Shown here: one piece after another, positions 1 through 64,000 of the stretch
Position numbering within the stretch: the stretch's first letter is position 1
Layout of the letters: each line of letters begins with the position of its first letter
Sequence record: GQ981382
Direction: 5' to 3' (one strand)
Origin: Shigella phage SP18
DNA length: 64,000 nt
The notes under the pieces: model-generated
Told to the model about the DNA's origin: nothing
Seen by the model: only the letters and a program-made list of their open reading frames with translations
Databases searched by the model: none
Made by a program: the position numbers and the translations under genes

Positions 1-200
1 GCACTAGCAACGAAGGTGCGACCAGCTTCTTCCCCATAACAAGAGCTGTTCAACCAGTCTTCAAGACGGACTTCGCCGTCATAATCATCAAGCTCAACAC
101 CAAAATCTTGAGCAGAAGCCATATCTTTTACTTTCTTATACAGTGCAGCCAGTTCAAGGGCGGCTTTTTCTAATTCAGCACGTTCAACAGCAGTAGTCAT
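1..200 (-). CDS. hypothetical small acidic protein, 5' part only (runs off the window start); contains an internal W-L-N-S-S-C motif resembling the C-terminal motif of the adjacent paralog array
   Basis: ATG at complement 198-200, 9 nt after the stop of the upstream gene (GGTGATAAA spacer); frame open to position 1; absent from ORF track because truncated. Confidence 0.4.
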   Translation of the reverse strand, partial: MTTAVERAELEKAALELAALYKKVKDMASAQDFGVELDDYDGEVRLEDWLNSSCYGEEAGRTFVAS

Positions 201-209
201 TTTATCACC

Positions 210-437
210 TTAGCAAGACATAGAGGAGTTAAACCAGAAACCTTTACCATCTGGGATACCGTAATCACCACGAATCCAGTCATACTCTTCGTATTCTGGA
301 CAACCCGCAGGAATATATCGTTGAAGACTGTCAGCATACACATGAAAGTATTCACCAGTTTTATCGGCCAGTTGTTCACCTTCACAGATTAGTGCACGGA
401 TTTGGTCTTCAATTTCTTTAACAGTTTTAGCAGTCAT
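210..437 (-). CDS. small protein, paralog A of tandem array; C-terminus G-F-W-F-N-S-S-M-S-C
   Basis: ORF track 75 aa; C-terminal motif shared with the next three genes; AAGGAAAT RBS context. Confidence 0.6.
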   Translation of the reverse strand: MTAKTVKEIEDQIRALICEGEQLADKTGEYFHVYADSLQRYIPAGCPEYEEYDWIRGDYGIPDGKGFWFNSSMSC

Positions 438-446
438 TTTATTTCC

Positions 447-644
447 TTAGCATTCATAAGAGGAGGACACCCAGGAGCCACCCGTAATTGTAATACAGCC
501 ATTGTAAATCGTGATATGACGGTCCAGATGGTTTTCACCTTCGATATAGATGTCGGCTTCTTCACGTTCTTCTTTACAAATCTGGATAACGTTTTCAATA
601 GCTGCCGCGGCAGTACGGATTGCACAATCTAATTCACGAGACAT
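447..644 (-). CDS. small protein, paralog B; C-terminus G-G-S-W-V-S-S-S-Y-E-C
   Basis: ORF track 65 aa; conserved C-terminal motif; 9-nt spacing to next gene. Confidence 0.6.
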   Translation of the reverse strand: MSRELDCAIRTAAAAIENVIQICKEEREEADIYIEGENHLDRHITIYNGCITITGGSWVSSSYEC

Positions 645-653
645 AATAATTCC

Positions 654-935
654 TTAACATTCAGAAGAGGAGGACACCCAACCACCTTTTTCCAGGTCAG
701 TTGTATAGTCATGAGTATTAACAATAGCCCATTCAGGATGACCATGTTCTTCCCAATGGGCAAGGTCTGCTTTCAGGGCGCCAGGAGAATAATAGTCACC
801 GCCCATACCGCGAGCAGGGTATATATTAAAATGAGTCTCATATTTGTCTGCAATTTCCTCGGCACGACGAATAGCTTTATGGATGTCATTTACTGCGTTA
901 GCCAGTTCTTTATTTTTACGGTAATCATTCATCAT
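654..935 (-). CDS. small protein, paralog C; C-terminus G-G-W-V-S-S-S-S-E-C
   Basis: ORF track 93 aa; EEIADKY helix motif plus conserved C-terminus. Confidence 0.6.
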   Translation of the reverse strand: MMNDYRKNKELANAVNDIHKAIRRAEEIADKYETHFNIYPARGMGGDYYSPGALKADLAHWEEHGHPEWAIVNTHDYTTDLEKGGWVSSSSEC

Positions 936-944
936 AACGTTTCC

Positions 945-1235
945 TTAGCACATTGCCGAAGAGGAGACCCAAGCACCAACTGTAACGACACCGTTTTCAA
1001 CTTCACCGCCGTTGTTTTCAATTTCATTTTTAAACCACTGGGAGCATTCATAACCGACAGGATAATATGTACGGCCCGAACCATAATCACCGGTACCAAA
1101 TTGGATACCATATTCATCTGCGATTTCTTCACAGTGTTTTTCAATTTCAGAGGTCTTATTTAGAAGAGAATAGATAGCTTTTTCTGCAGATTTCTCATCA
1201 TAATACTTGGGGATAGCAATTTCAATTTTATTCAT
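945..1235 (-). CDS. small protein, paralog D; C-terminus G-A-W-V-S-S-S-A-M-C
   Basis: ORF track 96 aa; EEIADEY motif plus conserved C-terminus; ATGA overlap with upstream gene. Confidence 0.6.
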   Translation of the reverse strand: MNKIEIAIPKYYDEKSAEKAIYSLLNKTSEIEKHCEEIADEYGIQFGTGDYGSGRTYYPVGYECSQWFKNEIENNGGEVENGVVTVGAWVSSSAMC

Positions 1236-1585
1236 GATTTACATTCCTTAATAAAGGTTTCAAGTTCATTGCGTTTTGTTTTGTCTAGGAACTTATTATA
1301 CTCAGCCATTGCTGAAGCATATCTCTTCCGACTAGGAGCATTCACGGCATTTGTGTGACAGATATCATACACAACAGGGATAAAATAAGACACAACAGCC
1401 GGAGCGATTATCATAAAGAAGCCCATCTCAATAGGCATCACTCCCTCGATTGCAGCCATAACCGTGGTCATTACCAGACCAACCAGGCCGCCAAGCATGG
1501 CGGTGACAATCCCTAATAATAAATTGGCACCAATATCATATTCAGCCAATTGATAAACATGTGATGCAAGACTAGGCCGTTCCAT
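1232..1585 (-). CDS. small membrane protein with two predicted transmembrane helices
   Basis: Internal ATG at complement 1583-1585 preceded by AAGGAGG; two hydrophobic stretches followed by a basic C-terminal tail. Confidence 0.55.
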   Translation of the reverse strand: MERPSLASHVYQLAEYDIGANLLLGIVTAMLGGLVGLVMTTVMAAIEGVMPIEMGFFMIIAPAVVSYFIPVVYDICHTNAVNAPSRKRYASAMAEYNKFLDKTKRNELETFIKECKS

Positions 1586-1931
1586 TACGAACCTCCTTAA
1601 TAAATTCTTCGGCGCATTTAATTTTGTGCTCTTCTTGTAGGGAAACACATTTTTGTTCCCACTCTTTAACTCGTCCACGATATCCTTTATTCATATGATT
1701 TTGATGCCACACATTTATCAATATCATACACAGGACCGTAATAAAAGGAGCTGCAATTACTAGCGTCCAGGCGACTCCAACACTAATGATATTCATATCC
1801 CCACAAAGCACCATCATTATAACCCCAACGATGCACATGGACAGAGCCCCAAATGGAGGCATAAGGTCTTTATCAATCTTGTCCGCGTACACAAATTTTT
1901 CTGGTTTACTTGGCAGATATAACGTTCGCAT
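1572..1931 (-). CDS. small membrane protein with two predicted transmembrane helices, similar architecture to the downstream gene
   Basis: ATG at complement 1929-1931 with AAAGGGG RBS; two hydrophobic segments; 14-nt overlap with next gene. Confidence 0.5.
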   Translation of the reverse strand: MRTLYLPSKPEKFVYADKIDKDLMPPFGALSMCIVGVIMMVLCGDMNIISVGVAWTLVIAAPFITVLCMILINVWHQNHMNKGYRGRVKEWEQKCVSLQEEHKIKCAEEFIKEVRNGTA

Positions 1932-2460
1932 TTTGAACCCCTTTAGCATATTCACGACATTCAGCAATAAAACGATTAAGCTTACGTTTCCGTTTACGAC
2001 TCTCTAATGTGTACTCAGCCGCCAAATCAAGAAGCTCATCTTTATCATAATTTTTAATATCAGTATAAGTTGGACGACGGTCAACCATTCCAAAGTGGTC
2101 ACCATTTTCTAACATCAAATAACATACCAAATGGTCATCATCATCCGCATTAATAAGTTGTTTATAATCGCTAGGGTCGTTTAAAGCATATACTGAATAA
2201 CTCAGCCCAGCGAATTCCACTCGTTGAATACCCAGATTTACGTCAATAATTTCCAGGGCATCTGTGAAAGAAAGGTCTTCAGCTAAAGCAAAAATAAAAG
2301 GCAATTTTGTAGTATCACCGCGGCTAGTTGTTCTTCTTAAGAAATCATTGGAATAACCCAAGTCACCGCGGATTCTATAAAGAACTGTGTTAGTTTCAGT
2401 GGCAAGACCACTACCGCCAAACCAGTCTACATTTGATAGAAGGTCAGTATATAAGCTCAT
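1906..2460 (-). CDS. hypothetical protein
   Basis: ATG at 2458-2460 with GGAGAGGAG RBS; 184 aa; preceded by GGGGGC-AAA-GCCCCC hairpin. Confidence 0.55.
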   Translation of the reverse strand: MSLYTDLLSNVDWFGGSGLATETNTVLYRIRGDLGYSNDFLRRTTSRGDTTKLPFIFALAEDLSFTDALEIIDVNLGIQRVEFAGLSYSVYALNDPSDYKQLINADDDDHLVCYLMLENGDHFGMVDRRPTYTDIKNYDKDELLDLAAEYTLESRKRKRKLNRFIAECREYAKGVQNANVISAK

Positions 2461-2478
2461 AATATTCTCCTCTCCCAA

Positions 2479-2503
2479 TTAGGGGGCAAAGCCCCCTTTT
2501 ATC
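2479..2503. terminator. intergenic hairpin GGGGGC-AAA-GCCCCC with T-run on plus side
   Basis: Perfect 6-bp GC stem between two minus-strand genes. Confidence 0.4.
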
Positions 2504-3097
2504 TTACTTAAGCGAATTGATATATTCTTCAATGTCAGCGGACGTGGTATCCACACCAACCTGTGGGCCTTTGAAGGTTTCAACACGCATCAGAGTGTCT
2601 TCAATATCAATCTTAGTCAATGCAGCGATTTCAACAACATCATCTGCGGTTGCAATACCCAGTGCAGACACCTTACGGGTTTCGCGGATGTATTCCAGTT
2701 TAACAGCTAGTTCCTGACGAGAGTCATCCAGCTCTTTAACTTTCAATTTAATTTCATTACGCATTTCAACATAATCATCTGCCTTCTTACGAAGTTGTTT
2801 AGCAGTGCGACGATACAGGAGACCCAGTTTAGCATGGACCTGGACATCTGCACCATCAGCAATCAGTTTTCGGATTTCACGCTCTTTTGAAGCGGCGAGC
2901 TGGTCTTTTTCATTCGCTAACTCGCGGATGCGTTTTTCTTCATTAACAGACTTAACGTGGGCAGTCTGGAGCTCAGTAATCTTATCAATCAGGGTAGAAG
3001 CAGCTTTAGTATATTGGTCTTCAATAGACAGGTTTTGCGCCATTGCAGTACCCAGTTTGGAGCGGATGAATTCAACAAGTTTCTTTAAAGTATTCAT
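2504..3097 (-). CDS. hypothetical coiled-coil protein
   Basis: 197-aa ORF, heptad-rich charged sequence; MotA-box type promoter upstream. Confidence 0.55.
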
Positions 3098-3133
3098 GGT
3101 ATTTCCTTCAGTTAGTTAATGTTTTATTATCCC

Positions 3134-3165
3134 GGGAACATACTATCATGTTCCCGTTAAAGCAC
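3134..3165 (-). promoter_or_regulatory. MotA-box-like promoter (GTGCTTTAA-N11-TAGTAT) with -10 inside inverted repeat GGGAACAT/ATGTTCCC, upstream of gene 2504-3097
   Basis: Box to -10 spacing 19 nt; 8-bp inverted repeat flanking the -10. Confidence 0.4.
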
Positions 3166-3169
3166 TAAT

Positions 3170-3475
3170 TTAGATTTTGTTTTCCTGCACACCATAATAA
3201 AGTTCATCAGACACAATATCCAGGATGCGGCGAACATATTCATCATGGTATTGACAGTCAAAATCAAATGTAACAGTAGTTTCCGCTTCACGAGTGAATT
3301 TAACTTGCACATTCAGGTGATTAACAACGTTAGTTAATTTATCAGTAAAGAACTCTTTTGCTACCGCCTGTTGGACTTGCACTTTGAACTTGGTGTTACG
3401 AATCATATTTTCAGCAGATGCGAAATTACCAGTTTTATCAAAGTCAACAAGCGCCATGTTGATGATGAATTTCAT
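3170..3475 (-). CDS. hypothetical protein
   Basis: 101-aa ORF; GGAGAATAAA-ATG RBS; early promoter repeat upstream. Confidence 0.55.
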   Translation of the reverse strand: MKFIINMALVDFDKTGNFASAENMIRNTKFKVQVQQAVAKEFFTDKLTNVVNHLNVQVKFTREAETTVTFDFDCQYHDEYVRRILDIVSDELYYGVQENKI

Positions 3476-3496
3476 TTTATTCTCCAGTGTTTTATT

Positions 3497-3545
3497 GTGT
3501 AACTCAGTATGGAATCATTATGCCTTAAAGCAGGGGGCTTGTATA
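3497..3545 (-). promoter_or_regulatory. sigma70-like early promoter repeat (-35 TATACA, 17 bp, -10 CATAAT, conserved leader GATTCCATACTGAGTTACAC); -35 lies in loop of the upstream terminator hairpin
   Basis: One of three near-identical 26-nt copies (3497, 4543, 41998). Confidence 0.5.
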
Positions 3546-3557
3546 CCCCCTTTTTGA
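3531..3557. terminator. hairpin GGGGG-CTTGTATA-CCCCC followed by TTTTT (plus side); overlaps early promoter -35
   Basis: GC stem plus T-run. Confidence 0.4.
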
Positions 3558-3558
3558 A

Positions 3559-4002
3559 TTAAATTTCAAATTCTTTGCGGAAGTTGGAAGCATAAGACTG
3601 AACTGATGCTTTGTTGAATCCAAACTCACGCACAATCATATCAATAACAGCCCTACGAGCGGCACCATTAGACATATTGACAGTTTTGAACATATCATAG
3701 CATAAATCTTTGTTGCTCATACCGGAGCGTTTAGGTGTCTTACGTTCAGTTTTTGGTTCAGTCTTAGGAGTAGGTTTAACTTCTGGTTTAACCTGTCCAT
3801 CATTCAGACCTTTAAAAATTTTACCTGCCAGAGTTGCCAGTTTAGCAGCTTCGCCACGAGTGATACCAAATACTGCCGGGTTAAATGAAATACCTTCAGC
3901 TGTCAGACGTTTAAAGAACATACGTGCGGCGGATTGTGCTTCAGCTTCAGAAGAGTTGTTTAATGCCAGTTTAACATACTTAACCAGTTTTGAAGTTTTC
4001 AT
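3559..4002 (-). CDS. hypothetical protein sharing a C-terminal domain (AARRAxID...VQSYASNFRK) with the upstream paralog
   Basis: Internal ATG at 4000-4002; C-terminal 45 aa alignable with gene 4086-4511. Confidence 0.55.
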   Translation of the reverse strand: MKTSKLVKYVKLALNNSSEAEAQSAARMFFKRLTAEGISFNPAVFGITRGEAAKLATLAGKIFKGLNDGQVKPEVKPTPKTEPKTERKTPKRSGMSNKDLCYDMFKTVNMSNGAARRAVIDMIVREFGFNKASVQSYASNFRKEFEI

Positions 4003-4037
4003 TTTATTATCCCGTTTGTTTATTTGGTAACTCAATA

Positions 4038-4073
4038 TGGGATAATTATACACTATCCCACCTGGAAGTAAAA
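4038..4073 (-). promoter_or_regulatory. early promoter variant with -10 TATAAT in loop of inverted repeat TGGGATA/TATCCCA; -35 TTTTAC
   Basis: Related to the TATCCCAT promoter family; upstream of gene 3559-4002. Confidence 0.45.
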
Positions 4074-4085
4074 CACTTTTCTCAA

Positions 4086-4511
4086 TTATTTTTGAGCTTT
4101 GCGGAAGTTGGATGCATATGACTGAACAACAGTCTTTTTGATATCATGGGTGGTAACCAGAACATCAATCAGAGCGCGACGAGCTGCATTATCATTCATA
4201 TCAATTTCTGAAAATGCCTGGAAGCAAATGTCACGAGCGTTACCAGATTTGGACTGGATTTTTTCTTCTTTAACTTCTTCAATTGGGAATTCAATCATTT
4301 CAGCTTGGATTAATTCAATGATAGATTCTTTTGACTGTTTGGTGTTTACCTTCAGTTCAGAATTAAGGGACTTGGCGATGGCAACAATCTGGGTTGAAGT
4401 CAGATGAATAAGTGCATCTTCACGAATGCAGATTTCACATACTTCGTCAGCAACCATTTTGTTGGTGATGCGGGTAACAGAGAATGCAGAGGTCAGGGTC
4501 AGGAAGTTCAT
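4086..4511 (-). CDS. hypothetical protein, paralog of 3559-4002
   Basis: ATG at 4509-4511 with GGAG RBS; C-terminal ...NAARRALIDVLV...VVQSYASNFRK. Confidence 0.55.
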   Translation of the reverse strand: MNFLTLTSAFSVTRITNKMVADEVCEICIREDALIHLTSTQIVAIAKSLNSELKVNTKQSKESIIELIQAEMIEFPIEEVKEEKIQSKSGNARDICFQAFSEIDMNDNAARRALIDVLVTTHDIKKTVVQSYASNFRKAQK

Positions 4512-4542
4512 TTTATTTCTCCAAAGTTTTGTTTGATTCAGT

Positions 4543-4591
4543 GTGTAACTCAGTATGGAATCATTATGCACCCGGTCAATTCGGATGTACA
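4543..4591 (-). promoter_or_regulatory. sigma70-like early promoter repeat (-35 TGTACA, 17 bp, -10 CATAAT, conserved leader)
   Basis: Immediately downstream of minus-strand terminator and upstream of gene 4086-4511. Confidence 0.5.
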
Positions 4592-4630
4592 CTACTTTTT
4601 GAAGAAAATTTCAAATTTATTCGGGGTATA

Positions 4631-4659
4631 AAAAAAGCCCCAACCTTTCGGAAGGGGCT
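4631..4659 (-). terminator. rho-independent terminator (AGCCCC-loop-GGGGCT then U7 on minus strand) downstream of tRNA region
   Basis: Stem 4636-4641/4654-4659, A-run 4631-4636 on plus. Confidence 0.6.
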
Positions 4660-4660
4660 A

Positions 4661-4860
4661 TACCTTGTCGGGGTTCCACCTGCAAGGCAAGTGTTTGTAC
4701 GAAACGCCGGGATTCGAACCCGGTTATTAAGCAGTTGACGCTACTCAATATTTTTAAAAGGCCATATCTCGACCATATCCGAACGTTCCGTCAAAAACGC
4801 TACTCGGCTTACGGCAAAGATATTTCCTCGAATCGATAATTCGGTGCGCCGTTTCAGCTG
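4661..4860 (-). ncRNA. candidate stable RNA with a perfect tRNA-like T-arm (CCGGG-TTCGAAT-CCCGG) that does not fold as a canonical tRNA
   Basis: No ORF over about 300 nt between tRNA cluster and terminator; T-arm at complement 4704-4720; possible acceptor-like pairing CGGAACG/CGTTTCG. Confidence 0.3.
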
Positions 4861-4960
4861 TGAGATAAGGGACTTTAAGAGGTCAACTCATGTACGCCTT
4901 AAAGTCGGGTCTTATTCAGGGAACTTCAGTCCGACGACTTACCGGTAGCGACCCGGTTTC

Positions 4961-5200
4961 TCATTCAATTGTAATAGCTAATTTGACTTTAACAACCTTA
5001 TAATTGGAATCAAGGTCATTGAATTCCATAAAATTTGTTGCTAATCTGCGAGTCGGGAAACTTAGATATTTATTATGCTCAGGTGGAGCAGTTAATGCAA
5101 ACCATGGGACTTGTTTATCATTTTCATCAAACTCATCAAAGCTATAAACCAGCTCGTTGCTGGTTATATCCATAACTGCATATGATTCACTAATAACCAT
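4961..5200 (-). CDS. hypothetical protein
   Basis: ORF track 79 aa immediately downstream of tRNA cluster. Confidence 0.45.
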   Translation of the reverse strand: MVISESYAVMDITSNELVYSFDEFDENDKQVPWFALTAPPEHNKYLSFPTRRLATNFMEFNDLDSNYKVVKVKLAITIE

Positions 5201-5215
5201 AATATCCTCAGTAAT

Positions 5216-5291
5216 TGGTCGAGACAGTAGGGATCGAACCTACGACCTAGGACTTAGAAGGTCCTTGCTCTTCCTTCTGAGCTATGCCTCG
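5216..5291 (-). tRNA. tRNA-Arg (anticodon UCU), CCA encoded
   Basis: Manual cloverleaf: acceptor CGAGGCA/TGTCTCG, D-stem GCTC/GAGC, anticodon stem AGGAC/GTCCT with loop CTTCTAA, T-arm GTAGG-TTCGATC-CCTAC. Confidence 0.8.
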
Positions 5292-5298
5292 TAATTTG

Positions 5299-5370
5299 CG
5301 GACACACATGGATTCGAACCATGGACCAATTGATTAACAGTCAACTGCTCTACCACTGAGCTATGCATCC
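5299..5370 (-). tRNA. tRNA-Asn (anticodon GUU), CCA not encoded
   Basis: Manual cloverleaf: D-arm GCTC-AGTGGTA-GAGC, anticodon loop CTGTTAA, T-arm CATGG-TTCGAAT-CCATG, acceptor with two G-U pairs. Confidence 0.75.
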
Positions 5371-5374
5371 AAAT

Positions 5375-5449
5375 TGGTGGCCCTTGCTGGTTTCGATCCA
5401 GCTACCTATCAGTTATGAGCTGACAGCTCTCCCATTGAGCTAAAGGGCC
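5375..5449 (-). tRNA. tRNA with CAU anticodon (Met or Ile2), CCA encoded
   Basis: Manual cloverleaf: acceptor GGCCCTT/AAGGGCC, D-arm GCTC-AATGGGA-GAGC, anticodon loop CTCATAA, T-arm GCTGG-ATCGAAA-CCAGC. Confidence 0.75.
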
Positions 5450-5542
5450 AATTCTATTATGAAAGGCTCTTTGAGGGAAGAACCTTTGGTAATAGAGGGT
5501 ACTTATTAATAATAACACATAACTCTTAAAGCATATTACTTG

Positions 5543-5944
5543 TTAACCTTCATCAACAATAGTATGTGTATTGGCATTGACAATCTGCCACCAGTCAAAA
5601 CGGTTGGAACCATAACAAGGCTTCTTCTCGTTTTCTTTAATGATAACGCGCAGTTCATCTTCAGTCGCAGCCTTTGCGATTAAGTCAGCATAACCGCCAC
5701 GAGGATAATAGCTATCACCCGCGAACAAAAGGAAATTTACCTTCCCAGAAGGGATATAGGCTTCCTTTGGATACTTGTTTCCTGCATGGTCTACCACTTC
5801 AATATAACGATAAGGAATATCAGTATTTTCAATCCATTGCCACGCCGCGGCAGGAGAATCAAAAGCATCTACACCTAAACGGTTATCTTCATCTTTAGAC
5901 GGGTTATTTTCATAATCCGCATATACATAATATTCAACGTTCAT
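5543..5944 (-). CDS. hypothetical protein
   Basis: ORF track 133 aa; TAATG overlap with upstream small ORF. Confidence 0.5.
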   Translation of the reverse strand: MNVEYYVYADYENNPSKDEDNRLGVDAFDSPAAAWQWIENTDIPYRYIEVVDHAGNKYPKEAYIPSGKVNFLLFAGDSYYPRGGYADLIAKAATEDELRVIIKENEKKPCYGSNRFDWWQIVNANTHTIVDEG

Positions 5945-6063
5945 TATTCACCTTTAGAGATTTTATCCATAACGAAAGAGATTGAACCAATTAAAAATGC
6001 AACTACTAAAGAGATTATATTCTCAGAAGTTGAAAGCATATTCAACATAAAGCCAGCAAACAT
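5944..6063 (-). CDS. small hydrophobic peptide (39 aa), possibly the 3' part of a gene split by a frameshift from the 21-aa ORF at 6065-6130
   Basis: ATG at 6061-6063 without RBS; upstream tiny ORF 6065-6130 has a strong GAGGAG RBS and ends in a T-run. Confidence 0.3.
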   Translation of the reverse strand: MFAGFMLNMLSTSENIISLVVAFLIGSISFVMDKISKGE

Positions 6064-6150
6064 GCTAAAACCAAAAAGCGGTAACAGCAACAAGGGCAGT
6101 AACATTTCTAATTAATTCGCAACGTTTCATTTTATTCTCCTCAGTAGTTG

Positions 6151-6187
6151 ATGGGATAATCATACTACAGTTATCCCATCACGTACA
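6151..6187 (-). promoter_or_regulatory. early promoter variant: -35 TGTACG, 17 bp, -10 TATGAT inside inverted repeat GATGGGATAA/TTATCCCATC
   Basis: Near-duplicate of element at 6484-6521. Confidence 0.45.
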
Positions 6188-6466
6188 CTAAATTTTTGTA
6201 TATTGTCCAGCTTTAACTTTTTTCAGTTCACGAGGGCTTACCGCGTAAGTGAATGGAGCATTCCAGGAAGAACTGACTTTGTAACCTTTAGTCAACATCA
6301 TTGCTGAAACTTTCTTGTTATCAGGACCGTTTTCGCCTTTAACAAGAAACAACTCAAATGCGCCACCATCAACCGGTTTGGCCTTAACCATCAGATATCC
6401 TTTCAGGTCTTCCAGCATATCCGGGTGACTAATTGATTCGTTAATAAATTCTTGATAAGTTTTCAT
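6188..6466 (-). CDS. internal protein (IP) family member with capsid-targeting N-terminus MKTYQEFINE
   Basis: N-terminal 10 aa matches the T4 IP capsid targeting sequence; promoter with TATAAT in hairpin loop upstream. Confidence 0.7.
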   Translation of the reverse strand: MKTYQEFINESISHPDMLEDLKGYLMVKAKPVDGGAFELFLVKGENGPDNKKVSAMMLTKGYKVSSSWNAPFTYAVSPRELKKVKAGQYTKI

Positions 6467-6483
6467 TAGTAGCTCCAGTAGTT

Positions 6484-6521
6484 GATGGGATAATTATACT
6501 GCAACTATCCCATCACGTACA
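6484..6521 (-). promoter_or_regulatory. early promoter variant: -35 TGTACG, 17 bp, -10 TATAAT inside inverted repeat GATGGGATA/TATCCCATC, upstream of IP gene 6188-6466
   Basis: -10 within hairpin loop; followed by GGAG RBS. Confidence 0.5.
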
Positions 6522-6529
6522 TTACATTT

Positions 6530-6812
6530 TTACATTTTTGAACCACGAATTACACCATAAGCGGCGAAGTCGTCAGAAATATCTTTAGGAGAGTTCTTAC
6601 CAGTTTCAATGAAGGCAATGCTTGACTTCTGACTAAAAGAGGTAATTTTGTTATAGTTGGAGTCAAGGAAGGTATAACCATTTTTACGCAGCTGGTCAAA
6701 GTCTTCAGCGTCGCCTTTACCTTTGAAGTCAACCCATTTGTAGGTGTTTTTCTTCTGAAGACCCAGAGGCCAGGTAATTGTTTTCTACCAAAAATTCATG
6801 AAAAGTTTGCAT
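6530..6812 (-). pseudogene. internal protein-like gene interrupted by an apparent +1 frameshift in a 5-nt homopolymer (plus-strand T run 6747-6751)
   Basis: ATG at 6810-6812 gives MQTFHEFLVENNYLASGSSEE then TGA; the remaining 66 codons are open in the adjacent frame and lack any start codon. Confidence 0.5.
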
Positions 6813-6820
6813 TTGAAATC

Positions 6821-7093
6821 CTATTTTAGATAAATTGCGTATTTTTTATAACCAGCCGTCTCATGACGGAGACCCTTGTCATTGGCAAAACGCTCAATGT
6901 TATTAATTTGGTTCTGGTCAAGTTCTGAAATGTCAAACGCGAAAAAGTTGCGTTTGTTACCAATTGTTATATGGTCAGTCAAGTCAATGCTATACAAGTG
7001 ATTGATATTGTCAATCATAGCTTTGACTGCTTTACTAATTTTTACTTCTTCGTTCAGTTGGGACTCGTTGAAAAATTCATTGAAAGTTTTCAT
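6821..7093 (-). CDS. internal protein (IP) family member, N-terminus MKTFNEFFNE
   Basis: ORF track 90 aa; CTS-like N-terminus. Confidence 0.65.
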   Translation of the reverse strand: MKTFNEFFNESQLNEEVKISKAVKAMIDNINHLYSIDLTDHITIGNKRNFFAFDISELDQNQINNIERFANDKGLRHETAGYKKYAIYLK

Positions 7094-7101
7094 AAGAAAC
7101 C

Positions 7102-7434
7102 TTATTTATAAAGTTTTGCCAGTTCTTTACGTCCACGAGCAGACATAATAAATTGTTCATCGCCAATTTTAAAATAAGCCATACCACCGTCAACAGCGAT
7201 ACCAATTTCTTTAGTACCTTCTTTGCCTTTCCACTTGCCACCAGATTTCAGGACAGCTTCAACTGCAGCTTTGGAATATTTGGACGTTTGAAAACGTTCA
7301 TTACCAATCTGAAAGAAAACACCATCTGCATTTTTGGTTAAACCAAATTTCAGAGAGCCTTCACTATCATCAATTGATTTGGTCTCATTGATGGCGGATT
7401 CGGCTAAAAACTCGTTGTAAGTTTTGACGCTCAT
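7102..7434 (-). CDS. internal protein (IP) family member, N-terminus MSVKTYNEFLAE
   Basis: Internal ATG 11 codons into the track ORF; CTS-like N-terminus with L-x-E cleavage context. Confidence 0.6.
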   Translation of the reverse strand: MSVKTYNEFLAESAINETKSIDDSEGSLKFGLTKNADGVFFQIGNERFQTSKYSKAAVEAVLKSGGKWKGKEGTKEIGIAVDGGMAYFKIGDEQFIMSARGRKELAKLYK

Positions 7435-7494
7435 TTTAACTCCGTTTGTTCGTTGGTGTAGGAACATATTACTGCACCTACACTCATTTGTACA

Positions 7495-8182
<688 letters not shown>

Positions 8183-8183
<1 letters not shown>

Positions 8184-8860
8184 TATATTACCTTATTAAT
8201 TTTATCAAAAAGTTCATCGAGTGTGCCATCGTTTTTAATAACAATGTCACTAGCTAGTGGTGGAAGTCCAGCTTCCGTAATGTGTGTATCAGTAGAATGA
8301 TTTGCTTCATCGCGTTCTACAAAGATTATTGTAGCACCCATCGCCCGAAGCGAATCAAGTTCGTTCTTTTGGCGAACATCTGGGACAACGTAATATTTAT
8401 ATCCAGAATAGAGGTTGTCAAGATAGTTGCATGCAAAAGTTTTAATCCAAAACATGCTGTCGAACTCTGTACAAACGATGTCAGTTCCAAGGGTCTGCAT
8501 GAAACGTCTAACTGTCCAGGGCTCAACATTATTTAGTGTGTGAAATTCAATAATTTTACGAACCATATCTGGATTCGGAAGGTCAAGATTGTATTGTTGT
8601 TTCAACCATTCAAGAGCATCAACCAGAAGAATATAAGCTTCGGTGTTGTTCATTATCAAGGTTTTTTCACGGTCATAACCTTGTCCATCAAAATTTTCCA
8701 GGGTCAAATTGTGTGGCAGGTCTTGACGAATCCACGCGTTATAAAGCGCTTCTTTAATCGGACCTGCAAGCTGCCACTTTGTTCCATTTTGACTAATAAC
8801 ATAATCAGCAGTCGTATCTTTACCACTGCGTTTTTTACCCACAATCGCAATTAATTTCAT
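8183..8860 (-). CDS. 1: deoxynucleoside monophosphate kinase (gene 1)
   Basis: P-loop GKKRSGKDT and strong similarity to recalled T4 gp1 along its length. Confidence 0.9.
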
Positions 8861-9456
8861 ACGTTTCTCATAGATGGATGCATTGACTTAGACCTGATTT
8901 CCTGTTGCATTGCTGCATTACTATCAATCTGTGGTCTACCTTCTATTATTATACCATCAATTTCTACAGCAAAAGACTTAAAGTTGAAAGTTGCTGTTGC
9001 GTTGATAGCGGGGTCAGAATCTTCTTTATATGAATACTGAATCTCTGACAGGTCGGACGGCCATGCTCCATAGTAATGGATTGACATGACAATTTTGTCC
9101 TTGTTGTTATCTAAGATATGAAGCGTAACCGCTTCAGGACGACCCTTTGGATGCCATGCTTTTGATTCGTGTGTGATGTAGTTGTTGAGCGAGAGCATCC
9201 ATTTATAGATATCAAGCCATGCTCTTAAGTCTTTGTCGCACAGAAAGTTAACAATCAACGGGTCGAATTCTATTGTACTACCAGGAAGACTGGAGCGATT
9301 TATACCTTGTGTTCCCCCAGGGACATCCGTCACAGGAATGTGAACTCCTGGAAGGGTAACGTCTTGAACGTTGAGTTTAAAGGTCTGTGTGAGGTTTGAA
9401 TCGCTTACCTCTAATATAAAGTTAGTCGTGTTAGTTTGATTATATAAACCTGACAT
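8857..9456 (-). CDS. 3: gp3 tail completion / sheath stabiliser protein (assigned by position and size)
   Basis: ATG at 9454-9456 with AAGGTG RBS; 199 aa between genes 1 and 2 as in T4; the longer track ORF is rejected. Confidence 0.55.
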   Translation of the reverse strand: MSGLYNQTNTTNFILEVSDSNLTQTFKLNVQDVTLPGVHIPVTDVPGGTQGINRSSLPGSTIEFDPLIVNFLCDKDLRAWLDIYKWMLSLNNYITHESKAWHPKGRPEAVTLHILDNNKDKIVMSIHYYGAWPSDLSEIQYSYKEDSDPAINATATFNFKSFAVEIDGIIIEGRPQIDSNAAMQQEIRSKSMHPSMRNV

Positions 9457-9467
9457 AGTGCACCTTG

Positions 9468-9506
9468 TTTGCTTTAAAACAATCAGTGTTATAATGGTTC
9501 TAGACC
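9468..9506 (+). promoter_or_regulatory. MotA-box middle promoter (TTTGCTTTA-N13-TATAAT) with conserved start region GGTTCTAGACC, oriented antisense to genes 2 and 4
   Basis: TGCTT to TATAAT spacing 20 nt; identical -10/+1 block to copies at 44487 and 50159. Confidence 0.55.
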
Positions 9507-9541
9507 TTTTGTCCTTACCAATAACACTGACCGATAATAGA

Positions 9542-10375
9542 TTATGAATTTCTCCAAACTTTTTGTGCAGAGAATTTTTTGCCTTTGCTGTAAAAAGCTT
9601 GCAACGGAAGCATAACAACGTTTGCCCAGTCACTGGGCTTGATTTCAGTGATAGTACCTTTTATATTGCCAGGTATATATGCTTTAATCATCTGGTCAGC
9701 CCCTTTAAATCCCTTCACCTTTGACCAATCAATTTTCAGATGAGTCTTGTTCGTAATCGTAGGAGTATTAGCATATTGCTTAAGAAGTTCCTCAAGGAAC
9801 TCTTGACGCGCCTTCGGCGGAATATAGTGCAAGTTCAAACCATACATCAAATTGTGCTTACCTAGCCCAAGATAAATGATTAACGGATATTTGTCCCAGT
9901 ACGGAAGAGTATCCTTATGCTTTGCATCATAGATATAAGCATAAATTTTACCCGGTTGAGGTTTAGCCGTTACGTGGCCACGAACTGATTTCTTAATTGT
10001 CTCAGCGAACCATCTGGCAGATTTGGTGTTGCTTGCTGCACCTTCGTTAGCAATCTTATCTCTTATGCTCTTTCTAAAGCTATTCACCATTATCAGCTGG
10101 CGTTCAGCCTTCGTAAGTTTACCAGCAGGTTTCTTTTTGAGTTTGGATACTTTATAAGCAGTCTGAATTCTCGAATTGTATCTTGACATGCTTTTGGTAA
10201 AGGTCGAATAGTTGATTCCTTTCTCTTCAGCAAACTTCTTCGAAGTCATTCCCTTTTCTTTTGCTGTATAAAATTCAACCCCTATCTCAACCCATTGTTG
10301 TTCGGATTTACTGGGTTTTGGACCTGGTTTATCTGCAGATTCATTGATAAATGTAAAAATACTCATCCTTTCCAT
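9542..10375 (-). CDS. 2: gp2 DNA end protector protein (assigned by position and size)
   Basis: 277 aa, basic; lies between 3 and 4 as in T4. Confidence 0.55.
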
Positions 10376-10812
10376 CCTAATTTTTTCAGTGAGTTTTCAG
10401 TGATTATCCTGAACGTTATACCCATCTTATCCGCGGTAGCTTGTGCAGCTTTCCATTTGTCAGAGTTAACGCTCCAGGTGTACATTTCGTTAATAAATCT
10501 CTTTTTACTCGCAGTGGTATTATTGGCCGGTTTGGTTGGGGGTCTTGTTTCTTTTAATGGCTTAACTTCGAAAAAGAACTGCTGTCCTGTATCGAACTTA
10601 ACCCAGAAATCCATATAATATCTGCGCTTTTTACCTTCAGCATTGCAGAAGTATGGAATAATCACAGTCTCAGAGCCCCATTGAACAACGTTCGGATGGT
10701 TGTCGAGCCATCTCATCAACCAAGCCTCCCAGCTTGACCGGTATTGTATTTTCTTCCAGTCGCCCTTATATTTTTCTATGTTGGTGGGCTTGAATTTCCC
10801 GGAGTATGCCAT
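10363..10812 (-). CDS. 4: gp4 head completion protein
   Basis: 149 aa with GGAGG RBS and TATAAATA late promoter on minus strand 24 nt upstream; divergent from gene 53 as in T4. Confidence 0.65.
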
Positions 10813-10840
10813 ATAGCCTCCTAATAAATATTGATATACT

Positions 10841-10852
10841 TATTTATAAATG
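10841..10852. promoter_or_regulatory. palindromic late-promoter element between divergent genes 4 and 53 (TATAAATA on minus strand; TATAAATG on plus)
   Basis: Sequence TATTTATAAATG; exact 8/8 T4 late consensus on minus strand 24 nt from gp4 ATG. Confidence 0.6.
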
Positions 10853-10860
10853 GAGGCTTT

Positions 10861-11463
10861 ATGCTTTTTTCATTTTTTAACCCTATTGATTATGATGCGA
10901 AAACAATCAGAAAAAACTCGGCATCATTGACGAAAGAAGATGTCTTAAGCATTCCAATGACTGACATCTTCAGAAACTACCGCGCTTATTTCGATAAGGT
11001 CGCTGCTAATTATACACCCAAAACCTATTACATTGCAGGAGCTCCGAGACCCGAAGAATTGGCATATCAGCTCTATGGTAACACACAACTCTATTGGGTT
11101 CTCCTGATGATTAATGACATCTATGACCCTTATTATGGTTGGCTTGGTTCTCAGGAATCATCCTATCAGGCATCTATTCAGAAATATTCGAATGTCGGTG
11201 GTAACCAGGTCCTTTATCATGTGAATGAAGATGGTGAGAAGTTCTGGAACCTTGTATCTTATCCTGATAATCCATACACCTGGTACGATAAAGGTGATAA
11301 GAACAAATTATACCCGCAGTATGAAGGTCCATTAGCTGCAGTGGATATCTATGAAGATGCTATCCGTAAAAATGAATACAAACGCGAAATAAAAATAATT
11401 GACCCGGAAGACATTGAGTCATTTATTTCCGCGCTTATCCGTGAAATGGAGAAGGCTTTATGA
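10861..11463 (+). CDS. 53: gp53 baseplate wedge subunit
   Basis: ATG at 10861 with GGAGG RBS; 200 aa; immediately precedes gene 5 with ATGA overlap. Confidence 0.7.
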   Translation: MLFSFFNPIDYDAKTIRKNSASLTKEDVLSIPMTDIFRNYRAYFDKVAANYTPKTYYIAGAPRPEELAYQLYGNTQLYWVLLMINDIYDPYYGWLGSQESSYQASIQKYSNVGGNQVLYHVNEDGEKFWNLVSYPDNPYTWYDKGDKNKLYPQYEGPLAAVDIYEDAIRKNEYKREIKIIDPEDIESFISALIREMEKAL

Positions 11464-13247
11464 TTAATATGTCAGATAATGTAAGTTGGTTCGTCGGGGT
11501 TGTCGAAGACCGAATGGACCCACTTCAGCAAGGTCGTGTGCGTGTTCGTGTATGGGGTATGCATCCATATGAGAAAGCACAAGGGCCTGTTAAAGGTATC
11601 AGAACCGAAGACCTTCCTTGGATGTCTGTATTGATGCCGACATCATCTGCATCAGTTTCTGGGATTCAAACTGCCATGACTGGTATGGTCCCAGGTACTC
11701 AAGTATATGGTCACTTTTTAGACAAGTGGAAGCTCAACGGTCTTGTTATTGGTACGTATGGTTCAGCCTCAAGACAAAAGGCAAATCCTAACGAAGGCTT
11801 CTCTGACCCTACAGGACAATACCCGCTTTATGTTGGTAATGATGCTGCAGCGCTTAACCGTGGCGGTGAAGTCGGTTATGATGCAACTTCGAACGTAATT
11901 CAGGATGCGAACCTTGACCTTGGTATTAACCCAGATGGTCTTGATTTGAGCCAGGTTAAGCCTGATGATAATCCTAATTTCACAATTGAAAATATGCTCC
12001 ACCGTGATGAAGGTCTTCGACTGAAGGTATATTGGGACACCGAAGGTTATCCTACTATAGGCATAGGACACTTAATTGCACCACAACCTATTAGAGATAT
12101 GAATCAGATAAACAAAATATTATCTAATCAAATAGGCCGTGAAGTTAAAGGTAACCCTGGTGCAATATCAATGGACGAGGCTTCTAAGTTATTCCAAGAA
12201 GACCTTAAAAAAGTCCAAAACGATATAGGTAGGCATAGTGTTGTGGGTCCGGTTTATAATAAAGAAAACCGTTCGAGACAAATGGCTCTTGAAAACATGG
12301 CTTTCCAAATGGGATTAGGTGGATTGGCTAAATTCCGTGGAATGCTTAGCGCAATGTTAGTAGGTGATTATAAAAAAGCATTTGAGGAAGCTCGTAATTC
12401 AGTATGGTTTAACCAAACTAAAGGACGTGCATCAAGGGTATCAATGATTATCCTTACCGGTAATATGGAATCATATGGTATTATGGCTCCTAAAGAAAGG
12501 TCATTTAAAGGGCGTTCATATAGGATGATTCAAACCTTTGCAGCCCCTGCAAATTCTGACCCAGCCGACCCATGGACTCCAGAAGATACACGGATTCTAT
12601 TTAAAGAGCCAGAATCAAGTTACAAGGGCGAATATCCTTACGTGCAGACAATGCAAACTGAAGGCGGTCATATTCAGGAATTCGATAACACCCCTGGACA
12701 AGAACGTTATCGACTGATTCACCCAACCGGTTCCTACGAGGAAGTTGCACCAGATGGTCGTAAGACTTCGAAGACAGTGGCCGATGGTTATTATATGACC
12801 CAGGGTGATTCGAGTACTTACGTTGGTGGTAATAATAAAGTCAACGTTGGCGGTGATGAAACCTATTATAATATGGCTAATGTTCGTCGTCAGACCGATG
12901 GAAACGAAAGCATTCATATTCGTGGGAATGAAACCAAAACTGTAGAAGGTAATGGAACTTTGCTTGTTAAAGGAAATGTTAAAATAGTTATTATGGGTAC
13001 TGCTGATATAACTGTTGAACAAGAAGCATATATTACGGTTGAAAAAGATACAACAGTTAATGTCAACCAGAATGCAGATATAAGTGTTAAACAAAAGGCC
13101 ACAATCAATGCTCAAAATATGGATGTAAATGTCGAACAAGATTTAAATTTTGCAGCGACGAACATTAATTTAAACGCATCAAATACTGTGCATATGGATG
13201 GTGGTTCATTAGCTAAAGTATCTGGTGGCAACGTACAGGTCGGTTAA
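11460..13247 (+). CDS. 5: gp5 baseplate hub subunit and tail lysozyme (cell-puncturing device)
   Basis: N-terminal NVSWFVGVVED...; internal T4-lysozyme-like domain (HRDEGLRLKVYWDTEGYPTIGIGH); C-terminal beta-helix repeats. Confidence 0.9.
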   Translation: MINMSDNVSWFVGVVEDRMDPLQQGRVRVRVWGMHPYEKAQGPVKGIRTEDLPWMSVLMPTSSASVSGIQTAMTGMVPGTQVYGHFLDKWKLNGLVIGTYGSASRQKANPNEGFSDPTGQYPLYVGNDAAALNRGGEVGYDATSNVIQDANLDLGINPDGLDLSQVKPDDNPNFTIENMLHRDEGLRLKVYWDTEGYPTIGIGHLIAPQPIRDMNQINKILSNQIGREVKGNPGAISMDEASKLFQEDLKKVQNDIGRHSVVGPVYNKENRSRQMALENMAFQMGLGGLAKFRGMLSAMLVGDYKKAFEEARNSVWFNQTKGRASRVSMIILTGNMESYGIMAPKERSFKGRSYRMIQTFAAPANSDPADPWTPEDTRILFKEPESSYKGEYPYVQTMQTEGGHIQEFDNTPGQERYRLIHPTGSYEEVAPDGRKTSKTVADGYYMTQGDSSTYVGGNNKVNVGGDETYYNMANVRRQTDGNESIHIRGNETKTVEGNGTLLVKGNVKIVIMGTADITVEQEAYITVEKDTTVNVNQNADISVKQKATINAQNMDVNVEQDLNFAATNINLNASNTVHMDGGSLAKVSGGNVQVG

Positions 13248-13248
13248 T

Positions 13249-15312
13249 ATGAATTACTACGATAAAGTTGATGAAGTGGTAGGGACTGTAACAAGTCCCT
13301 GTGATGACGCAGTAGGACCCGGTGAATATCGCCGGGTTAAATGGGAATTATATAACCCAACAGGTGCTTTTATTCAACCTGGGAATGGCGTTGAATGGGA
13401 TACCGAGATTATTCCACTAGCTACACATTTATACACACAAAATCCATTTGGTAATAAGTCCGAAACTTTTCCTGCACCTCCGCCGCCGGAAGATGGAACA
13501 AGTCAAGGTATCTGGTGTGCTAAACTCGGAATATTCTTTATTACGCAATTGGATTTAGAAAATTATGTAGAATCGATTGGTGCAACTCTTTTGTCCGGTA
13601 ATGATTGGTACGGTGCTGATTTATCAAAATCCGTATTGTATAAAACATCTATTGAATATGATATGTATCGCATCGAAAACTGTGGCGGTGTATGGACGTC
13701 ACAAGGCCCTAGAATGGACCCCAGGACGATGATTGCAGTTACGGCTGATTATCATATGTATGTCAACTTTAACGGCCTTGGTGACTCCCGCAGGGCTTAT
13801 TTGAAGTACTATGAGACAAAACCTTGTACTTATGTTGGACTGGTATTAAATCTAGATGTTGATATGAGTATCCCAGGAACTCCGATTCCGGGACCGGTAT
13901 CCATTGGGTCTTTACCGCCAGAAATAACCGGGCGAGCCAGGGCAATAAGCTGTGTTCCTTTTACAGCGGAATTCCCTTACAACGGATTGACCAATGCGAT
14001 TATGGCTTCATGGAATACATCTAGGAATTCATTCAAATTATATTGGGATATGCTCCCTGGATGGCCATCATCTGGTGGAACCGATTGGGAAAAATTCTTC
14101 GATTCTGGTTATAGTAAGCTATCGGTCGCAATGGAAGAGCTAGGCAACTCAGCTGTTGCTATGTGTCAATATGTTCAGCAAATGGCTTTTCTTGCATTTA
14201 AAGATGCCATATCACAGGTCTTGAATATTGTTGGCGGTGGGTGGGACTTACTTAAAAGCTTTTTACCCTCGATTACTATTATGGGCATGACTATTGACCT
14301 GGAAGACCTCTGCACTTCAGGTGATGGTGTACAGAAATTAAAAGAAGCATGGAAAAACTTTAATTTAGAAGAAACCATCCAATCGATTTATTCTGCCATT
14401 GGGTCGGCATACGATTATTCGGTTGAACGCGTCAAGATGTATTCGCGTGACCTTATTGATGCAATTACAGACTTGTATGACTGGGCCTGGTCTCAATTGC
14501 TTATGGCTGGTGTTGCATTATCAAAACTGTGTGTAGACCTCGCTCAAATATGGAGTATGCCTCCTATAGTTCCGAACCCAGTTTGGAGCGTTATTACTGC
14601 GGTCAAGGAAATGATGAAGCAAGTTAAACCACTGGACATGATAATGAGCGGTAACTTTCCAGGATTCACAGCATCAGATGTTTATCAAATGGTTATGGAA
14701 AAGGTAGACCAGAAAATAGACGAAGCTTATGCAATGATTGAGGCTCTTAAAACCAAGGCACTCAATCTGTGGAATGAGATTAAGCTCAAAAAGCAAGAAG
14801 TACAAAAACAAGCTATTGAATTTAAACAATATCTTTCAGGAATGTACGAAAAAGTTACAGACGAGCTAACTGCTCAGAAGGAAGCCGCATTATCACAAGC
14901 TGAAGCTGCACTTGAACTTTTAAAGAATAAATATAATCAGATTAAGAACTCTATTACCGAAAGTCAAACCTCTGTTTCTGATGTATTAGATATGGCTTTA
15001 GAAGAATTCAAAAAACTTCCTATTGTGGCTCAAATGGAAGAACTTCTCGGTATGCTCGGAGCTACTGTAGATGATATCATGGTTATATACGAGAACTCAG
15101 TAACTAAAGCAAAATCTTTATATCACGAATTTACTGATGGTTCCAGGTCAATGAAAGACTTGTGCAAATCAATGTATAACCAAATATCAACATTATCCTT
15201 AAGTAAGGTGGTACAATGGATTAATAAGATGCTGGGAATATTCGGTTTAACGATTGCATTTCCATCCCTTTCCATTTGCATACCTTGTTTAGAATCTCCT
15301 ACTAGGAATTAA
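13249..15312 (+). CDS. unrecognised 687-aa protein between genes 5 and 6; Pro-rich N-terminal half, long helical C-terminal half
   Basis: ATG at 13249 just after gp5 stop (TAATATG); continuous ORF ending 1 nt before gene 6; no T4 counterpart recalled at this position (T4 has small 5.1/5.3/5.4). Confidence 0.6.
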   Translation: MNYYDKVDEVVGTVTSPCDDAVGPGEYRRVKWELYNPTGAFIQPGNGVEWDTEIIPLATHLYTQNPFGNKSETFPAPPPPEDGTSQGIWCAKLGIFFITQLDLENYVESIGATLLSGNDWYGADLSKSVLYKTSIEYDMYRIENCGGVWTSQGPRMDPRTMIAVTADYHMYVNFNGLGDSRRAYLKYYETKPCTYVGLVLNLDVDMSIPGTPIPGPVSIGSLPPEITGRARAISCVPFTAEFPYNGLTNAIMASWNTSRNSFKLYWDMLPGWPSSGGTDWEKFFDSGYSKLSVAMEELGNSAVAMCQYVQQMAFLAFKDAISQVLNIVGGGWDLLKSFLPSITIMGMTIDLEDLCTSGDGVQKLKEAWKNFNLEETIQSIYSAIGSAYDYSVERVKMYSRDLIDAITDLYDWAWSQLLMAGVALSKLCVDLAQIWSMPPIVPNPVWSVITAVKEMMKQVKPLDMIMSGNFPGFTASDVYQMVMEKVDQKIDEAYAMIEALKTKALNLWNEIKLKKQEVQKQAIEFKQYLSGMYEKVTDELTAQKEAALSQAEAALELLKNKYNQIKNSITESQTSVSDVLDMALEEFKKLPIVAQMEELLGMLGATVDDIMVIYENSVTKAKSLYHEFTDGSRSMKDLCKSMYNQISTLSLSKVVQWINKMLGIFGLTIAFPSLSICIPCLESPTRN

Positions 15313-15313
15313 A

Positions 15314-17272
15314 ATGGCTACTCCTACGAATTACCAATTAACAAGAACCGTTAACGCAATCCCAAAAGTATTTGTGGGAGCTACGTTTGAAGAAATTAAA
15401 AAGAACATCATTGACTGGTTATCAAGCCAGGATGAATTTAAGGATTATGATTTCGTAGGTTCGCGAATGAATATCCTGATTGATATGCTTGCATACAATA
15501 CATTGTATATGCAACAGTTTGCTAACACGGCAGTTTACGAATCATTTATCGGAACTGCAAACCTAAGGTCTTCGGTTGTTCAAGCTGCACAGGATAATGG
15601 TTATCTTCCATCTTCGCGTTCGGCCGCAAAGACTTCGGTTATGCTGACATGTTCTCACGCTCTCCAACCATCGAATATTGAAATCCCGCGTGGGACTAAG
15701 TTCCTGGCTTATGCTCGTGATACATCAGCTGACCCTTATATGTTTGTCACAACGGATAATGTAATCGCGGTAAAAGACATTAACAACCAATATCTGCCGA
15801 TTGTATCCCTTGCACAAGGTCGTATTATTCGTACTGAACTTTTGTATGACCCGAAACAACCTATTCTTATTCGTGACCCGGATATTGACCGAAAAGAAGT
15901 TAAGCTTTTTGTGAACGGTATCGAGTGGACTGACTGGACAAACAAATCAATGGTTCATGCTGGCTCAACGTCCACCATTTTCTATATGCGTGAAACTGTT
16001 GATGGTAATACCGAATTCTTCTTCGGTGAAGGTGAATCGACCAAATCTGTTGCCGGTGGCGTATTGGAAGCCAACTATATTGGTGGATTGAAACCCGTAC
16101 AGGATTCGACAATTGTTATCGAATATCTTCGCACATCAGGGGCCGATGCAAATGGTGCAGTTGATTTCAGCTATGCAGACTCCTTGACTTATATCACTGT
16201 TGACAAGATTACAGAAAACTACAATAACGATAAAGATTACGTTGGAGCTGATGGCGGTGGTGACCCGGAAGATATTGAACGAATCCGTGAACTGGCTGTA
16301 GTTAAACGTGAAGCGCAGATGCGTGCTGTCACCGGGACCGATTATGATACATTCGTATCAGAAAGATTCGGCTCAATCGTACAAGCCGTACAGACGTTTA
16401 CAGACCCAAATAAACCTGGATATGCGTTTATATCAGTTAAACCTAAATCGGGCTTGTATCTCACCGCAGTGCAGCGTGAGGACATCAAAAACTACCTTAG
16501 TGAGTTCAACGTATCGACAATTACACCATCAGTTATTTCTCCTGATTATTTGTTCCTTAAACACAATATCAAAGTGTCTTATGCGCTGAATAAATTACAG
16601 GAATCTGAACAGTGGTTGCAAGCACAAATCATTAACCAGATTGACCGCTATTATATTGATGAAGTTGAATTGTTTAACCACAGTTTTGCTAAATCGAAAC
16701 TGCTCACTTATGTAGATAATACCGACCATAGTATTTTGGGTTCGTCTGCAACGGTGACAATGGTTCGCGAGGTCTTGAACTTCTTTAAGACTCCAGAATC
16801 CGGCATTAAATATTATAATCAATATACTAATAGGTCGGTGGAATCAAGCGAATTTGAATTCGTTCCAACAAACCAAAGCGATACCGTTACCTCATATAAC
16901 GTCCGTATTGTAGCGACTGACCGCAACTCATCTGGTGATGGTAAAATGGTCATTGGTCCGTTCCGTCCAGGTGATGTTCAGCTTAATGCGAATATTCAAC
17001 CTTACACAGGTAATGACTTTAATAAGATGGTTGCACCAGCTGACCAGACTCAATACTTTGTAATCGGTGAAATCGATTATTGGTCTGATTATATCTTCTG
17101 GGACATTGCCGCGATTGGTTTGACTTCGGACCGTTTTGAAGTGCAATCAATCGAACTGTATGCGGGTCCAGACCAGGACAACATCTACACAAAAGACGGT
17201 TCGCTTATCGTATTCGAAAATGACCTTCGTCCACAGTATACGACTATTAATTTAGAACCAATTACATTATAA
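15314..17272 (+). CDS. 6: gp6 baseplate wedge subunit
   Basis: N-terminus MATPTNYQLTRTVNAIP... aligns with recalled T4 gp6; 652 aa. Confidence 0.9.
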   Translation: MATPTNYQLTRTVNAIPKVFVGATFEEIKKNIIDWLSSQDEFKDYDFVGSRMNILIDMLAYNTLYMQQFANTAVYESFIGTANLRSSVVQAAQDNGYLPSSRSAAKTSVMLTCSHALQPSNIEIPRGTKFLAYARDTSADPYMFVTTDNVIAVKDINNQYLPIVSLAQGRIIRTELLYDPKQPILIRDPDIDRKEVKLFVNGIEWTDWTNKSMVHAGSTSTIFYMRETVDGNTEFFFGEGESTKSVAGGVLEANYIGGLKPVQDSTIVIEYLRTSGADANGAVDFSYADSLTYITVDKITENYNNDKDYVGADGGGDPEDIERIRELAVVKREAQMRAVTGTDYDTFVSERFGSIVQAVQTFTDPNKPGYAFISVKPKSGLYLTAVQREDIKNYLSEFNVSTITPSVISPDYLFLKHNIKVSYALNKLQESEQWLQAQIINQIDRYYIDEVELFNHSFAKSKLLTYVDNTDHSILGSSATVTMVREVLNFFKTPESGIKYYNQYTNRSVESSEFEFVPTNQSDTVTSYNVRIVATDRNSSGDGKMVIGPFRPGDVQLNANIQPYTGNDFNKMVAPADQTQYFVIGEIDYWSDYIFWDIAAIGLTSDRFEVQSIELYAGPDQDNIYTKDGSLIVFENDLRPQYTTINLEPITL

Positions 17273-17300
17273 GCCTCTTCGGAGGCTTTAAGGAATCTTA

Positions 17301-20300
17301 ATGACTGTTAAAGCCCCTTCTGTTACTAGCTTGCGGATTGATAAACTATCTGCTAACCAGGTTAGTATTAAATGGGATGATGTAGGCTCCAACTTTTACT
17401 ATTTTGTGGAGATTGCCCAAATCACAGAAAATGGAGTACGCATCCCAACTAGAGATTTAATTTGGCGCGACCTTGGTTATACCGCAGACAATGAATGGTT
17501 CGAGCAGGAATATATTCGTCCGTTGACAAGTTATCAGATGCGTGTGTCTGTTGCGGCAATGGGCTTCGAACGGTCTGATTGGGAATATACCGAGGAATTT
17601 GAAACCTTTGCAACGAACGCATATACTTTTGAACATATGCGCGAATTTAGTTTGGCCAATAAATTCATTGAAGAAAAATTCACCAATAAAAATCAGAGCT
17701 ATATCAACTTTAACAATGATATTATTATGGCTTCATTGATGTCCGAAGACTTTACATGGACTTCTGCTTATTCTCATTTGTCTTCAATTTCGAACTATGT
17801 TTTGCAAGAAGACCAATATCATGAAATCCAGGGACCGATTCAAGCAGTTTGTGTTGACCAAAACCGTACGATGCTTGCTGAACTTGGTGGCGTGCTTTAT
17901 CTGTTCGAACGCTTTCAGCCGATGGTTAAAGTCTCCAATGACAAAGGTCAGAACTGGTATTATATAAGACTCTTTAATGAGCGTATCGGTAACCCTGTGT
18001 CAAGGACTGTATATTATCAGACTGATACCACAACTTACGTTCTGGGCTATGACCGCATATTCTATGGTCGCCAATCAAGCGATATAAGATGGTCTGCGGA
18101 TGATGTTCGATTCAGTTCTGAAGACATTACATTTGCTAAAGTCGGTTCAGATATTAACCTTGGATTTGATATTGAAATCTTCGGGAACTATGCAAGACTT
18201 CCGGCCTATATTTCACAAATAGCTGAAGCTATCACGGTTTCGGATGAATTCATTTATGTTGCGGCGCGCGGTCGTGTATATAAAGCAAAAACCTCTGATG
18301 CACCGATTGATACAACTCCAGGGTCTCCGACCTTCGGTGAAAAACTATTTGAAACTGGTTACAGTACAATTACGACAAACCCTAAAGCAGTTTGTTATAA
18401 AATGGATTCAGTTCAAGGTCATACGTTTGCATTAATTACGGGTGAAGTTAAAGAAGAAAGACAAGACCCAACTAAACCTGAAAACGTTGTTGACTCTCTG
18501 GATAAAGGCGTTTATAAATTAGACCCCGATACTGATACATGGACGAGAGTTTTTGGCAATACAGAAGAAGAACGTCGTCGAATCGAACATGGTTATGCGA
18601 GCATGTCAACTGATGGCATCGAAGTGTTCTTTAGCTCCAGTAACTTCAAATATTCGGTTGAGCCTGATACTGAACTACCTCTTAAATATCCTGATGAAGT
18701 TAATGAAGCAGTCAAATACGTTTACGATGAGCAATGGATACATGATAAGCATTACCTGATGATGAGCTTCAGAGCTGGCGAAGATTCTGGCTTCGAAGAG
18801 TTCAAACCAGGCCGTATGACTTACTATGCAGAGCCGTTCTTTAACTGGTCAAGACGTGACGATACTCGTTGTTGGATTACGACTTCAGACCGAGCAATGG
18901 TTGTCTATAACGATATTCTTTATCAGTACATCATCGATACATTTGGTGGAACTTCCCCGGAACGTATCGTGCATGAATATTGGAACAAAGGTCGAGTAAC
19001 GATTACTGCACCTAACATCGAATTCAACGGCTTTAAAAAATATGCGTCCGGGATTATGCTTCATAAAAATACCGGGGAATTAATTGGCTATTTTGAATTT
19101 GACTATCGCGTGCGTGATGAAGTGCGTATCATCTGGAAGCCAAAAGAAATTATGCTTATGGCTGAACTACAAAATCAGGAACATGATATTCCGTGGACTC
19201 CGGAAAATGAGAATAAGGAAAAAGACCCGGACTTGCAACCACTGTTAACGAAGATGATTCCAGATAGTTATCTTTTACAGGATAGTAAATTTGAAAAATT
19301 CTGTGAATACTATTTGCAGTTCATCAGTGATGGTTCCGGTACATATTATAACAACCTGTTGAATCTTATTCGTAATCAATATCCGCGCGAGGAAGATGCA
19401 TGGGAATATCTCTGGAGCGAAATGTACAAACGCAACATTTACCTCTCCAAGGAAAAACGTGACGAAGCTGTTCGATTCTTCCAGGCCCGACAGTCTGATT
19501 TTTGGGCAACAAAAGGTACAGAAGCGTCTTATAAATTCCTGTTCAAATTACTGTATAATGAAGATGTTGAAATTGACATCGAATCCAAGAACGGAACCGA
19601 GTATGATATCGTAGTTGAATCTGATAATATCAGTGAAGACATTGTAGGCCAAACCATTTATACCGCAACTGGGCGCAGTAATGTGACTTATATGGAGCGC
19701 GATTATAAAGATGGTAAATTAAGATGGCGTATTACTATTCATAACCTCCTGGGACGTTTTATTGTTGGACAAGAAATTAAATCAGAAAGAACCTCATTCG
19801 AGGGGATGATTGTACAAGGTGTTCGTGGTAAAGAGTTGTTGAGTAACAACATCGATTATATTAACCGTAATCGCTCTTATTACGTAATGACAATTAAGTC
19901 AAACCTTCCGACCTCCCGTTATCGTAATGACGTTTTGAGATTCGTTCACCCGGTTGGATTTGGATTCATCGGTATCACGTTGCTGACAATGTTTGTTAAC
20001 GTTGGTTTGACTCTTAAACATACCGAGACAATCATTAATAAATTAAGTAACTATAGATGGTCTTCTGGTATTCCATCAGAATGGAATGACCGAGTTGCGG
20101 TGATTGGTGTTGATGGCACTATTGAGAAAAACCCTATCACAGGTGAAGCAATATATAACATCGCTCCTAATGCTGGCCAGCCTTTCCCGTTACCAGCCGA
20201 TTATGACGCCGAGAACGATTTCTCTATGTTCTATGGATTGTTACCGTCACAACGTCGTGGAAAATATAGTCCACTGTTTGACCAGTCAGCTGTTACATTC

Positions 20301-20396
20301 TCGAACTGGAGAGCATTAGTTGACCAACGTCTTAAAGATGATATTGGTAATCCAAGAGACCCGGTTAATCCTACACAGGTAAATGTAAATGAATAA
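17301..20396 (+). CDS. 7: gp7 baseplate wedge initiator
   Basis: 1031 aa (T4 gp7 1032 aa), in conserved position. Confidence 0.85.
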   Translation: MTVKAPSVTSLRIDKLSANQVSIKWDDVGSNFYYFVEIAQITENGVRIPTRDLIWRDLGYTADNEWFEQEYIRPLTSYQMRVSVAAMGFERSDWEYTEEFETFATNAYTFEHMREFSLANKFIEEKFTNKNQSYINFNNDIIMASLMSEDFTWTSAYSHLSSISNYVLQEDQYHEIQGPIQAVCVDQNRTMLAELGGVLYLFERFQPMVKVSNDKGQNWYYIRLFNERIGNPVSRTVYYQTDTTTYVLGYDRIFYGRQSSDIRWSADDVRFSSEDITFAKVGSDINLGFDIEIFGNYARLPAYISQIAEAITVSDEFIYVAARGRVYKAKTSDAPIDTTPGSPTFGEKLFETGYSTITTNPKAVCYKMDSVQGHTFALITGEVKEERQDPTKPENVVDSLDKGVYKLDPDTDTWTRVFGNTEEERRRIEHGYASMSTDGIEVFFSSSNFKYSVEPDTELPLKYPDEVNEAVKYVYDEQWIHDKHYLMMSFRAGEDSGFEEFKPGRMTYYAEPFFNWSRRDDTRCWITTSDRAMVVYNDILYQYIIDTFGGTSPERIVHEYWNKGRVTITAPNIEFNGFKKYASGIMLHKNTGELIGYFEFDYRVRDEVRIIWKPKEIMLMAELQNQEHDIPWTPENENKEKDPDLQPLLTKMIPDSYLLQDSKFEKFCEYYLQFISDGSGTYYNNLLNLIRNQYPREEDAWEYLWSEMYKRNIYLSKEKRDEAVRFFQARQSDFWATKGTEASYKFLFKLLYNEDVEIDIESKNGTEYDIVVESDNISEDIVGQTIYTATGRSNVTYMERDYKDGKLRWRITIHNLLGRFIVGQEIKSERTSFEGMIVQGVRGKELLSNNIDYINRNRSYYVMTIKSNLPTSRYRNDVLRFVHPVGFGFIGITLLTMFVNVGLTLKHTETIINKLSNYRWSSGIPSEWNDRVAVIGVDGTIEKNPITGEAIYNIAPNAGQPFPLPADYDAENDFSMFYGLLPSQRRGKYSPLFDQSAVTFSNWRALVDQRLKDDIGNPRDPVNPTQVNVNE

Positions 20397-21393
20397 CTCT
20401 ACCGTAGTTTACCGTTCGATTGTTACATCAAAATTCAGAACGGAAAAAATGTATAACTTCTACAGCGTCATCGGAGATGGCGCCAATGAAAATACAATGT
20501 ATGTCACGTTCGGTCGTGCAGAACCATGGGCTGCAAACGAGAACGACCCGGGCTTTGCTCCACCTTATCCGGTTGATGATGCCCAAGGTGTTGAAGATGT
20601 TTGGACTAATATGATGGGTGCAGTCAAGGTGTATAAATCCATGCTTGACTGCGTGGTTCCTCGTAAGGATTGGGGTGATGTTCGTTATCCTAACCCGCTG
20701 AACTTTCAGATTGGCGAAATCGTCGTAAGTAATACCGCACCATATAACCGAACTGATGTTGGTAAAGGTTGGATGGTTTATCGTTGTGTGGATGTTCCTG
20801 AATCTGGGACCTGTTCGATTTATTCCATCACTAATAAGCAAGAATGTCTTAAGCTTGGTGGTAAATGGACTTCAGACTATGCTTCCAGCCGAGCACCATC
20901 AGGGACTGGTGATACTGAAGGACGTGTTGATATGGGTGATGGTTATCTCTGGGAATATCTCTATGAGATTCCACCTGACGTATCCATTAACCGTTGTACA
21001 AACGAATATATCGTTGTCCCATGGCCAGAAGAAATTGCAGAAGACCCTGAACGTTGGGGATACAAAGATAACCTGACATGGCAGCAAGATGATTATGGTT
21101 TAATCTATCGTATCAAGGGAAATACAATTCGATTCAAGGCTTTCATGGATTCGATTTATTTCCCTCAGTTCAGTCTTCCAGGTAACAAAGGTTTTAGACA
21201 AATTTCAATTGTCGCTAACCCTCTGGAAATTAAAGCTGCTCCTAATGACCCGAATATCAAAGCAACAAAAGAATATTACGATGCTATTGATTTGAGTCGA
21301 CATTCTGGTGAAATGATTTACATGGAAAACAGACCACCTGTTTATCGTGCGATGGACCAAACCGAAGAAGTAAATATTATTTTTGAATTCTAA
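20389..21393 (+). CDS. 8: gp8 baseplate wedge subunit
   Basis: 334 aa as in T4; terminator hairpin follows. Confidence 0.85.
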   Translation: MNNSTVVYRSIVTSKFRTEKMYNFYSVIGDGANENTMYVTFGRAEPWAANENDPGFAPPYPVDDAQGVEDVWTNMMGAVKVYKSMLDCVVPRKDWGDVRYPNPLNFQIGEIVVSNTAPYNRTDVGKGWMVYRCVDVPESGTCSIYSITNKQECLKLGGKWTSDYASSRAPSGTGDTEGRVDMGDGYLWEYLYEIPPDVSINRCTNEYIVVPWPEEIAEDPERWGYKDNLTWQQDDYGLIYRIKGNTIRFKAFMDSIYFPQFSLPGNKGFRQISIVANPLEIKAAPNDPNIKATKEYYDAIDLSRHSGEMIYMENRPPVYRAMDQTEEVNIIFEF

Positions 21394-21396
21394 CTA

Positions 21397-21420
21397 GGGA
21401 CCTTCGGGTCCCTTTTTATT
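21397..21420 (+). terminator. rho-independent terminator GGGACC-TTCG-GGTCCC-T5 after gene 8
   Basis: UUCG tetraloop hairpin plus T-run. Confidence 0.75.
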
Positions 21421-21421
21421 T

Positions 21422-21429
21422 TATAAATA
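21422..21429 (+). promoter_or_regulatory. late promoter TATAAATA upstream of gene 9
   Basis: Exact consensus 27 nt before ATG. Confidence 0.65.
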
Positions 21430-21456
21430 TAGCTATATCAATAATGAGGCTTACCT

Positions 21457-22326
21457 ATGATTAATCAAACCCCAAAACTTTTAATAGATGTCGGCGAAAT
21501 TGGTAACGCCAGCACCGGCGATATCTTATATGATGGTGGTCGTAAAATTAACGAAGATTTTAATAACGTCTATAATACCTTCGGTGACCAACGTCTTTAT
21601 TCAATCGATAACGGCCAGAACTCTCAGGTCTTGCATGCTACAGGTTATTATCAAAAAGCAACAAACATAATCGAATGGAACACTCCTGTTGCGCTTGGTT
21701 CTCTCCGCGATGTCGATACCTCCAAGGGTGTTGTTACTGCCAGGATTGCCCGCGGTAAAATGGGTGAAGGTATTATCTTCATTAACTCTAACGGGACTTT
21801 ATCACCAACTCAATCTCTGGAAATCGAACTTCAAGGCACAGATACTTTCGTTTCGGCTCCGACCAACAAAATTCGCTTCACAAGCCCTTATACAAAGATT
21901 ACTCTTTGGTGTATCGATGACGCAAACGGCGTTGGCACCTGGGATTATTCAATCGAAAATATGTTTGGTGTAAAACATATTCCTTTGGACCGAACTTATA
22001 ATATCGGTCTGAACGCAAGAGATATTCCGATTGCATTGCGCGGTGATTTCAAAACAATGAAACTTTTGTTAACCGCTATATCTACTGATGAAACTAAATA
22101 CAAAGCATCAGAGGTCATGCTCTTTGTAGACACTCAAGCTAACCAAGTGTATAGCACAGAATACGGTGTATTGCGTCGTGGTCACGTGGATGACGATGAT
22201 GAGTTATATACCATTAACTTTAAAATAGGCGCTGACAACTTCGTTACGGCGACCGTAAGCGCACCAGTCTCCATGAAGCTCGCCATTAAGGTAGCCGAGA
22301 CACAAACCATTGGGGTAGCAATCTAA
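21457..22326 (+). CDS. 9: gp9 baseplate wedge subunit / long tail fibre socket
   Basis: 289 aa; TATAAATA late promoter at 21422-21429. Confidence 0.85.
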   Translation: MINQTPKLLIDVGEIGNASTGDILYDGGRKINEDFNNVYNTFGDQRLYSIDNGQNSQVLHATGYYQKATNIIEWNTPVALGSLRDVDTSKGVVTARIARGKMGEGIIFINSNGTLSPTQSLEIELQGTDTFVSAPTNKIRFTSPYTKITLWCIDDANGVGTWDYSIENMFGVKHIPLDRTYNIGLNARDIPIALRGDFKTMKLLLTAISTDETKYKASEVMLFVDTQANQVYSTEYGVLRRGHVDDDDELYTINFKIGADNFVTATVSAPVSMKLAIKVAETQTIGVAI

Positions 22327-24136
22327 TGAAACAAAATTTAAAAATAGGCGTGATGGTCGATGATGGTACCGGCGATTATCTTCGTCTCGGCGGCCAAAAA
22401 TTAATAATAACTTTGATGACCTTTACTACCAGCTCGGTGATGGAGAAAATCCTCATGCTGCTGGTGCATGGAAAACATGGTCAGTAGCCGACGGTACAAC
22501 TCTGGAAGCCGTTATGGGTCGTAGCTATGCAGTGAATACCTCAAATGGTATGATTACTGTTAAGCTTCCTAAAGGAACTCCGTCTGAATATAATTACGTT
22601 ATTCGTTTGCGTGATGTGTTTGCAACTTGGCAAGTCTCCCCGGTGACGATTGTTCCGGCTGTTGGCGACACAATGAAAGGTTCTCCTGACCCTGTTGTTA
22701 TCCGTCGTAACCTGGCAGATATCGAACTGGTTTATTGCTCTCCTGGCCGTTGGGAATATATTGACAACAAACAGATTGACAAGATTTCGAATAACGACGT
22801 GGCAACTGTTGAGACCCAGCAATTCATCGCAACAGAAGGTCAAACGGACTTCCTGGATGTGTTTAATGGTCGTCCTTATAACATTGCAAGTCTCGAAGTT
22901 AAACATCGTGGTAACGACCTGTTTTATGGCAAAGATGATATTTTCGACCCGGTGAATGCTGAATTCGGTTCGCCTGGTGCAGCGCCTGGTGAAATTGTAA
23001 CCCTTGACGGTCGCAATATTCGTTTACGTATGCCTTGTGCAGCTGGTGACACGGTTATTGTCAGAACATTCAACGATGGTATTGCTCAGTATCGTAGTTC
23101 TTATAACCGTCGAGATGTTCAAATCCGTGATTCGAAATTTACTCTTGAAACCCCGGTCGAAGGCTCTTTGGTTGTAGCTGATTTATCTACTAAACACACA
23201 TTTATGGTTACTGAACTTGCGGTATCTCCTAGCAGTCCAATTAACCCGAATGCATGTGAAGTTTATATCAACAGCATATTACAGCACGAAGCAGGAACTG
23301 CAAACTATCCAGCTTATACATGCGAAGGTGCTAATGGTGACACTGCAGAAGAGTGTACAGATAATGGTGGTCAATGGGCTAAATCAAAAGAAGACTATAT
23401 AACAACCTTTGATGAAGACAACCGTATTGAATCTTTTGAGTTTGCTCGCACATTTGAAGATGGTGATATTCTGTCTATCGTTTGGTATAATAACGATATT
23501 GGCACCACAATGACTCTTGATGAAATTACAGATGAAACAAATAACATCTATGTTTCCCAGGGTCCAGAAGTTTCAATCACCGGTGATATAAGAATTACGG
23601 ATTACGATAATCCATTTGCTCCTAACCTGGAACCGGTTGACCCGAGCGAAATTAAACCATCTGCTGTTTCGATTCTCTTTAATATGTTCCATCCAATTGG
23701 CACAATTTACGAGAATACGACTAACCCAAATAACCCTGCGACATATATGGGTATGGGAACATGGAAGCGACTTGAAGAGCGTGTTTTGATTGGTTGGTCT
23801 GCTGACCCAGCCTCAAACTTCCATACAAACAATAACGACCTGGATTCTTCTGGTGTTCCGCAGGCAACCGCAGGGGGTACTGGTGGTAATGTACAAATTC
23901 ACATTAAACCAACCAATATTCCTAAAATTCAGACCGATGAAAAAGTATTGGTAGCTGATGCAACTGGCCCAATTATTGTTGGTGGTTGCCTGATTGACCC
24001 GGATGCACAAGGTCCTGCTTATACAAACTATCGCGAAGATTATGCGACTATTAATGAAGCTCTTGACCCACTGGCACAGCCAATAGATACGCTTCCTCCA
24101 TATTTGATTGTTTACCGTTGGGTAAGGATTGCATAA
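22326..24136 (+). CDS. 10: gp10 baseplate wedge subunit, reading frame interrupted by an apparent 1-nt deletion in an A5 run (22396-22400)
   Basis: ATG at 22326 (TAATG with gp9) gives MKQNLKIGVMVDDGTGDYLRLGGQ in frame A; from the A-run the T4-like sequence KINNNFDDLYYQLGDG... continues in the -1 frame to 24136; joined length 603 aa versus T4 602. Confidence 0.75.
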
Positions 24137-24801
24137 TGACTACGTTGACAAATAAAAAGGCGAGTGTAATATCTCGCCATGCTGGTTACCTCCAGTTTGA
24201 TTATACCACTACCGATTCCACTGCTGTAGCGGGTAACCGCTATATCGGTGGTCCATCTGCTAACCAGACAAATGACGGTGTATTCTATCCGACAGTCCAG
24301 AGCGCAATTGATGATATTGCATTTCGTGCAGAACTTCCTGTCGGGTCGATAATTACTCGTCATGAGAATACTGCTCCTGGATTTATTAGTCAGTCAGATA
24401 AGATTAAGTTCACCGGGTCTATTTCTGGCGAAAACCTTGGCGAAACGGTTCTTATTAAAGTATTCGGTTTCCCGGTAGAAGTTATTGTCGGTGACTCGAG
24501 CGTGCTGGTTGCATCGAAAGTCAATGACGTTCTTTTGACTGCAATTTCACAGGGAATGATTATTTCTGCGACTGCTATCGATGCACTGGACCAGTCTATA
24601 TTAAATATTACATATAACGACTATCAGAATCACATCTTTGCTCCCATGACTCAATATGGTTGTGTTATGGAACAAACTATTGTTCAACAACCACGTGCCG
24701 GGTATGGGCAATGGGAATATCTTGGTTTACAAGATGTAACATTGCAAGGCGGTTCGGTTAATGGTCCAACATCTCTTTACTACTATAAGCGAGTCTACTA
24801 A
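24136..24801 (+). CDS. 11: gp11 baseplate wedge subunit (short tail fibre attachment)
   Basis: TAATG overlap start; about 221 aa; similarity to recalled T4 gp11. Confidence 0.85.
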   Translation: MTTLTNKKASVISRHAGYLQFDYTTTDSTAVAGNRYIGGPSANQTNDGVFYPTVQSAIDDIAFRAELPVGSIITRHENTAPGFISQSDKIKFTGSISGENLGETVLIKVFGFPVEVIVGDSSVLVASKVNDVLLTAISQGMIISATAIDALDQSILNITYNDYQNHIFAPMTQYGCVMEQTIVQQPRAGYGQWEYLGLQDVTLQGGSVNGPTSLYYYKRVY

Positions 24802-26333
24802 TGACAACGACTAACACGCTAAAACATATTAGCGATAAATCCGAATATAAAACATTTGACCCGGTGGGAACTTCATTTCCTCCGTCGGTAACAAATGTTC
24901 AGGAAGCATTGGGAGCTTTGGCTCCTATTGCTATTGATGGATTTATCCCAGAATCTACGGTTGCAGTACCAGGTATTATTCGCCTGGCGACCGAACAAGA
25001 AGTTATTGATGGCATAGGCAATAACACTGCGGTAACCCCCGAAACTCTTAAAGCTCGTTTGAATATTCCAACTCAGGCCACAGAGACTGTTGTCGGAATT
25101 ACCCGTTACGCAACCGATGTAGAAGCTATTGATGGCACAGTAACCGATGCAGCTATTGTCCCATCAAGTCTTAAAGCTTCTATTGATAATACATTTAATA
25201 CCCGCACTTCTACAGAAGACCGTAATGGTGTAATTAAGATTTCGACTCAAGCCGCTGCTCTGGCAGGAACAGATGATACAACGGCAATGACTCCTTTGAA
25301 GGTTTCATTGGCCATCGGTGCAGCAACTGCAGCTCTTCCAACTTATAGCACAGCAACAACCACTGTACAGGGGATTGTTAAAATTGCAACCCCAGCCGAG
25401 GTTCAAGCCGGTGCAATGAATAACGGTGTGGCAGTTTCTCCACTTGGACTTATTTCATTGACTGCAAATGCCTCTCGCAGAGGGTTGGTCCAATTGGCTT
25501 CCAGTGCTGAAGCAATTACAGGTACGGATGCAACAAAAGCAATTACCCCACAAGCTCTTCAGGCAAAAACTGGTAATACCGGACGACTTGGTATTGTCAA
25601 ACTGACAACTACCGTTGGTTCAGGGGATGGTAACACTGCTCTTGCATATAATGCAAACGTAATTTCAACCACTGGTGGTACAATTACTGGAACTCTTAAC
25701 GTCAACGGAACTTTACGTAGAAATGGCCAGGACGTTGTAACCCGCAATGAAATTAAAGATGATGTTCCAATCGGAACTATTATTATGTGGGGTGGACAGA
25801 CAGGAAATATTCCTTCTGGTTGGGAAATTTGTGACGGTGGTAATGTCGGTGATGCTGGTTTCCGAAATGTCGTTGGTAGTAAATGGGGCGCAACTGGTAA
25901 TAAGCCAGATTTTCGTGGATTATTCCCTCGCGGTTCCAATAGCTCTAACGATGGCGCTATGAAGGAATGGGAAACAAACATTAATATAAGAAACGCCAAG
26001 GGAAATGATTCCAAACAAAAACCTAAATTGGGTCAAGGTGTTGGTTCATATGGCCATGGTACAGTGCAGGCACAACAACTCCGTTTCCACAAGCACGCAG
26101 GTGGGTTTGGTGAATTTTCTGATGACGGCTCTTTTGGTAATAGCATACGTTCTAATTTTGTAGGGACTAGCAAAAAAATAGACTGGGATAACCGCTCATA
26201 TTATACCAACGAGGGATATGAAATAGATGGTAATAATCGCACCCCTAAAAGTACATTAAACAGCGAAGGTCTGATAGGTAATGAAAGCCGCCCATGGTCC
26301 ATGTCCATTCTTTTTATTATTAAGGTCAGATAA
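24801..26333 (+). CDS. 12: gp12 short tail fibre
   Basis: 510 aa; Thr/Ala/Gly-rich repeats; conserved position. Confidence 0.85.
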   Translation: MTTTNTLKHISDKSEYKTFDPVGTSFPPSVTNVQEALGALAPIAIDGFIPESTVAVPGIIRLATEQEVIDGIGNNTAVTPETLKARLNIPTQATETVVGITRYATDVEAIDGTVTDAAIVPSSLKASIDNTFNTRTSTEDRNGVIKISTQAAALAGTDDTTAMTPLKVSLAIGAATAALPTYSTATTTVQGIVKIATPAEVQAGAMNNGVAVSPLGLISLTANASRRGLVQLASSAEAITGTDATKAITPQALQAKTGNTGRLGIVKLTTTVGSGDGNTALAYNANVISTTGGTITGTLNVNGTLRRNGQDVVTRNEIKDDVPIGTIIMWGGQTGNIPSGWEICDGGNVGDAGFRNVVGSKWGATGNKPDFRGLFPRGSNSSNDGAMKEWETNINIRNAKGNDSKQKPKLGQGVGSYGHGTVQAQQLRFHKHAGGFGEFSDDGSFGNSIRSNFVGTSKKIDWDNRSYYTNEGYEIDGNNRTPKSTLNSEGLIGNESRPWSMSILFIIKVR

Positions 26334-26342
26334 GGAATAAAA

Positions 26343-27920
26343 ATGATTAACAAATTAGAATTAGCGAATCTTCCGTTTGTCGATGGTGTACCAGAAGCTG
26401 ACCAGAAACGAATTGAATGGATTCGCAATGGTGATTGCTTAACTGCAGCCACTACCAAATATGGGCACGATGGTGCCCTTAACGCCGCAGCTTTTGGCGT
26501 ACAGACCAACGTTGAAACTCTGGAAAAGAATGACACAACCACTAAGGACAAAGTAAACGAAATTGTCGATAGTGTTAACCAGATTAAAGAAGCTCTGGAT
26601 ATTTCCACTGATGCAAGCGTTATCCAACAGATTGAAACCAACCGTCTTAATATTGTAAGTCTCCAGACGGGTTTAGCCGAAACTGATATTGCTTTACTTG
26701 ATACCAGCACAAATCTCGGTGAATTACAGGAAGATGTTGGTTATTATAACCCACTGGAAGATGGACCATATTTGACCGTTCGTGCTAATATTAACCGTAT
26801 TAAGCATGAAATGGGCCATTATGCAAACCAAGATATCAATGGTGACCCATTGCCTGAAGGCGAAACTAATGATGCCACCGGGATGAAACGTATTATCATC
26901 GATAACAGTACAGCAATTGCAACTACGCAACGTCGTCTTACTATTCTCGAGGAAAATTACAATGATTCTGATGTAGGTGGGCTCACGATTAAATTAAATG
27001 AGATACGCGAAGAATTAGGTCCGCGTACAGAAGGTATTGGTAAATCTCCTGTTTATACTCGTTTAACTGCAGTCGAAGCTAAAGCCGGAACTAATGAAAC
27101 TGATATAGGGAATATCAAAACCGCAATTGGTTTTGGCCAAGGTCAAAGTATCGCAAACCGTGTCGGGACTCTGGAAACCAAGGCAACAAATTTAGAAAAT
27201 ACCACTTCTGGTATGAATACAAGATTGTCGAAAGTTGAAACAGATATTGGTACTGATGCCGAACCGACTTCCATTAATGGTCGTCTAAAAACGTTGCGTG
27301 ATGACATGACAGGTGTTCGTGTTGTTATCGGGGAAAATACAAGCAGTGGTTTACAGGGACAAGTTGTTGCCCTTAACGTTGCAGTAGGTATTAGTGATAG
27401 CCCGGCACCGACTTCCTTAATTCCTCGTATGCGTGAAGTCGAAACTTCTAGTCGTGCGAACGCTGCAGCTATTCAGGATATTCAGGCTGAAATCGGTAAC
27501 AATCAGTCAGGCATCAAAGGTTCTATCCTGACTATTAAATCACAAATCGATGGGACCAACCCAAACGGTTCGACTGTTGCTGAAAAAGGTATTCTCCCGA
27601 CTGTTGAAGGTCTGGTCAATGAAATGCTGACTAAGCTCAGTGATGCACCATCTGATACGAAGATTTACGGTCGCCAAGACGGTGCTTGGGCCGAAATCGT
27701 TGGTGGTGATATTCCTGCTCTAGTATCACGTGTGGATGGTATCGAATCGCGCACCAGTGGAGCCGAGATACTGATAACTGAACTTGAAGGTAAAGTATCA
27801 GCCTTAGAAACAGAGCTCGCCAAAAGGCCTCCTGTCGCTCCTACGACTGACGGACTTCCTTATGTGCTCGTTGATAATGCATGGGTTCCTTTGTCGACAT
27901 TCGTGACTGTTGGACCATAA
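26343..27920 (+). CDS. wac: fibritin (wac), neck whiskers
   Basis: 525 aa; coiled-coil repeats with C-terminal foldon-like ...DGLPYVLVDNAWVPLSTFV. Confidence 0.85.
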   Translation: MINKLELANLPFVDGVPEADQKRIEWIRNGDCLTAATTKYGHDGALNAAAFGVQTNVETLEKNDTTTKDKVNEIVDSVNQIKEALDISTDASVIQQIETNRLNIVSLQTGLAETDIALLDTSTNLGELQEDVGYYNPLEDGPYLTVRANINRIKHEMGHYANQDINGDPLPEGETNDATGMKRIIIDNSTAIATTQRRLTILEENYNDSDVGGLTIKLNEIREELGPRTEGIGKSPVYTRLTAVEAKAGTNETDIGNIKTAIGFGQGQSIANRVGTLETKATNLENTTSGMNTRLSKVETDIGTDAEPTSINGRLKTLRDDMTGVRVVIGENTSSGLQGQVVALNVAVGISDSPAPTSLIPRMREVETSSRANAAAIQDIQAEIGNNQSGIKGSILTIKSQIDGTNPNGSTVAEKGILPTVEGLVNEMLTKLSDAPSDTKIYGRQDGAWAEIVGGDIPALVSRVDGIESRTSGAEILITELEGKVSALETELAKRPPVAPTTDGLPYVLVDNAWVPLSTFVTVGP

Positions 27921-27925
27921 CAAAA

Positions 27926-27943
27926 GGGCTTCGGCCCTTTTTT
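27926..27943 (+). terminator. rho-independent terminator GGGC-TTCG-GCCC-T6 after wac
   Basis: UUCG tetraloop hairpin plus T-run. Confidence 0.7.
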
Positions 27944-27945
27944 CG

Positions 27946-27953
27946 TATAAATA
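27946..27953 (+). promoter_or_regulatory. late promoter TATAAATA upstream of gene 13
   Basis: Exact consensus, follows wac terminator. Confidence 0.65.
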
Positions 27954-27971
27954 CAGTAAAGAGGAAAACAT

Positions 27972-28910
27972 ATGGCAACTGAATCATACAACCCGAAACA
28001 ATTAAAAGATGCAATCCTTCGTCGTCTTGGTGCTCCAATCACGAATATCGAAGTTACGACCGAACAGGTTTATGATTGTATCCAGCGCGCATTAGAATTA
28101 TATGGCGAATATCATTATAATGGCTATAACAAAGGTTATCAGGCTTTTTATATCGGTCATGATGAAGTTTCACAACAGAAATTCCGTGATGGTGTTTTCG
28201 ATTTAAAAGGTCGTAATATTTTTGCAGTAACGCAGATTATTCGTACTAACGTCGGTTCATTAACTTCGATGGATGGTCAAGCAACATATCCATGGTTCAC
28301 AGATTTCGTTCTGGGGCTGGCTGGTATTAATGGTGGAATGGGTAGTTCGTGTAATAGTTTTGGTCCAAATGCTTTTGGGGCAGACCTTGGTTATTTTACA
28401 CAGCTTATGCAATATCGTTCGATGATGCAAGACCTGATGGTTCCACTTCCAGATTACTGGTATAATGACGATACGGAACAACTTAAAATTATGGGCAACT
28501 TCCGTCAGGGAGATGTTATTGTAATTGAAGTTTACACCAAATCCTTTAATGGTGTTGATGCAATGGCCAGCAATACTGCGGGTTACGGTTATGCTTCTGG
28601 TGATTGTTCAAATCCATGGAATGCTGGTGCACAGTGGGATAACCCTGCACGCAGAATAAGCGGTATGAGAGCCGGTGAGGACTTCGGACTTCAAGATGGC
28701 GCATACAACAACCGTTGGGTGAAAGACTATGCCACGGCACTCGTTAAGGAAGTTAACGGCAACGTATTGGCTAAACACCAGGGAATGATGATGCCAGGTG
28801 GTGTCACAGTTGATGGTGTCCGTTTAATCGAAGAAGCTCGCATGGAAAAAGAACGTCTTCGCGAAGAACTTGACCTGCTGGATGCACCGGCTGGAATACT
28901 AATTGGGTGA
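27972..28910 (+). CDS. 13: gp13 neck protein
   Basis: 312 aa; late promoter TATAAATA at 27946-27953. Confidence 0.85.
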
Positions 28911-29549
28911 TTAATGACTACATACTATAGACTTTATGTATCAACATTTGAAACATCTAATGGGATAATGGTATATGGCGGTAAACGCCATTCACATTAT
29001 GAAGATTCTAAAGCGGATAGTTATTTCGGTTCTGGTACTATTGTCAAGCGAGCTAAACAAAAATACGGAAGGAAATGTTTAGTCGACATTACATGGTCTA
29101 AACCTTTTGAATCGCCTGCTCTATTAAAAGAAGCCGAAGCCTTACTAGTCAGTGAGCTTTTAGAAAGTTTCGATAATTGTGCAAATTTACATCCAACAGG
29201 GGGAGGTGGACCAGAAGGTTATAGTTGTCCAGAAGATTCCCCTGCCTTTGGTAAAAAGAGAACAGCAGAATCAAGAAAACGAATGTCAGACGCAGCAAAA
29301 CAAAGGGAATGGTCAGAAGAAGGATTAAAACGTCGTAAAGAATCAACAGCTCGAATGTGGATTGATTTTAAGGACAGACATCCAGATTTTTCTGATGATA
29401 AAAATCCGGCCGCGCGTAAAATTATTACCGGCGACCTAGAATTTTGTACCGGAAGAAAATGTGCAGAATATTATTCGATAACACCGGCGACGGTCATTTA
29501 CAGATGTAAAAGTACAGCCGAAAAATGGAAATTATGGAATTATGCGTAA
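28911..29549 (+). mobile_element. free-standing GIY-YIG-type homing-endonuclease cassette inserted between genes 13 and 14
   Basis: Genes 13 and 14 are adjacent in T4; inserted ORF has homing-endonuclease hallmarks. Confidence 0.5.
28914..29549 (+). CDS. putative GIY-YIG-type homing endonuclease (seg-like) with NUMOD3-like motifs and I-TevI-like C-terminal DNA-binding tail
   Basis: Inserted between genes 13 and 14 (adjacent in T4); degenerate GIY/YIG segment YRLYV...IMVYGG; C-terminus ...[16 protein letters not shown] resembles I-TevI end. Confidence 0.6.
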
Positions 29550-30330
29550 TTCTTATGATGCAAGCTTATTCGCTCGGCTCGAAGATGGAACCGGGTATGA
29601 CAATACAAACTCGTCAGAGATACTCAACCAATATGTAAACTTTATGCATCATGAAAATACCCAGACTTTAGCAGATGCTATTGTTGCTGAAAGTATTCAG
29701 ATGCGCGGAATGTCTCTCTATTATATCCCAAGACAATTCGTTAAACCAGATTTGTTATTCGGTGAAGACCTCCAGAGTAAATTTGATAAAGCATGGAAAT
29801 TTGCTGGTTATCTGGATACGTTCGATGCTTATCAGGGTGATGGTTCTATCTTTAGTAAATGGGGTATGTCTGTGAACGATGAAATCACAATATCGATTAA
29901 CCCTAATCTGTTTAAACACCAATGCAATGGAACTGAACCTATTGCCGGGGATTTGATTTATTTCCCTCTTGATAACAGCCTGTTCGAGATAACCTGGGTG
30001 CAACCTTATGACCCGTTCTATCAGGTAGGTCAAAACGCCATTCGTAAAATAACTGCGAGCAAATACATTTACTCCGGGGAAGAGCTTAAACCTGAATTAC
30101 AACGAAATGAAGGTATTAATATTTCAGAATTCAGTGAGCTCGATTTGCAACCAATCCACAATATCGATGGCCTTACAGATATCAGCGATATCCCTTATGC
30201 AGAATCCGATGAGATTAACGCAGAAGCGGCTGAATATGTTAAACCATATTTTGTGCAGAACGGTCGTGGACTTGAGTCTCCTCCTAAGGCAAAACAGGAT
30301 AGCTTTGACGATAGTTTCTTTGACGAATAA
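29542..30330 (+). CDS. 14: gp14 neck protein
   Basis: Strong similarity to recalled T4 gp14 (...ILNQYVNF...[24 protein letters not shown]...). Confidence 0.9.
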
Positions 30331-30373
30331 ATACATTTATTAATGCGCCCGAACTGGGCGCCTGGAGGTTACT

Positions 30374-31245
30374 TTGTTTGGGCATTTTTATAATTCGTCT
30401 CTGCGTCGCTATATCGTTTTAATGGGCGATTTATTTTCCCATGTACAAGTGGCCAGAACCAGAGAAGACACTGGACTTAAATATATTAAGGTCCCTATTT
30501 CTTATGCGTCAAAAGAAAAATTCATGATGCAGCTTGGAAAATGGACCGCTATTCAGAATACACCGACTCCTGACATGTCGCCACAAGAACGTGCTGCTCA
30601 GAAGGCTAAAATCGAGACCGTATTGCCCCGTATGAACCTACATATGGTTGACTTGATGTATAACGGACAATATAAAACGGCTCTCCAGAATCACACACAG
30701 GCGCGATTTGCTAATAACGACCCTCGCAAGCAGATATCTCAATATTCTCCTGTGCCGGTCAAAATGATTTTCGAGCTTGGAATATATACAAGGCATCAAG
30801 ATGATATGTTCCAGATTATCGAACAAATCATGCCTTACTTCCAGCCACACTTTAATACAACCATCACCGAACTTTATACGAATGAAATTACGTTCGAACG
30901 TGATATAAGAATTGTATTGCAGTCCATAGCAATGGATGAGCAAATTGAAGGTGATGCAATGACTCGTCGTAGACTCGAATGGTCCATTATGTTCGAAGTT
31001 AACGGTTGGTTATATCCACCGGTCAAGGAAGTAGCCGGGGAAATCCGTACTATCTATCTTGACTTCTTTGCAAATTCCAGAGAGCTTGCACCGGAAGGTA
31101 ATTTCGAATCTGTTGACTCGGAAGCCGTTCCACGAGACGTCGACCAAGAAGACTGGCAAGGCGAATCTGTTCAAACCTATTCGCAGGATATTCCTGTACC
31201 GGTTGACCCAGCACCTCCAGCTCCAAGAAAAAATAGGGTACCATT

Positions 31246-31249
<4 letters not shown>
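30374..31249 (+). CDS. 15: gp15 tail sheath stabiliser and completion protein
   Basis: [13 protein letters not shown]... matches recalled T4 gp15. Confidence 0.9.
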
Positions 31250-33556
<2,307 letters not shown>

Positions 33557-33585
33557 AAGTAAAGCAAACTATTAGAGGACTCAAA

Positions 33586-35565
33586 ATGGCTTTATTATCC
33601 CCGGGCATTGAGCTCAAAGAAACAACGGTCCAAAGCACTGTTGTTCGTAACGCGACGGGTCGTGCGGCGCTGGTTGGTAAATTCCAGTGGGGCCCAGCTT
33701 TCCAGGTAACTCAGATTACAAACGAAGTAGAACTTGTTGATTTGTTTGGTGGCCCGAACAATATCACGGCTGACTACTTTATGAGTGGAATGAACTTCCT
33801 TCAATATGGTAATGACCTGCGTACTGTTCGTGTAGTTAACCGCGACCACGCTAAAAACGCATCCCCGGTAGCAGGGAACATTGAAAGTACAATCGCTACT
33901 GCTGGTTCTAACTATGCAGTCGGTGACGCTATCCAGGTTAAATACAACCAGACTGTTGTTGAAACTTCTGGCCGTATCACCAAGGTTGACGTTGACGGGA
34001 AAATCCTCGCGGTCTTCATTCCGTCTGACAAAATTATTTCCTTTGCAAAATCTGTAAACCAGTATCCCGCTTTAGGCTCGGCTTGGACTGCTGAAATCCT
34101 GACCACTTCTTCAGGTGTGTCTGGCACGATTACCCTCGGGAAAATTGTTACCGATTCTGGTATCCTGTTGACCGAAGCAGAAAATAGTGAAGAAGCTATT
34201 ACCTCTCTGGAATTCCAGGCTTCCCTGCAGAAATATGCAATGCCGGGTGTTGTTGCTCTTTATCCTGGTGAAATCGGTTCGACTCTCGAAGTTGAAATCG
34301 TTTCCAAAGCTGCTTATGATGCTGGCTCTTCAAAGATGCTTGACATCTATCCGAATGGCGGTTCCCGTGCTTCTGTAGCTCGTGCAGTGTTTAACTATGG
34401 CCCACAGTCTGACGACCAGTATGCAATCATCGTTCGCCGTGATGGTGATATCGTTGAAAACGTCGTTCTGTCAACTAAAGAAGGCGATAAAGACGTTTAC
34501 GGCAACAACATTTATCTGGATGACTACTTTGCAAAAGGTACTTCCAATTACATCTATGCAACTTCTCTGAACTGGCCAAAAGGTTTTGCAGGCATCATCA
34601 ATCTGATGGGCGGTATTTCTGCAAACGACCAGGTGACCGCTGGTGATTTGATGCAAGGTTGGGACCTGTTTGCTGACCGTGAAGCACTGCATATTAACCT
34701 GCTTATTGCTGGTGCTTGTGCTGGTGAAGGTGATGCGACTGCTTCCACTGTTCAGAAGCACGTAGTTTCTATCGCTGACGAACGTCAGGATTGCTTGGCA
34801 TTTATCTCTCCACCGAAAGGTCTGTTGGTTAACGTTCCCCTGACCCGCGCAGTGGATAACCTGATTGACTGGCGTACAGGTAGTGGTGCATTTGATACTG
34901 ATAACATGAATATCAGCACGACTTATGCAGCGATTGATGGCAACTATAAATATCAGTATGATAAATATAACGACGTTAACCGTTGGGTTCCTCTGGCAGC
35001 TGATATGGCTGGTCTGTGTGCTCGTACTGATGATGTTTCTCAGCCTTGGATGTCTCCGGCCGGCTATAACCGTGGTCAGATTCTGAACGTTCTGAAATTG
35101 GCAATCGAACCACGTCAGACTCAACGTGACCGCATGTATCAGGAAGCTATCAACCCGGTTGTTGGTTTCGCAGGTGGCGATGGTTTTGTTCTGTACGGTG
35201 ATAAGACTGCAACTAAAGTTCCATCTCCGATGGACCATATCAACGTTCGCCGTCTTACGAATATGCTGAAGAAAAATATCGGTGACGCATCCAAATATAA
35301 ACTGTTTGAGCTTAACGATAACTTCACTCGTGCATCATTCCGTATGGAAACTTCTCAATACTTGGATGGTATTCGTGCGCTCGGTGGCATTTATGAAGGT
35401 CGTGTAGTTTGTGATACTACTAACAACACCCCAGCGGTCATAGACCGCAATGAGTTCGTTGCTAGCATTTATTATAAGCCTGCGCGCAGCATCAACTATA
35501 TACAGCTTAATTTCGTAGCCACTAGCACTGGTGCTGATTTTGATGAGTTGATTGGGCCACAATAA
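33586..35565 (+). CDS. 18: gp18 tail sheath protein
   Basis: 659 aa as in T4; late promoter TATAAATA at 33549-33556. Confidence 0.9.
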   Translation: MALLSPGIELKETTVQSTVVRNATGRAALVGKFQWGPAFQVTQITNEVELVDLFGGPNNITADYFMSGMNFLQYGNDLRTVRVVNRDHAKNASPVAGNIESTIATAGSNYAVGDAIQVKYNQTVVETSGRITKVDVDGKILAVFIPSDKIISFAKSVNQYPALGSAWTAEILTTSSGVSGTITLGKIVTDSGILLTEAENSEEAITSLEFQASLQKYAMPGVVALYPGEIGSTLEVEIVSKAAYDAGSSKMLDIYPNGGSRASVARAVFNYGPQSDDQYAIIVRRDGDIVENVVLSTKEGDKDVYGNNIYLDDYFAKGTSNYIYATSLNWPKGFAGIINLMGGISANDQVTAGDLMQGWDLFADREALHINLLIAGACAGEGDATASTVQKHVVSIADERQDCLAFISPPKGLLVNVPLTRAVDNLIDWRTGSGAFDTDNMNISTTYAAIDGNYKYQYDKYNDVNRWVPLAADMAGLCARTDDVSQPWMSPAGYNRGQILNVLKLAIEPRQTQRDRMYQEAINPVVGFAGGDGFVLYGDKTATKVPSPMDHINVRRLTNMLKKNIGDASKYKLFELNDNFTRASFRMETSQYLDGIRALGGIYEGRVVCDTTNNTPAVIDRNEFVASIYYKPARSINYIQLNFVATSTGADFDELIGPQ

Positions 35566-35601
35566 TTATCATCGCTTAGAAAGAATTAATTAGCAGCAAA
35601 A

Positions 35602-35652
35602 CCGTAGAACCATTATACAGTGCTATAAATAAAAGCATAATCGGTTCTACGG
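35602..35652 (-). promoter_or_regulatory. MotA-box middle promoter (ATGCTTTTA-N12-TATAAT-GGTTCTACGG) on minus strand between genes 18 and 19; -10 lies between 10-bp inverted repeats CCGTAGAACC/GGTTCTACGG
   Basis: Fourth copy of the conserved promoter block; inverted repeat at 35602-35611 and 35643-35652. Confidence 0.5.
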
Positions 35653-35710
35653 GCTCCTGTGGTTGATTCTGGGAAGCCATTATCTTGAGATGATGAATCA
35701 TATTACCTAG

Positions 35711-35718
35711 TATAAATA
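35711..35718 (+). promoter_or_regulatory. late promoter TATAAATA upstream of gene 19 (second copy at 35624-35631)
   Basis: Exact consensus motifs in the 205-nt gp18-gp19 spacer. Confidence 0.55.
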
Positions 35719-35770
35719 CATGCATCAGGGACGCGTTCGCGCGACCTGTGTCTATAAAGAGGATTCCTTA

Positions 35771-36262
35771 ATGGAACTTACCGATATCACCAGAGCCTTC
35801 GAGTCAGGGGACTTTGCTCGCCCTAACTTGTTCGAAGTCGAAATCCCATTCCTGGGTAAAAACTTTGCTTTCCATTGTAAAGCAGCCCCGATGCCAGCTG
35901 GCATTGTAGAAAAAGTTCCGGTCGGTTACATGAACCGTAAAATCAACGTAGCGGGTGACCGTACATTTGATGACTGGACTATTACGATTTATAACGACGA
36001 TGCTCATAAAGTTCGTCAAGCAATTGTTGATTGGCAAAATCTGTGTCACGGTATGACTAACGAAATCACCGGTGCAGCTCCTGCTGATTATAAGAAAACT
36101 GCTACTGTCCGCCAGTTCCATCGTGACGGCAAGACCATTACGAAAGAAGTTGTTATTACCGGCATGTGGCCAACCAACGTTGGGGAAGTCCAGATGGATT
36201 GGGACAGTAATAATGAGATTGAGACGTTTGAAACGACGTTCGCAATTGACTGGTGGGAATAA
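35771..36262 (+). CDS. 19: gp19 tail tube protein
   Basis: ATG at 35771 with AAGAGG RBS; ...TRAFESGDFARPNLFEVEI... matches recalled T4 gp19; 163 aa. Confidence 0.9.
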   Translation: MELTDITRAFESGDFARPNLFEVEIPFLGKNFAFHCKAAPMPAGIVEKVPVGYMNRKINVAGDRTFDDWTITIYNDDAHKVRQAIVDWQNLCHGMTNEITGAAPADYKKTATVRQFHRDGKTITKEVVITGMWPTNVGEVQMDWDSNNEIETFETTFAIDWWE

Positions 36263-36263
36263 G

Positions 36264-36271
36264 TATAAATA
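36264..36271 (+). promoter_or_regulatory. late promoter TATAAATA upstream of gene 20
   Basis: Exact consensus immediately after gp19 stop. Confidence 0.65.
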
Positions 36272-36319
36272 AAGTTATTATGAGGCTTCGGCCTCATTTC
36301 CCAAACTTCGGAGACTCTA

Positions 36320-37894
36320 ATGGCAGGTTTTAACACAATACTAAATTTTCTTAAGCCTTGGGCTAAAGAAGATGAACAAGAATATAAGCAACAAGAAAAA
36401 AATAATTTAGAGTCAATGACCGGGCCGAAGTTTGATGATGGGGCTCGCGAAATTGAGTCACAAGAACAAAACGTCCCGTATAATGCATTGATGCAACAGA
36501 TGTTCGGGAGCAATGAACCTGAAGTAAAAAATACCAGGGAATTAATTGACACTTACCGCAACCTACTAAATAATTATGAAGTTGATAACGCGGTGCAAGA
36601 AATTGTGTCTGATGCTATCGTTTTTGAAGACGGTAAAGATGTTGTAGCTCTTAACCTTGATGCTACCGAATTTAGTCAGAAAATTAAAGACCGAATCCTT
36701 GAAGAATTCGCGGAAGTTAATAACCTCCTTAATTTCGAGCGTAAAGGTTCTGACCATTTTAAACGTTGGTACGTGGATTCTCGAATTTTCTTCCACAAAA
36801 TTATCAACCCATCAAAACTTAAAGATGGTGTCCAAGAACTTCGTCGTCTTGACCCAAGACAAATCCAGTTCATCCGTGAAATCGTTACACGCATGGAAAA
36901 TGGTACAAAAATTGTCGACGGTTACAGAGAATATTTTGTATACGATACGGGCCATGAAAGTTATTGTGCCGATGGTCGTATATATGAAGCAGGTACTAAA
37001 ATAAAAATTCCTCGTGCGGCAATTGTATATGCGCATTCTGGATTACTCGATTGTTGTGGCAAGAATATCATCGGATACTTGCAACGAGCAATTAAACCTG
37101 CAAACCAATTAAAACTATTAGAAGATGCTTTAGTCATTTATCGTATAACTCGTGCTCCAGACCGCCGAGTCTTTTATATCGATACCGGGAATATGCCGTC
37201 TCGTAAAGCAGCAGCACACATGCAACATATTATGAACACGATGAAAAACCGTGTCGTATATGATGCAACCACGGGTAAAATCAAAAACCAACAGCACAAC
37301 ATGTCAATGACAGAAGATTATTGGTTGCAACGTCGTGATGGTAAAGCAGTCACTGAAGTTGATACACTCCCGGGTGCGCAAGGCATGTCGGATATGGACG
37401 ATATTCGCTGGTTTAAGAACAACCTATATCAGGCTCTCCGAATTCCATTATCTCGTATTCCTAACGACCAGAACAGCGGCGTTATGTTTGATGCGGGTGC
37501 GACAATTACTCGCGATGAATTGAATTTCTCTAAATGGATTCGACAGCTACAGAATAAATTTGAAGAAGTTTTCCTCGACCCGCTTAAAACCAACCTTATC
37601 CTGAAAAAAATTATTTCAGAAGAGGAATGGGAAAAGGAACTAAATAATATTAAAGTTACGTTCAACCGTGATAGCTATTTCACCGAAATGAAAGATGCAG
37701 AAATCATGGAACGCAGAATCAATATGCTAACGATGGCTGAACCGTTTATCGGTAAATATATTTCGCATCAAACGGCTATGAAGGATTTCCTCCAGATGTC
37801 TGATGAAGAAATTAATCAAGAAGCTAAGCAAATTGAATTGGAGTCCAAAGAGGCTCGTTTCCAAAACCCTGAAGAAGAAGAAGAGGATTTCTAA
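36320..37894 (+). CDS. 20: gp20 portal vertex protein
   Basis: 524 aa; high similarity to recalled T4 gp20. Confidence 0.9.
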
Positions 37895-38145
37895 TGGATG
37901 ATTTATTTGAAGCCATTAAATCAAACGACCTCGTAGCCGTTCGCAAATATTTTGCTGAAAACATTGGCCCAGTATGCGGTAGTTTGATTGAAGAACGTAA
38001 GATTGAAATTGCACGTTCCATCATGATTGAAGGCGAAGAGCCTAAAGAAGAAGATGAAGACGACGGTAAAGCAGAAAAGAAAGACAAAAAAGAATCTGAT
38101 GACGCTGACGAAGGCGACGACGATGAAGATGAGGACGATGAATAA
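37894..38145 (+). CDS. 67: gp67 prohead core protein
   Basis: 83 aa, acidic C-terminus, conserved position after portal. Confidence 0.75.
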
Positions 38146-38573
38146 TGTTTATTATCCCTGATGATTACGAATTAACTCTTGAAAACATTGAAAGTGTTTC
38201 CGAAGAAGCTCAGGGACAATTTGATTCATTATCTGAAGCCTTAGAAAAAGACGATATAAATATTATTGTAGAAAACATGTTTGCAGCCGGTGAATACGAA
38301 AAAGCAACGGTTATCGGCGCTCTGAATGAAGGTGTTCAGCTTAACGAATTTATCGTTAAACATGTATCGTCTCGCGGTGAGTTAACCCGCACAAAAGACC
38401 GAGCTACTCGTAAGCGTAATGCTTTCCAAACAACTGGTCTTTCTAAAGCTAAACGTCGTCAAATTGCCCGTCTGGCTACTAAAACGAAAAGAGCAAACCC
38501 ATCTACGCAAATCAGAGCAGAGCGCAAGCGCAAAAAAGCTCGAGCTAAGCGTAAAGCATTCGGACTTGATTAA
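38145..38573 (+). CDS. 68: gp68 prohead core protein
   Basis: 142 aa in conserved position. Confidence 0.75.
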
Positions 38574-39211
38574 TGGAACAGAAACCAGAGTTACTAATCG
38601 AACACTGGGGTCAACCGGGCGAAATTAAAGATGGTGTACCGATGTTGGAATCTCATGATGGTTCCAGCAGCGGTTTAAAGCCAGGACTTTATATTGAAGG
38701 TATTTTCCTACAAGCTGAAGTTGTTAACCGTAATAAACGACTTTATCCTAAACATATTTTGGAAAAAGCCGTTGCGGACTATATCGCCGAACAGGTTGAA
38801 ACCAAGCAGTCTCTTGGAGAATTAAACCATCCACCTCGTGCAAACGTTGACCCTATGCAGGCGGCAATTATTATCGAGGACATGTGGTGGAAAGGGAATG
38901 ATGTATATGGCCGCGCGCGTATTATCGAAGGCGACCATGGCCCAGGTGATAAACTTGCTGCGAATATAAGAGCAGGTTGGATTCCTGGTGTATCTAGTCG
39001 TGGACTTGGTTCCTTGACTAAATCAGCAAAAGGTTATAGCATCGTTAATGAAGGTTTTAAATTGACGGTTGGAGTAGATGCAGTATGGGGGCCAAGTGCT
39101 CCGGACGCTTGGGTCAAACCAAAGCAGATTACAGAATCACAAACGGCAGTTGCCGATACCAGTGCCGATGACGCCTTTATGGCTCTCGCAGAGGCTTTAA
39201 AGACGTTATAA
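38573..39211 (+). CDS. 21: gp21 prohead core scaffold protein and protease
   Basis: 212 aa as in T4. Confidence 0.85.
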   Translation: MEQKPELLIEHWGQPGEIKDGVPMLESHDGSSSGLKPGLYIEGIFLQAEVVNRNKRLYPKHILEKAVADYIAEQVETKQSLGELNHPPRANVDPMQAAIIIEDMWWKGNDVYGRARIIEGDHGPGDKLAANIRAGWIPGVSSRGLGSLTKSAKGYSIVNEGFKLTVGVDAVWGPSAPDAWVKPKQITESQTAVADTSADDAFMALAEALKTL

Positions 39212-39214
39212 ATA
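39207..39214 (+). promoter_or_regulatory. late promoter TATAAATA upstream of gene 22
   Basis: Exact consensus 30 nt before ATG. Confidence 0.65.
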
Positions 39215-39243
39215 AATGTATATCTTAACAACAGGACTACAAA

Positions 39244-40062
39244 ATGCTTAAAGAACAACTCATTTCTGAAGCTCAGAATATCGATGCTTCCGTTGCTCTT
39301 GATAGTATTTTCGAATCAGTTAATTTGTCCCCGGAAGCGAAAGCTACCTTCGGCACTGTATTCGAAGCTACCGTCAAGCAACACGCCATCAAACTGGCAG
39401 AATCTCACATTCACGCCATCGCTGAAAAAGCTGAAGAAGAAGTCGAAAAGAATAAAGAAGAAGCCGACGAAAAAGCAGAGAAAAAACTGAAAGAATCTGC
39501 AGCTAAATTCCTGGACCACGTTGCTAAAGAATGGCTCGCTGAAAATAAACTGGCTGTCGACCGCGGCATTAAAGCTGACCTGTTCGAATCCATGTTCACC
39601 GGCATGAAAGAACTGTTCGTTGAGCACAACGTTGTTGTTCCAGAAGAATCTGTCGATGTTGTTGCAGAAATGCAGGAAGAACTGGCTGAACAGAAAGAAG
39701 AAACCGCTAATCTGTTCGAAGAAGTTGCTAAGCGTGATGCTTATATCAATTATGTCCAACGTGAAGTTGCGTTGACTGAAGCGACTAAAGACCTGACTGA
39801 ATCCCAAAAAGAAAAAGTTGGTTCTCTGGTAGAAGGCATGGAATACTCTGATGCATTCGGTACCAAAATTGGCGCTATCGTTGAAATGGTTAAAGGTCAG
39901 GTAGAACCCACCAACAAACCAATCACCGAAGCCGCTATAAATAAAAATGTAGACGATGCTGCGGCACTGAATTACATTTCAGAAGCAGTTGAAGAAAAAG
40001 GCGCCAAGCCTACCCTGTCCTTCGCGGACTTGTCTGCTCTCGCAGCATCACGAATTTCTTAA
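39244..40062 (+). CDS. 22: gp22 prohead core scaffold protein
   Basis: 272 aa, highly charged helical; late promoter at 39207-39214. Confidence 0.85.
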   Translation: MLKEQLISEAQNIDASVALDSIFESVNLSPEAKATFGTVFEATVKQHAIKLAESHIHAIAEKAEEEVEKNKEEADEKAEKKLKESAAKFLDHVAKEWLAENKLAVDRGIKADLFESMFTGMKELFVEHNVVVPEESVDVVAEMQEELAEQKEETANLFEEVAKRDAYINYVQREVALTEATKDLTESQKEKVGSLVEGMEYSDAFGTKIGAIVEMVKGQVEPTNKPITEAAINKNVDDAAALNYISEAVEEKGAKPTLSFADLSALAASRIS

Positions 40063-40083
40063 TTTAATAAGGTTATACAACAC

Positions 40084-41643
40084 ATGAAAAAGAATGCATT
40101 AGTTCAAAAATGGTCCGCTCTGTTGGAAAACGAAGCTCTTCCGGAAATCGTTGGTGCTTCTAAACAAGCTATCATCGCTAAAATCTTTGAAAACCAGGAA
40201 CAAGATATTCTGACCGCTCCTGAATACCGTGACGAAAAAATCTCCGAAGCATTTGGTTCTTTCCTGACCGAAGCTGAAATCGGTGGTGACCATGGTTATG
40301 ATGCTACCAATATCGCTGCTGGCCAGACCTCTGGTGCAGTAACTCAGATTGGGCCGGCAGTTATGGGTATGGTTCGTCGTGCTATCCCGCATCTGATTGC
40401 GTTTGATATTTGTGGCGTACAGCCTCTGAACAACCCGACTGGCCAGGTATTTGCACTGCGTGCAGTATACGGTAAAGACCCTGTCGCTGCTGGTGCTAAA
40501 GAAGCTTTCCATCCGATGTATGCTCCGAACGCTATGTTCTCTGGTCAGGGCGCTGCTCAGACTTTTGAAGCACTGGCTGCAAGCAAAGTTCTGGAAGTTG
40601 GTAAAATTTATTCTCACTTCTTCGAAGCAACCGGTTCTGCACACTTCCAGGCCGTTGAAGCTGTAACCGTTGATGCCGCTGCTACTGATGCTGCTAAACT
40701 GGATGCCGCCGTAACCGCTCTGTTGGAAGCTGGTAAGCTGGCTGAACTGGCTGAAGGTATGGCTACCTCCATCGCCGAACTGCAAGAAGGTTTTAACGGT
40801 TCCCAGGATAACCCGTGGAACGAAATGGGCTTCCGTATCGACAAACAAGTTATCGAAGCTAAATCTCGTCAGCTGAAAGCAAGCTACTCCATCGAACTGG
40901 CACAGGACCTCCGCGCTGTTCACGGTATGGATGCTGATGCCGAATTGAGTGGTATTCTGGCTACCGAAATTATGCTAGAAATCAACCGCGAAGTTATCGA
41001 TTGGATTAACTACTCCGCACAGGTTGGTAAATCTGGTATGACCAACACCGTTGGCGCTAAAGCTGGTGTGTTTGACTTCCAGGACCCGATTGATATCCGT
41101 GGTGCTCGTTGGGCTGGTGAAAGCTTCAAAGCTTTACTGTTCCAGATTGATAAAGAAGCCGCTGAAATCGCTCGTCAGACCGGTCGTGGTGCAGGTAACT
41201 TCATCATCGCTTCCCGTAACGTAGTTAACGTGCTGGCTGCTGTTGATACTTCTGTTAGTTATGCTGCTCAGGGTCTGGGTAAAGGTTTCAACGTTGACAC
41301 CACTAAAGCTGTGTTCGCCGGTGTTCTGGGTGGCAAATACCGTGTCTATATCGACCAGTATGCTCGTGCAGACTATTTCACCATCGGTTACAAAGGCGCT
41401 AACGAAATGGATGCTGGTATCTACTACGCACCATATGTTGCACTGACCCCGCTGCGTGGCTCTGACCCGAAAAACTTCCAGCCGGTTATGGGCTTCAAAA
41501 CCCGTTACGGTATCGGTATCAACCCGTTTGCTGACCCTGCTGCTCAGGCTCCGACCAAGCGCATTCAGAACGGCATGCCGGACATCGTTAACAGCCTTGG
41601 CTTGAACGGTTACTTCCGCCGCGTATATGTTAAAGGAATTTAA
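40084..41643 (+). CDS. 23: gp23 major capsid protein
   Basis: 519 aa; near-identical to recalled T4 gp23 over long stretches. Confidence 0.95.
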   Translation: MKKNALVQKWSALLENEALPEIVGASKQAIIAKIFENQEQDILTAPEYRDEKISEAFGSFLTEAEIGGDHGYDATNIAAGQTSGAVTQIGPAVMGMVRRAIPHLIAFDICGVQPLNNPTGQVFALRAVYGKDPVAAGAKEAFHPMYAPNAMFSGQGAAQTFEALAASKVLEVGKIYSHFFEATGSAHFQAVEAVTVDAAATDAAKLDAAVTALLEAGKLAELAEGMATSIAELQEGFNGSQDNPWNEMGFRIDKQVIEAKSRQLKASYSIELAQDLRAVHGMDADAELSGILATEIMLEINREVIDWINYSAQVGKSGMTNTVGAKAGVFDFQDPIDIRGARWAGESFKALLFQIDKEAAEIARQTGRGAGNFIIASRNVVNVLAAVDTSVSYAAQGLGKGFNVDTTKAVFAGVLGGKYRVYIDQYARADYFTIGYKGANEMDAGIYYAPYVALTPLRGSDPKNFQPVMGFKTRYGIGINPFADPAAQAPTKRIQNGMPDIVNSLGLNGYFRRVYVKGI

Positions 41644-41666
41644 TCCTAGATTAAGTTAAATAAAAA

Positions 41667-41695
41667 GGGACCCTTGAGGTCCCTTTCTTGTTTTC
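41667..41695. terminator. hairpin terminator GGGACC-CTTGA-GGTCCC between gene 23 and the minus-strand gene 41694-41975
   Basis: 6-bp GC-rich stem, T-rich 3' flank. Confidence 0.65.
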
Positions 41696-41975
41696 ATACC
41701 ATACCATTTAAATGAACTTCTACTCGGCGCTTGATAAGGTCTCTGAAGTTAACATTGTTTTCTTGAAGTTTCAACCAGTTACCATTTTTATCTTTAGTGT
41801 GAGTAGAATAATTACCATTCCACCAGAAATCAGTGTCATATGCTAAGTTTTCATATTTTTTAACTAGTTTGTTCAGAGCATTACCATTAACACCATTTGG
41901 GTATTTGTTAACCAAGGCAATAACTTCAATTTCCAGATTTTTAAAGGTGTTCAGAAGGAAAGTTGCTTTGTTCAT
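41694..41975 (-). CDS. hypothetical protein between genes 23 and 24
   Basis: 93-aa ORF with GGAG RBS and early promoter repeat upstream. Confidence 0.55.
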   Translation of the reverse strand: MNKATFLLNTFKNLEIEVIALVNKYPNGVNGNALNKLVKKYENLAYDTDFWWNGNYSTHTKDKNGNWLKLQENNVNFRDLIKRRVEVHLNGMV

Positions 41976-41997
41976 TTTTAAACTCCAGGTTTTGTTT

Positions 41998-42045
41998 GTT
42001 AACTCAGTATGGAATCATTATGTCTTATCTTAATCTGGTTGTAAA
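41998..42045 (-). promoter_or_regulatory. sigma70-like early promoter repeat (-35 TTTACA, 17 bp, -10 CATAAT, conserved leader)
   Basis: Upstream of gene 41694-41975. Confidence 0.5.
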
Positions 42046-42052
42046 CAACTTT

Positions 42053-42060
42053 TATAAATA
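42053..42060 (+). promoter_or_regulatory. late promoter TATAAATA upstream of gene 24
   Basis: Exact consensus 26 nt before ATG. Confidence 0.65.
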
Positions 42061-42085
42061 AAGTATATCACAAAAGGAAATAGCA

Positions 42086-43366
42086 ATGGCTAAAATTAAC
42101 GAACTCTTAAAAGAGTCGACCACGACCACAAGTTCTTCGATTGGTCGACCGAATCTAGTAGCTTTAACCAGAGCTACGACTAAACTGATTTACACCGATT
42201 TAGTAGCACAACAGCGCACATCCCAGCCACTGGCGGCATTATACGGTCTTAAATACCTGACTCAGCAAGATGAATTATCTTTCCAGACTGGTGCAACCTA
42301 TTCCGGTGCAGTATCAGTAAAAGACCGTGCGACCATTCCGGTTTTTGTTGCTGGCGCAGTTTATGCTAAAGACGATTTGTTCCAGTTTGAAAATGTAGTT
42401 TATAAAGCGCTGGTAGCAACTCCATTTGCTGGAGCAACGGGCGATGAGTATGACCAGCTTCAAGAAGCGATGGTTAAATTGACCATCCGTATTATGTCCG
42501 AAGCTGCAATCACCGAACGTTTTGAAGGACCACAGGAAGTCGAAATTGCCGAAGCTAAATTTTTGGTTAACAAATGGAATGCTCCGGTTAAATCTCGTAA
42601 GCTGAAAAGCACTGTTACAGTGGAACTGGCCCAGGACCTGGAAGCAAACGGTTTTGACGCTCCAAACTTCCTGGAAGACCTGTTAGCTACCGAAATGGCT
42701 GATGAAATTAACAAAGATATCCTGCAATCCCTGGTAACAGTTTCCAAGCGTTATAAAGTTGCTGGGCTATGTGATGATGGCCTGATTGACCTGTCTTATA
42801 CTAACTCTCCGGAAGCTTCACGCAAGTTGTACGAAATCATGTGTGAGATGGTCTCCCATATTCAGCGGGCAACTTCTTACACCGCAACATACGTTGTTGC
42901 TTCTACGCGTGTAGCTGCAGTTTTGGCTGGTTCCGGTTGGTTGAAGCATCGTCCACAAGATGAGAAATATCTCTCCGATAATGCGTATGGTTTCTTGGAT
43001 AATGGTCTACCGCTTTATTGCGATACGAACACTCCATTTGATTATGTGACTGTTGGTGTTAAAGAAGATTTCGGTGGGAAAGAGATGGTGGGTTCACTGT
43101 TTTATGCACCTTATACCGAAGGTCTTGACCTGGAAGACCCTGAACATGTTGGTTCGTTCAAAGTTGTCGTTGACCCAGAAAGTTTGCAGCCGTCTATTGC
43201 ATTAATGGTTCGTTATGCGTTAGCAGCTAACCCTTATACAGTGACTGCTGATGATAAACAAGCTCGTATTATTGATGCAACAAATATGGATTTGATGGCA
43301 GGACGTTCAGATATGTCTGTACTGCTTGGTGTGAAACTTCCTAAAGTTCTGACTGAAATAAATTAA
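42086..43366 (+). CDS. 24: gp24 head vertex protein
   Basis: 426 aa; late promoter at 42053-42060. Confidence 0.9.
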   Translation: MAKINELLKESTTTTSSSIGRPNLVALTRATTKLIYTDLVAQQRTSQPLAALYGLKYLTQQDELSFQTGATYSGAVSVKDRATIPVFVAGAVYAKDDLFQFENVVYKALVATPFAGATGDEYDQLQEAMVKLTIRIMSEAAITERFEGPQEVEIAEAKFLVNKWNAPVKSRKLKSTVTVELAQDLEANGFDAPNFLEDLLATEMADEINKDILQSLVTVSKRYKVAGLCDDGLIDLSYTNSPEASRKLYEIMCEMVSHIQRATSYTATYVVASTRVAAVLAGSGWLKHRPQDEKYLSDNAYGFLDNGLPLYCDTNTPFDYVTVGVKEDFGGKEMVGSLFYAPYTEGLDLEDPEHVGSFKVVVDPESLQPSIALMVRYALAANPYTVTADDKQARIIDATNMDLMAGRSDMSVLLGVKLPKVLTEIN

Positions 43367-43369
43367 AAA

Positions 43370-43394
43370 GGGACCTTCGGGTCCCTTTATTTTT
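43370..43394. terminator. bidirectional terminator GGGACC-TTCG-GGTCCC between gene 24 (+) and rnlB (-)
   Basis: Hairpin flanked by A-run upstream and T-run downstream. Confidence 0.7.
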
Positions 43395-44400
43395 ATTCAC
43401 TAACTAATGCAATCCAAACATGTCTTAATGTTTCTCTTACATTTGCGATGAGTTGCTTTTTAACTTCAACAGGATTTTCCGTCAGAGACAATTCAAGACC
43501 TTCGCGCCCCGCTTCTTCCAGAATATCTTGGACTGTTAACCCCATTACCTTTCCAAAATCCTTCGGTGTTACTTCCCCAATTTTACTGATAACATTGTTG
43601 ATACGGTTAACAGTCACATAATCAGTGAAATTCCACAGTAAATCCATATCATTTTGGCTCAGAACCACTGCAGCCTTAATAGGCTTATCAGACTTTTTCT
43701 TTTCACTGAATTTAGAGTTCTTACATTTAATCGCCACACGCTCGCCGTTAGGTAACCAGGCAGGAACATCAGGTTTTAATACAAATCCTTCAGCAGTGAA
43801 TACTTTACCTTCCACCTTTGCATCAAAATCAGTGGTATTTGCTGTAGTCAATCCTGCGTTATCCACTGTAAAATTGTAATCAGGGACCACAGAATCCAGG
43901 TCATTAGGTAGCTTAATTAATTCTTCAAAACTACCTGTAGCCAGGCGCGGGGCAACTTTAAACTTATGAATAATACAAAAGGCTTCCATAAGTGTGTCAG
44001 TCAGGACGGATTCAGAGCCATCTTCCTTAGTAACGCGGATATCAAACACATAGAAATCTTTATCGCCGTAATTCACATTCTTCTGAATACCTGTACCAGC
44101 AAACTCACCATAAATCTGATATGCCTGGTAATTAATATCCTGCAAAAGTTTCTGCACAGATTTAATAGAATCTACGTAGTTCTTTAATACAATTTCATAA
44201 CCATAGAAATCTTCTGCAGGTAGGATAGGTCCAGTGCGTTTCGCGCATGTCACATTGTCTTGTTCAATAATTAATGAAAAATTGGTACCATGAATTTTCT
44301 CGCGGGCTACCCATTCACCGCTGGTGAAGCCTTGTAGGCGAATTTTTTCAATGAATTTGTTGTTATAGTGATTTTCAAGGCTGTTATATTTCTTAAACAT
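43393..44400 (-). CDS. rnlB: RNA ligase 2 (RnlB)
   Basis: [13 protein letters not shown]...[16 protein letters not shown]... matches recalled T4 Rnl2 including KxHG motif. Confidence 0.9.
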
Positions 44401-44486
44401 ATTCTCTCACTTTTGATGTTATAAATATCATTATAAATTAGACCCACTATACTTTCTTTCTCTGAAAGGAATTAATAGTTGCAAAG

Positions 44487-44525
44487 GGTCTAGAACCATT
44501 ATACCGCATTTTTATTTGAAGCAAA
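44487..44525 (-). promoter_or_regulatory. MotA-box middle promoter (TTTGCTTCA-N13-TATAAT-GGTTCTAGACC) upstream of rnlB
   Basis: Canonical box/-10 spacing; conserved start block. Confidence 0.6.
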
Positions 44526-44530
44526 AAGGG

Positions 44531-44794
44531 TCAGAATTTTACATACAGCATTGGCTTGGATTCTTGCCAATCATAATTCCAGGTAAAAGATGTAAATTTT
44601 TCTGCTCGCAGAAATTCAGATATCTTTGTGCGGTTTCCTTCTTCATACTCTTTTTCAGAAACTGCCATATTAACAGCATCTTTGCCATTTTCAGCGGCGG
44701 CAATAGCCACTTTGCGAAATATAGAAATAAAGTCATTTGCAACTTTATCTTGTGACTCTTTGGCTATTTGGCGTAGTTCTTCTGCGAATGTCAT
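44531..44794 (-). CDS. hypothetical protein
   Basis: ORF track 87 aa between rnlB and hoc. Confidence 0.5.
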   Translation of the reverse strand: MTFAEELRQIAKESQDKVANDFISIFRKVAIAAAENGKDAVNMAVSEKEYEEGNRTKISEFLRAEKFTSFTWNYDWQESKPMLYVKF

Positions 44795-44994
44795 TTCTTC
44801 ACCTTTTTGTTATTCAAACGTTTACGATAAACAATCTTTTCTTTCGCTTTAAATTTAGCTTTAGCTTGCTCTACATCAACCCAGGCCTTTGCCATCTCTT
44901 TAGCAGTCCCGCCTAATACCTTGGCGATTTCAATAAATGTCATACCAGATTCATGCAGAAAATGTACTTTAACCTTATCCATAATGATTCTCAT
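44791..44994 (-). CDS. hypothetical small basic protein with possible helix-turn-helix
   Basis: ORF track 67 aa; ATGA overlap with downstream gene. Confidence 0.45.
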   Translation of the reverse strand: MRIIMDKVKVHFLHESGMTFIEIAKVLGGTAKEMAKAWVDVEQAKAKFKAKEKIVYRKRLNNKKVKK

Positions 44995-45088
44995 GTTGAG
45001 TTAGTGAAGCTATCTTAACATGGAATTTTTAACTTGTAAACAGGGTTTTTATGCCAGGCAACGCTTGCCCAGTACCATAAAAAATAAA

Positions 45089-45110
45089 GGGACCTTCGGG
45101 TCCCTTTTTA
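45089..45110 (-). terminator. terminator GGGACC-TTCG-GGTCCC downstream of hoc (minus strand)
   Basis: Hairpin with flanking A/T runs. Confidence 0.65.
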
Positions 45111-45111
45111 A

Positions 45112-45960
45112 TTAATAAACGTAATCGTATATAATACCAGCTTCTAAAGCGGTGCGATGAATAATTCGACCATTACGAGATTCTTGTACATCAACCTCTG
45201 GATAGTCGGTAATCATTTTTTGAAGGGTATATCGGTGCAAATAATATGGGCTATCTGGAGCATCAGTTTTCCAGTCTTGTCCAGCAAGAGTCATTTTCTG
45301 AATTTCGTCCATAACCCACCAACCACACCAGATATAAGCTGAATTACGAACTGGCAGCGGATGAACGTAAGGTAATTCGCCATCTGGAACTGGTGCGACT
45401 TTAGCCGTGACTGTTACATTACCAGTTTTTGTGACAGTCACCGGGTCATAATCAGTCGCCGAAACCACAACAGAAACTTCAATAACCTGTGAACCTTCAG
45501 CGCTTGTATCGATTACCAGAGTATCCGTGGTGCCAACTACAGGAGAACCGTCTTTCTTCCAAGAATAGGCAAAAGTAGCATCACCAGGTGCGCCAACTAC
45601 ATCCGCTTTAAAAGAAGCCGGAGTACCTTCCTGAACATTAATTGATTCTGGGGTTAATGTCACAGAAACATCAGACATAGTTTTATTCTGGATAGTTAAA
45701 GTCGTCTCAGCTTCAGCTGTTTCTGGTTCGCCGTCCGCTGGTGTAGTTGTTGCAACAACTTTAATAGTCTTGCTACCTGCTGGACCAACAGCAACATAAT
45801 CCATTGCAGCAGTCACAGAAGATTGAGGAACACCATCAACGGTCCAGACAAATGATTCGGTACCTTCAGCTGCAGCACCGGAACCGGTTGCAGTGAAATT
45901 GGTTGTTGCTCCAATAACGGCCGTAGCCGCCAAAGGAGCAATATCTACGGTATAAGCCAT
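45112..45960 (-). CDS. hoc: Hoc outer capsid protein, apparently with two Ig-like domains (T4 Hoc is longer)
   Basis: C-terminal ...PYVHPLPVRNSAYIWCGWWVMDEIQKMT...YYLHRYTLQKM... matches recalled T4 Hoc capsid-binding region. Confidence 0.85.
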   Translation of the reverse strand: MAYTVDIAPLAATAVIGATTNFTATGSGAAAEGTESFVWTVDGVPQSSVTAAMDYVAVGPAGSKTIKVVATTTPADGEPETAEAETTLTIQNKTMSDVSVTLTPESINVQEGTPASFKADVVGAPGDATFAYSWKKDGSPVVGTTDTLVIDTSAEGSQVIEVSVVVSATDYDPVTVTKTGNVTVTAKVAPVPDGELPYVHPLPVRNSAYIWCGWWVMDEIQKMTLAGQDWKTDAPDSPYYLHRYTLQKMITDYPEVDVQESRNGRIIHRTALEAGIIYDYVY

Positions 45961-45969
45961 AATAAACCC

Positions 45970-46635
45970 TTATTTTAAAGTGACAAAAGATGAGTTACGA
46001 GTTTCTCGTACTAGAACAGACCCATTACGATTGATGTAATAAATCAAACTGAATAGAGTTTGGTGCGCGGTGGGATGTGGGAAAGCAGTTGGACGTTCTT
46101 TCCAATCTGGAGTCTCGGCAATCCACTGATAAATCCACCATGGAACAGTACAGAATCCAGGGTTCTTACCAATAAGCATTAAATTCGGGCTAAAGTTTTT
46201 TGGCAAATCAAATACAGGTTTTTCAGATTCGATAACCTTAGCAACAGCAGCTTCGAACTTTTCTTCGACAAAAGGAACGTCCTCTTCGACCAAAACAACT
46301 GGTTCTTCGATTTCAACAACTTCAACCTTTGCTTCGGTTGGAGCATCAAATAAGAGCTTAGCTTCTTCTTTAGCTGACTCATCGCCATCAAATTTAGCAC
46401 CTGACAATTCGTCATCGGCATCGATAAGGTCAGTGATGCTCAGTCCCTCATTATCATCAGGCATGGGCATGTCAGCAAATGCTTTAAGCCCTGCTTCCAG
46501 GTCAGCCAACATATTATCAAAGGTTTTTGTTTTCTTAACATCAACACCAAGTGATGCTGCATATTCGGCTAATTTTTCTTTGGCTTCTTTTTTCTCGAGG
46601 ACACGAATTTCCTCAATGTAGTTCTTGTCAATCAT
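45970..46635 (-). CDS. inh: Inh-like protein (inhibitor of prohead protease), assigned mainly by position
   Basis: 221 aa, acidic, directly downstream of hoc as in T4. Confidence 0.55.
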   Translation of the reverse strand: MIDKNYIEEIRVLEKKEAKEKLAEYAASLGVDVKKTKTFDNMLADLEAGLKAFADMPMPDDNEGLSITDLIDADDELSGAKFDGDESAKEEAKLLFDAPTEAKVEVVEIEEPVVLVEEDVPFVEEKFEAAVAKVIESEKPVFDLPKNFSPNLMLIGKNPGFCTVPWWIYQWIAETPDWKERPTAFPHPTAHQTLFSLIYYINRNGSVLVRETRNSSFVTLK

Positions 46636-46653
46636 GATGAACCTCGGTTAGTG

Positions 46654-46661
46654 TATAAATA
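46654..46661 (+). promoter_or_regulatory. late promoter TATAAATA upstream of uvsW
   Basis: Exact consensus 29 nt before ATG. Confidence 0.6.
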
Positions 46662-46689
46662 TAGATATATTTATTACCTTGGAATCATC

Positions 46690-48189
46690 ATGGATATTAA
46701 AATCAACTTTCTAAATTTTAGTCACGTGCATGTTGAATGTGAAGATGGAATCTTCTACGAACTCCGTGATTACTTCAGCTTCGAAGCTGAAAACTATCGC
46801 TTCAATCCAAAGTTCAAGCAGGGAGTTTGGGACGGACGAATCCGCCTCCTGGATTACAATCGTAAATTACCATACGGTTTGGTTAATCAAATTAAAAAGT
46901 TCGCTGACCAGTTTGGTTATTCATTCTGGATTGACCCGCAAATCACCGAGAAAGAAGAAATCTCTCGCGAAGAATTCGACAAATGGGTTGAGTCAAAAGA
47001 AATCTATTCAGGCAATACCAAGATAACGCCTCATTGGTATCAATCTGACGCCGTATATGACGGTCTGGTCAACAGAAGAAAGATTCTGAACTTACCTACG
47101 TCTGCAGGTAAAAGCCTCATCCAGGCGCTTCTGGCGCGATATTATCTCGAGAACTATGAAGGCAAGGTGCTTATCCTTGTTCCTACAACCGCGCTTGTTG
47201 ACCAGATGATTAATGACTTTGTTGATTATCGGCTTTTCCCTCGTGAAGCTTGTCTGGGTATTCGTTCCGGGACTAAACGCGATTCTGATGCGATGATTTA
47301 TGTATCGACTTATCAGACGGCTGTAAAACAACCTAAAGAATGGTTTGGCCAGTTTGGCCAGTTTATGAATGACGAATGCCACATGGCTACAGGTAAATCG
47401 ATTTCGACGGTTATCGAAGGCCTTACGAATTGCATGTTTAAATTTGGTCTGTCAGGTTCACTCCGTGATGGCAAAGCCAACCTTATGCAATATATGGGTC
47501 TGTTTGGTGATATCTTTAAACCAGTATCAACATCCAAATTGATGGAAGATGGCCAGGTTACTGACCTTAAAATAAATAGTATTTTCCTTCGTTACCCTGA
47601 TGAATTCACTGTTAAAATGAAAGGTAAAACTTATCAGGATGAAATTAAGGTAATTACAAAAGCTACACGCCGAAATAAATGGGTAACAAATCTTGCTCTC
47701 AAGCTTGCTAAAAAAGATGAAAACGTCTTTTTGATGTTTAAGAATATCGAGCACGGTAAATCGATGTTTGAAATGCTTAAGGAAGCTGGTCATGAGAAAG
47801 TGTATTATGTTTCCGGGGAAGTTGATACCGAAACCCGTAATGCTCTGAAGGTCATGGCAGAGAATGGAAAGGGAATTATTGTTGTAGCTTCATACGGTGT
47901 ATTCTCAACGGGGATTTCCGTTAAAAACCTCCATCATATTATTTTCGCTCACCCGGTCAAGTCAAAGGTAATTGTACTCCAGACAATTGGTCGTGTGCTT
48001 CGAAAACATGAATCCAAATCACAAGCAAACGTTTTTGATATCGTTGATGATATGGGTGTTAAACCTAAATCAGCAAATGCTAAAAAGAAATATGTTCATC
48101 TTAACTTTGCCCTAAAACATGGCCTTGAACGTATACAACGATATGCTGATGAACGTTTTAACTATGTAATTAAACAGGTGGAAATTTGA
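46690..48189 (+). CDS. uvsW: UvsW helicase
   Basis: ATG at 46690; MDIKINFLNFSHV... and helicase motifs (LPTSAGKS, MNDECH) match recalled T4 UvsW; late promoter at 46654-46661. Confidence 0.9.
   Translation: MDIKINFLNFSHVHVECEDGIFYELRDYFSFEAENYRFNPKFKQGVWDGRIRLLDYNRKLPYGLVNQIKKFADQFGYSFWIDPQITEKEEISREEFDKWVESKEIYSGNTKITPHWYQSDAVYDGLVNRRKILNLPTSAGKSLIQALLARYYLENYEGKVLILVPTTALVDQMINDFVDYRLFPREACLGIRSGTKRDSDAMIYVSTYQTAVKQPKEWFGQFGQFMNDECHMATGKSISTVIEGLTNCMFKFGLSGSLRDGKANLMQYMGLFGDIFKPVSTSKLMEDGQVTDLKINSIFLRYPDEFTVKMKGKTYQDEIKVITKATRRNKWVTNLALKLAKKDENVFLMFKNIEHGKSMFEMLKEAGHEKVYYVSGEVDTETRNALKVMAENGKGIIVVASYGVFSTGISVKNLHHIIFAHPVKSKVIVLQTIGRVLRKHESKSQANVFDIVDDMGVKPKSANAKKKYVHLNFALKHGLERIQRYADERFNYVIKQVEI
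48168..48185 (+). repeat. 18-bp direct repeat AATTAAACAGGTGGAAAT, copy 1 (3' end of uvsW)
   Basis: Exact second copy at 48860-48877 at the 3' end of the HNH endonuclease gene. Confidence 0.9.
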
Positions 48190-48877
48190 ATTATCAAAAA
48201 ATATATGATGATTTAATTGGGAGTCGAAAGGCTTCCAAACCGATTGGATACACGGAATCTCACCATATCATTCCAGAATGTATGGGTGGACCTGATACAC
48301 AAGAAAACAGAGTCAACCTTACTCCGGAAGAACATTTCGTTGCGCATAAATTATTGGCCAAAATTCATCCTAATCATTACGGTCTTATAAAGGCCGTCAT
48401 TGCTATGGGTATGAGCTCTCGAACACATCAACGACAATTCAATAAATCGTATGGATGGGAGCGTAGACAAATGTCAGTTCTTCAAACTGGTGAAGGCAAT
48501 CCTTTTTATGGTAAACACCATACTGAAGAACATAAAGAATATATGAGCCAATTATTAAAGGGTCGCAAAATAACTTGGGCTGATAAAATATCCGCGACAA
48601 AGAAAGCGAATCCGTATAAATACTCTCAAGCACAATGTCAAGCTATATCTGAAAGAAATAAAGGTGAAGGTAATTGGATGTATGGTAAATCACATACACC
48701 AGAAGCATCAAAGAAAATTTCAGATAAAGCAAAAGAACGTTATAAGGACCCATCCAAAAATCCTGCCGCTAAGAAAGTGGTTTTAAACGGGATTGAATAT
48801 GGTTCGATGAAGCAAGCTTCTGTAGCAACGGGGCTTTCTTTATATAAAATCAGAAATTTAATTAAACAGGTGGAAAT
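48186..48877 (+). mobile_element. free-standing HNH homing-endonuclease cassette inserted between uvsW and uvsW.1
   Basis: HNH ORF bounded by 18-bp direct repeats; uvsW and uvsW.1 are adjacent in T4. Confidence 0.6.
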
Positions 48878-48881
48878 ATAA
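48186..48881 (+). CDS. HNH homing endonuclease (mob-like) with NUMOD3-like repeats
   Basis: TTG start overlapping uvsW stop; ESHHIIP...N...EH HNH core; inserted between uvsW and uvsW.1. Confidence 0.7.
   Translation: MNYQKIYDDLIGSRKASKPIGYTESHHIIPECMGGPDTQENRVNLTPEEHFVAHKLLAKIHPNHYGLIKAVIAMGMSSRTHQRQFNKSYGWERRQMSVLQTGEGNPFYGKHHTEEHKEYMSQLLKGRKITWADKISATKKANPYKYSQAQCQAISERNKGEGNWMYGKSHTPEASKKISDKAKERYKDPSKNPAAKKVVLNGIEYGSMKQASVATGLSLYKIRNLIKQVEI
48860..48877 (+). repeat. 18-bp direct repeat AATTAAACAGGTGGAAAT, copy 2
   Basis: Exact match to 48168-48185; both encode the terminal IKQVEI. Confidence 0.9.
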
Positions 48882-49108
48882 TGAAATCCTTCGAAGAAAT
48901 TATGTACGAAGCATCAATTGAAGGCTTTATGGCTAAGATTGGCTCCTGTCAGACCATGGACGGTCTGAAGGAGTTGGAAGGCTATTATAAGAAACGCAGC
49001 AAAGAAGCTGAACTGAAAGATTCCGATGATATCAGTGTTCGTGACGCTCTTGCCGGTAAACGCGCCGAGCTTGAGGATATGGACGACGACGAAGACGAAG
49101 ATTTCTAA
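48881..49108 (+). CDS. uvsW.1: UvsW.1 small acidic protein
   Basis: 75 aa with acidic tail DDDEDEDF, TAATG start, in conserved position. Confidence 0.7.
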   Translation: MKSFEEIMYEASIEGFMAKIGSCQTMDGLKELEGYYKKRSKEAELKDSDDISVRDALAGKRAELEDMDDDEDEDF

Positions 49109-49115
49109 ATAAAAA

Positions 49116-49150
49116 GGCCCCAACCAAAAGGAAGGGGCAAAACCAAAAAA
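49116..49150 (-). terminator. rho-independent terminator for minus-strand uvsY operon (GCCCC-loop-GGGGC then U-run on minus)
   Basis: Stem 49117-49121/49134-49138, A-rich plus-strand flank 49139-49150. Confidence 0.6.
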
Positions 49151-49166
49151 TGGTTAACAACACTAG

Positions 49167-49334
49167 CTAAATTAAAAGTTGGGTCTCGTTCAGTTGCTCT
49201 TCTGTATTTTCCGTAACTGGCAAACTCTGAACATAATTATAACAGGCGCCCGGATGCACCGGACCTTGGTCTGTATCCACAACCAATGCAGAATCGATTG
49301 GAGTTTTACAGACAACACAAATCTTATCTGACAT
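49167..49334 (-). CDS. small Cys-containing protein (55 aa), position of T4 uvsY.-2
   Basis: Manual translation MSDKICVVCKTPIDS...; below the 60-aa track cutoff; followed by minus-strand terminator. Confidence 0.4.
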   Translation of the reverse strand: MSDKICVVCKTPIDSALVVDTDQGPVHPGACYNYVQSLPVTENTEEQLNETQLLI

Positions 49335-49362
49335 GATTGTCTCCTCAGTTAAACTTACATAT

Positions 49363-49473
49363 CTATTTAGTGCTCTTCATAATAGCAGCACGAGCTTTCA
49401 TCTCATTAACAATTTCAGTTATTCGGTTTGCAGAGATAACCATCTCGTCAAGAATCTTACTAATATTTTTCAT
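49363..49473 (-). CDS. tiny ORF (36 aa) immediately downstream of uvsY.-1
   Basis: ATG 1 nt after uvsY.-1 stop with AAGGAA 5 nt upstream. Confidence 0.3.
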   Translation of the reverse strand: MKNISKILDEMVISANRITEIVNEMKARAAIMKSTK

Positions 49474-49707
49474 TTAATTTTCCTTAAAGTATCTCATACC
49501 GGTATCTATCCCCATATTGTGAGAATAGAACGCATCATCGATGTATCCTGCAAATTTACCTTTAACATAGATAACATCTTCACCACAAGGGTGGTCAGCG
49601 CAGATACGAATATCCGCACGATTCAATTTCCATTCCTTCATCATATACTTAATTTCTTCTTCGAACTCTTCGTCTTGGTTAAACGCATCGTCGATAGAAT
49701 ATCGCAT
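49474..49707 (-). CDS. UvsY.-1-like protein
   Basis: 77 aa directly downstream of uvsY, translationally coupled. Confidence 0.6.
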   Translation of the reverse strand: MRYSIDDAFNQDEEFEEEIKYMMKEWKLNRADIRICADHPCGEDVIYVKGKFAGYIDDAFYSHNMGIDTGMRYFKEN

Positions 49708-50141
49708 TACTTGCCTGCCTCGAATTGTCTTATTTCTAACATATGTTTAAGTGCGAAACTTCGTGACTTAACACCATCTAATGCAGCGCTACAGAAGTCC
49801 TGGAGTAGTGCCCAATACTGAATTGAAGTATCAATCTTCAGTATGTTTGAATCTGCGGCCATGACTGTTTTCAATTCTGACTTCTCGTATACATCCATGC
49901 ATACTTCTTCCCCTGGGTCACCCCTTCCTGTATAATGGTCTAGCCGTTTTTTCAGTGCAGTTTTCTTCTGAATCTCAAGACGCATTATTTCTTTCTTGCA
50001 GTTGGTATACAATCTCAACCATTTGCTATGCAACAAAACGTTGTTTTGTGTTTCATATTGAAGTTGCGTACCATCAATTTTTAAATCTGCATCCAACTCA
50101 TCCTGAAAGACTTCTAACTTATATTCAATCTCTGTTTTCAT
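49707..50141 (-). CDS. uvsY: UvsY recombination mediator
   Basis: ATG at 50139-50141; ...LQYETQNNVLLHSKWL...YWALLQDFCSAALDGVKSRSFALKHMLEIRQFEAGK matches recalled T4 UvsY; MotA-type promoter upstream. Confidence 0.9.
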   Translation of the reverse strand: MKTEIEYKLEVFQDELDADLKIDGTQLQYETQNNVLLHSKWLRLYTNCKKEIMRLEIQKKTALKKRLDHYTGRGDPGEEVCMDVYEKSELKTVMAADSNILKIDTSIQYWALLQDFCSAALDGVKSRSFALKHMLEIRQFEAGK

Positions 50142-50158
50142 AATGTATCCAATGTAAG

Positions 50159-50196
50159 GGTCTAGAACCATTATACAGCCATAAAATTAAAGCATT
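50159..50196 (-). promoter_or_regulatory. MotA-box middle promoter (AATGCTTTA-N12-TATAAT-GGTTCTAGACC) upstream of uvsY
   Basis: T4 uvsY is a classical MotA-dependent middle gene; motif 18 nt upstream of ATG. Confidence 0.65.
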
Positions 50197-50584
50197 AACC
50201 GTTTTGACTTAACTGAATCCTGATTTGTTCGAGGGTGTCAGGGTCATCAACAATGCTAAACTGAACCGTTACGATAATGGAGTTATCATCATACATAGGG
50301 ACAACTGCAACCCGTAGATTGCTTATCCGTGGTTCGAAGTTCCGCACAGCGGAGACGATGTTGCGTTTAATGGTATCTGTGATTAATGGAGTGATATTCT
50401 CAAAAAGCTGATTACTTATATCACATCCAAATTCAGGCATAAAAGGCCTTGACCCTTTTCTTGTGGTGATTATTCCCAGAAGGCTGTTCTTAACAGACCT
50501 TGCGCCGGTTACTTTAGCAACGTCTTTATCCCAACTCATTGACAAGTCAGGAGACACATCGCTATACATTTTGTTTATATTCAT
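50195..50584 (-). CDS. 25: gp25 baseplate wedge subunit
   Basis: MNINKMYSDVSPDLSMSWDKDV... matches recalled T4 gp25. Confidence 0.9.
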   Translation of the reverse strand: MNINKMYSDVSPDLSMSWDKDVAKVTGARSVKNSLLGIITTRKGSRPFMPEFGCDISNQLFENITPLITDTIKRNIVSAVRNFEPRISNLRVAVVPMYDDNSIIVTVQFSIVDDPDTLEQIRIQLSQNG

Positions 50585-51208
50585 TTACATAAACTTAAAG
50601 AATTCTTTAAGCCCCTTAATTACATGGACAGAATGCGCTCCACACTCGCAAGAGATAGGAATAGCCATTTGGACCTGTGGCTTGAGAAGTTCTTCCGTTA
50701 GTGCATTTATATCATCGAGGGTAATTGCATTGTACAGGTCCTCGATTTCGGCTTCATTTAAGTCATCAACAACGATGCGCTCACCGCCTTCCGTGATAAT
50801 ATATTCGATACAACAAGCAATCATTTTTCCTTTATCGCCATCTTCAAACAGCCCAGGATAACGGAATTTAATTTTAAACGCCCCGAAATCACGAATAACT
50901 TCAGACTCATCCACGATGCTTGCGCGACTTATAGTCACAGGAATATCTTGTTCCTTTCCGCACTCACATATCCATGTATGCTCGACGTTAACAGCTCCGA
51001 GACTATTTGCCCAGAGATTAATAAGAAGCAGTTCAGCTTCCTGTTTGTTTAACCCTTTAGCATCAGTGCATTTATTAAGCAGTTCAATTATTGCAGGTTC
51101 CATACGCTTTTCTAATTTTGCTTGAAGCAAATCTTTGTATTCGCGCAAGGTAAAAGCCCTACAATTTATAGTTTTATTTTTAATTTGGACAATAAATTCA
51201 TAAGTCAT
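50585..51208 (-). CDS. 26: gp26 baseplate hub subunit
   Basis: ATG at 51206-51208 with AAGGAG RBS; 207 aa; minus-strand TATAAATA 16 nt upstream. Confidence 0.75.
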   Translation of the reverse strand: MTYEFIVQIKNKTINCRAFTLREYKDLLQAKLEKRMEPAIIELLNKCTDAKGLNKQEAELLLINLWANSLGAVNVEHTWICECGKEQDIPVTISRASIVDESEVIRDFGAFKIKFRYPGLFEDGDKGKMIACCIEYIITEGGERIVVDDLNEAEIEDLYNAITLDDINALTEELLKPQVQMAIPISCECGAHSVHVIKGLKEFFKFM

Positions 51209-51225
51209 AATTTGCTCCTTTACTG

Positions 51226-51237
51226 TATTTATAAATA
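51226..51237. promoter_or_regulatory. palindromic bidirectional late promoter between divergent genes 26 and 51
   Basis: TATTTATAAATA contains TATAAATA on both strands. Confidence 0.65.
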
Positions 51238-51261
51238 TCAATAAAGATAAAAGGGGATTCT

Positions 51262-52014
51262 ATGGCCAATATCGTAAGATGCGAAATGCCAGACGGAGTT
51301 CATCGTTTCAAACCGTTTACAGTCGCTGATTACCGTGATTTACTGCTTGTGCGAAACGACATGAACAACAAACCCGTCGAAGAACAAAAACAATTATTAG
51401 ACGAACTGTTGGAAGATTATTTTGGAGAGTATCCGAAAGCATGGAGGCCATACATATTCTTGAAGGTATTCACTTCCTCTATCGGTAAGACAAAAGTCCC
51501 GGTAGCGTTCGAATGTCAAAAATGTAAAAAGACAAAGCAGACTTTGTTTAATATGAGTCAAGGGCCATTGATAAATCCAACAATGGAAACTGCGGGGATA
51601 AAAATACAATTTAAGTTCCCCGAAGTGGAATATAAAGATAAGTCGGAGCTTGTTCTAAACACCATCCAGACTGTCGAAGACTCAGAACAAAAGTACAATT
51701 GGGAAGACCTTCCTGAAGAAACGAAGATGCAGGTTATTGATGCAATTGATATAGAGAGTCTCGAAGAGCTCCTTAAGAAAATGCATTCAGTTTATATTCC
51801 ATTTACATATGGTTGCTGCGAAAAACACAAAACCGAATATACAGACTTGATTGATGTCTTTAAGCTTATCCTTAACCCGGATGAAGTCTTTGTATTTTAT
51901 CAAATTAACCACTTGCTGGTAAAGAACCAATATACGCTCGATAGCATCATGCACATGATTCCCATCGAACGAGGTATTGCTTTATCGTTAGTTGAGAAGG
52001 ACTTGAAGAAATGA
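51262..52014 (+). CDS. 51: gp51 baseplate hub assembly catalyst
   Basis: 250 aa, divergent from gene 26 with shared palindromic late promoter. Confidence 0.75.
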
Positions 52015-53180
52015 CAGCTAAATCTATGCAGCGTGAAGGCTTTCCTAATATCAGCATACGCCTTTACGAAGATTATGATGCCTGGCTCGAACACCGTTTT
52101 GTAGAACTGGCTGCAACATTTACAACCATGACCATGCGCGATTCTCTTTACGGAAGAAACGAAGGCCTGTTGCAATTCTACGACACAAAGAACTTGCATA
52201 CAAAAATGAACGGTGAACAAATTATACAAGTCTCCGTTAAGAATGCCAACTCAGACCGAACCCAATCCAGGATATACGGAAGTAAGCACTTTGCTGTTTC
52301 CGTGGATTCAAAGGGTGATAACATAATTACAATTCAGCTGGCACCGATTCATGAAATTGAAGACCTGAAATTTAGTCGTATGTTTTATCCGAGTGTGCAA
52401 GAAACATTGGTCGAAATGACCGGGGTAATTTATCAGGATAGACCTTTGCTTGCTCCTCCGATAAACGGTATAAACGTTTATGCTCCTAATGTTCCGTGGT
52501 GTGATTCGATGAGCCAGTATATGGAATTCATCAGGGAAGTTGGTCTTGCAGTTGAATCTGATAAATTTGTATTTGTATGGCAAGATATTGACGGCATAAG
52601 TATCCAGGATTATGAATGGTTAATCGCGCAAGAGCCGATTAATTTCGTGGTGGGGGAACCCCGATTGGTTGGTCAGTTTGTACAAAACCTCGAGACCCCT
52701 TTGGCCTTCGATTTCGAATGGTTAACAAAGGCGAACCAACATACAAGAAAACCATACGAAAACGCAACCGTGTATGCGCATTCATTCCTTGATAAGAACG
52801 CAACCAGAATAACTTTTGGGGAAGGACAAAACAGCATTCTGGTATCTCGTTCTGGCGGCTATTCGGATTATACATATCGAAATGGTTTCGAGGAAGCACA
52901 ACGATTAATAACCATGTCACAATATGACGGTTACGCGCATTGCAAAACATACGGGAACTTTGAATTAACTCCGGGCGATAAGATAAATTTCTATGACCCG
53001 AAGAACCAATTCAAATATGATTTTTACGTAGACGAAGTTATTCATGAAGTGAGTAACAATACATCAATTACAAACCTCTATATGTTTACCAATGGTAAGC
53101 CTATCGAAGTTGAAGAACCACCGAAGGTTAAAAATGAACTTAAAACTGATTCTGCCGACGAAGAAAATACAGCTGGGTGA
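52011..53180 (+). CDS. 27: gp27 baseplate hub subunit
   Basis: 389 aa (T4 391). Confidence 0.85.
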
Positions 53181-53652
53181 TAAAGAGATTCACGTTCCCA
53201 AGCTTGGACTCAAGCATCACAATCTGATTAAAAACGAACCTAATCCTTATGTTGCATTAAGAAAGATTATGCAATCGATATTCCCTAATCTTACAGCAGC
53301 CGAATCCGACTTTGTATCTTTACATCTTCTGGAATTCAATGGTAAGCTAAAAGACAAACGCGAGATTAATGGATTTACATATAAGCTGGATGATGTTTAT
53401 ATCTGTCAGCGCCTTGAATTCTCTTATCAAGGAAAGACATTTAAATTCCGCTCCAATAAACCGTATGAAGAATTCGGACCAGTTGACAATCTCCTGGAGA
53501 CCCTTTATCTCGGGGAAGATGTTCCAGACTTTCTGGATATGCCTGCTTTTGTTGCTAAGTGGGCAGACGATATCACAAGCACATTAGCAATCCCGGGCCC
53601 GAATGGTCCTGTTAAGGGGTTACTGAAAATAATGGAACTCCTAAATGAATAA
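53134..53652 (+). CDS. 28: gp28 baseplate hub distal subunit
   Basis: ATG at 53134 with GAAGG RBS, overlapping gp27 3' end; 172 aa. Confidence 0.7.
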
Positions 53653-55390
53653 GAACTCCGAACAAACGAGCTTCAGACGCGGTGGACCTAATAAAAAGCT
53701 TATCGAAGAATTAGCACCACAAAGGAGGGCGGAAGCCCTCTCTGCTGAACAGAATGATGAATTATCGAATCTGAATACAACTCTTACAAATACTCAGGCT
53801 GCAACCGAACTTGTATCGGAAGCTATTGAGGATAAGGGTAATCAGATTATAGAGAATATCCAAACCAATAATGGAGTCCTCCAGGATATCAGTGCTGGGG
53901 TCGAACTGACGGCCGAAGCCACCGAGAAGACTCAACAAGGGATTAAAAACCTCACGGATATTCTCTCGGATAAGCTCGACAAACTCAGCGCAATGATAAG
54001 TGGTAAACTAGGCGTCACGTCTCCTGTGGCTGGTTCTGAAAGCCTTAAACCTGTGGAGGATGCACTACCAGAGCCTGAAGAGAATAAGCCCACGGCGAGC
54101 GTTCCAACGCTCATACCGCCTGAAGAACAAAAGCCCGACGCTGACTTCATTCCGGAACCAGAACAGCCAAAAACCGATGCAGAAGGCAAAGAGACTAATA
54201 CCTGGTCACTTGGTGATAAGCTTGATACCCTTTCGAAGATAACCGAAAAAGGATTTAAGGCATCGATTTCTGTAGCCGACCGAATCTCCGGAATGTTGTT
54301 CAAATATACAATTACAGCTGCAGCCGAAGCAGCCAAGCTTATTGGTGGATTATTGTTGTTGGTATTCGGTATCGATGCAATACGAGTTTACTTCCAATAT
54401 TTCATGAAGCAATTCGAAAAAGGATGGGCCGAATTTAATGATAAGTTCAAAGAATGGGGCCCACTGCTTGAAGGACTAATGACTTGGGCTAAGAACGCGC
54501 AAGCGATGTTTAGTGAAAAGAATTGGTTGGGATTAGCTGAAGCTATTATCCGTGGGATGGTCAACTTAACGAAGAACATGGCTCAACTTCTTATGCTTGG
54601 TATTTCGAAACTGATTTCAGCTATCTTAAGCAAAATCCCTGGGATGGGCGATTTAGCAGATAATGTGGAAGCCTCAGCTTTGATGTCTTATCAGCAAAAT
54701 ACAGGGGCAACTCTGGATGATGAAGACCAAACCAAGATAGCAAAATATCATGACAAACGTTCGGCTGAAGCAATGGAAGCTACAGAGAAGATGAATAAGA
54801 AGTATAAGGATAAACCTGAACTAATTAATCAAGCCGAAAAATATGGTAACCTTACCAAGGAACAAGCCGACCAGCTTCGCGCGGGTGGTATTGACACAAG
54901 CTTCAGAGACCTTCCGGAAGAAGAACGTCTGGACTATTTCAAGAAGCGTGACAAAGCACAGGCTGATATTATTCGTTTGACCCAAACTGCTGACAACCTA
55001 ATGAAGCCAGACGCAACCGATAAAAAGAATGCGATGGAAATGAGAGCTAACATTGAAAAACAATTAGCTGACCCATCTATGGCAAAAGGTGGAGCTCCGA
55101 AAGACCTGAATATGCGCGCCCTGTTGGAAAAACTTGATAAGTCTCTCGAGAAGTTCAAAGACGAACCGAAAGTTAAACCGCCGGATGTTAAGACTTCTCC
55201 GGATGCACAACAAGCTGCGAAGGTTGACGAAGGCATGAAGGCCAAAGAAAATAAATACAAGGATGCACCAGCTCAGGCACAAATTAACACAGTCAATAAT
55301 ATTCAGAAGACTTCCAGGACGCAATACAATATGCCTCCTCAAAGTTCAACCCCTGCCCCTGGCATGAGACAGGCCACGAGAATTAACTAA
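53645..55390 (+). CDS. 29: gp29 baseplate hub subunit / tail length determinator
   Basis: 581 aa (T4 590), conserved position. Confidence 0.8.
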   Translation: MNKNSEQTSFRRGGPNKKLIEELAPQRRAEALSAEQNDELSNLNTTLTNTQAATELVSEAIEDKGNQIIENIQTNNGVLQDISAGVELTAEATEKTQQGIKNLTDILSDKLDKLSAMISGKLGVTSPVAGSESLKPVEDALPEPEENKPTASVPTLIPPEEQKPDADFIPEPEQPKTDAEGKETNTWSLGDKLDTLSKITEKGFKASISVADRISGMLFKYTITAAAEAAKLIGGLLLLVFGIDAIRVYFQYFMKQFEKGWAEFNDKFKEWGPLLEGLMTWAKNAQAMFSEKNWLGLAEAIIRGMVNLTKNMAQLLMLGISKLISAILSKIPGMGDLADNVEASALMSYQQNTGATLDDEDQTKIAKYHDKRSAEAMEATEKMNKKYKDKPELINQAEKYGNLTKEQADQLRAGGIDTSFRDLPEEERLDYFKKRDKAQADIIRLTQTADNLMKPDATDKKNAMEMRANIEKQLADPSMAKGGAPKDLNMRALLEKLDKSLEKFKDEPKVKPPDVKTSPDAQQAAKVDEGMKAKENKYKDAPAQAQINTVNNIQKTSRTQYNMPPQSSTPAPGMRQATRIN

Positions 55391-55398
55391 GGAATAAC

Positions 55399-56487
55399 AT
55401 GAAAGTAAAAGAACTCGATATTGCGGGTTTATTTAACGGAGGTTCTAAGACCTCCGCTGGGCAGTCAAAAGCTGCCCAGACTCAAGCTACTATTGTGGCG
55501 CAATATCCAGCAGAACGAGCTTCCGGTAATGATTCTTCAGATGATATGCGAGTTAATGACCTTTATAAAAATGGTCTGTTATTCACGGCATACAATTTCA
55601 GTTCAAGAACATCTCCGGAATTACGCTCAGACAGGTCAAGCCAATTGACTTCATTAAAGAAAGTTTCCAATGGCGCTTCATTTAACCCGGTTAAAAGTTT
55701 AACATCTTTTGCTAAATCGAAATTAACCGGCGCTGGCTCAACAGGTAAAAGTTTTGATTCAAACGCTGTTGCAAATATCCTGTTGCCTCGTTCGAAGTCT
55801 GATGTAGAATCCGTATCGCACCGATTCAACGATGTTGGTGAATCTCTTATTACGAAAGGGGGCGGCTCAGCTACAGGTATTCTTAGTAACATCGCATCGA
55901 CTGCAGTTTTCGGCGCACTCGAATCAGTTACAAATGGTGTAATGGCCGACCATGGTGAACAGATTTACACAACCGCGCGAAGCATGTATGCTGGTCCTGA
56001 TAACAGGACAAAAGTTTACACATGGGAAATGACTCCACGTTCGGCCCAGGACTTAATCCAGATAGTGAAGATATACGAGATTTTTAACTATTATTCCTAT
56101 GGAGAAACCGGCAAAAGTTCGTTTGCTTCCGAGCTGAAAGAAAAAATCGATACATGGTATAAATCCACCTTCAAAAAAGAAGCAATCGATAACTTTGACG
56201 GCAAGTTGCTCGGTGAAGAGATAACAAGCTTCCTAACGAACGTTCTGGTGGTCTCTAACCCTACTATCTGGTATATCCGCAACTTCGGCGATACAAGCTC
56301 GTACGATGGTCGTGGGGAGCTATTTGGGCCGTGTCAGATTCAGAGCATACGATTTGACAAATCACCGGATGGTCATTTCGGTGGATTAGCTATTGCTCCT
56401 AACCTACCATCGACTTTTGTGCTTGAAATCACTTTCCGTGAAATCATTACGCTTAACCGTGGCTCGTTATATGCGGAGGGTTTCTAA
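55399..56487 (+). CDS. 48: gp48 baseplate tail tube cap
   Basis: 362 aa (T4 364). Confidence 0.8.
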   Translation: MKVKELDIAGLFNGGSKTSAGQSKAAQTQATIVAQYPAERASGNDSSDDMRVNDLYKNGLLFTAYNFSSRTSPELRSDRSSQLTSLKKVSNGASFNPVKSLTSFAKSKLTGAGSTGKSFDSNAVANILLPRSKSDVESVSHRFNDVGESLITKGGGSATGILSNIASTAVFGALESVTNGVMADHGEQIYTTARSMYAGPDNRTKVYTWEMTPRSAQDLIQIVKIYEIFNYYSYGETGKSSFASELKEKIDTWYKSTFKKEAIDNFDGKLLGEEITSFLTNVLVVSNPTIWYIRNFGDTSSYDGRGELFGPCQIQSIRFDKSPDGHFGGLAIAPNLPSTFVLEITFREIITLNRGSLYAEGF

Positions 56488-57431
56488 TGTTTACTTTACA
56501 AGAATTCCAAACGCAGGCGATTAATATCGACTTACAAAGGAATAACCTTTTTAGTGTGGTCTTCGCGACCGCACCTTCCTCTAAATCTCAGAATCTTCTG
56601 GACCAGTTTGGTGGCGCATTATTCAGCAACCTTCCTGTTAACTCAGATTGGTTCGGATTAACACAAGGTGACTTAACTCAAGGGATAACAACTCTTGTTA
56701 CTGCCGGAACACAAAAGCTTATTCGCAAATCAGGGATAAGCAAATATCTTATTGGGGCAATGAGTAACCGTGTTGTGCAATCATTATTAGGGGAATTTGA
56801 GGTTGGTACTTACCTGCTTGATTTCTTTAATATGGCTTATCCAACGGCTGGTCTATTAGTTCACTCTGTTAAGCTTCCGGATAACACATTGAACTACGAA
56901 ATGGACCTTAACCATAATGCGCCAAATATCAAGATAACAGGGAGAGAATATTCTCCGTTGGTATTGAGCTTTAGAATGGATTCAGAGGCGGGGAACTTCA
57001 GAGCATTTAACGATTGGGTTAACTCTGTACAGGACCCAGTTACCCAGCTAAGGGCTTTGCCTGAAGACGTTGAAGCTGATATTCAGGTTAACCTTCATTC
57101 GCGTAATGGGTTACCACATACGGTTGTTATGTTAACCGGTTGTGTTCCTGTAAGTGTATCAGCGCCTGAATTGAGCTATGAAGGGGATAATCAGATAGCT
57201 ACATTTGATGTAACTTTTGCTTATCGCGTTATGTCAACTGGTGCGGTGGGAAGAGCTGCAGCATTGGAATGGTTGGAAGATAAGGTTATTAAAGGTGTAT
57301 CTGGTATTAGTTCAGATAACAACTTGAACGCAGAAGTTGCCAAATTGAGTCGCTTGTCTGGTGCTCAATCTGGATTAACAAGTCTATACAATACGTTTAC
57401 TGGTTCTGGCGGAAGTCAACGTATATTATAA
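56487..57431 (+). CDS. 54: gp54 baseplate tail tube initiator
   Basis: 314 aa (T4 320); terminator follows. Confidence 0.8.
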   Translation: MFTLQEFQTQAINIDLQRNNLFSVVFATAPSSKSQNLLDQFGGALFSNLPVNSDWFGLTQGDLTQGITTLVTAGTQKLIRKSGISKYLIGAMSNRVVQSLLGEFEVGTYLLDFFNMAYPTAGLLVHSVKLPDNTLNYEMDLNHNAPNIKITGREYSPLVLSFRMDSEAGNFRAFNDWVNSVQDPVTQLRALPEDVEADIQVNLHSRNGLPHTVVMLTGCVPVSVSAPELSYEGDNQIATFDVTFAYRVMSTGAVGRAAALEWLEDKVIKGVSGISSDNNLNAEVAKLSRLSGAQSGLTSLYNTFTGSGGSQRIL

Positions 57432-57438
57432 AAAGAAA

Positions 57439-57459
57439 GGGACCGAAGGTCCCTTTTTA
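57439..57459. terminator. bidirectional terminator GGGACC-GAA-GGTCCC-T5 between gene 54 (+) and minus-strand gene
   Basis: Hairpin plus T-run; A-run upstream. Confidence 0.7.
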
Positions 57460-57746
57460 TTTGCGGAATGAAATGAAACCTGCTGCAGTCATTACAACTT
57501 CTTTCTTAGCAAAGACTGTAATTGCAATTGGTGCTTCAGATTCAAGTTGCCCAGTTACTACACCATTAAAAATATTTTCTGTTTGTTCAGAATTTACAAA
57601 GTTTTCAACAGGGCGAAGGTCAAACTTCTTATCTTCGCCAAACACGCGCCGCAGTTCATTACCCACCGCGCTGTCAAACTCTTCTGAAGCCGGGATAACA
57701 TTCTCAACTACCAGTTCCTGGCCATTAAAGCGAAAAGATGATTTCA
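57457..57746 (-). CDS. hypothetical protein downstream of alt
   Basis: Internal ATG at 57744-57746 with GAGGAAAA RBS; 96 aa. Confidence 0.5.
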
Positions 57747-57811
57747 TTTTGTTTTCCTCATGTGCAATTGATATGAACATTGTATCGCACTTCCTTGTGC
57801 TTGTAAACCCC

Positions 57812-59872
57812 CTACGAAAGGAATTTAGGAGGAATAGCTTCCAAATTAATACAACTAGCAAGAATACCAAGACCTTGATTGACTTTCTTCGTTACCCCAG
57901 AGGATGCAAACGATGCAAAGTCAACAGATTCTACTGGCTCTTCTGTTTCCTCGCCCTGATAAACGACAAGCTCACCAGTTTCCATCAACACATCACCATC
58001 ATAGATAACTGCATTTTCATCCAGTTGGTCAGTGGTCTGGATATCAGCTTCCAGCATTTTGACGTTCGCGTTTCCTTTATACGAAGCATCCGTAATTTTG
58101 GTAATCTTAACTACAGTTCCACGTGGAAGAATAACTTCCTGCTCGGATGGGTTGCCTGACAATTCCCCAGGAACAATTACGTTAATTAAGTCTGCCCCAG
58201 AAATTTTCCAACCGACATGAATCATTGCGTTGTCCGGGTTTGCACCTGGGATATTTGGTAAAACAATTTCGTCATCAGCCTGGAAAGATGTCCCGTCGCG
58301 ATAGTCCTGATGAACTGCGGCCATAGCAACGTTCGCCACCCAGCCACCAAAGATAATTGGTTTAAATGATGTTGATACATAGTTCCTAAAATAGAATAAT
58401 TTCGACTGTTTAATTTTATTAAATGTAGGAACGTTTAAATATTGACCACGCCAAAGAGTTGTATTAGGTGGCAACTTATGTCCAATTTCAAAGGCCGAAT
58501 CCAATTCCTTAATTGTTTCGACAACTCTGTCTAGATTTAGGAATTCGGTGTCTTCTTCATAATAATTACCCATCAAATAATTATTAATATCGACATAGTT
58601 GGCTCCACAATAATCTGCAATTGCTTCACGCTGGCCATAATGGAAACGGTTGTCAGTATACCCTGCTGTGAAATTAAGAGTATTTTCTGATGCTTCTTCT
58701 GCAAAGTCTTTAACTGCAACACGAATGGCGCTTGTGTATTCTTCTTCCCAGAGCGTGGCTGCATAAGTGGCTGCATCCAGGTTAGGAGGAGCATCATTCA
58801 TTTTTCTTTCGATAAATGCGGCTTTGCGAAGGTTAAGAATCTCTGCACATGATTCGGCAAAAATCTGCATCTGCTTCATACTACCAACTGGAGCACGTTT
58901 AAGTTCGCGATGCATACGGTTAAAAATTGGGTCAGAGTCTTCAACACGAATTTCTTCTTTCCAAACACCATTTGCACGCATAGCCGTATCTGCTGCGCGC
59001 ATACGAGCCATAGTATTCGTTTCGGAAGGTCGAACAAAAATTTCCAGTTCTTCGTAATCATCGATAAGTTCTGCCGTAGCCGGTCGACTAAACTTAGCAG
59101 CTTCTGCATCAATTTCGTCCCAACCTTCTGGCACGGAATCACTTGGAGCGTACTGGGCTTGTGCAATAGCTCGGCGACTGATTTTAGTTTTCTGGGCAAC
59201 AGCAGCATCGGTCTTTTTGTTTGCTGCATCAATCAGAACTTCGGCTGCGATTTCTTGTTTGGAGACTTGTGCGCCTGTATCTTTATTAGTGAATACATCG
59301 CCGACTTTAGTTTCAACTTTTTGATATTTCTCAGGGACCGGTGGCATACCATCAACCGAAAGCAGGTCAACACCCTTTTTGTACATAATTACATAAGCGT
59401 TCTTTTTACCGAGGCCGGAAGCATTCGGAAGAACATGATAACGCCCGCTGGTTTTCATTTGAATCAGTCGATTCATAATACGAATAACAGCTTGGTCTTG
59501 CCCTTTCATCTTTTTGGATGGGAAACGGAACAAGACTACATCAGGTTTGCCTAGTTTAATGCTTTCCCAGACTGTAACAAAAATCAGGTTAATCGCATCA
59601 AGAGGTTTTTCACCTAGACCACCCTTCAGAGGAACAGCATGGCCATGTGAAGTCCCGGATAACAGGAATACCTCGGCAATTGCATCGCCACGTTTATATT
59701 GTTTAACTGTTTCTTTGCCCGTGAATTGCATCAAACGGGCCATAAGAGAATTGGTCCCAGGAACACCGAATTGCCAAACCTGCGGGACCTTGTATTTTGG
59801 ATTCATATTAATGACAGGATAACCGAAGGCTTCGATATATTTGTCAAAGAGTTCATTTAATTGTTCAGACAT
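57812..59872 (-). CDS. alt: Alt-like ADP-ribosyltransferase (virion-packaged), copy 1
   Basis: 686 aa (T4 Alt 682); S-T-S and E-x-E motifs near C-terminus (YVSTSF, SEQEVILPRG). Confidence 0.8.
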   Translation of the reverse strand: MSEQLNELFDKYIEAFGYPVINMNPKYKVPQVWQFGVPGTNSLMARLMQFTGKETVKQYKRGDAIAEVFLLSGTSHGHAVPLKGGLGEKPLDAINLIFVTVWESIKLGKPDVVLFRFPSKKMKGQDQAVIRIMNRLIQMKTSGRYHVLPNASGLGKKNAYVIMYKKGVDLLSVDGMPPVPEKYQKVETKVGDVFTNKDTGAQVSKQEIAAEVLIDAANKKTDAAVAQKTKISRRAIAQAQYAPSDSVPEGWDEIDAEAAKFSRPATAELIDDYEELEIFVRPSETNTMARMRAADTAMRANGVWKEEIRVEDSDPIFNRMHRELKRAPVGSMKQMQIFAESCAEILNLRKAAFIERKMNDAPPNLDAATYAATLWEEEYTSAIRVAVKDFAEEASENTLNFTAGYTDNRFHYGQREAIADYCGANYVDINNYLMGNYYEEDTEFLNLDRVVETIKELDSAFEIGHKLPPNTTLWRGQYLNVPTFNKIKQSKLFYFRNYVSTSFKPIIFGGWVANVAMAAVHQDYRDGTSFQADDEIVLPNIPGANPDNAMIHVGWKISGADLINVIVPGELSGNPSEQEVILPRGTVVKITKITDASYKGNANVKMLEADIQTTDQLDENAVIYDGDVLMETGELVVYQGEETEEPVESVDFASFASSGVTKKVNQGLGILASCINLEAIPPKFLS

Positions 59873-59881
59873 TTTTAACCC

Positions 59882-61756
59882 TTAATTGAGAAGGTGTACA
59901 AGTTTTTCCATAGACAAATCATAAGAGATTCTGTCATATTTTTTCAAAAGCGAATTTGATTCGTCTATCTGGTCATTTTCTAAGATAGAGCATTCAACGA
60001 GAATGTATTTACCCATCGAACCCATCATGCCAGCTGTAGCACCATAGACTTTATCAATCTTAAGCATTGTTCCACGTGGAAGAATAACTTCGGTTTCAAC
60101 GGACCAGTTTGCCAGGTCACCAGGAATAACTACCTTGATATTTTCTGCACCTTTGATAATCATACCAATCTTGATTGTAGGTTTCGCCGAACCAGTTGCA
60201 CTTTTAATAGTTGCATCGATTGCCCCATCATCGATATCACTCGATAATGCATTTGGGTCAAGGTTCGCAGCGGTGTGGCCCATACGACCGAAAATATTTG
60301 GCGCCAGAGATGTACTCGCAAACATAGGAAGATACATCGTTTTATTTTTTATGGAATTAATTGCCATATCGGTTGGCATGACTTGAGCACGGTAGATGAT
60401 AGTTCCTTTTGGAAGCTTAACACCGTTTTCAAATACTTTATCCATATCGGAAATCATTTTGATTTCGCTTTCTTTTGCGTCAGCTTTCCCTAGCAGGAAA
60501 TTATTGATTGCAGTATATTTTCCGCGAGTATACGCCTTAATTGCTTCGGCCTGGTCTTCAGTTATTTCAGGGTTGTCGGAGATATGAAATAATGGTTGGA
60601 TGGCCTTGGTGTAAATTTCATCTGCGATAATACGAATAGCTTCTTTAGTCTTATCTTCGCGCGCCCAGGTCCCCACAATGGAGTCGTCAAGCAACATATC
60701 AGCAACTCTACGCAATGTATCAACAGGATTCTTTGAGGCCCGCAGGACGTTCGAAAACTCACTTATTTTGTGTTCCATGTCAACTTCTTTAAGAGCATTA
60801 AACACATCCATGGCTACACGAGTTTTTGTCTTATCTTCACCAACACCACCTTGTGCAACTAAATCAAAATAGTCTGCATACTCATCACCCGCACGGTCGA
60901 TTACTTTTATTGAAGCTTTAGCTATCTGACTTTCTCTGGCATCATCTGCTGAATGCACTGCGCTACTGGTCGAGAGTTTTGTATAAATCTCTTTGTGCTC
61001 TGGTGAGAATTTAGCAAGGCCAGTTGGTTCGTTCCCCGAATACAATGCGTTAATAGCTGCGCGTTTAGAAAACTTGGTTTTAACAACAACTGCCTGGTCT
61101 GTACGTTTTTCTTCAACCTTTGCAATAGAGGCCGCAATAGCTTCATTCTTGGTAACAGTTTCGCCGGTGGCTTTGTCTACATAAACATCACCGACTTTCG
61201 ATTCCACTTTTGTGTACAATTCGGTATTGATGCCAGGAATTCCGGCGATAGATTCAATTGGTTTGGATTTACGATAAATCAATACGTAAGTATGTTTACC
61301 CGTGTACTGATACATATCATCCAGAACTTTGAACTGACCGCCGGCACGGGCCATAATAAGCCGAGCAAGAACACGCTGAATAGTTCGTTCTTGTCCCTTC
61401 ATTTTGCGGGTCGGGAAGCGGAACATAATTGCATCCATTTTCATCAGTTTTACTTGTTCGTAAACTACATCAAAAATGGATTTAATTGCTCCAATCGGGT
61501 TATCACCAAGACCACCTTTAAGAATAGCTGGAGTACCGTTTGAATTTAATGACATCAAAATAACGTGTGCATACTTATCGCCAGTTTTGACCTGTTTAAT
61601 AGCATCGCCTTCGGATGCGTAAGACACCATACGAGCAATAAGATTATCATTCCCCGGGACCTGGATATTCCAAATCTGTGGAACTTTTGACTTTGAAAGG
61701 TTAATGGCCGGGATATTAGATTCCCCTTCAAAAACCTCTGACAATAATTCGGTCAT
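59882..61756 (-). CDS. Alt-like ADP-ribosyltransferase, copy 2 (tandem paralog)
   Basis: 624 aa; N- and C-termini alignable with copy 1 (FASTSL, VETEVILPRG). Confidence 0.75.
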   Translation of the reverse strand: MTELLSEVFEGESNIPAINLSKSKVPQIWNIQVPGNDNLIARMVSYASEGDAIKQVKTGDKYAHVILMSLNSNGTPAILKGGLGDNPIGAIKSIFDVVYEQVKLMKMDAIMFRFPTRKMKGQERTIQRVLARLIMARAGGQFKVLDDMYQYTGKHTYVLIYRKSKPIESIAGIPGINTELYTKVESKVGDVYVDKATGETVTKNEAIAASIAKVEEKRTDQAVVVKTKFSKRAAINALYSGNEPTGLAKFSPEHKEIYTKLSTSSAVHSADDARESQIAKASIKVIDRAGDEYADYFDLVAQGGVGEDKTKTRVAMDVFNALKEVDMEHKISEFSNVLRASKNPVDTLRRVADMLLDDSIVGTWAREDKTKEAIRIIADEIYTKAIQPLFHISDNPEITEDQAEAIKAYTRGKYTAINNFLLGKADAKESEIKMISDMDKVFENGVKLPKGTIIYRAQVMPTDMAINSIKNKTMYLPMFASTSLAPNIFGRMGHTAANLDPNALSSDIDDGAIDATIKSATGSAKPTIKIGMIIKGAENIKVVIPGDLANWSVETEVILPRGTMLKIDKVYGATAGMMGSMGKYILVECSILENDQIDESNSLLKKYDRISYDLSMEKLVHLLN

Positions 61757-61796
61757 ATTGTTTTCCTTATAAAATATGATGTATTTATACGAAAAA

Positions 61797-61820
61797 GGGC
61801 CGAAGCCCTTTTGTTATTTT
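61797..61820 (-). terminator. terminator GGGC-CGAA-GCCC downstream of DNA ligase (minus strand)
   Basis: Hairpin with A-run on plus upstream side (U-run on minus). Confidence 0.6.
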
Positions 61821-63355
61821 AATCCAGTCTTTGACCAGTCGCCAAATACATCTTCGAATGTGTCTGCATGGTCTTTATCGAAACGGAACCCTTTGATAAT
61901 CGGCAGGAACAATGCAACCGTATTATCTTTACGAGTCTCGGAAGTCACCCAACCATTACATTCACAGTCAGCAATCATTCCAACCAATTCACCTTTACGA
62001 GCTTTAACCATCAAGGCTTCACGGTCCAGTTCGTGACGTTCATCAATCGGAATAGAAACCCATTTTTTGGTTTTCTTATCTTTCACTTGAGTTGTGTCTT
62101 TAAAACCAGACCCACAGTTATTTGTAATCTTGCCACAAGAAGAACGAAGCACAACACCGCCAATTTTATCTGGGTCTTTATCGTGCTCGTAATATCCAAT
62201 GATTTCCATTGCAATGTCAATTACTTCTTTGAACTTATACAAGTTCTTTGAGCGCTTGTTTTCCCAAATCGATGCCATATTCTTAAGGATAATACCTTCA
62301 AGACCTTCATCAACATATTTCTTATAGATAACTTTCGCTTCATCGAGATTGTTAACAACATGGTTTTCAATCAGAATCATGCGGTCGAAACCATGCAGCA
62401 CCACATTATCTGCAATCATCTTTTCCAGAACAGCAAAACGCACATCGTATTTCAACGGATTGAGAATCTTAACATCAGAATAGACTTCAATCAGCGGAAC
62501 ATAATCCCAAACCTGGAATTTCATGCAAGAAGCTTCTGCTGCAGAAATAGTTCCTTTCAATGATTTGTTTGCCAGACCATTTGAAAAGGTTCTTGATTCC
62601 GCGAATTCTGTGAATTCTTTTGCCTTACTAAGCTCAGGCATATCGTCAAAAAGGAAGCTCAAACCATCATTCTGGGGAGCTATTTTCTGTTCATGATATA
62701 CTAACTCGCCGTCAATCAAAACGCCCTCAGGATGTCTCTCACGCGCTTCACGGGTAGCTTCAATCAATTCCTTTTTAAGGAGGTCAAGCTTGAGGTATTC
62801 GTTGCCAGCTCGGGATAACAATCGAACATCATCCAACTCATCGCCACGAACTTCTGCAAAACACCGAGCGCCGTCGGCTTTCAATTGCGCAAAGGCCGGG
62901 AACTTAATGTTCTTGGCAATACCGGCTTCATCATAGGAAGAAGCGAGCATCTGCGGTTGTTCAGGAATTAAACCTTTCCAAACCTTATTTGCAATTGATA
63001 CGGATGCCCCGCATTCCAGGTCACGCATCATAACACGCCGCAGGACTTCAACATCTGCTTTTTTACCATCAGCAATATAGCCAGATAATTCCTCGATTGC
63101 AGCATTACCTGTTAATTTACGAGAGGCTAATGTGAATTCAATAAAGTCAAGCATATCATCGATATTCAGCATACCAAAGCTTTGAGTCGTTGTCCCAGGT
63201 TTTGGCCATTTCTTAATATAGAACTGGATGCCTTTGGAATATGTCAAACGATACACACGTTTGAGGGTTTCATTGTCAGAATACGATTCCAGAATAGCTT
63301 GTTTCTCTTTAGTAGAATCGGTTGCAGCAATTTCATTTAAAATATCTAAAATCAT
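61814..63355 (-). CDS. 30: DNA ligase (gp30)
   Basis: ATG at 63353-63355 with AAGAGGTGA RBS; MILDILNEIA...KADGARCFAEVRGDELDDVRLLSRAGNEY... matches recalled T4 ligase incl. adenylation lysine motif. Confidence 0.9.
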   Translation of the reverse strand: MILDILNEIAATDSTKEKQAILESYSDNETLKRVYRLTYSKGIQFYIKKWPKPGTTTQSFGMLNIDDMLDFIEFTLASRKLTGNAAIEELSGYIADGKKADVEVLRRVMMRDLECGASVSIANKVWKGLIPEQPQMLASSYDEAGIAKNIKFPAFAQLKADGARCFAEVRGDELDDVRLLSRAGNEYLKLDLLKKELIEATREARERHPEGVLIDGELVYHEQKIAPQNDGLSFLFDDMPELSKAKEFTEFAESRTFSNGLANKSLKGTISAAEASCMKFQVWDYVPLIEVYSDVKILNPLKYDVRFAVLEKMIADNVVLHGFDRMILIENHVVNNLDEAKVIYKKYVDEGLEGIILKNMASIWENKRSKNLYKFKEVIDIAMEIIGYYEHDKDPDKIGGVVLRSSCGKITNNCGSGFKDTTQVKDKKTKKWVSIPIDERHELDREALMVKARKGELVGMIADCECNGWVTSETRKDNTVALFLPIIKGFRFDKDHADTFEDVFGDWSKTGLK

Positions 63356-63364
63356 AATCACCTC

Positions 63365-63646
63365 TTAGTCGTTGGCTCTATTATATGCCACATCTTCCAA
63401 AAGCAAATCCAGACGCTTATGATAAGAGAACACAAATCTCATTCGCCCATCTGGTTTAAACTTAGACATAAAGTGAACATAGATAAACCCTTGCTCAACA
63501 CATTCACGCCAAACCGGATGGTCTTTGGCTGGGTTAATATCAAACGAGTAATCATGATTCACATGACGAATAAACTGATTAACATGACCATAATCCATGG
63601 TAGTAGTAGGACCATAATCAGAAATAGTATGAACGACAAACATCAA
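63365..63646 (-). CDS. hypothetical protein
   Basis: ORF track 93 aa upstream of ligase. Confidence 0.45.
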   Translation of the reverse strand: MMFVVHTISDYGPTTTMDYGHVNQFIRHVNHDYSFDINPAKDHPVWRECVEQGFIYVHFMSKFKPDGRMRFVFSYHKRLDLLLEDVAYNRAND

Positions 63647-63960
63647 TTACCCCCTTGGCCGCCGGTCGGTTGATTGTACCAATATTCAATGCCAGTACCT
63701 ACGCATGGGCCATATTGATATGGATATGCTGGATTATAACCAGGAGTCCATGGTTGACCTGGCTGCCAGCCTTGTTGCATTTGTTGTTGAAGACGGCGAG
63801 TTTCACGAAACAGTTCGTCCAGTTTACGGAGTTCATCAGGGGTGAATTCTGGTTTGACCGGTTCATCTTTGTGTTTCAGTTTAAGCTGTCCAGCAACATC
63901 GTCCCAATTAAAAACTTTGGAAGCTGTTTTAGGAATAGCATCACGTTCGCCACGGGCCAT
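63643..63960 (-). CDS. hypothetical Gln/Pro-rich protein; reading frame stays open upstream to window end, so true start uncertain
   Basis: ORF track 105 aa; same frame open through 64000. Confidence 0.4.
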   Translation of the reverse strand: MARGERDAIPKTASKVFNWDDVAGQLKLKHKDEPVKPEFTPDELRKLDELFRETRRLQQQMQQGWQPGQPWTPGYNPAYPYQYGPCVGTGIEYWYNQPTGGQGGN

Positions 63961-64000
63961 CCAATAAACCGGGACTTCAAGGATTTCACTCGCATGGTCG

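What the first reader, a model, noticed from the sequence alone, without database searches (positions are those of the whole stretch)
44487..50196. Middle-promoter family with a conserved, near-palindromic start region (TATAAT-GGTTCTAGACC)
Four copies (9468-9506 plus; 35602-35639, 44487-44525, 50159-50196 minus) share variable MotA boxes at canonical spacing but an almost invariant block TATAATGGTTCTA(G/C)ACC. The downstream part contains the palindrome TCTAGA within GGT...ACC; in the fourth copy palindromy is supplied by a separate inverted partner instead. Conservation beyond the -10 suggests a second function at the start site, such as an operator for a dimeric regulator, a conserved 5' RNA end, or a processing site.
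Basis: partly seen in the sequence, partly recalled or inferred. Interest (0 to 1): 0.55.

Follow-up and report, generated by a model that had tools for sequence, protein, structure and literature searches.

The report
T4-type middle promoters sharing start block
Four sites in this T4-like phage are a conserved subclass of MotA-type middle promoters with an identical -10-to-start sequence; two drive uvsY and rnlB, two fire backwards into late genes, and the apparent palindrome is incidental rather than a repressor site.

Summary
TATAATGGTTCTA occurs exactly four times in the window (none expected), each 14-15 nt downstream of a MotA box.

The window is a Gaprivervirus (about 97% identical to Escherichia phage 212), which encodes MotA and AsiA.

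Copies 3 and 4 are the rnlB and uvsY promoters. Copies 1 and 2 sit in the gene 2/3 and gene 18/19 intergenic regions and point antisense into late genes. A fifth copy, antisense to modA, lies outside the window.

T4 has the same subclass (TATAATG..TCTAAG.CC):
- PuvsY (the oriF promoter) and PnrdC.7, whose mapped 5' ends fix +1 at the A of TCTA.
- Two plus-strand copies that are not among the identified T4 middle promoters.

TATAAT followed by G marks PuvsY in 38 T4-like contigs. The antisense gene 2/3 promoter is present in 32 of 37 gp3 loci.

The palindrome is not conserved and shows no covariation, so an operator is unsupported. No conserved RNA fold was found.

The start block does evolve in concert within genomes (p about 0.001). 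One lineage shows a whole-cassette copy.

Best reading: this is a promoter-core module (discriminator plus start region), spread by cassette copying and kept by selection. Why positions +2 to +8 are lineage-specific remains unexplained.

The parts
9468..9506 (+). Copy 1 ('2as'). MotA box TTTGCTTTA 9468-9476; -10 TATAAT 9490-9495; block GGTTCTAGACC 9496-9506; inferred +1 = A9502. It lies in the gene 3 / gene 2 intergenic region (both genes on the minus strand), so it fires antisense into gene 2.
   Evidence: Flanking genes. An orthologous antisense promoter is present in T4 (+75963-76005), JS10, ATK47 and ZX14, and in 32 of 37 gp3 loci.
35602..35639 (-). Copy 2 ('18as'). MotA box TATGCTTTT 35631-35639; -10 35612-35617; block GGTTCTACGG; inferred +1 = A35605. 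It lies in the gene 18 / gene 19 intergenic region (both genes on the plus strand), so it fires antisense into gene 18.
   Evidence: An orthologue is present in the JS10 18/19 spacer. It is absent in T4, ATK47 and ZX14.
44487..44525 (-). Copy 3. Promoter of rnlB. MotA box TTTGCTTCA 44517-44525; -10 44498-44503; inferred +1 = A44491. The leader is 91 nt, up to the rnlB ATG at 44400.
   Evidence: Orthologous block-bearing promoters occur in ATK47 (rnlB) and JS10 (24.3/rnlB operon).
50159..50196 (-). Copy 4. PuvsY. MotA box AATGCTTTA 50188-50196; -10 50170-50175; inferred +1 = A50163. The leader is 22 nt, up to the uvsY ATG at 50141. It is the positional orthologue of the T4 PuvsY / oriF promoter.
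9483..9530 (.). Perfect 10-bp inverted repeat TCAGTGTTAT / ATAACACTGA. It brackets the -10, start and first 28 nt of copy 1.
   Evidence: An inverted repeat in the same register but of different sequence occurs in JS10, ZX14 and L122 (read by eye).
35602..35652 (.). Perfect 10-bp inverted repeat CCGTAGAACC / GGTTCTACGG. Its loop holds the MotA box and -10 of copy 2.
44439..44451 (-). Degenerate second copy of the core, TATAGTGGGTCTA, 52 nt downstream of copy 3. Its GGGTCTA pairs with the TAGACCC of the block (7 bp).
49707..50141 (-). uvsY, driven by copy 4.
   Evidence: Pfam UvsY, E = 2e-50.
43393..44400 (-). rnlB (RNA ligase 2), driven by copy 3.
   Evidence: Pfam RNA_ligase plus T4_Rnl2_C. 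VR20 annotation.

Best explanation
The four sites are a conserved subclass of MotA/AsiA-dependent (sigma-appropriation) middle promoters. There are five genome-wide, judged from the closest relative.

How they work:
- MotA binds the box at about -30.
- AsiA-remodelled sigma70 polymerase recognises the perfect TATAAT.
- The invariant block is the rest of the region that polymerase melts and first copies: a six-base discriminator beginning G-G (GGTTCT), a start at the A seven bases after the -10, and the first four to five transcribed bases (AGACC).

Why the block is shared:
(a) The positions common to all lineages are polymerase-level determinants of open-complex stability and start-site choice. 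These are G at -6, usually G at -5, pyrimidines at -3 to -1, and a purine start.
(b) Promoter cores of this subclass are occasionally copied or converted between loci and are then held by purifying selection while the spacer drifts. This gives each genome its own version: TCTAGACC here, TCTAAGTCC in T4, T(T/C)TAGGTC in Mosigvirus and Dhakavirus.

The TCTAGA palindrome is a lineage-specific by-product of a roughly symmetric consensus (GGNYYT|ARRNCC). It is not an operator.

Outputs:
- Two copies make the uvsY and rnlB mRNAs.
- Two copies, plus the modA one outside the window, start untranslated RNAs antisense to genes 2 and 18 (and modA).

Shown: the sequence anatomy, orthology, conservation, concerted evolution and the lack of palindrome covariation.

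Inferred: MotA dependence and the start site in this phage, the polymerase-level role of the block, and the fate and function of the antisense RNAs.
For: Identity as middle promoters:
- Exact repeats with canonical MotA-box spacing.
- MotA (34% identity) and AsiA (53%) orthologues in phage 212.
- T4 PuvsY and PnrdC.7 have the same architecture. Their published start sites, 115371 and 53325, fall on the A of TCTA.

Distinct subclass:
- About 54 other identified T4 middle promoters lack the block.
- In the window, 4 of 7 sites with a good MotA box plus a perfect TATAAT carry it.

Depth of conservation:
- TATAAT followed by G is found in 38 PuvsY orthologues; 33 of them have GG.
- The antisense gene 2/3 promoter is present in 32 of 37 gp3 loci.
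- In the 21-member alignment, TATAAT, G-6, T-1 and A+1 are invariant.

Polymerase level:
- In the sigma-appropriation complex, contacts downstream of -20 are the same as in a normal open complex (PMC6755090).
- That G at -6/-5 contacts sigma region 1.2 is from my own knowledge (Haugen 2006; Feklistov 2006).

Copying plus selection:
- In contig 2974770551, PuvsY and the antisense gene 2/3 promoter are identical from about -40 to +24.
- In four other lineages the block is at least 79% identical within a genome while the spacer sits at background (0.21-0.43).
- 5 of 11 lineages reach at least 0.78 identity, against 6% of cross-lineage pairs; permutation p = 0.0012. A four-genome, 16-site test gave p = 0.0014.
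Against: - No transcript mapping exists for this phage. Nor does it exist for the two plus-strand T4 copies, which are not in the table of about 58 identified T4 middle promoters.
- Polymerase contacts do not obviously explain conservation at +2 to +8. All compared phages except the Klebsiella and Enterobacter ones infect E. coli, so host polymerase cannot explain the lineage-specific versions.
- G at +2 is not universal.
- Conversion tracts of about 20 bp with unrelated flanks are short for homologous recombination. A lineage-specific trans-acting reader would predict the same pattern.
- In about half of the lineages PuvsY and the antisense gene 2/3 promoter do not share the block (identity 0.21-0.50).
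Confidence: 0.6

Rival explanations
1. Operator. The near-palindrome GGTTCTAGACC is bound by a dimeric phage regulator that switches this promoter subset on or off.
For: - Five of six symmetric pairs match in three window copies.
- Perfect palindromes occur elsewhere: GGACTAGTCC at the Jiaodavirus PuvsY and CCTAGG at the JS10 antisense gene 2/3 promoter.
- Genome-specific versions of the block are what a co-evolving DNA-binding protein would produce.
Against: - There is no dyad symmetry in T4 PuvsY or the T4 modA-antisense copy, nor in the Dhakavirus and Kanagawavirus PuvsY.
- Symmetric positions pair no better than shuffles (73 of 500 shuffles as high). The covariation score is marginal (27 of 500). 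The (-3,+3) pair is T:G in 14 of 21 members.
- Copy 2 breaks the palindrome yet keeps the left half.
Confidence: 0.1
2. 5' RNA tag. The conserved first bases of the transcript (AGACC here; AAGUCC/AGGUCC followed by UUCCAUU in other genera) are read at the RNA level, for stability, processing or binding of a phage or host RNA-binding protein. This would give all RNAs of the subclass a common fate.
For: - In T4, Mosigvirus, Dhakavirus and Kanagawavirus, conservation continues to about +13 (..GTCC(N)TTCCATT..).
- The motif appears in both sense and antisense members.
- In some Gapriverviruses the rnlB leader reads AGACCTTCCGATAC.
- The rnlB leader can pair its 5' end AGACCC with GGGUCU.
Against: - No leader folds better than shuffles (z from -1.31 to +1.19).
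- There is no consensus structure and no Rfam family.
- The window copies lack TTCCATT and share only +1 to +5.
- Leader lengths range from 22 to 91 nt.
- The conserved unit begins upstream of the start (-6), which is not in the RNA.
Confidence: 0.13
3. Origin / R-loop primer promoters. The subclass marks promoters whose untranslated transcripts form persistent R-loops that prime or open DNA for replication, as T4 PuvsY does at oriF.
For: - Copy 4 is the orthologue of the oriF promoter.
- T4 P34i (oriG) is also an antisense middle promoter inside a late gene. It reads TATAATGGTCCCAGAG, with the same G-G, pyrimidine run and A start.
- Antisense, untranslated RNAs suit R-loop formation.
- The review notes that the priming mechanisms at oriA, oriC and oriE are unresolved (PMC3016281).
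Against: - The same review states that no local motif is shared among T4 origins. It places oriA near soc and oriC near rI.-1, and reports no middle promoter near oriE.
- The T4 copies at 11.9, 53.3 and 76.0 kb do not coincide with mapped origins.
- A+T content at +1 to +60 matches that of other T4 middle promoters (0.668 against 0.674).
- PrnlB and PnrdC.7 look like ordinary mRNA promoters.
Confidence: 0.12
4. Pure repeat homogenisation. The block has no function of its own. The copies are PeSL/PmSL-like promoter cassettes kept alike only by recombination.
For: - A whole-cassette copy in lineage 2974770551.
- Which promoters carry the block changes between genera: nrdC.7 and nrdD in T4 only; 18as in Gaprivervirus and Dhakavirus only.
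- The antisense cassettes share extra flanking motifs such as ATAATAGATTA.
Against: - Identity starts sharply at about -13, while the adjacent spacer is at background.
- G-6 and the TATAAT are fixed over at least 10 lineages at orthologous loci, which needs selection.
- The copies sit in conserved core regions, not in hyperplastic regions.
Confidence: 0.05

Closest known systems
T4 middle promoters PuvsY (oriF promoter) and PnrdC.7
   Same: They have the same architecture and the same kind of block: MotA box, 14-15 nt spacer, TATAAT, G, two bases, TCTA with a mapped start at that A, then AG.CC. Copy 4 is the positional orthologue of PuvsY.
   Different: The block sequence differs (TCTAAGTCC in T4, TCTAGACC here). 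T4 has no copy at 18/19 or directly upstream of rnlB. This lineage has none at nrdC.7 or nrdD.
T4 P34i (oriG promoter)
   Same: It is a MotA-dependent promoter antisense to a late gene. It reads TATAATGGTCCCAGAG, with the same G-G discriminator, pyrimidine run and A start. The orthologue in phage 212 reads TATAATGGTCCCAGAGC.
   Different: It lies inside a coding sequence rather than in an intergenic cassette. It has C, not T, at -1 and a different transcribed sequence.
PeSL / PmSL promoter-stem-loop cassettes of T4-type phages (Arbiol 2010; Comeau 2014, PMC4122927)
   Same: Both are repeated promoter modules, similar within a genome, associated with stem-loops, and capable of recombination between copies. 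PmSLs are built on Mot-box promoters.
   Different: PeSLs and PmSLs lie in hyperplastic regions next to indels, with the stem-loop upstream of the promoter. Here the copies are at orthologous sites in conserved core regions. Identity is confined to -13 to +6. Where inverted repeats exist, they enclose the promoter.
E. coli sigma70 discriminator / start-region determinants (own knowledge: Haugen 2006; Feklistov 2006; Zhang 2012)
   Same: G at the first two positions after the -10, a six-base discriminator and a pyrimidine(-1)/purine(+1) start are the features known to stabilise open complexes and fix the start site.
   Different: Those determinants do not account for the lineage-specific conservation of +2 to +8.

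Membership tests
T4-type MotA/AsiA-dependent middle promoter | MotA box (a/t)(a/t)(a/t)TGCTT(t/c)A centred near -30 | tested here: met
   The boxes are TTTGCTTTA, TATGCTTTT, TTTGCTTCA and AATGCTTTA.
T4-type MotA/AsiA-dependent middle promoter | Excellent sigma70 -10 element at the canonical distance from the box, and no TTGACA-type -35 | tested here: met
   All four have a perfect TATAAT 14-15 nt after GCTT. The generic sigma70 scan did not call them as -35/-10 promoters.
T4-type MotA/AsiA-dependent middle promoter | The genome encodes MotA and AsiA | tested here: met
   The window itself does not contain them. The 97%-identical phage 212 has MotA (34% identity to T4, E = 2e-35) and AsiA (53%, E = 7e-28).
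T4-type MotA/AsiA-dependent middle promoter | MotA/AsiA-dependent transcript 5' end in vivo or in vitro | not testable with these tools
   The evidence is by orthology only. T4 PuvsY (115371) and PnrdC.7 (53325) are mapped (PMC2988021).
T4 R-loop replication origin (oriF/oriG type) | Middle-mode promoter followed by an A+T-rich DNA unwinding element | tested here: inconclusive
   The promoter is present. Downstream A+T (0.60-0.78) is no different from that of other T4 middle promoters (mean 0.674).
T4 R-loop replication origin (oriF/oriG type) | Persistent R-loop and autonomous replication of a plasmid carrying the element | not testable with these tools
   Only positional orthology of copy 4 to oriF is available.
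Palindromic operator of a dimeric regulator | Dyad symmetry kept across family members, with compensatory changes | tested here: not met
   81.7% of cells are paired against 79.5 +/- 1.8 in shuffles. T:G is the commonest (-3,+3) pair. Several orthologues are asymmetric.
PeSL/PmSL mobile regulatory cassette | Near-identical promoter plus stem-loop units located in hyperplastic regions and flanking indels between close relatives | tested here: not met
   The copies lie at orthologous sites between core genes in at least 6 genera. Identity is limited to the promoter core. Copying between loci does occur in one lineage.
Structured RNA leader / known RNA family | Conserved secondary structure or an Rfam match | tested here: not met
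   Rfam finds only three tRNAs in the window. The leaders fold no better than shuffles. There is no consensus fold.

The most novel reading that the evidence does not exclude
The shared start block may define a small regulon of middle-mode RNAs that a lineage-specific reader (a phage protein or RNA) recognises at the promoter or at the RNA 5' end. The regulon would couple the uvsY/oriF transcript to untranslated antisense RNAs against gene 2 (the DNA-end protector), gene 18 and modA.

On this reading, the deeply conserved but never mapped antisense promoter between genes 2 and 3 keeps gp2 off, or primes DNA synthesis, during the recombination-dependent replication period that UvsY supports.
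Probability: 0.2. Interest if true: 0.7.

Novelty: new variant of a known kind. Interest (0 to 1): 0.48.

Why it matters
Middle promoters of T4 are a textbook system. Their published consensus stops at the -10.

This analysis shows a distinct subclass whose discriminator and start region are conserved across at least ten T4-like lineages. The subclass includes the oriF promoter. Its start region changes in step between unlinked promoters of one genome.

It also points to strongly conserved antisense middle promoters that are absent from the list of identified T4 middle promoters. These lie between genes 2 and 3, between srd and modA, and, in some genera, between genes 18 and 19. They are concrete candidates for the source of the classical 'anti-late' RNA (own knowledge), for unexplained origin priming, or for temporal silencing of gp2.

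All of these ideas are directly testable in T4 itself.

Tried and rejected
- Palindrome/operator: tested by pair counting on a 21-member alignment. There was no excess over shuffles, so it was rejected as a family feature.
- RNA structure: folding of the four leaders, a consensus fold of the gene 2/3 spacer and an Rfam scan gave nothing.
- Terminator for the RNA antisense to gene 2: a hairpin plus U-run at 9624-9638 sits on Ala-Pro...Trp-Ala codons. Its counterparts in T4, ATK47 and JS10 are weak or absent. I judged it a coding by-product.
- Origin link:
  - The T4 copies do not coincide with oriA, oriC or oriE.
  - There is no special A+T richness downstream.
  - The Brister papers could not be read, nor could the Miller 2003 review.
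- CTAG rarity: CTAG is only mildly under-represented (ratio 0.75-0.78), which is uninformative.
- tRNA T-arm resemblance of GGTTCTAGACC: no related match in the window's tRNA genes, and the start site splits the motif. Dropped.
- Degenerate pattern scans of IMG/VR: these mostly returned chance hits and only about 16 usable family members.
- Literature searches for the sequences, for T4 antisense RNAs or start-site maps, and for VR7 promoters found nothing relevant.
- The GenBank T4 records carry no promoter features.

Full report
**What is there**

TATAATGGTTCTA is exact at 9490(+), 35605-35617(-), 44491-44503(-) and 50163-50175(-), against zero matches in shuffles. The full 17-mer is exact at three of these sites. 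Each copy has a MotA-box-like element whose GCTT lies 14-15 nt upstream of the TATAAT. The spacers between box and -10 are unrelated. The bare 11-mer is not enriched on its own.

**Source and context**

- The window is a T4-like phage of the genus Gaprivervirus. It is 97% identical to Escherichia phage 212 and 96% to VR20, and has the same orientation as the T4 map.
- Copy 4 lies between gene 25 and uvsY, 22 nt upstream of the uvsY ATG.
- Copy 3 lies between 24.2 and rnlB.
- Copy 1 is on the plus strand in the spacer between genes 3 and 2, which are both on the minus strand.
- Copy 2 is on the minus strand in the spacer between genes 18 and 19, which are both on the plus strand.
- So two copies are sense promoters of middle genes, and two point backwards into the 3' ends of late genes.
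- In the rest of the phage 212 genome there is one further copy (TATAATGGTTCTAAGGTC). It lies between the modA-like gene and srd and is again antisense.
- Phage 212 encodes MotA and AsiA orthologues.

**The same family in T4**

Scanning the whole T4 genome for TATAATG..TCTA gives four MotA-box promoters with a shared block, GGTATAATG..TCTAAG(T/C)CC:

- PuvsY (minus strand, 115371-115383).
- PnrdC.7 (minus strand, 53325-53337).
- Two plus-strand copies, at 11885-11897 (srd/modA spacer) and 75988-76000 (gene 3/2 spacer).

PuvsY and PnrdC.7 are in the published table of identified T4 middle promoters. Their start sites, 115371 and 53325, fall on the A of TCTA, seven bases after the -10 (PMC2988021). 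By orthology the starts here are A9502, A35605, A44491 and A50163.

The two plus-strand T4 copies are not in that table. PuvsY is also the oriF promoter. P34i (oriG) and PnrdD are partial relatives: TATAATGGTCCCAgag and TATAATGAATCTGAcacc. The other roughly 54 identified T4 middle promoters have variable, A/T-rich sequence between the -10 and the start. This is therefore a subclass and not the general consensus. In the window, 4 of 7 sites with a good MotA box and a perfect TATAAT carry the block.

**How deep the conservation goes**

Block-bearing promoters occur at orthologous sites in six genera:

- Dhakavirus JS10: antisense 2/3, PuvsY, antisense 18/19, and the 24.3/rnlB operon.
- Mosigvirus ATK47: PuvsY, PrnlB and antisense 2/3.
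- Kanagawavirus ZX14: antisense 2/3 and PuvsY.
- Jiaodavirus phiA85: PuvsY.
- Plus Tequatrovirus (T4) and the Gaprivervirus of the window.

A protein-anchored survey of IMG/VR gave two results:

- 38 uvsY loci have a MotA box, TATAAT and G at -6. The next base is G in 33, and A only in the T4 group.
- The antisense promoter upstream of gene 3 is present in 32 of 37 gp3 loci. It is absent only where genes 2 and 3 abut, or in distant relatives.

On a 21-member alignment, TATAAT, G-6, T-1 and A+1 are invariant. The consensus is GGTTCTAGGTCCTT.C.ATT.

**The palindrome**

The consensus GGNYYT|ARRNCC is roughly symmetric about the start. Some members are good palindromes: the three window copies, GGACTAGTCC in phiA85 and CCTAGG in JS10. 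Others are not symmetric: T4 PuvsY, the T4 modA-antisense copy, and the Dhakavirus and Kanagawavirus PuvsY.

Pair counting gave 81.7% paired cells against 79.5 +/- 1.8 in column shuffles, with 73 of 500 shuffles as high. The commonest (-3,+3) pair is T:G, which is not a base pair in duplex DNA. The symmetry therefore belongs to the consensus. It is not maintained sequence by sequence. I reject an operator as the family's shared feature.

**RNA-level tests**

- The four leaders fold no better than shuffles.
- The gene 2/3 spacer has no consensus fold across genera.
- Rfam finds only three tRNAs in the window.
- In other genera the transcribed part is conserved to about +13 (GTCC..TTCCATT). The window copies share only +1 to +5.
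- A sequence-level RNA role stays possible but has no positive support.

**Concerted evolution**

In a four-genome set of 16 sites, paralogues within a genome are more alike at -6 to +8 than orthologues between genomes (0.74 against 0.65; permutation p = 0.0014).

I then compared PuvsY with the antisense gene 2/3 promoter, using one representative for each of 11 lineages:

- Same-genome identity at -6 to +8 is 0.79 or more in five lineages: Gaprivervirus 0.93, T4 0.79, Mosigvirus 0.86, lineage F 0.93 and lineage G 1.00.
- Only 6% of cross-lineage pairs reach that level (p = 0.0012 for the count; p = 0.013 for the mean).
- In lineage G (contig 2974770551) the two promoters are identical from about -40 to +24, which indicates a recent copy.
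- In the other four lineages the spacer is at background identity (0.21-0.43).
- In the remaining lineages the two promoters do not share the block (0.21-0.71).

My reading is that promoter cores of this subclass are occasionally copied between loci. After a copy event the box, the -10 and the block are retained while the spacer drifts. This fits the way the block-bearing set changes between genera: nrdC.7 and nrdD in T4 only, and the antisense 18/19 copy in two genera only. A lineage-specific reader of the block would predict the same pattern. I cannot exclude it.

**Mechanism**

In the sigma-appropriation complex, polymerase-DNA contacts downstream of -20 are those of an ordinary open complex (PMC6755090). 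From established knowledge, G at the first two discriminator positions contacts sigma region 1.2 and lengthens open-complex life. A six-base discriminator with pyrimidine at -1 and purine at +1 fixes the start site. That accounts for the positions conserved in all lineages. It does not account for the lineage-specific +2 to +8, which stays unexplained.

**The origin idea**

Copy 4 is the oriF-promoter orthologue. P34i shows that an antisense middle promoter in a late gene can be an origin. Against this:

- The T4 review states that no motif is shared among origins and that there is no middle promoter near oriE.
- The T4 copies lie 3-6 kb from oriA, oriC and oriE.
- Downstream A+T content is ordinary.

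**Verdict**

The 'palindromic operator' part is not.

The feature is a conserved subclass of a known promoter class. Three properties of it were not found in the searchable literature:

- A fixed discriminator and start block.
- Within-genome concerted evolution of that block.
- Deeply conserved antisense members, including two unlisted sites in T4 itself.

Noticed in passing
window 35624-35631 (+): A T4 late-promoter motif, TATAAATA, lies inside the spacer of copy 2 on the opposite strand and points towards gene 19. The motif occurs 21 times in the window against 4.8 expected, mostly on the late-gene strand. The antisense middle promoter and a likely gene 19 late promoter therefore overlap back to back and could exclude each other. 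The overlap is not conserved in JS10.
   Followed up: partly
window 44420-44451: The rnlB leader contains a degenerate second copy of the promoter core (TATAGTGGGTCTA, 44439-44451, minus strand). Its GGGTCTA pairs with the start block. The leader also has a plus-strand TATAAATA at 44420-44427 that points head-on at the rnlB promoter. Part of this leader (TCTAATTTATAATGATATTTATAA) is conserved in Kanagawavirus ZX14.
   Followed up: partly
window about 1281-1322 (-): Another good MotA-box promoter (ATATGCTTCA, 14 nt, TATAAT) is followed by AAGTTCCTAGAC. This looks like the start block shifted by one to two bases. It lies upstream of the ORF at 945-1235(-).
   Followed up: no
T4 NC_000866 11860-11902 (+) and 75963-76005 (+) (loci L015, L014): Two plus-strand middle-promoter-like sites in T4 carry the PuvsY-type block. 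They are antisense to modA and to gene 2, and are absent from the published table of identified T4 middle promoters. The modA one sits back to back with a typical early promoter for srd (GTTTAC...TATAGT). Its MotA box lies in the region immediately upstream of that promoter's -35, where an UP element would sit.
   Followed up: partly
window 9455-9545; L085 3130-3222; L208 7180-7275; L122 5775-5870: The gene 2/3 spacer has an inverted repeat that encloses the antisense promoter's -10 and start. It reads TCAGTGTTAT/ATAACACTGA here and CCTAGCCAGT/ACTGGCTGGG in JS10, with apparently compensatory differences in ZX14 and L122. In T4 and ATK47 a different hairpin lies downstream (CTTCCATTC/GAATGGAAG; CTCTTCC/GGAAGAG). 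The stop codons of genes 2, 18 and modA are followed by a shared TCTAT(T/A)AT motif. No consensus fold was found when all six sequences were aligned.
   Followed up: partly
L244 and L275 (IMG/VR contig 2974770551): In this T4-like genome, the uvsY promoter and the promoter antisense to gene 2 are identical over about 65 nt, spacer included. This looks like a recent duplication or conversion between loci about 39 kb apart.
   Followed up: partly
L218-L224 (PuvsY of Kanagawavirus-like contigs): In several lineages the start block reads as a direct repeat rather than a palindrome: GGGTCtatGGGTT, GGGTCcatGGGTC, GGGTTtacGGGTT. Copy 2 of the window reads GGTTctacGGTT. The two halves seem to change together, but there are too few independent lineages to test this.
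   Followed up: no
L006 (IMG/VR 2706795401) against window 9559 onwards: In one otherwise near-identical Gaprivervirus genome, the sequence diverges completely about 57 nt downstream of the antisense gene 2/3 start, inside the 3' end of gene 2. This may be a replacement or an insertion next to the cassette.
   Followed up: no
window 5219-5449 (-): Three tandem tRNA genes are the only Rfam matches in the window.
   Followed up: no

What the first reader, a model, noticed from the sequence alone, without database searches (positions are those of the whole stretch)
48168..48881. HNH homing endonuclease inserted between uvsW and uvsW.1 with an 18-bp duplication, so that UvsW and the endonuclease share the same last six residues
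AATTAAACAGGTGGAAAT occurs at 48168-48185 and 48860-48877. Both uvsW and the HNH gene therefore end ...IKQVEI. The endonuclease uses a TTG start overlapping the uvsW stop, and uvsW.1 starts by TAATG overlap at its end. This is a footprint of insertion that preserved the coding end of the host gene and the translational coupling to uvsW.1.
Basis: seen in the sequence. Interest (0 to 1): 0.5.

Follow-up and report, generated by a model that had tools for sequence, protein, structure and literature searches.

The report
Homing endonuclease borrowing uvsW's gene end
A selfish endonuclease gene sits in the last six codons of a T4-like phage's uvsW helicase gene: a second copy of those codons restores the helicase's end, while the endonuclease reads through the original codons and reuses their stop codon and their link to the next gene, a design found here in at least five phage genera, including classical phage T6.

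Summary
The exact repeat is 19 bp (48167-48185 and 48859-48877), or 21/22 over 22 nt, and is far beyond chance. UvsW and the 231-aa ORF both end in IKQVEI. The TTG/TGA and TAATG overlaps are as described.

Relatives without the insert (EAWsc9, TH57, VR7 and others) have one copy of the repeat, giving exactly the predicted empty junction.

The ORF is a Mob-type HNH homing endonuclease with two NUMOD3 motifs and an I-TevI-like HTH. It is under strong purifying selection (dN/dS 0.02-0.1).

Its family (49-97% identity) was found at the uvsW|uvsW.1 junction in every context examined. These were Gaprivervirus, Dhakavirus, Tequatrovirus (including T6), Jiaodavirus and four metagenomic contigs. Two other HNH lineages occupy the same site, in P479/YenP8 and in Aeromonas AsFcp_2.

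Wherever an empty relative was available, the endonuclease's last codons match that genus's resident uvsW tail (only about two codons in Jiaodavirus). In most lineages the relocated uvsW tail is a diverged copy that travels with the cassette, together with about 120-200 bp of variant uvsW 3' sequence.

So the repeat is not a transposon-style footprint. It is a built-in part of an old gene-end-replacement cassette, and in this lineage the two copies are identical. The closest known parallel is the C-terminal duplication made by endonuclease ORFs in fungal mitochondria.

The parts
46690..48189 (+). uvsW helicase gene (499 aa), ending in ...NYVIKQVEI* with TGA at 48187-48189
   Evidence: The ORF is listed. 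Pfam finds UvsW_N, ResIII and Helicase_C. The protein is 99% identical to UvsW of UPEC01 and EAWsc9. ATG 46690 corresponds to the annotated start in relatives.
48100..48166 (+). HEG-linked variant tract at the 3' end of uvsW (limits approximate). This haplotype (GCTGATGAACGTTTTAACTATGTA...) is shared by all HEG+ Gaprivervirus genomes and by VR7, and differs from the other empty genomes.
   Evidence: The window differs from EAWsc9 at 6/30 and 6/50 positions next to the repeat, against 5/200 further upstream.
48167..48185 (+). Repeat copy 1 (TAATTAAACAGGTGGAAAT). It encodes the present C-terminus of UvsW (IKQVEI) and carries the SD-like AGGTGG for the HEG start.
48186..48189 (+). TTGA overlap: HEG TTG start codon (48186-48188) and uvsW TGA stop codon (48187-48189)
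   Evidence: The same 4-nt overlap, with ATG, GTG or TTG, is present in every HEG+ relative.
48186..48881 (+). Free-standing Mob-type HNH homing endonuclease gene (231 aa)
   Evidence: dN/dS 0.02-0.1.
48186..48216 (+). Predicted RNA hairpin (11 bp) that contains the TTG start codon
   Evidence: It is predicted in Gapr, Dhaka and Tequ sequences but is not a conserved consensus structure.
48217..48238 (+). GC-rich 8-bp hairpin with a GAAA loop inside codons 11-18 of the HEG. It covaries across HEG-A lineages.
   Evidence: 48/48 canonical pairs in six lineages, with 7 of 8 positions showing at least two pair types.
48249..48347 (+). HNH (beta-beta-alpha-metal) catalytic motif, residues 22-54 (YTESHHIIPECMGGPDTQENRVNLTPEEHFVAH)
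   Evidence: E24, H27, P30, C32, G35, N41, H50 and H54 are invariant. There are weak sequence matches to solved HNH domains. The AF2 model has strands at 24-27 and 42-45 and a helix at 47-60.
48465..48722 (+). Region with two NUMOD3 DNA-binding motifs (internal repeat 48489-48530 / 48663-48704)
   Evidence: Pfam PF07460, E = 6.7e-19, two stretches. This is direct repeat D1.
48777..48872 (+). C-terminal I-TevI-like helix-turn-helix module (residues 198-229). Its last helix runs into the borrowed uvsW codons.
48859..48877 (+). Repeat copy 2: the resident uvsW tail. It now encodes the last six residues of the HEG and carries the SD for uvsW.1.
   Evidence: From here on, the window is identical to the empty-site sequence at the 21-nt tail and differs at only 1 of the next 30 and 1 of the following 50 nt.
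48879..48883 (+). TAATG overlap: HEG stop codon (the former uvsW stop) and uvsW.1 start codon
   Evidence: The junction is identical in empty genomes.
48881..49108 (+). uvsW.1 (75 aa)
   Evidence: Pfam UvsW-1, E = 1.6e-24.

Best explanation
What it is. The 692-bp insert is a free-standing, Mob-type HNH homing endonuclease gene (HEG). Its family is specific for the uvsW|uvsW.1 junction of T4-like phages.

Layout. The element is a 'gene-end replacement cassette' that lies inside uvsW, six codons before the original stop. Its left part is a variant copy of the last ~100-200 bp of uvsW. That copy ends in a surrogate tail and a new stop codon, which overlaps the HEG start (ATTTGA). Its right end is the HEG core, which has no stop codon of its own. 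The core reads in frame through the resident last six codons of uvsW and uses the old stop codon and its TAATG overlap with uvsW.1.

The repeat. The 19-bp direct repeat is therefore the surrogate tail (copy 1) plus the resident tail (copy 2). Because the tail contains the SD-like AGGTGG, each downstream cistron (the HEG, then uvsW.1) keeps a ribosome-binding site. The operon stays translationally coupled in the order uvsW, HEG, uvsW.1.

How it spreads (inferred, by analogy with MobE and the Seg enzymes). In mixed infections the enzyme nicks or cuts HEG-less uvsW within its last ~200 bp. Repair then copies the variant tract plus the HEG from the donor. The right-hand homology starts exactly at the resident tail.

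This lineage (inferred). In Gaprivervirus type A the surrogate tail is identical to the resident one. The most likely cause is short-patch conversion, or retention of the recipient's 3' end as primer during repair. Constraint on the SD and tail sequence would then keep the copies identical. The identity does not imply a recent insertion. The perfect repeat also allows scarless loss of the HEG, or repair that bypasses it. Phage VR7 looks like such a product.
For: Shown directly:
- Empty sites have a single repeat copy: Gapr EAWsc9, TH57, VR7, PSD2001 and VR25, JS98, T4, Mineola and PX29.
- The HEG tail equals the resident tail of each genus: Gapr IKQVEI, Dhaka MKQVDL, Tequ KTVNL plus the GGGCTTCGGCCC hairpin, Angel KEVMIENT.
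- The uvsW tail in HEG+ genomes is diverged: MKEVQI, MKEVKL, VKHVEL, IKEIMLE. The Dhaka and Tequ surrogate tails match each other at 18/21 nt (my count from the sequences), better than either matches its own resident tail (15/21 and 13/21).
- The core HEG ends at ...LR(K/N)L, followed by a 1-7 aa lineage-specific tail, in 14 family members.
- Every family member whose context was examined lies at this junction with the same 4-nt start overlap.
- Divergence is asymmetric. T6 against T4 gives 6/18, 6/30, 7/50 and 23/100 differences going upstream from the uvsW end, then 0/400, and 0/231 in uvsW.1. AsFcp_2 against PX29 and the other pairs behave the same way.
- Distribution is sporadic. HEG-A is in 4 and HEG-B in 2 of 31 Gaprivervirus records. 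The HEG is in 13 of 189 records matching the Jiaodavirus query and in 49 Tequatrovirus records.
- HEG type A and type B occur on the same flanking haplotypes: TH40 with YenP8, and UPEC01 with P479.
- dN/dS is 0.02-0.1.
- HEG identity tracks UvsW identity between genera.
- The SD duplex is -7.0 kcal/mol before both starts.
- There are no terminal inverted repeats and no intron match in Rfam.
- VR7 is the only empty record that carries the HEG-A-linked left haplotype.

From the literature: start/stop overlap and internal hairpins or terminators are known for T4 mobE and segF, and MobA and MobE nick their targets (PMC2988022).
Against: - No cleavage activity or target site has been demonstrated for this family. 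The window protein itself does not reach Pfam's HNH threshold; only the relatives in P479 and AsFcp_2 do.
- In the window the two repeat copies are identical, so this genome alone cannot show which copy is resident. That inference rests on sister lineages.
- In Jiaodavirus and in contigs L087, L089 and L090 the borrowed tail is short or not recognisable, so the tail duplication is not universal.
- The HEG-linked changes in uvsW are not at the same positions in all genera, so no candidate target sequence could be derived.
- The direction of the VR7 event (loss versus ancestral state) is not resolved.
Confidence: 0.75

Rival explanations
1. The 19-bp repeat is a de novo duplication made when the HEG entered this Gaprivervirus lineage. 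It could be a transposon-like target-site duplication from staggered cuts. It could also be a microhomology or template-switch product of an illegitimate insertion exactly at the uvsW stop.
For: The two copies are perfectly identical, and the insert is bounded exactly by them. VR7 has the same left haplotype and an empty site, so it could represent the pre-insertion state.
Against: - There is no transposase or integrase and there are no terminal inverted repeats.
- The same architecture occurs with diverged copies in Dhakavirus, Tequatrovirus and Angelvirus, and with a different HEG in P479. The duplication therefore predates this lineage.
- Type A HEG divergence tracks host divergence.
- All five database type A Gaprivervirus genomes and the window share the perfect repeat despite dS up to 0.29 in the HEG. 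Perfection therefore does not indicate recency.
Confidence: 0.12
2. The HEG is a decaying or inactive passenger. It is retained only because deleting it would disturb expression of uvsW and uvsW.1, and the repeat has no current role.
For: No activity data exist. The start codon is a weak TTG and lies in a predicted hairpin. The HEG is rare in each genus.
Against: - The ORF is intact at 231 aa in all eight Gapr and Dhaka genomes, with dN/dS 0.02-0.1 at dS up to 1.4.
- The catalytic residues are invariant across 41 homologues.
- HEG types A and B are swapped on the same backbones, and flank divergence is sharp and one-sided, which indicates ongoing mobility.
- The perfect repeat would allow scarless deletion, so retention cannot be explained by polar effects.
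Confidence: 0.07
3. The shared C-terminal hexapeptide is functional mimicry. The HEG carries UvsW's tail as a protein-interaction motif, for example to reach the same partner or DNA structures as UvsW.
For: The tail is conserved in type ((I/M)K.V.(I/L)) among UvsW proteins, and the cassette always restores it on UvsW. In the model, the HEG's last helix runs through the borrowed residues.
Against: HEGs of the same family in Jiaodavirus and in L087, L089 and L090 end in ...RNL...RIKNG...LKG and ...L, without the tail. Tail identity is at the nucleotide level and continues into the non-coding hairpin and spacer in Tequatrovirus. That pattern is what shared DNA predicts, and selected peptide similarity does not predict it.
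Confidence: 0.04
4. The repeat is an ancestral or chance feature unrelated to the insertion.
For: None found.
Against: The expected number of chance matches is 0.01. All empty relatives have one copy.
Confidence: 0.01

Closest known systems
T4 MobE (and MobA-D): free-standing HNH homing endonucleases of T-even phages
   Same: - Homologous N-terminal HNH domain: 34% identity over 86% of the query, E = 4e-19. Both fall in PHROG 655.
- Free-standing gene inserted between two conserved genes of one functional unit.
- The start codon overlaps the stop codon of the upstream gene (nrdA UAAUGA mobE). There is a structured RNA or terminator in the 5' part of the ORF. Presence among relatives is sporadic (PMC2988022).
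   Different: - The site differs: uvsW|uvsW.1 rather than nrdA|nrdB.
- The C-terminal DNA-binding region differs: two NUMOD3 motifs plus an I-TevI-like HTH.
- This ORF has no stop codon of its own. It reads in frame into the resident tail of the upstream host gene, while a surrogate tail is supplied upstream. No such 3' duplication is mentioned in the review ('duplicat' occurs 0 times).
- No biochemical data exist for this family.
Mobile endonuclease ORFs (mORFs) with C-terminal duplication, or 'gene hybrids', in fungal mitochondria (Allomyces macrogynus atp6; Glomus atp6, atp9, cox2, nad3)
   Same: An endonuclease ORF is inserted in the 3' part of a host gene. It brings a foreign in-frame substitute C-terminal coding segment. 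The native C-terminal segment remains downstream and is closest to that of uninvaded relatives (PMC3630166). Here the diverged surrogate end sits upstream and the resident tail downstream in the same way.
   Different: - The mitochondrial ORFs are LAGLIDADG or GIY-YIG enzymes, not HNH.
- Their duplicated segments are 50-280 bp, against 18-27 bp here.
- In atp6 and cox2 the native remnant is not expressed. Here it is translated as the end of the endonuclease, and it keeps the stop codon and SD that couple to the next gene.
- In the window the two copies are identical rather than diverged.
T4 SegE, SegF and SegG free-standing GIY-YIG endonucleases ('intronless homing' with co-conversion of flanks)
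   Same: The predicted mode of spread is the same: cleavage of the HEG-less allele in the neighbouring gene, followed by co-conversion of the flanking sequence (PMC2988022). SegE also targets uvsW, and it flanks the other end of uvsW in T4, T6 and HY03.
   Different: The nuclease family is unrelated. No tail duplication or in-frame read-through into host codons has been described for them.

Membership tests
HNH (His-Me finger) homing endonucleases, T4 Mob type | beta-beta-alpha-metal HNH motif with a conserved catalytic His, an Asn and a metal-binding His | tested here: met
HNH (His-Me finger) homing endonucleases, T4 Mob type | Sequence homology to an experimentally characterised member (MobE) | tested here: met
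   tblastn against T4T mobE: 33.9% identity over residues 1-198, E = 4e-19. PHROG 655, E = 6.9e-57.
HNH (His-Me finger) homing endonucleases, T4 Mob type | Modular DNA-binding region (NUMOD and/or HTH) | tested here: met
   Two NUMOD3 motifs, E = 6.7e-19. The C-terminal module matches the I-TevI DNA-binding domain (probability 0.97).
HNH (His-Me finger) homing endonucleases, T4 Mob type | Presence/absence polymorphism at one fixed site among close relatives | tested here: met
HNH (His-Me finger) homing endonucleases, T4 Mob type | Co-conversion of flanking sequence with the HEG | tested here: met
   A variant tract of ~120-200 bp in the uvsW 3' end is linked to the HEG in five genera, and the right boundary is sharp. 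That this results from homing is inferred.
HNH (His-Me finger) homing endonucleases, T4 Mob type | Site-specific nicking or cleavage of the HEG-less allele, and super-Mendelian inheritance | not testable with these tools
   This needs biochemistry and phage crosses.
Transposable element with target-site duplication | Transposase or integrase gene and terminal inverted repeats | tested here: not met
   The only ORF is the HNH endonuclease. No terminal inverted repeats bound the insert.
Transposable element with target-site duplication | The duplication is generated at each insertion, so its copies start identical and belong to the target | tested here: not met
   In Dhakavirus, Tequatrovirus, Angelvirus and P479 the upstream copy differs from the resident sequence. 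The Dhaka and Tequ surrogate tails resemble each other more than either resembles its resident tail.
Mitochondrial-type mORF gene hybrids (C-terminal duplication) | An endonuclease ORF in the 3' end of a host gene, with an in-frame substitute C-terminus upstream and the native C-terminus retained downstream | tested here: met
   described in PMC3630166. This is a similarity of architecture only. The nuclease family, the host and the scale differ.
Group I/II intron-encoded endonuclease or intein | Intron RNA structure around the ORF, or an in-frame protein-splicing domain | tested here: not met
   No intron family matched in Rfam at E <= 1 over 47800-49300. uvsW and uvsW.1 are separate genes in empty genomes (PMC1524935). 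The labels 'group I intron endonuclease' and the joined CDS in some records are annotation artefacts.

The most novel reading that the evidence does not exclude
This is the first phage example of the mitochondrial 'mORF with C-terminal duplication' strategy. A family of HNH homing endonucleases has stayed at one site, inside the last codons of uvsW, through the radiation of Tevenvirinae. More distant HNH lineages use the same site in Aeromonas phages. The family persists because it is built as a gene-end replacement cassette. It supplies a surrogate host-gene tail that carries the SD for itself, and it borrows the resident tail, stop codon and coupling signal. Where the two tails are identical, as in this window, the repeat makes the element scarlessly reversible. 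It can be lost by deletion or bypassed during repair, leaving HEG-less but probably cleavage-immune alleles such as VR7. That would explain why most lineages keep the two tails diverged.
Probability: 0.4. Interest if true: 0.55.

Novelty: new variant of a known kind. Interest (0 to 1): 0.45.

Why it matters
Free-standing homing endonuclease genes must enter compact phage operons without harming essential neighbours. This locus shows one precise way to do that. The host gene's end is replaced, the resident end is reused as the endonuclease's own C-terminus and stop codon, and the ribosome-binding site inside the tail is duplicated, so both downstream cistrons stay coupled.

The design recurs in at least five genera and with three HNH lineages, and it is present in classical phage T6. 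T6 x T4 crosses could therefore test it directly. T6 differs from T4 only by the HEG and a variant tract of about 200 bp: 0/400 differences further upstream and 0/231 downstream.

The locus also offers a natural test of how direct repeats affect HEG loss. In addition, it flags recurrent annotation errors in public records: truncated HEG starts, 'intron' labels, and joined or fused uvsW annotations.

Tried and rejected
- IMG/VR scan with the HEG protein. It returned 63 loci, none above 55% identity and none at the uvsW|uvsW.1 junction. It added nothing on the junction. One contig (L068) has uvsW split by a different HEG.
- RNAalifold on a MAFFT alignment of 13 HEG 5' regions. It predicted no consensus structure because indels put the hairpins out of register. 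Folding each sequence separately, and tallying pairs in a manual register, showed the covarying hairpin.
- Deriving the cleavage or recognition site from positions that differ between HEG+ and HEG- genomes in all genera. No consistent positions emerged. I conclude only that the linked tract covers the last ~120-200 nt of uvsW.
- The idea that the 'DERFNY' (GAACGTTTT) haplotype is an immunity marker specific to HEG+ genomes. I dropped it because HEG-less VR7 carries the same haplotype.
- Sigma-70 promoter and terminator scan. The counts were no higher than in shuffled sequence.
- Literature searches. I found no description of this HEG family or of a tail duplication at uvsW. The library is limited to open-access papers and preprints, so earlier description elsewhere cannot be excluded.
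Full report
**1. The observation**

The 18-mer AATTAAACAGGTGGAAAT occurs exactly twice in the window, at 48168-48185 and 48860-48877. The expected number of chance matches is 0.01, and none of 100 shuffles gave two. Reading the sequence adds one matching base upstream, so the exact repeat is 19 bp (TAATTAAACAGGTGGAAAT, 48167-48185 and 48859-48877). The repeat finder extends it to 21/22 identity over 48164-48185 and 48856-48877, with a spacing of 692 bp.

The three genes involved are:
- uvsW, 46690-48189, with Pfam UvsW_N, ResIII and Helicase_C. It ends in ...NYVIKQVEI*.
- A 231-aa ORF, 48186-48881, which ends in ...IRNLIKQVEI*.
- uvsW.1, 48881-49108, with the Pfam UvsW-1 domain.

The ORF's TTG start overlaps the uvsW TGA (ATTTGA), and its TAA overlaps the uvsW.1 ATG (TAATG). 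Every descriptive element of the finding is correct.

**2. The empty site**

The window is a Gaprivervirus-like T4 relative; its region is 98.4% identical to phage UPEC01. Of 748 phage records matching the flanks, only a few carry the insert.

HEG-less Gaprivervirus genomes (EAWsc9, TH57, VR7, PSD2001, VR25) read ...TATGTAATTAAACAGGTGGAAATATAATGAAATCC. That is a single copy of the repeat, with uvsW ending in IKQVEI* and overlapping uvsW.1 by TAATG. This is exactly the window minus 692 bp.

**3. What the ORF is**

- It matches PHROG 655 'homing endonuclease' at E = 6.9e-57.
- It contains two NUMOD3 motifs.
- It is 34% identical to T4 MobE over its first 198 residues, E = 4e-19.
- In an alignment of 41 homologues, E24, H27, P30, C32, G35, N41, H50 and H54 are invariant. 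This is the HNH signature.
- An AlphaFold model (pLDDT 86) has the expected strand-strand-helix at residues 24-60. It ends in a small strand-strand-helix-helix module that Foldseek matches to the I-TevI DNA-binding domain (probability 0.97).

Matches to solved HNH domains are weak but consistent. Pfam's HNH model passes its threshold only in the P479 and AsFcp_2 relatives, not in the window protein.

The TTG start is supported because homologues begin with ATG or GTG at the same aligned codon, and because the catalytic residues lie upstream of the first internal ATG. Some database records start the gene at that internal ATG and so truncate the motif.

The gene is intact in all eight Gaprivervirus and Dhakavirus copies, with dN/dS 0.02-0.1 at dS up to 1.4. 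The protein is therefore under selection. Cleavage activity itself is not shown.

**4. The wider pattern**

The same HEG family ('type A', 49-97% identical) was at this junction in every context examined, always with the 4-nt start/stop overlap:
- Gaprivervirus: UPEC01, DK-13, pEC-M719-6WT.2 and TH40.
- Dhakavirus: UP19, PSD2002 and ESCO10.
- Tequatrovirus: UFV-AREG1, HY03, T6 and, in all, 49 records covering at least 80% of the query.
- Jiaodavirus: Roth78, Metamorpho and, in all, 13 records.
- Four metagenomic or Morganella-phage contigs.

A different 261-aa HNH gene ('type B', 28% identical) sits at the same position in P479 and vB_YenM_P8. A third, 32% identical, is in Aeromonas phage AsFcp_2.

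Identity among type A HEGs tracks UvsW identity between genera: 84% against 84% for Gapr-Dhaka, 59% against 77% for Gapr-Jiao, 57% against 71% for Gapr-Tequ, and 67% against 77% for Jiao-Tequ. This suggests a long association with the site rather than recent transfer between genera.

**5. Which copy of the repeat is which**

In sister lineages the two tails differ, and the pattern is consistent. The HEG's last codons are the resident uvsW tail of that genus:

| Genus | HEG end (HEG+ genome) | Resident uvsW end (HEG-less genome) |
|---|---|---|
| Dhakavirus | NLMKQVDL*, then ATGAAGTCC (UP19) | VMKQVDL*, same continuation (JS98) |
| Tequatrovirus | RKTVNL*, then GGGCTTCGGCCC hairpin and spacer (T6, UFV-AREG1) | MKTVNL*, same hairpin and spacer (T4) |
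| Angelvirus | NKEVMIENT* (AsFcp_2) | VKEVMIENT* (PX29) |
| Gaprivervirus, type B | FIKQVEI* (P479) | IKQVEI* |

The uvsW tail upstream of the HEG, by contrast, is a diverged surrogate: MKEVQI* in Dhakavirus, MKEVKL* in Tequatrovirus, VKHVEL* in P479 and IKEIMLE* in AsFcp_2. By my count from the sequences, the Dhaka and Tequ surrogate tails match each other at 18/21 nt. That is better than either matches its own resident tail (15/21 and 13/21), which suggests the surrogate tail travels with the cassette.

Across 14 type A proteins the conserved core ends at ...LR(K/N/Q)(L/I/M), followed by a lineage-specific tail of 1-7 residues. The HEG core therefore has no stop codon of its own and reads into whatever host sequence follows. 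In Jiaodavirus only about two codons of the resident tail remain (a 9-nt gap relative to the Tequatrovirus HEG). In three metagenomic lineages the tail is not recognisable, so the duplicated tail can decay. One metagenomic lineage (L088) has near-perfect copies, like the window (IKEVKL* and LKEVKL*, 16 nt exact).

**6. The cassette has a left arm and a sharp right edge**

I compared each HEG+ genome with a close HEG-less relative.

For T6 against T4:
- Going upstream from the uvsW end, the differences are 6/18, 6/30, 7/50 and 23/100.
- Beyond that there are 0/400 differences.
- In uvsW.1 there are 0/231 differences.

For AsFcp_2 against PX29, the corresponding values are 4/18, 7/30, 11/50 and 6/100, then 0/400, with near-identity on the right flank.

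Dhakavirus, Jiaodavirus and Gaprivervirus show the same asymmetry against a higher background.

So the HEG is linked to about 120-200 bp of variant uvsW 3' sequence. Homology with HEG-less genomes resumes exactly at the resident tail, except in Jiaodavirus, where it resumes about two codons before the stop. This is what a co-conversion tract looks like for free-standing endonucleases that cut the neighbouring gene (PMC2988022). It places the likely target within the last ~200 bp of uvsW. That placement is an inference; I could not derive a consensus target.

Within Gaprivervirus, type A and type B HEGs occur on the same flanking haplotypes: TH40 with YenP8, and UPEC01 or DK-13 with P479. The cassettes therefore move between backbones.

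**7. Why the repeat may matter functionally**

The tail contains AGGUGG, which pairs with the anti-SD at -7.0 kcal/mol. One copy lies 4 nt before the HEG's TTG, and the other lies 7 nt before the uvsW.1 ATG. The surrogate tails of Dhaka, Tequ, L088 and L090 carry AAGAGGU at spacing 5. Duplicating the tail therefore restores UvsW's C-terminus, gives the HEG a ribosome-binding site next to the uvsW stop, and leaves the uvsW.1 initiation region untouched.

Start/stop overlap and low-level coupled translation are already known for mobE.

Two predicted RNA hairpins follow:
- An 11-bp stem (48186-48216) contains the TTG.
- A GC-rich 8-bp stem with a GAAA loop lies at 48217-48238. Its sequence differs between lineages but its pairing is maintained: 48/48 canonical pairs in six lineages, with 7 of 8 positions showing at least two pair types.

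mobE and segF have terminators in the 5' end of their ORFs. Here no U-run follows the stem, so its role (attenuation, stability or translation control) is unknown.

**8. The window's perfect repeat**

All five database type A Gaprivervirus genomes and the window have identical tails, although their HEGs differ by dS up to 0.29. The resident tail is also invariant in all Gaprivervirus genomes examined, while the adjacent 30-50 nt differ by 12-20%. Perfection therefore reflects constraint, homogenisation or both. It does not indicate recency.

The window still has the variant tract just upstream of copy 1 (6/30 and 6/50 differences against EAWsc9). That gives a patch of resident-type sequence immediately next to the HEG. 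Two mechanisms could produce this patch, and both are inferences. One is short-patch conversion. The other is repair in which the recipient's own 3' end (...GGTGGAAAT) primes synthesis on the donor.

VR7 is the only HEG-less Gaprivervirus record that carries the type A-linked tract. It matches type A genomes at 96-99% there, against 80-89% for all other empty records. It sits on a VR25-like backbone. Its junction is the window's sequence with one repeat copy and the HEG removed. VR7 is therefore either a scarless loss or bypass product mediated by the 19-bp repeat, or a relative of the pre-insertion allele. The direction is unresolved.

**9. Alternatives excluded**

- The insert has no transposase and no terminal inverted repeats.
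- No intron family matches the region in Rfam.
- uvsW and uvsW.1 are separate genes in empty genomes. The fused T4 annotation is a known sequencing error (PMC1524935 and PMC6486255).
- Functional mimicry of the UvsW tail is unlikely. Several family members lack the tail, and in Tequatrovirus the identity continues into non-coding DNA.

**10. Comparison with known systems, and novelty**

The gene is a new, uncharacterised member of the Mob-type HNH homing endonucleases. Many records already annotate it as 'homing endonuclease', including T6 and Yersinia phage PST (as 'mobD').

The architecture is what I did not find described for phage HEGs in the open-access library: a surrogate host-gene end upstream, and in-frame read-through into the resident host-gene tail downstream. 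The Edgell review never mentions duplication.

The closest described parallel is the C-terminal duplication, or 'gene hybrid', made by LAGLIDADG and GIY-YIG mORFs in fungal mitochondria (PMC3630166). The present case differs from it in nuclease family and in scale (18-27 nt). It also differs because the resident remnant is still translated and keeps operon coupling.

I rate it a new variant of a known kind and of moderate interest.

Noticed in passing
window 48217-48238 (and the same position in L002, L004, L007, L087-L090): A GC-rich 6-8 bp hairpin with a 4-6 nt loop lies inside codons ~11-18 of the HEG and is kept in every type A lineage, with different stem sequences. In six lineages 48/48 pairs are canonical, and 7 of 8 positions covary. 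Free energy is -11.5 to -15.4 kcal/mol. The encoded peptides are quasi-palindromic (SRKAS, RAQNRAR, RGLKRGL). No U-run follows the stem, so it is not a typical terminator.
   Followed up: partly
L081 (phage VR7) 1890-2010, compared with window 48089-48189: VR7 is the only HEG-less Gaprivervirus record carrying the uvsW 3' haplotype otherwise linked to the type A HEG, and it sits on a VR25-like backbone. It could be a scarless HEG loss or bypass through the 19-bp repeat, or the pre-insertion allele.
   Followed up: partly
L091 (T6) and L011 (T4): Classical phage T6 carries this HEG and T4 does not. The two differ by 42 substitutions in the last ~200 nt of uvsW, 0/400 further upstream and 0/231 in uvsW.1. 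In T6 and HY03, uvsW is flanked by two homing endonuclease genes (segE-like upstream, this HNH gene downstream).
   Followed up: partly
L003 (P479) 1987-2772; L010 (vB_YenM_P8) 1987-2772: A second, unrelated-looking HNH HEG (261 aa, 28% identical, no NUMOD3) occupies exactly the same site with the same start overlap and the same borrowed IKQVEI tail. It shares flanking haplotypes with type A genomes (YenP8 with TH40; P479 with UPEC01 and DK-13), which suggests cassette replacement at one site.
   Followed up: partly
L068 (IMGVR_UViG_3300007631_000108) 10-2736: A metagenomic contig has a uvsW homologue split into two pieces (aa 68-261 and aa 270-499), with an HNH HEG relative between them. This is a different insertion site, inside the helicase core.
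   Followed up: no
L006, L076, L086, L011 (public annotations): Several public annotations are wrong. UPEC01 and pEC-M719-6WT.2 start the HEG at an internal ATG (residue 33), which removes the HNH histidines. UPEC01 labels the gene 'group I intron endonuclease'. Metamorpho annotates uvsW plus uvsW.1 as one joined CDS around the HEG. T4 RefSeq still shows the fused uvsW.
   Followed up: yes
L088 2480-2504 and 3187-3211: A metagenomic T4-like contig has a near-perfect tail duplication like the window's (IKEVKL* and LKEVKL*, 16 nt exact), and its HEG starts with GTG. No HEG-less relative of this lineage was available to show its resident tail.
   Followed up: no

Follow-up and report, generated by a model that had tools for sequence, protein, structure and literature searches.

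Phage T4 packages an ADP-ribosyltransferase, Alt (gpAlt), which modifies Arg265 of the RNA polymerase alpha subunit and is present in about 40 copies per virion that are injected with the DNA. T4 Alt is cleaved by gp21 at ITE-6 and LTE-619 (PMC5694885; PMC9026906). Across the Tevenvirinae, the number of alt genes at the alt locus ranges from one to three. Annotated arrays with two or three genes are known from JS98, Bp7, WG01, MX01, EcWhh-1 and RB27 (three copies each in WG01 and MX01, and two each in JS98, Bp7 and RB27), under labels such as 'altb' for the matched copy of JS98/JS10, alt and alt' in Bp7, and alt and 'alt.-2' in RB27. The statement in the initial annotation that T4 has a single alt is misleading, as T4 also keeps alt.-1/alt.-2, a relic of a second alt copy that matches residues 1-116 of RB27's intact second alt at 95-97% identity. 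[quoted passage not shown]

Two Alt types in one locus

We analysed a 64-kb stretch of Shigella phage SP18 (GQ981382; hereafter the window), in which two adjacent minus-strand genes, alt624 and alt686, are flanked by gene 30 (DNA ligase) and alt.-3/gene 54, as in T4 (Table 1). Both are intact full-length Alt homologues and belong to two old, distinct Alt types. Since such types form tandem arrays in many T4 relatives and both genes are already annotated, the pair is a real but ordinary finding. The initial annotation had described the two reading frames of 686 and 624 aa correctly, including their N-termini (MSEQLNELF... with KVPQVWQFGVPG and MTELLSEVF... with KVPQIWNIQVPG) and C-terminal motifs (YVSTSF...SEQEVILPRG and FASTSL...VETEVILPRG). 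Pfam PF03496 (ADPrib_exo_Tox) matched alt686 and alt624 with E=5.8e-20 and 2.5e-15, respectively, while PHROG 802 ('Alt-like RNA polymerase ADP-ribosyltransferase') covered residues 1-685 of alt686 (E=5e-225) and residues 1-603 of alt624 (E=2e-199). The two proteins share 32% identity over 638 aligned positions (BLASTP, E=3e-86), identity being 43% for the N domains, about 9% for the middle regions and 30% for the ART domains, in line with the earlier remark that they differ substantially between their termini. The pair is also present in four independent GenBank phage records (212, P896, PSD2001 and DCP80), and this recurrence, together with the mainly synonymous divergence, excludes an assembly artefact. 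Annotation as an Alt-type ADP-ribosyltransferase already exists for the 624-aa protein in SP18 (Gaprivervirus; UniProt E3SF15) and, in the same manner, for its 686-aa neighbour in phages 212 and VR20.

Table 1. Features of the alt locus and the prohead protease gene in the SP18 window
Feature	Position	Strand	Description
Hairpin with T run	61792..61811	-	GC-rich, AAAGGGCTTCGGCCCTTTTT; directly downstream of gene 30 stop codon
Late-promoter consensus of T4	61782..61789	-	TATAAATA; motif match 26 nt upstream of alt624 ATG
Shine-Dalgarno-like AAGGAA	61763..61768	-	upstream of alt624
alt624	59882..61756	-	624 aa, ATG start; Alt-family ADP-ribosyltransferase, 'type E', accessory, promoter-proximal
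alt624 N-terminal propeptide, predicted	61736..61756	-	residues 1-7, MTELLSE, ends L-S-E
alt624 N-terminal alpha/beta domain	61052..61735	-	residues 8-235
alt624 helical middle region	60569..61051	-	residues 236-396, hypervariable
alt624 ART catalytic domain	59984..60568	-	residues 397-591; Trp551 at ARTT position -3
alt624 C-terminal propeptide, predicted	59885..59959	-	residues 600-624, SNSLLKKYDRISYDLSMEKLVHLLN, after I-D-E599
Intergenic spacer	59873..59881	-	9 nt, GGGTTAAAA; between alt624 and alt686
alt686	57812..59872	-	686 aa, ATG start; Alt-family ADP-ribosyltransferase, 'type C', resident alt of Gaprivervirus
alt686 N-terminal propeptide, predicted	59852..59872	-	residues 1-7, MSEQLNE, ends L-N-E
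alt686 ART catalytic domain	58037..58636	-	residues 413-612; Asn574 at ARTT position -3
alt686 C-terminal propeptide, predicted	57815..58015	-	residues 620-686, after L-D-E619
gp21-type prohead serine protease	38573..39211	+	Pfam Peptidase_S77, E=6.6e-102; scaffold and gp23 genes adjoin

Both copies carry the S-T-S and E-x-E signatures, and alignment found neither to be without catalytic residues, the condition under which the initial annotation would have been refuted. In an alignment of 21 Alt sequences, the R/STS/ExE set was kept in alt624 (R456, S481-T-S483, E554-T-E556), in alt686 (R475, S500-T-S502, E577-Q-E579) and in the 19 other Alts, with R478, S503-T-S505 and E574-M-E576 of T4 Alt in the aligned columns. 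E-x-E in the ARTT motif is typical of arginine-directed ADP-ribosyltransferases, and both products would be NAD+-dependent arginine-directed mono-ADP-ribosyltransferases. Structure prediction, which the initial annotation had proposed as a check, yielded AF2 models (pLDDT 79 for alt624 and 81 for alt686) with one three-part architecture common to both copies. The ART domain of the alt624 model matched C3 (C3bot), Vis, VIP2, CDTa and iota-Ia in Foldseek, and the same fold is indicated for alt686 by its PF03496 match and a secondary-structure pattern like that of the alt624 model.

The arrangement of the pair suggests joint late expression. The late-promoter consensus TATAAATA has 21 matches in the 64-kb window, compared to 4.8 expected, and a motif scan of the window found none within 57812-61756 and none between alt624 and alt686. 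As no further motif of this kind lies near the pair, we predict from the match upstream of alt624 one late transcript, so that both genes would be read from this single promoter. The element also precedes the single alt of the one-copy relatives VR20 and TH54, which carry an identical hairpin AAAGGGCTTCGGCCCTTTTT upstream of that gene; the hairpin looks like a terminator. Between the two SP18 genes, the spacer GGGTTAAAA and the TAA stop codon together form a Shine-Dalgarno-like AAGGG for alt686. The Tevenvirinae arrays of JS98/JS10, Bp7, WG01, MX01, RB27 and 6phi13/SHFML-11 have the same locus and orientation, with 0-9 nt between genes and a single promoter region ahead of the first gene, as in SP18.

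Origin and predicted packaging of alt624

Five gapriverviruses carry alt624 (SP18, 212, P896, PSD2001 and DCP80), and no other array was seen to place type E ahead of type C. About 50 other gapriverviruses cleanly lack alt624, and only 3 of 96 DNA matches cover both genes. In VR20 and TH54, the 6 nt CCTATT stand in place of the 1.89-kb alt624 cassette, forming a clean one-gene junction at which comparison of the two found no flanking repeats. Among the gaprivervirus carriers, the dN/dS of alt624 is 0.02-0.03 (107 synonymous and 8 nonsynonymous differences from DCP80), values that indicate strongly purifying selection and a maintained function.

Using neighbour-joining trees of the 21 Alt sequences, we found that alt624 groups with the first of the three alt genes of the Dhakavirus WG01 (WG01_c1; ORF201, 631 aa), with a bootstrap of 100 both for whole proteins and for ART domains, and of 76 for N domains. 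The nearest relative of alt624 that is not identical to it is WG01_c1, at 63% identity versus 30-32% to alt686. Both sit in the promoter-proximal slot, end in a short C-terminal tail and carry Trp at ARTT position -3. WG01_c1 precedes two other Alt types, whereas alt624 is followed by type C, and identity drops to only 22-48% in windows starting at residues 261-321; the middle region of alt624 as a whole, about 9% identical to that of alt686, reaches 22-57% even against WG01_c1. The WG01 layout equals that of JS98 plus a type-E gene in the slot that alt624 occupies. For its part, alt686 groups at a bootstrap of 100 with the alt of VR20 (97% amino-acid identity) and copy 2 of MX01 (MX01_c2; 65% overall, 86% in the middle region and 77% in the ART region).

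alt624 would have reached its promoter-proximal slot via inter-phage recombination or as a retained member of an old array. We consider it doubtful that the Gaprivervirus ancestor possessed both types in a multi-gene array from which most descendants deleted alt624, in the way that T4 lost most of its second copy. Such loss is documented by the alt.-1/alt.-2 relic, a type-E gene sits in one and the same slot in two genera, and the within-gaprivervirus dS of alt624 (0.14-0.32) exceeds that of alt686 (~0.1), a difference equally compatible with a single recent import, with repeated exchange and with long residence marked by repeated loss. However, VR20 and TH54 have one and the same CCTATT junction with no remnant of alt624, and type E is confined to two protein clusters among 5.8 billion and to a minority of both Gaprivervirus and Dhakavirus. 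Furthermore, the N-domain tree places WG01_c1 and alt624 outside the Dhakavirus and Mosigvirus clade (bootstrap 100), as expected of an imported cassette.

Both gp21-site columns of T4 Alt hold [L/I]-x-E in all 21 aligned Alts, with LSE-7 and IDE-599 in alt624 and LNE-7 and LDE-619 in alt686. Around these predicted sites, model confidence falls, with pLDDT below 50 at residues 1-12 and 595-612 of alt624 and residues 1-15 of alt686, and low values around the C-terminal site of the latter. We expect the gp21-type protease encoded in the window to trim both proteins in trans, each losing its 7-residue N-terminal propeptide and its C-terminal propeptide at these motifs, which would leave mature proteins of ~64.9 kDa (alt624) and ~68.4 kDa (alt686) that are assembled into the prohead core and enter the host cell along with the DNA. 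The two tails are unrelated. The 67-aa tail of alt686 carries the conserved YDGDxLMETGEL...ILASCI...PxKF, part of a 54-67-aa tail (YDGDxLMETGEL...ILASCID...PxKF) found in 19 of the 21 Alts, including that of Acinetobacter phage KARL-1. In the same alignment, alt624 and WG01_c1 lack this tail and end instead in 25 and 30 unrelated residues, respectively. If the conserved tail is needed for packaging or activity control, alt624 may behave unlike T4 Alt.

The replaced tail could be taken to mean that alt624 is neither packaged nor injected, and either acts late in the producing cell or serves as a non-enzymatic structural or decoy protein. ModA and ModB, which act after infection, offer a comparison for the late-acting case, and the C-terminal tail of T4 Alt has no known role (PMC5694885). 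We regard this as improbable: alt624 keeps the N-terminal propeptide, both cleavage motifs at the aligned positions and intact catalytic residues, it is under strong purifying selection and predicted to be co-expressed with alt686 from the late promoter, its N domain is well conserved (64-71% identity to that of Alts from Dhakavirus, Klebsiella phages and Erwinia phages), and the short tail shares a conserved pattern with that of WG01_c1 (YDRIxY..SMEKLxxL).

Taken jointly, we hold with good confidence that these are two anciently diverged Alt types, both predicted to be packaged, with alt624 an accessory cassette rather than a duplicate of alt686. The 'tandem duplication' of the initial annotation, understood as a local event in this lineage followed by fast divergence, is very hard to maintain: the genes are adjacent, on one strand, homologous over their full length and alike in architecture, and at some time depth all Alt types must come from duplications, but alt624 is twice as similar to WG01_c1 as to alt686 and groups with it in all three trees, the N domains of the SP18 pair share 43% identity versus 63-88% between copies within Dhakavirus genomes, and most gapriverviruses carry alt686 only. 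Nor did we find the marks of a recent duplicate, as the neighbour is not the closest relative, only a few members of the genus have the pair, and the junction is not flanked by repeats.

Proposed exchangeable payloads and known systems

The N-domain and ART-domain trees disagree, and MX01_c2 is a chimera with a breakpoint near residue 221. By these sequence comparisons, the N domain and terminal propeptides follow the lineage of the phage and may thus serve in delivery or packaging, while the central part behaves as a payload exchanged between genera; the exchangeable payload would consist of the helical middle region and the ART domain. The initial annotation had proposed different host targets for the two paralogs, and this is plausible given the ~9% identity of the middle regions and the different residues at ARTT position -3. 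The two payloads would most likely modify partly different host proteins. Like such target divergence, the packaging, processing, injection and arginine specificity of both products are inferred from sequence. More tentatively, the Tevenvirinae alt locus may be a site of exchangeable effector cassettes, with type E a distinct payload class that acts on another host protein than the resident Alt does, perhaps a factor in defence or stress instead of RNA polymerase. If so, a different host target would explain the sporadic, accessory distribution of type E.

As a genome feature, the pair adds little, because both genes are annotated and tandem alt genes are known in many T4 relatives and from at least one paper. 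It does provide a natural experiment for the C-terminal propeptide of Alt, whose role is unexplained, since two Alts that are predicted to be co-expressed differ mainly in this tail (conserved 67 aa versus unrelated 25 aa). Moreover, the contrast between lineage-tracking termini and an exchanged central payload hints at how delivery and target choice are divided among the parts of Alt. This bears on the use of Alt or CTS fusions to fill T4 heads with proteins, and on efforts to map which host proteins injected ADP-ribosyltransferases modify.

Compared with T4 Alt, both copies show full-length homology (36% identity for alt686 and 33% for alt624) and share R-S-ExE, the locus between gene 30 and alt.-3/gene 54, the late-promoter motif and both [L/I]-x-E gp21 sites. 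Yet neither is of the T4 type in the ART tree, where T4 Alt pairs with Bp7 copy 2, their middle regions are essentially unalignable to that of T4 Alt (11-22% identity), and the C-terminal propeptide of alt624 is short and different. Beyond phages, the R-S-E clade toxins (C3 exoenzymes, VIP2, iota-Ia and CDTa) resemble the alt624 ART fold with a Foldseek probability of 1.0 and a target-normalised TM-score of ~0.6, at a sequence identity of just 14-19%. Unlike these toxins, which are delivered by secretion or a binary-toxin pore, Alt proteins are delivered from the phage head and possess, in addition, an N domain (~230 aa) and a helical region (~200 aa). Polymorphic toxin and effector cassettes likewise combine steady delivery parts with a variable payload and several payload types per array, whereas alt arrays have no immunity genes and no orphan-cassette structure. 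Both whole alt genes and internal segments move. We draw the likeness to polymorphic toxins as an analogy and not as a claim of membership.

Two intact Alt-family genes

We found the two adjacent minus-strand genes alt624 and alt686, named by the length of their products, to be intact members of the Alt family. Separated by a spacer of 9 nt, they encode proteins that align end to end in BLASTP (32% identity, E=3e-86), both match Pfam PF03496 (ADP-ribosyltransferase exoenzyme), and PHROG 802 'Alt-like RNA polymerase ADP-ribosyltransferase' covers both at full length. This bears out the initial annotation of neighboring Alt genes of 686 and 624 aa, and the N-terminal and catalytic strings quoted there were all found. 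PF26846 was the second family listed on every Alt homologue in the precomputed Pfam tables, while an NCBIfam search returned no match for either protein, and a PDB sequence search gave a single marginal match, to VIP2 (1qs2, E=0.0028), and thus no usable solved Alt structure. An assembly artefact was rejected, as several independent genomes show the arrangement again, with differences that are mostly synonymous.

The alt region shares 99.3% identity with Escherichia phage 212 and 93-98% with many VR7/VR20-like phages (genus Gaprivervirus, subfamily Tevenvirinae). As the 624-aa protein is identical to UniProt E3SF15 ('RNA polymerase ADP-ribosylase [Shigella phage SP18]'), it already has an annotation as an Alt-type enzyme, and its 686-aa neighbor is annotated likewise in phage 212 and VR20. 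The window further contains a T4-type head module with the gp21 prohead protease (Peptidase_S77, E=6.6e-102), a scaffold protein, and gp23. A TTG-start ORF of 137 aa, listed at 57457..57870, runs across the alt686 stop and is probably over-extended.

Coordinates of the alt genes, neighboring features, and comparison loci (L numbers are handles of the loci; _c1 to _c3 denote the first to third alt copy in a phage's tandem array)
Feature	Record	Position	Strand	Remarks
alt686	window	57812..59872	minus	ORF, 686 aa; R475, S500-T-S502, E577-Q-E579 (21-sequence alignment); predicted gp21 sites LNE-7, LDE-619; predicted mature mass 68.4 kDa
alt624	window	59882..61756	minus	ORF, 624 aa; R456, S481-T-S483, E554-T-E556 (21-sequence alignment); predicted gp21 sites LSE-7, IDE-599; predicted mature mass 64.9 kDa
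alt.-3 homologue	window	57457-57780	minus	downstream of alt686; Pfam DUF5498, E=1.2e-33
TATAAATA	window	61782-61789	minus	motif match to T4 late-promoter consensus, ahead of alt624
GC hairpin with T run	window	61792-61811	minus	after ligase gene
overlapping TATAAATA pair	window	51226-51237	both	TATTTATAAATA
three-tRNA cluster	window	5216-5449	minus	Arg-TCT, Asn-GTT, Met-CAT
S-T-S-variant copy	L005 (JS98)	6001-8127		
S-T-S-variant copy	L004 (WG01)	10990-13113		
S-T-S-variant copy	L009 (Bp7)	5001-7055		
MX01_c2	L008 (MX01)	4998-7043		chimera
shortened alt686 homologue	L018 (DCP80, PQ671644.1)	4387-6872		426 nt, then rIIA-side genes
alt.-1/alt.-2	L007 (T4, NC_000866)	5066-5451		
intact second alt gene	L019 (RB27)	5601-7658		

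Both enzymes look functional from their sequences. Upon aligning 21 Alts (alt624, alt686, T4 Alt, and 18 others), we observed that the catalytic Arg, the S-T-S, and the E-x-E are kept in both window genes. AlphaFold2 models of alt624 (pLDDT 79.4, pTM 0.69) and alt686 (pLDDT 81.2, pTM 0.73) share a three-part architecture, with an alpha/beta N domain, a helical middle region of ~200 residues, and an ADP-ribosyltransferase (ART) beta core. In Foldseek searches of the PDB, the ART domain of the alt624 model matched C3 exoenzymes, Vis, VIP2, CDTa, and iota-Ia, and the BFVD matches were other phage Alt-like proteins; for the N domain and the helical region, neither database yielded informative fold matches. 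In its carrier phages, alt624 evolves under strong purifying selection (dN/dS 0.02-0.03), with 107 synonymous and 8 nonsynonymous differences from the DCP80 copy. Pseudogenisation of alt624 was rejected, given the dN/dS of 0.02 together with the intact motifs.

Predicted processing and expression

Mass spectrometry of T4 Alt has located gp21 cuts at ITE-6 and LTE-619, the latter taking off 63 C-terminal residues (PMC5694885, PMC9026906). An [L/I]-x-E motif occupies both site columns in all 21 aligned Alts, and in both models the AlphaFold2 confidence drops exactly around the predicted sites. From these motifs and the low model confidence there, we infer that alt624 and alt686 would be packaged, cleaved by gp21, and injected. 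While 19 of the 21 Alts share a conserved C-terminal tail, alt624 and WG01_c1 lack it and have a shorter tail of 25-30 aa in common, conserved between the two. This natural contrast of two C-terminal propeptides retains some interest.

Past the ligase gene, the minus strand carries, in order, the GC hairpin with its T run, TATAAATA, a Shine-Dalgarno-like sequence, and the alt624 ATG. The window holds 21 copies of TATAAATA versus 4.8 expected, and none lies within or between the two alt genes (57812-61756). Because of this absence, alt686 most likely depends on the late transcript of alt624, with the two genes most likely co-expressed. The Shine-Dalgarno-like sequence of alt686 is built from the alt624 stop codon and the spacer. 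A separate alt686 promoter was rejected, given the lack of TATAAATA in this stretch and the shortness of the spacer. Elsewhere in the window, two TATAAATA on opposite strands overlap between the divergent ORFs 50585..51241 (-) and 51262..52014 (+), in what looks like a back-to-back late-promoter pair.

Origin of alt624

Among the 96 phage records matched, no more than 3 span both genes, and the other close relatives (VR20, VR7, VR25, VR26, the TH series, and others) carry alt686 without alt624. The junction in VR20 and TH54 reads AAGGAA-CCTATT-ATG(alt), and in place of the 6 nt CCTATT the window holds AACAAT, alt624, and GGGTTAAAA. The nearest non-identical relative of alt624, at 63%, is WG01_c1, the leading copy in the tandem array of three alt genes in Dhakavirus WG01, which sits in the same promoter-proximal slot; in a database of 5.8 billion proteins, the alt624 type forms only two clusters. 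Neighbour-joining trees gave bootstrap values of 100 to each of five groups: alt624 with WG01_c1; alt686 with VR20 and MX01_c2; T4 with Bp7_c2; JS98_c1, MX01_c1, Bp7_c1, and WG01_c2 with Mosigvirus JN02; and JS98_c2, MX01_c3, WG01_c3, and EcWhh-1_c2. Because the tree groups separate them, alt624 and alt686 represent different, old Alt types.

Gapriverviruses may have imported alt624: in the N-domain tree, alt624 and WG01_c1 fall outside the Dhakavirus and Mosigvirus clade (bootstrap 100), which fits a cassette foreign to both genera, whereas the dS of alt624 within the genus, at up to 0.32 compared to ~0.1 for alt686, speaks against a single import of very recent date. Alternatively, alt624 may have been kept from an older array and lost by most gapriverviruses. 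The tandem duplication in this lineage that had been proposed initially is not supported, as alt624 groups with WG01_c1 and most relatives lack it.

As a separate observation, the alt686 homologue of DCP80 is cut short in a record of only 140,978 bp, probably by deletion or misassembly.

Modularity, target choice, and alt copy number

The N-domain tree tracks phage lineage, with within-genome copies of Dhakavirus 63-88% identical, whereas the ART tree sorts by type across genera. MX01_c2 is a chimera: its N domain (88% to MX01_c3) and its C-terminal end are Dhakavirus-type, while its middle region and ART domain are Gaprivervirus-type. Its identity to alt686 is 25-55% over residues 1-220, 78-100% over 221-340, and 60-88% up to ~620, before dropping again in the C-terminal propeptide. 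This chimera indicates a recent exchange between genera and, together with the two trees, that the termini track the virion while the central part is traded. In some Acinetobacter T4-like phages, Alt is 'split', its N-terminal and ART parts being encoded by separate genes (BFVD matches I3WW50 in phage ZZ1 and A0A410T5F4/A0A410T542 in Henu6), which fits Alt modularity.

Substrate recognition by C3 and iota toxins involves an aromatic residue at ARTT position -3, three residues ahead of the first catalytic Glu. This position holds Trp551 in alt624, Trp553 in WG01_c1, Tyr in the type-D copies (JS98_c2, WG01_c3, MX01_c3, EcWhh-1_c2) and Acinetobacter phage KARL-1, and Phe in Proteus phage PM2, as opposed to Asn574 in alt686 and Pro571 in T4. 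As this residue differs and the middle regions of alt624 and alt686 are only ~9% identical, different target preferences, as suggested initially, are plausible. The cassette-like exchange of the payload, i.e., the middle region plus ART domain, could inform experimental work on both the packaging and the target choice of Alt. With regard to the catalytic motif, S-A-S replaces S-T-S in the type-D copies and S-T-A replaces it in Bp7_c2, with R and E-x-E retained in all.

Arrays of several alt genes are common and have been described before. Among the phages compared here, with matching phage records totaling 1220, two tandem alt genes occur in JS98, EcWhh-1, and Bp7 (alt, alt') and three in WG01 and MX01, all Dhakavirus, while Tequatrovirus RB27 has two of full length. 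PMC5384007 and PMC8573959 held nothing relevant to alt copy number; a 2026 paper describes two paralogous Alt-like proteins of 43% identity in Tequatrovirus 6phi13/SHFML-11 and, like the initial annotation, reads them as 'divergent targets' (PMC13600099). Novelty is hence low, since databases and literature already contain the genes as well as the multi-copy arrangement. The contrast drawn with a single alt in T4 proved misleading. The T4 annotation derives alt.-1/alt.-2 from an old duplication of the beginning of alt, and this DNA translates to residues 1-116 of the RB27 second copy at 95-97% identity. Because of this match, the single alt of T4 is a derived, partly deleted state, T4 having lost most of a second copy that its close relative RB27 still has.
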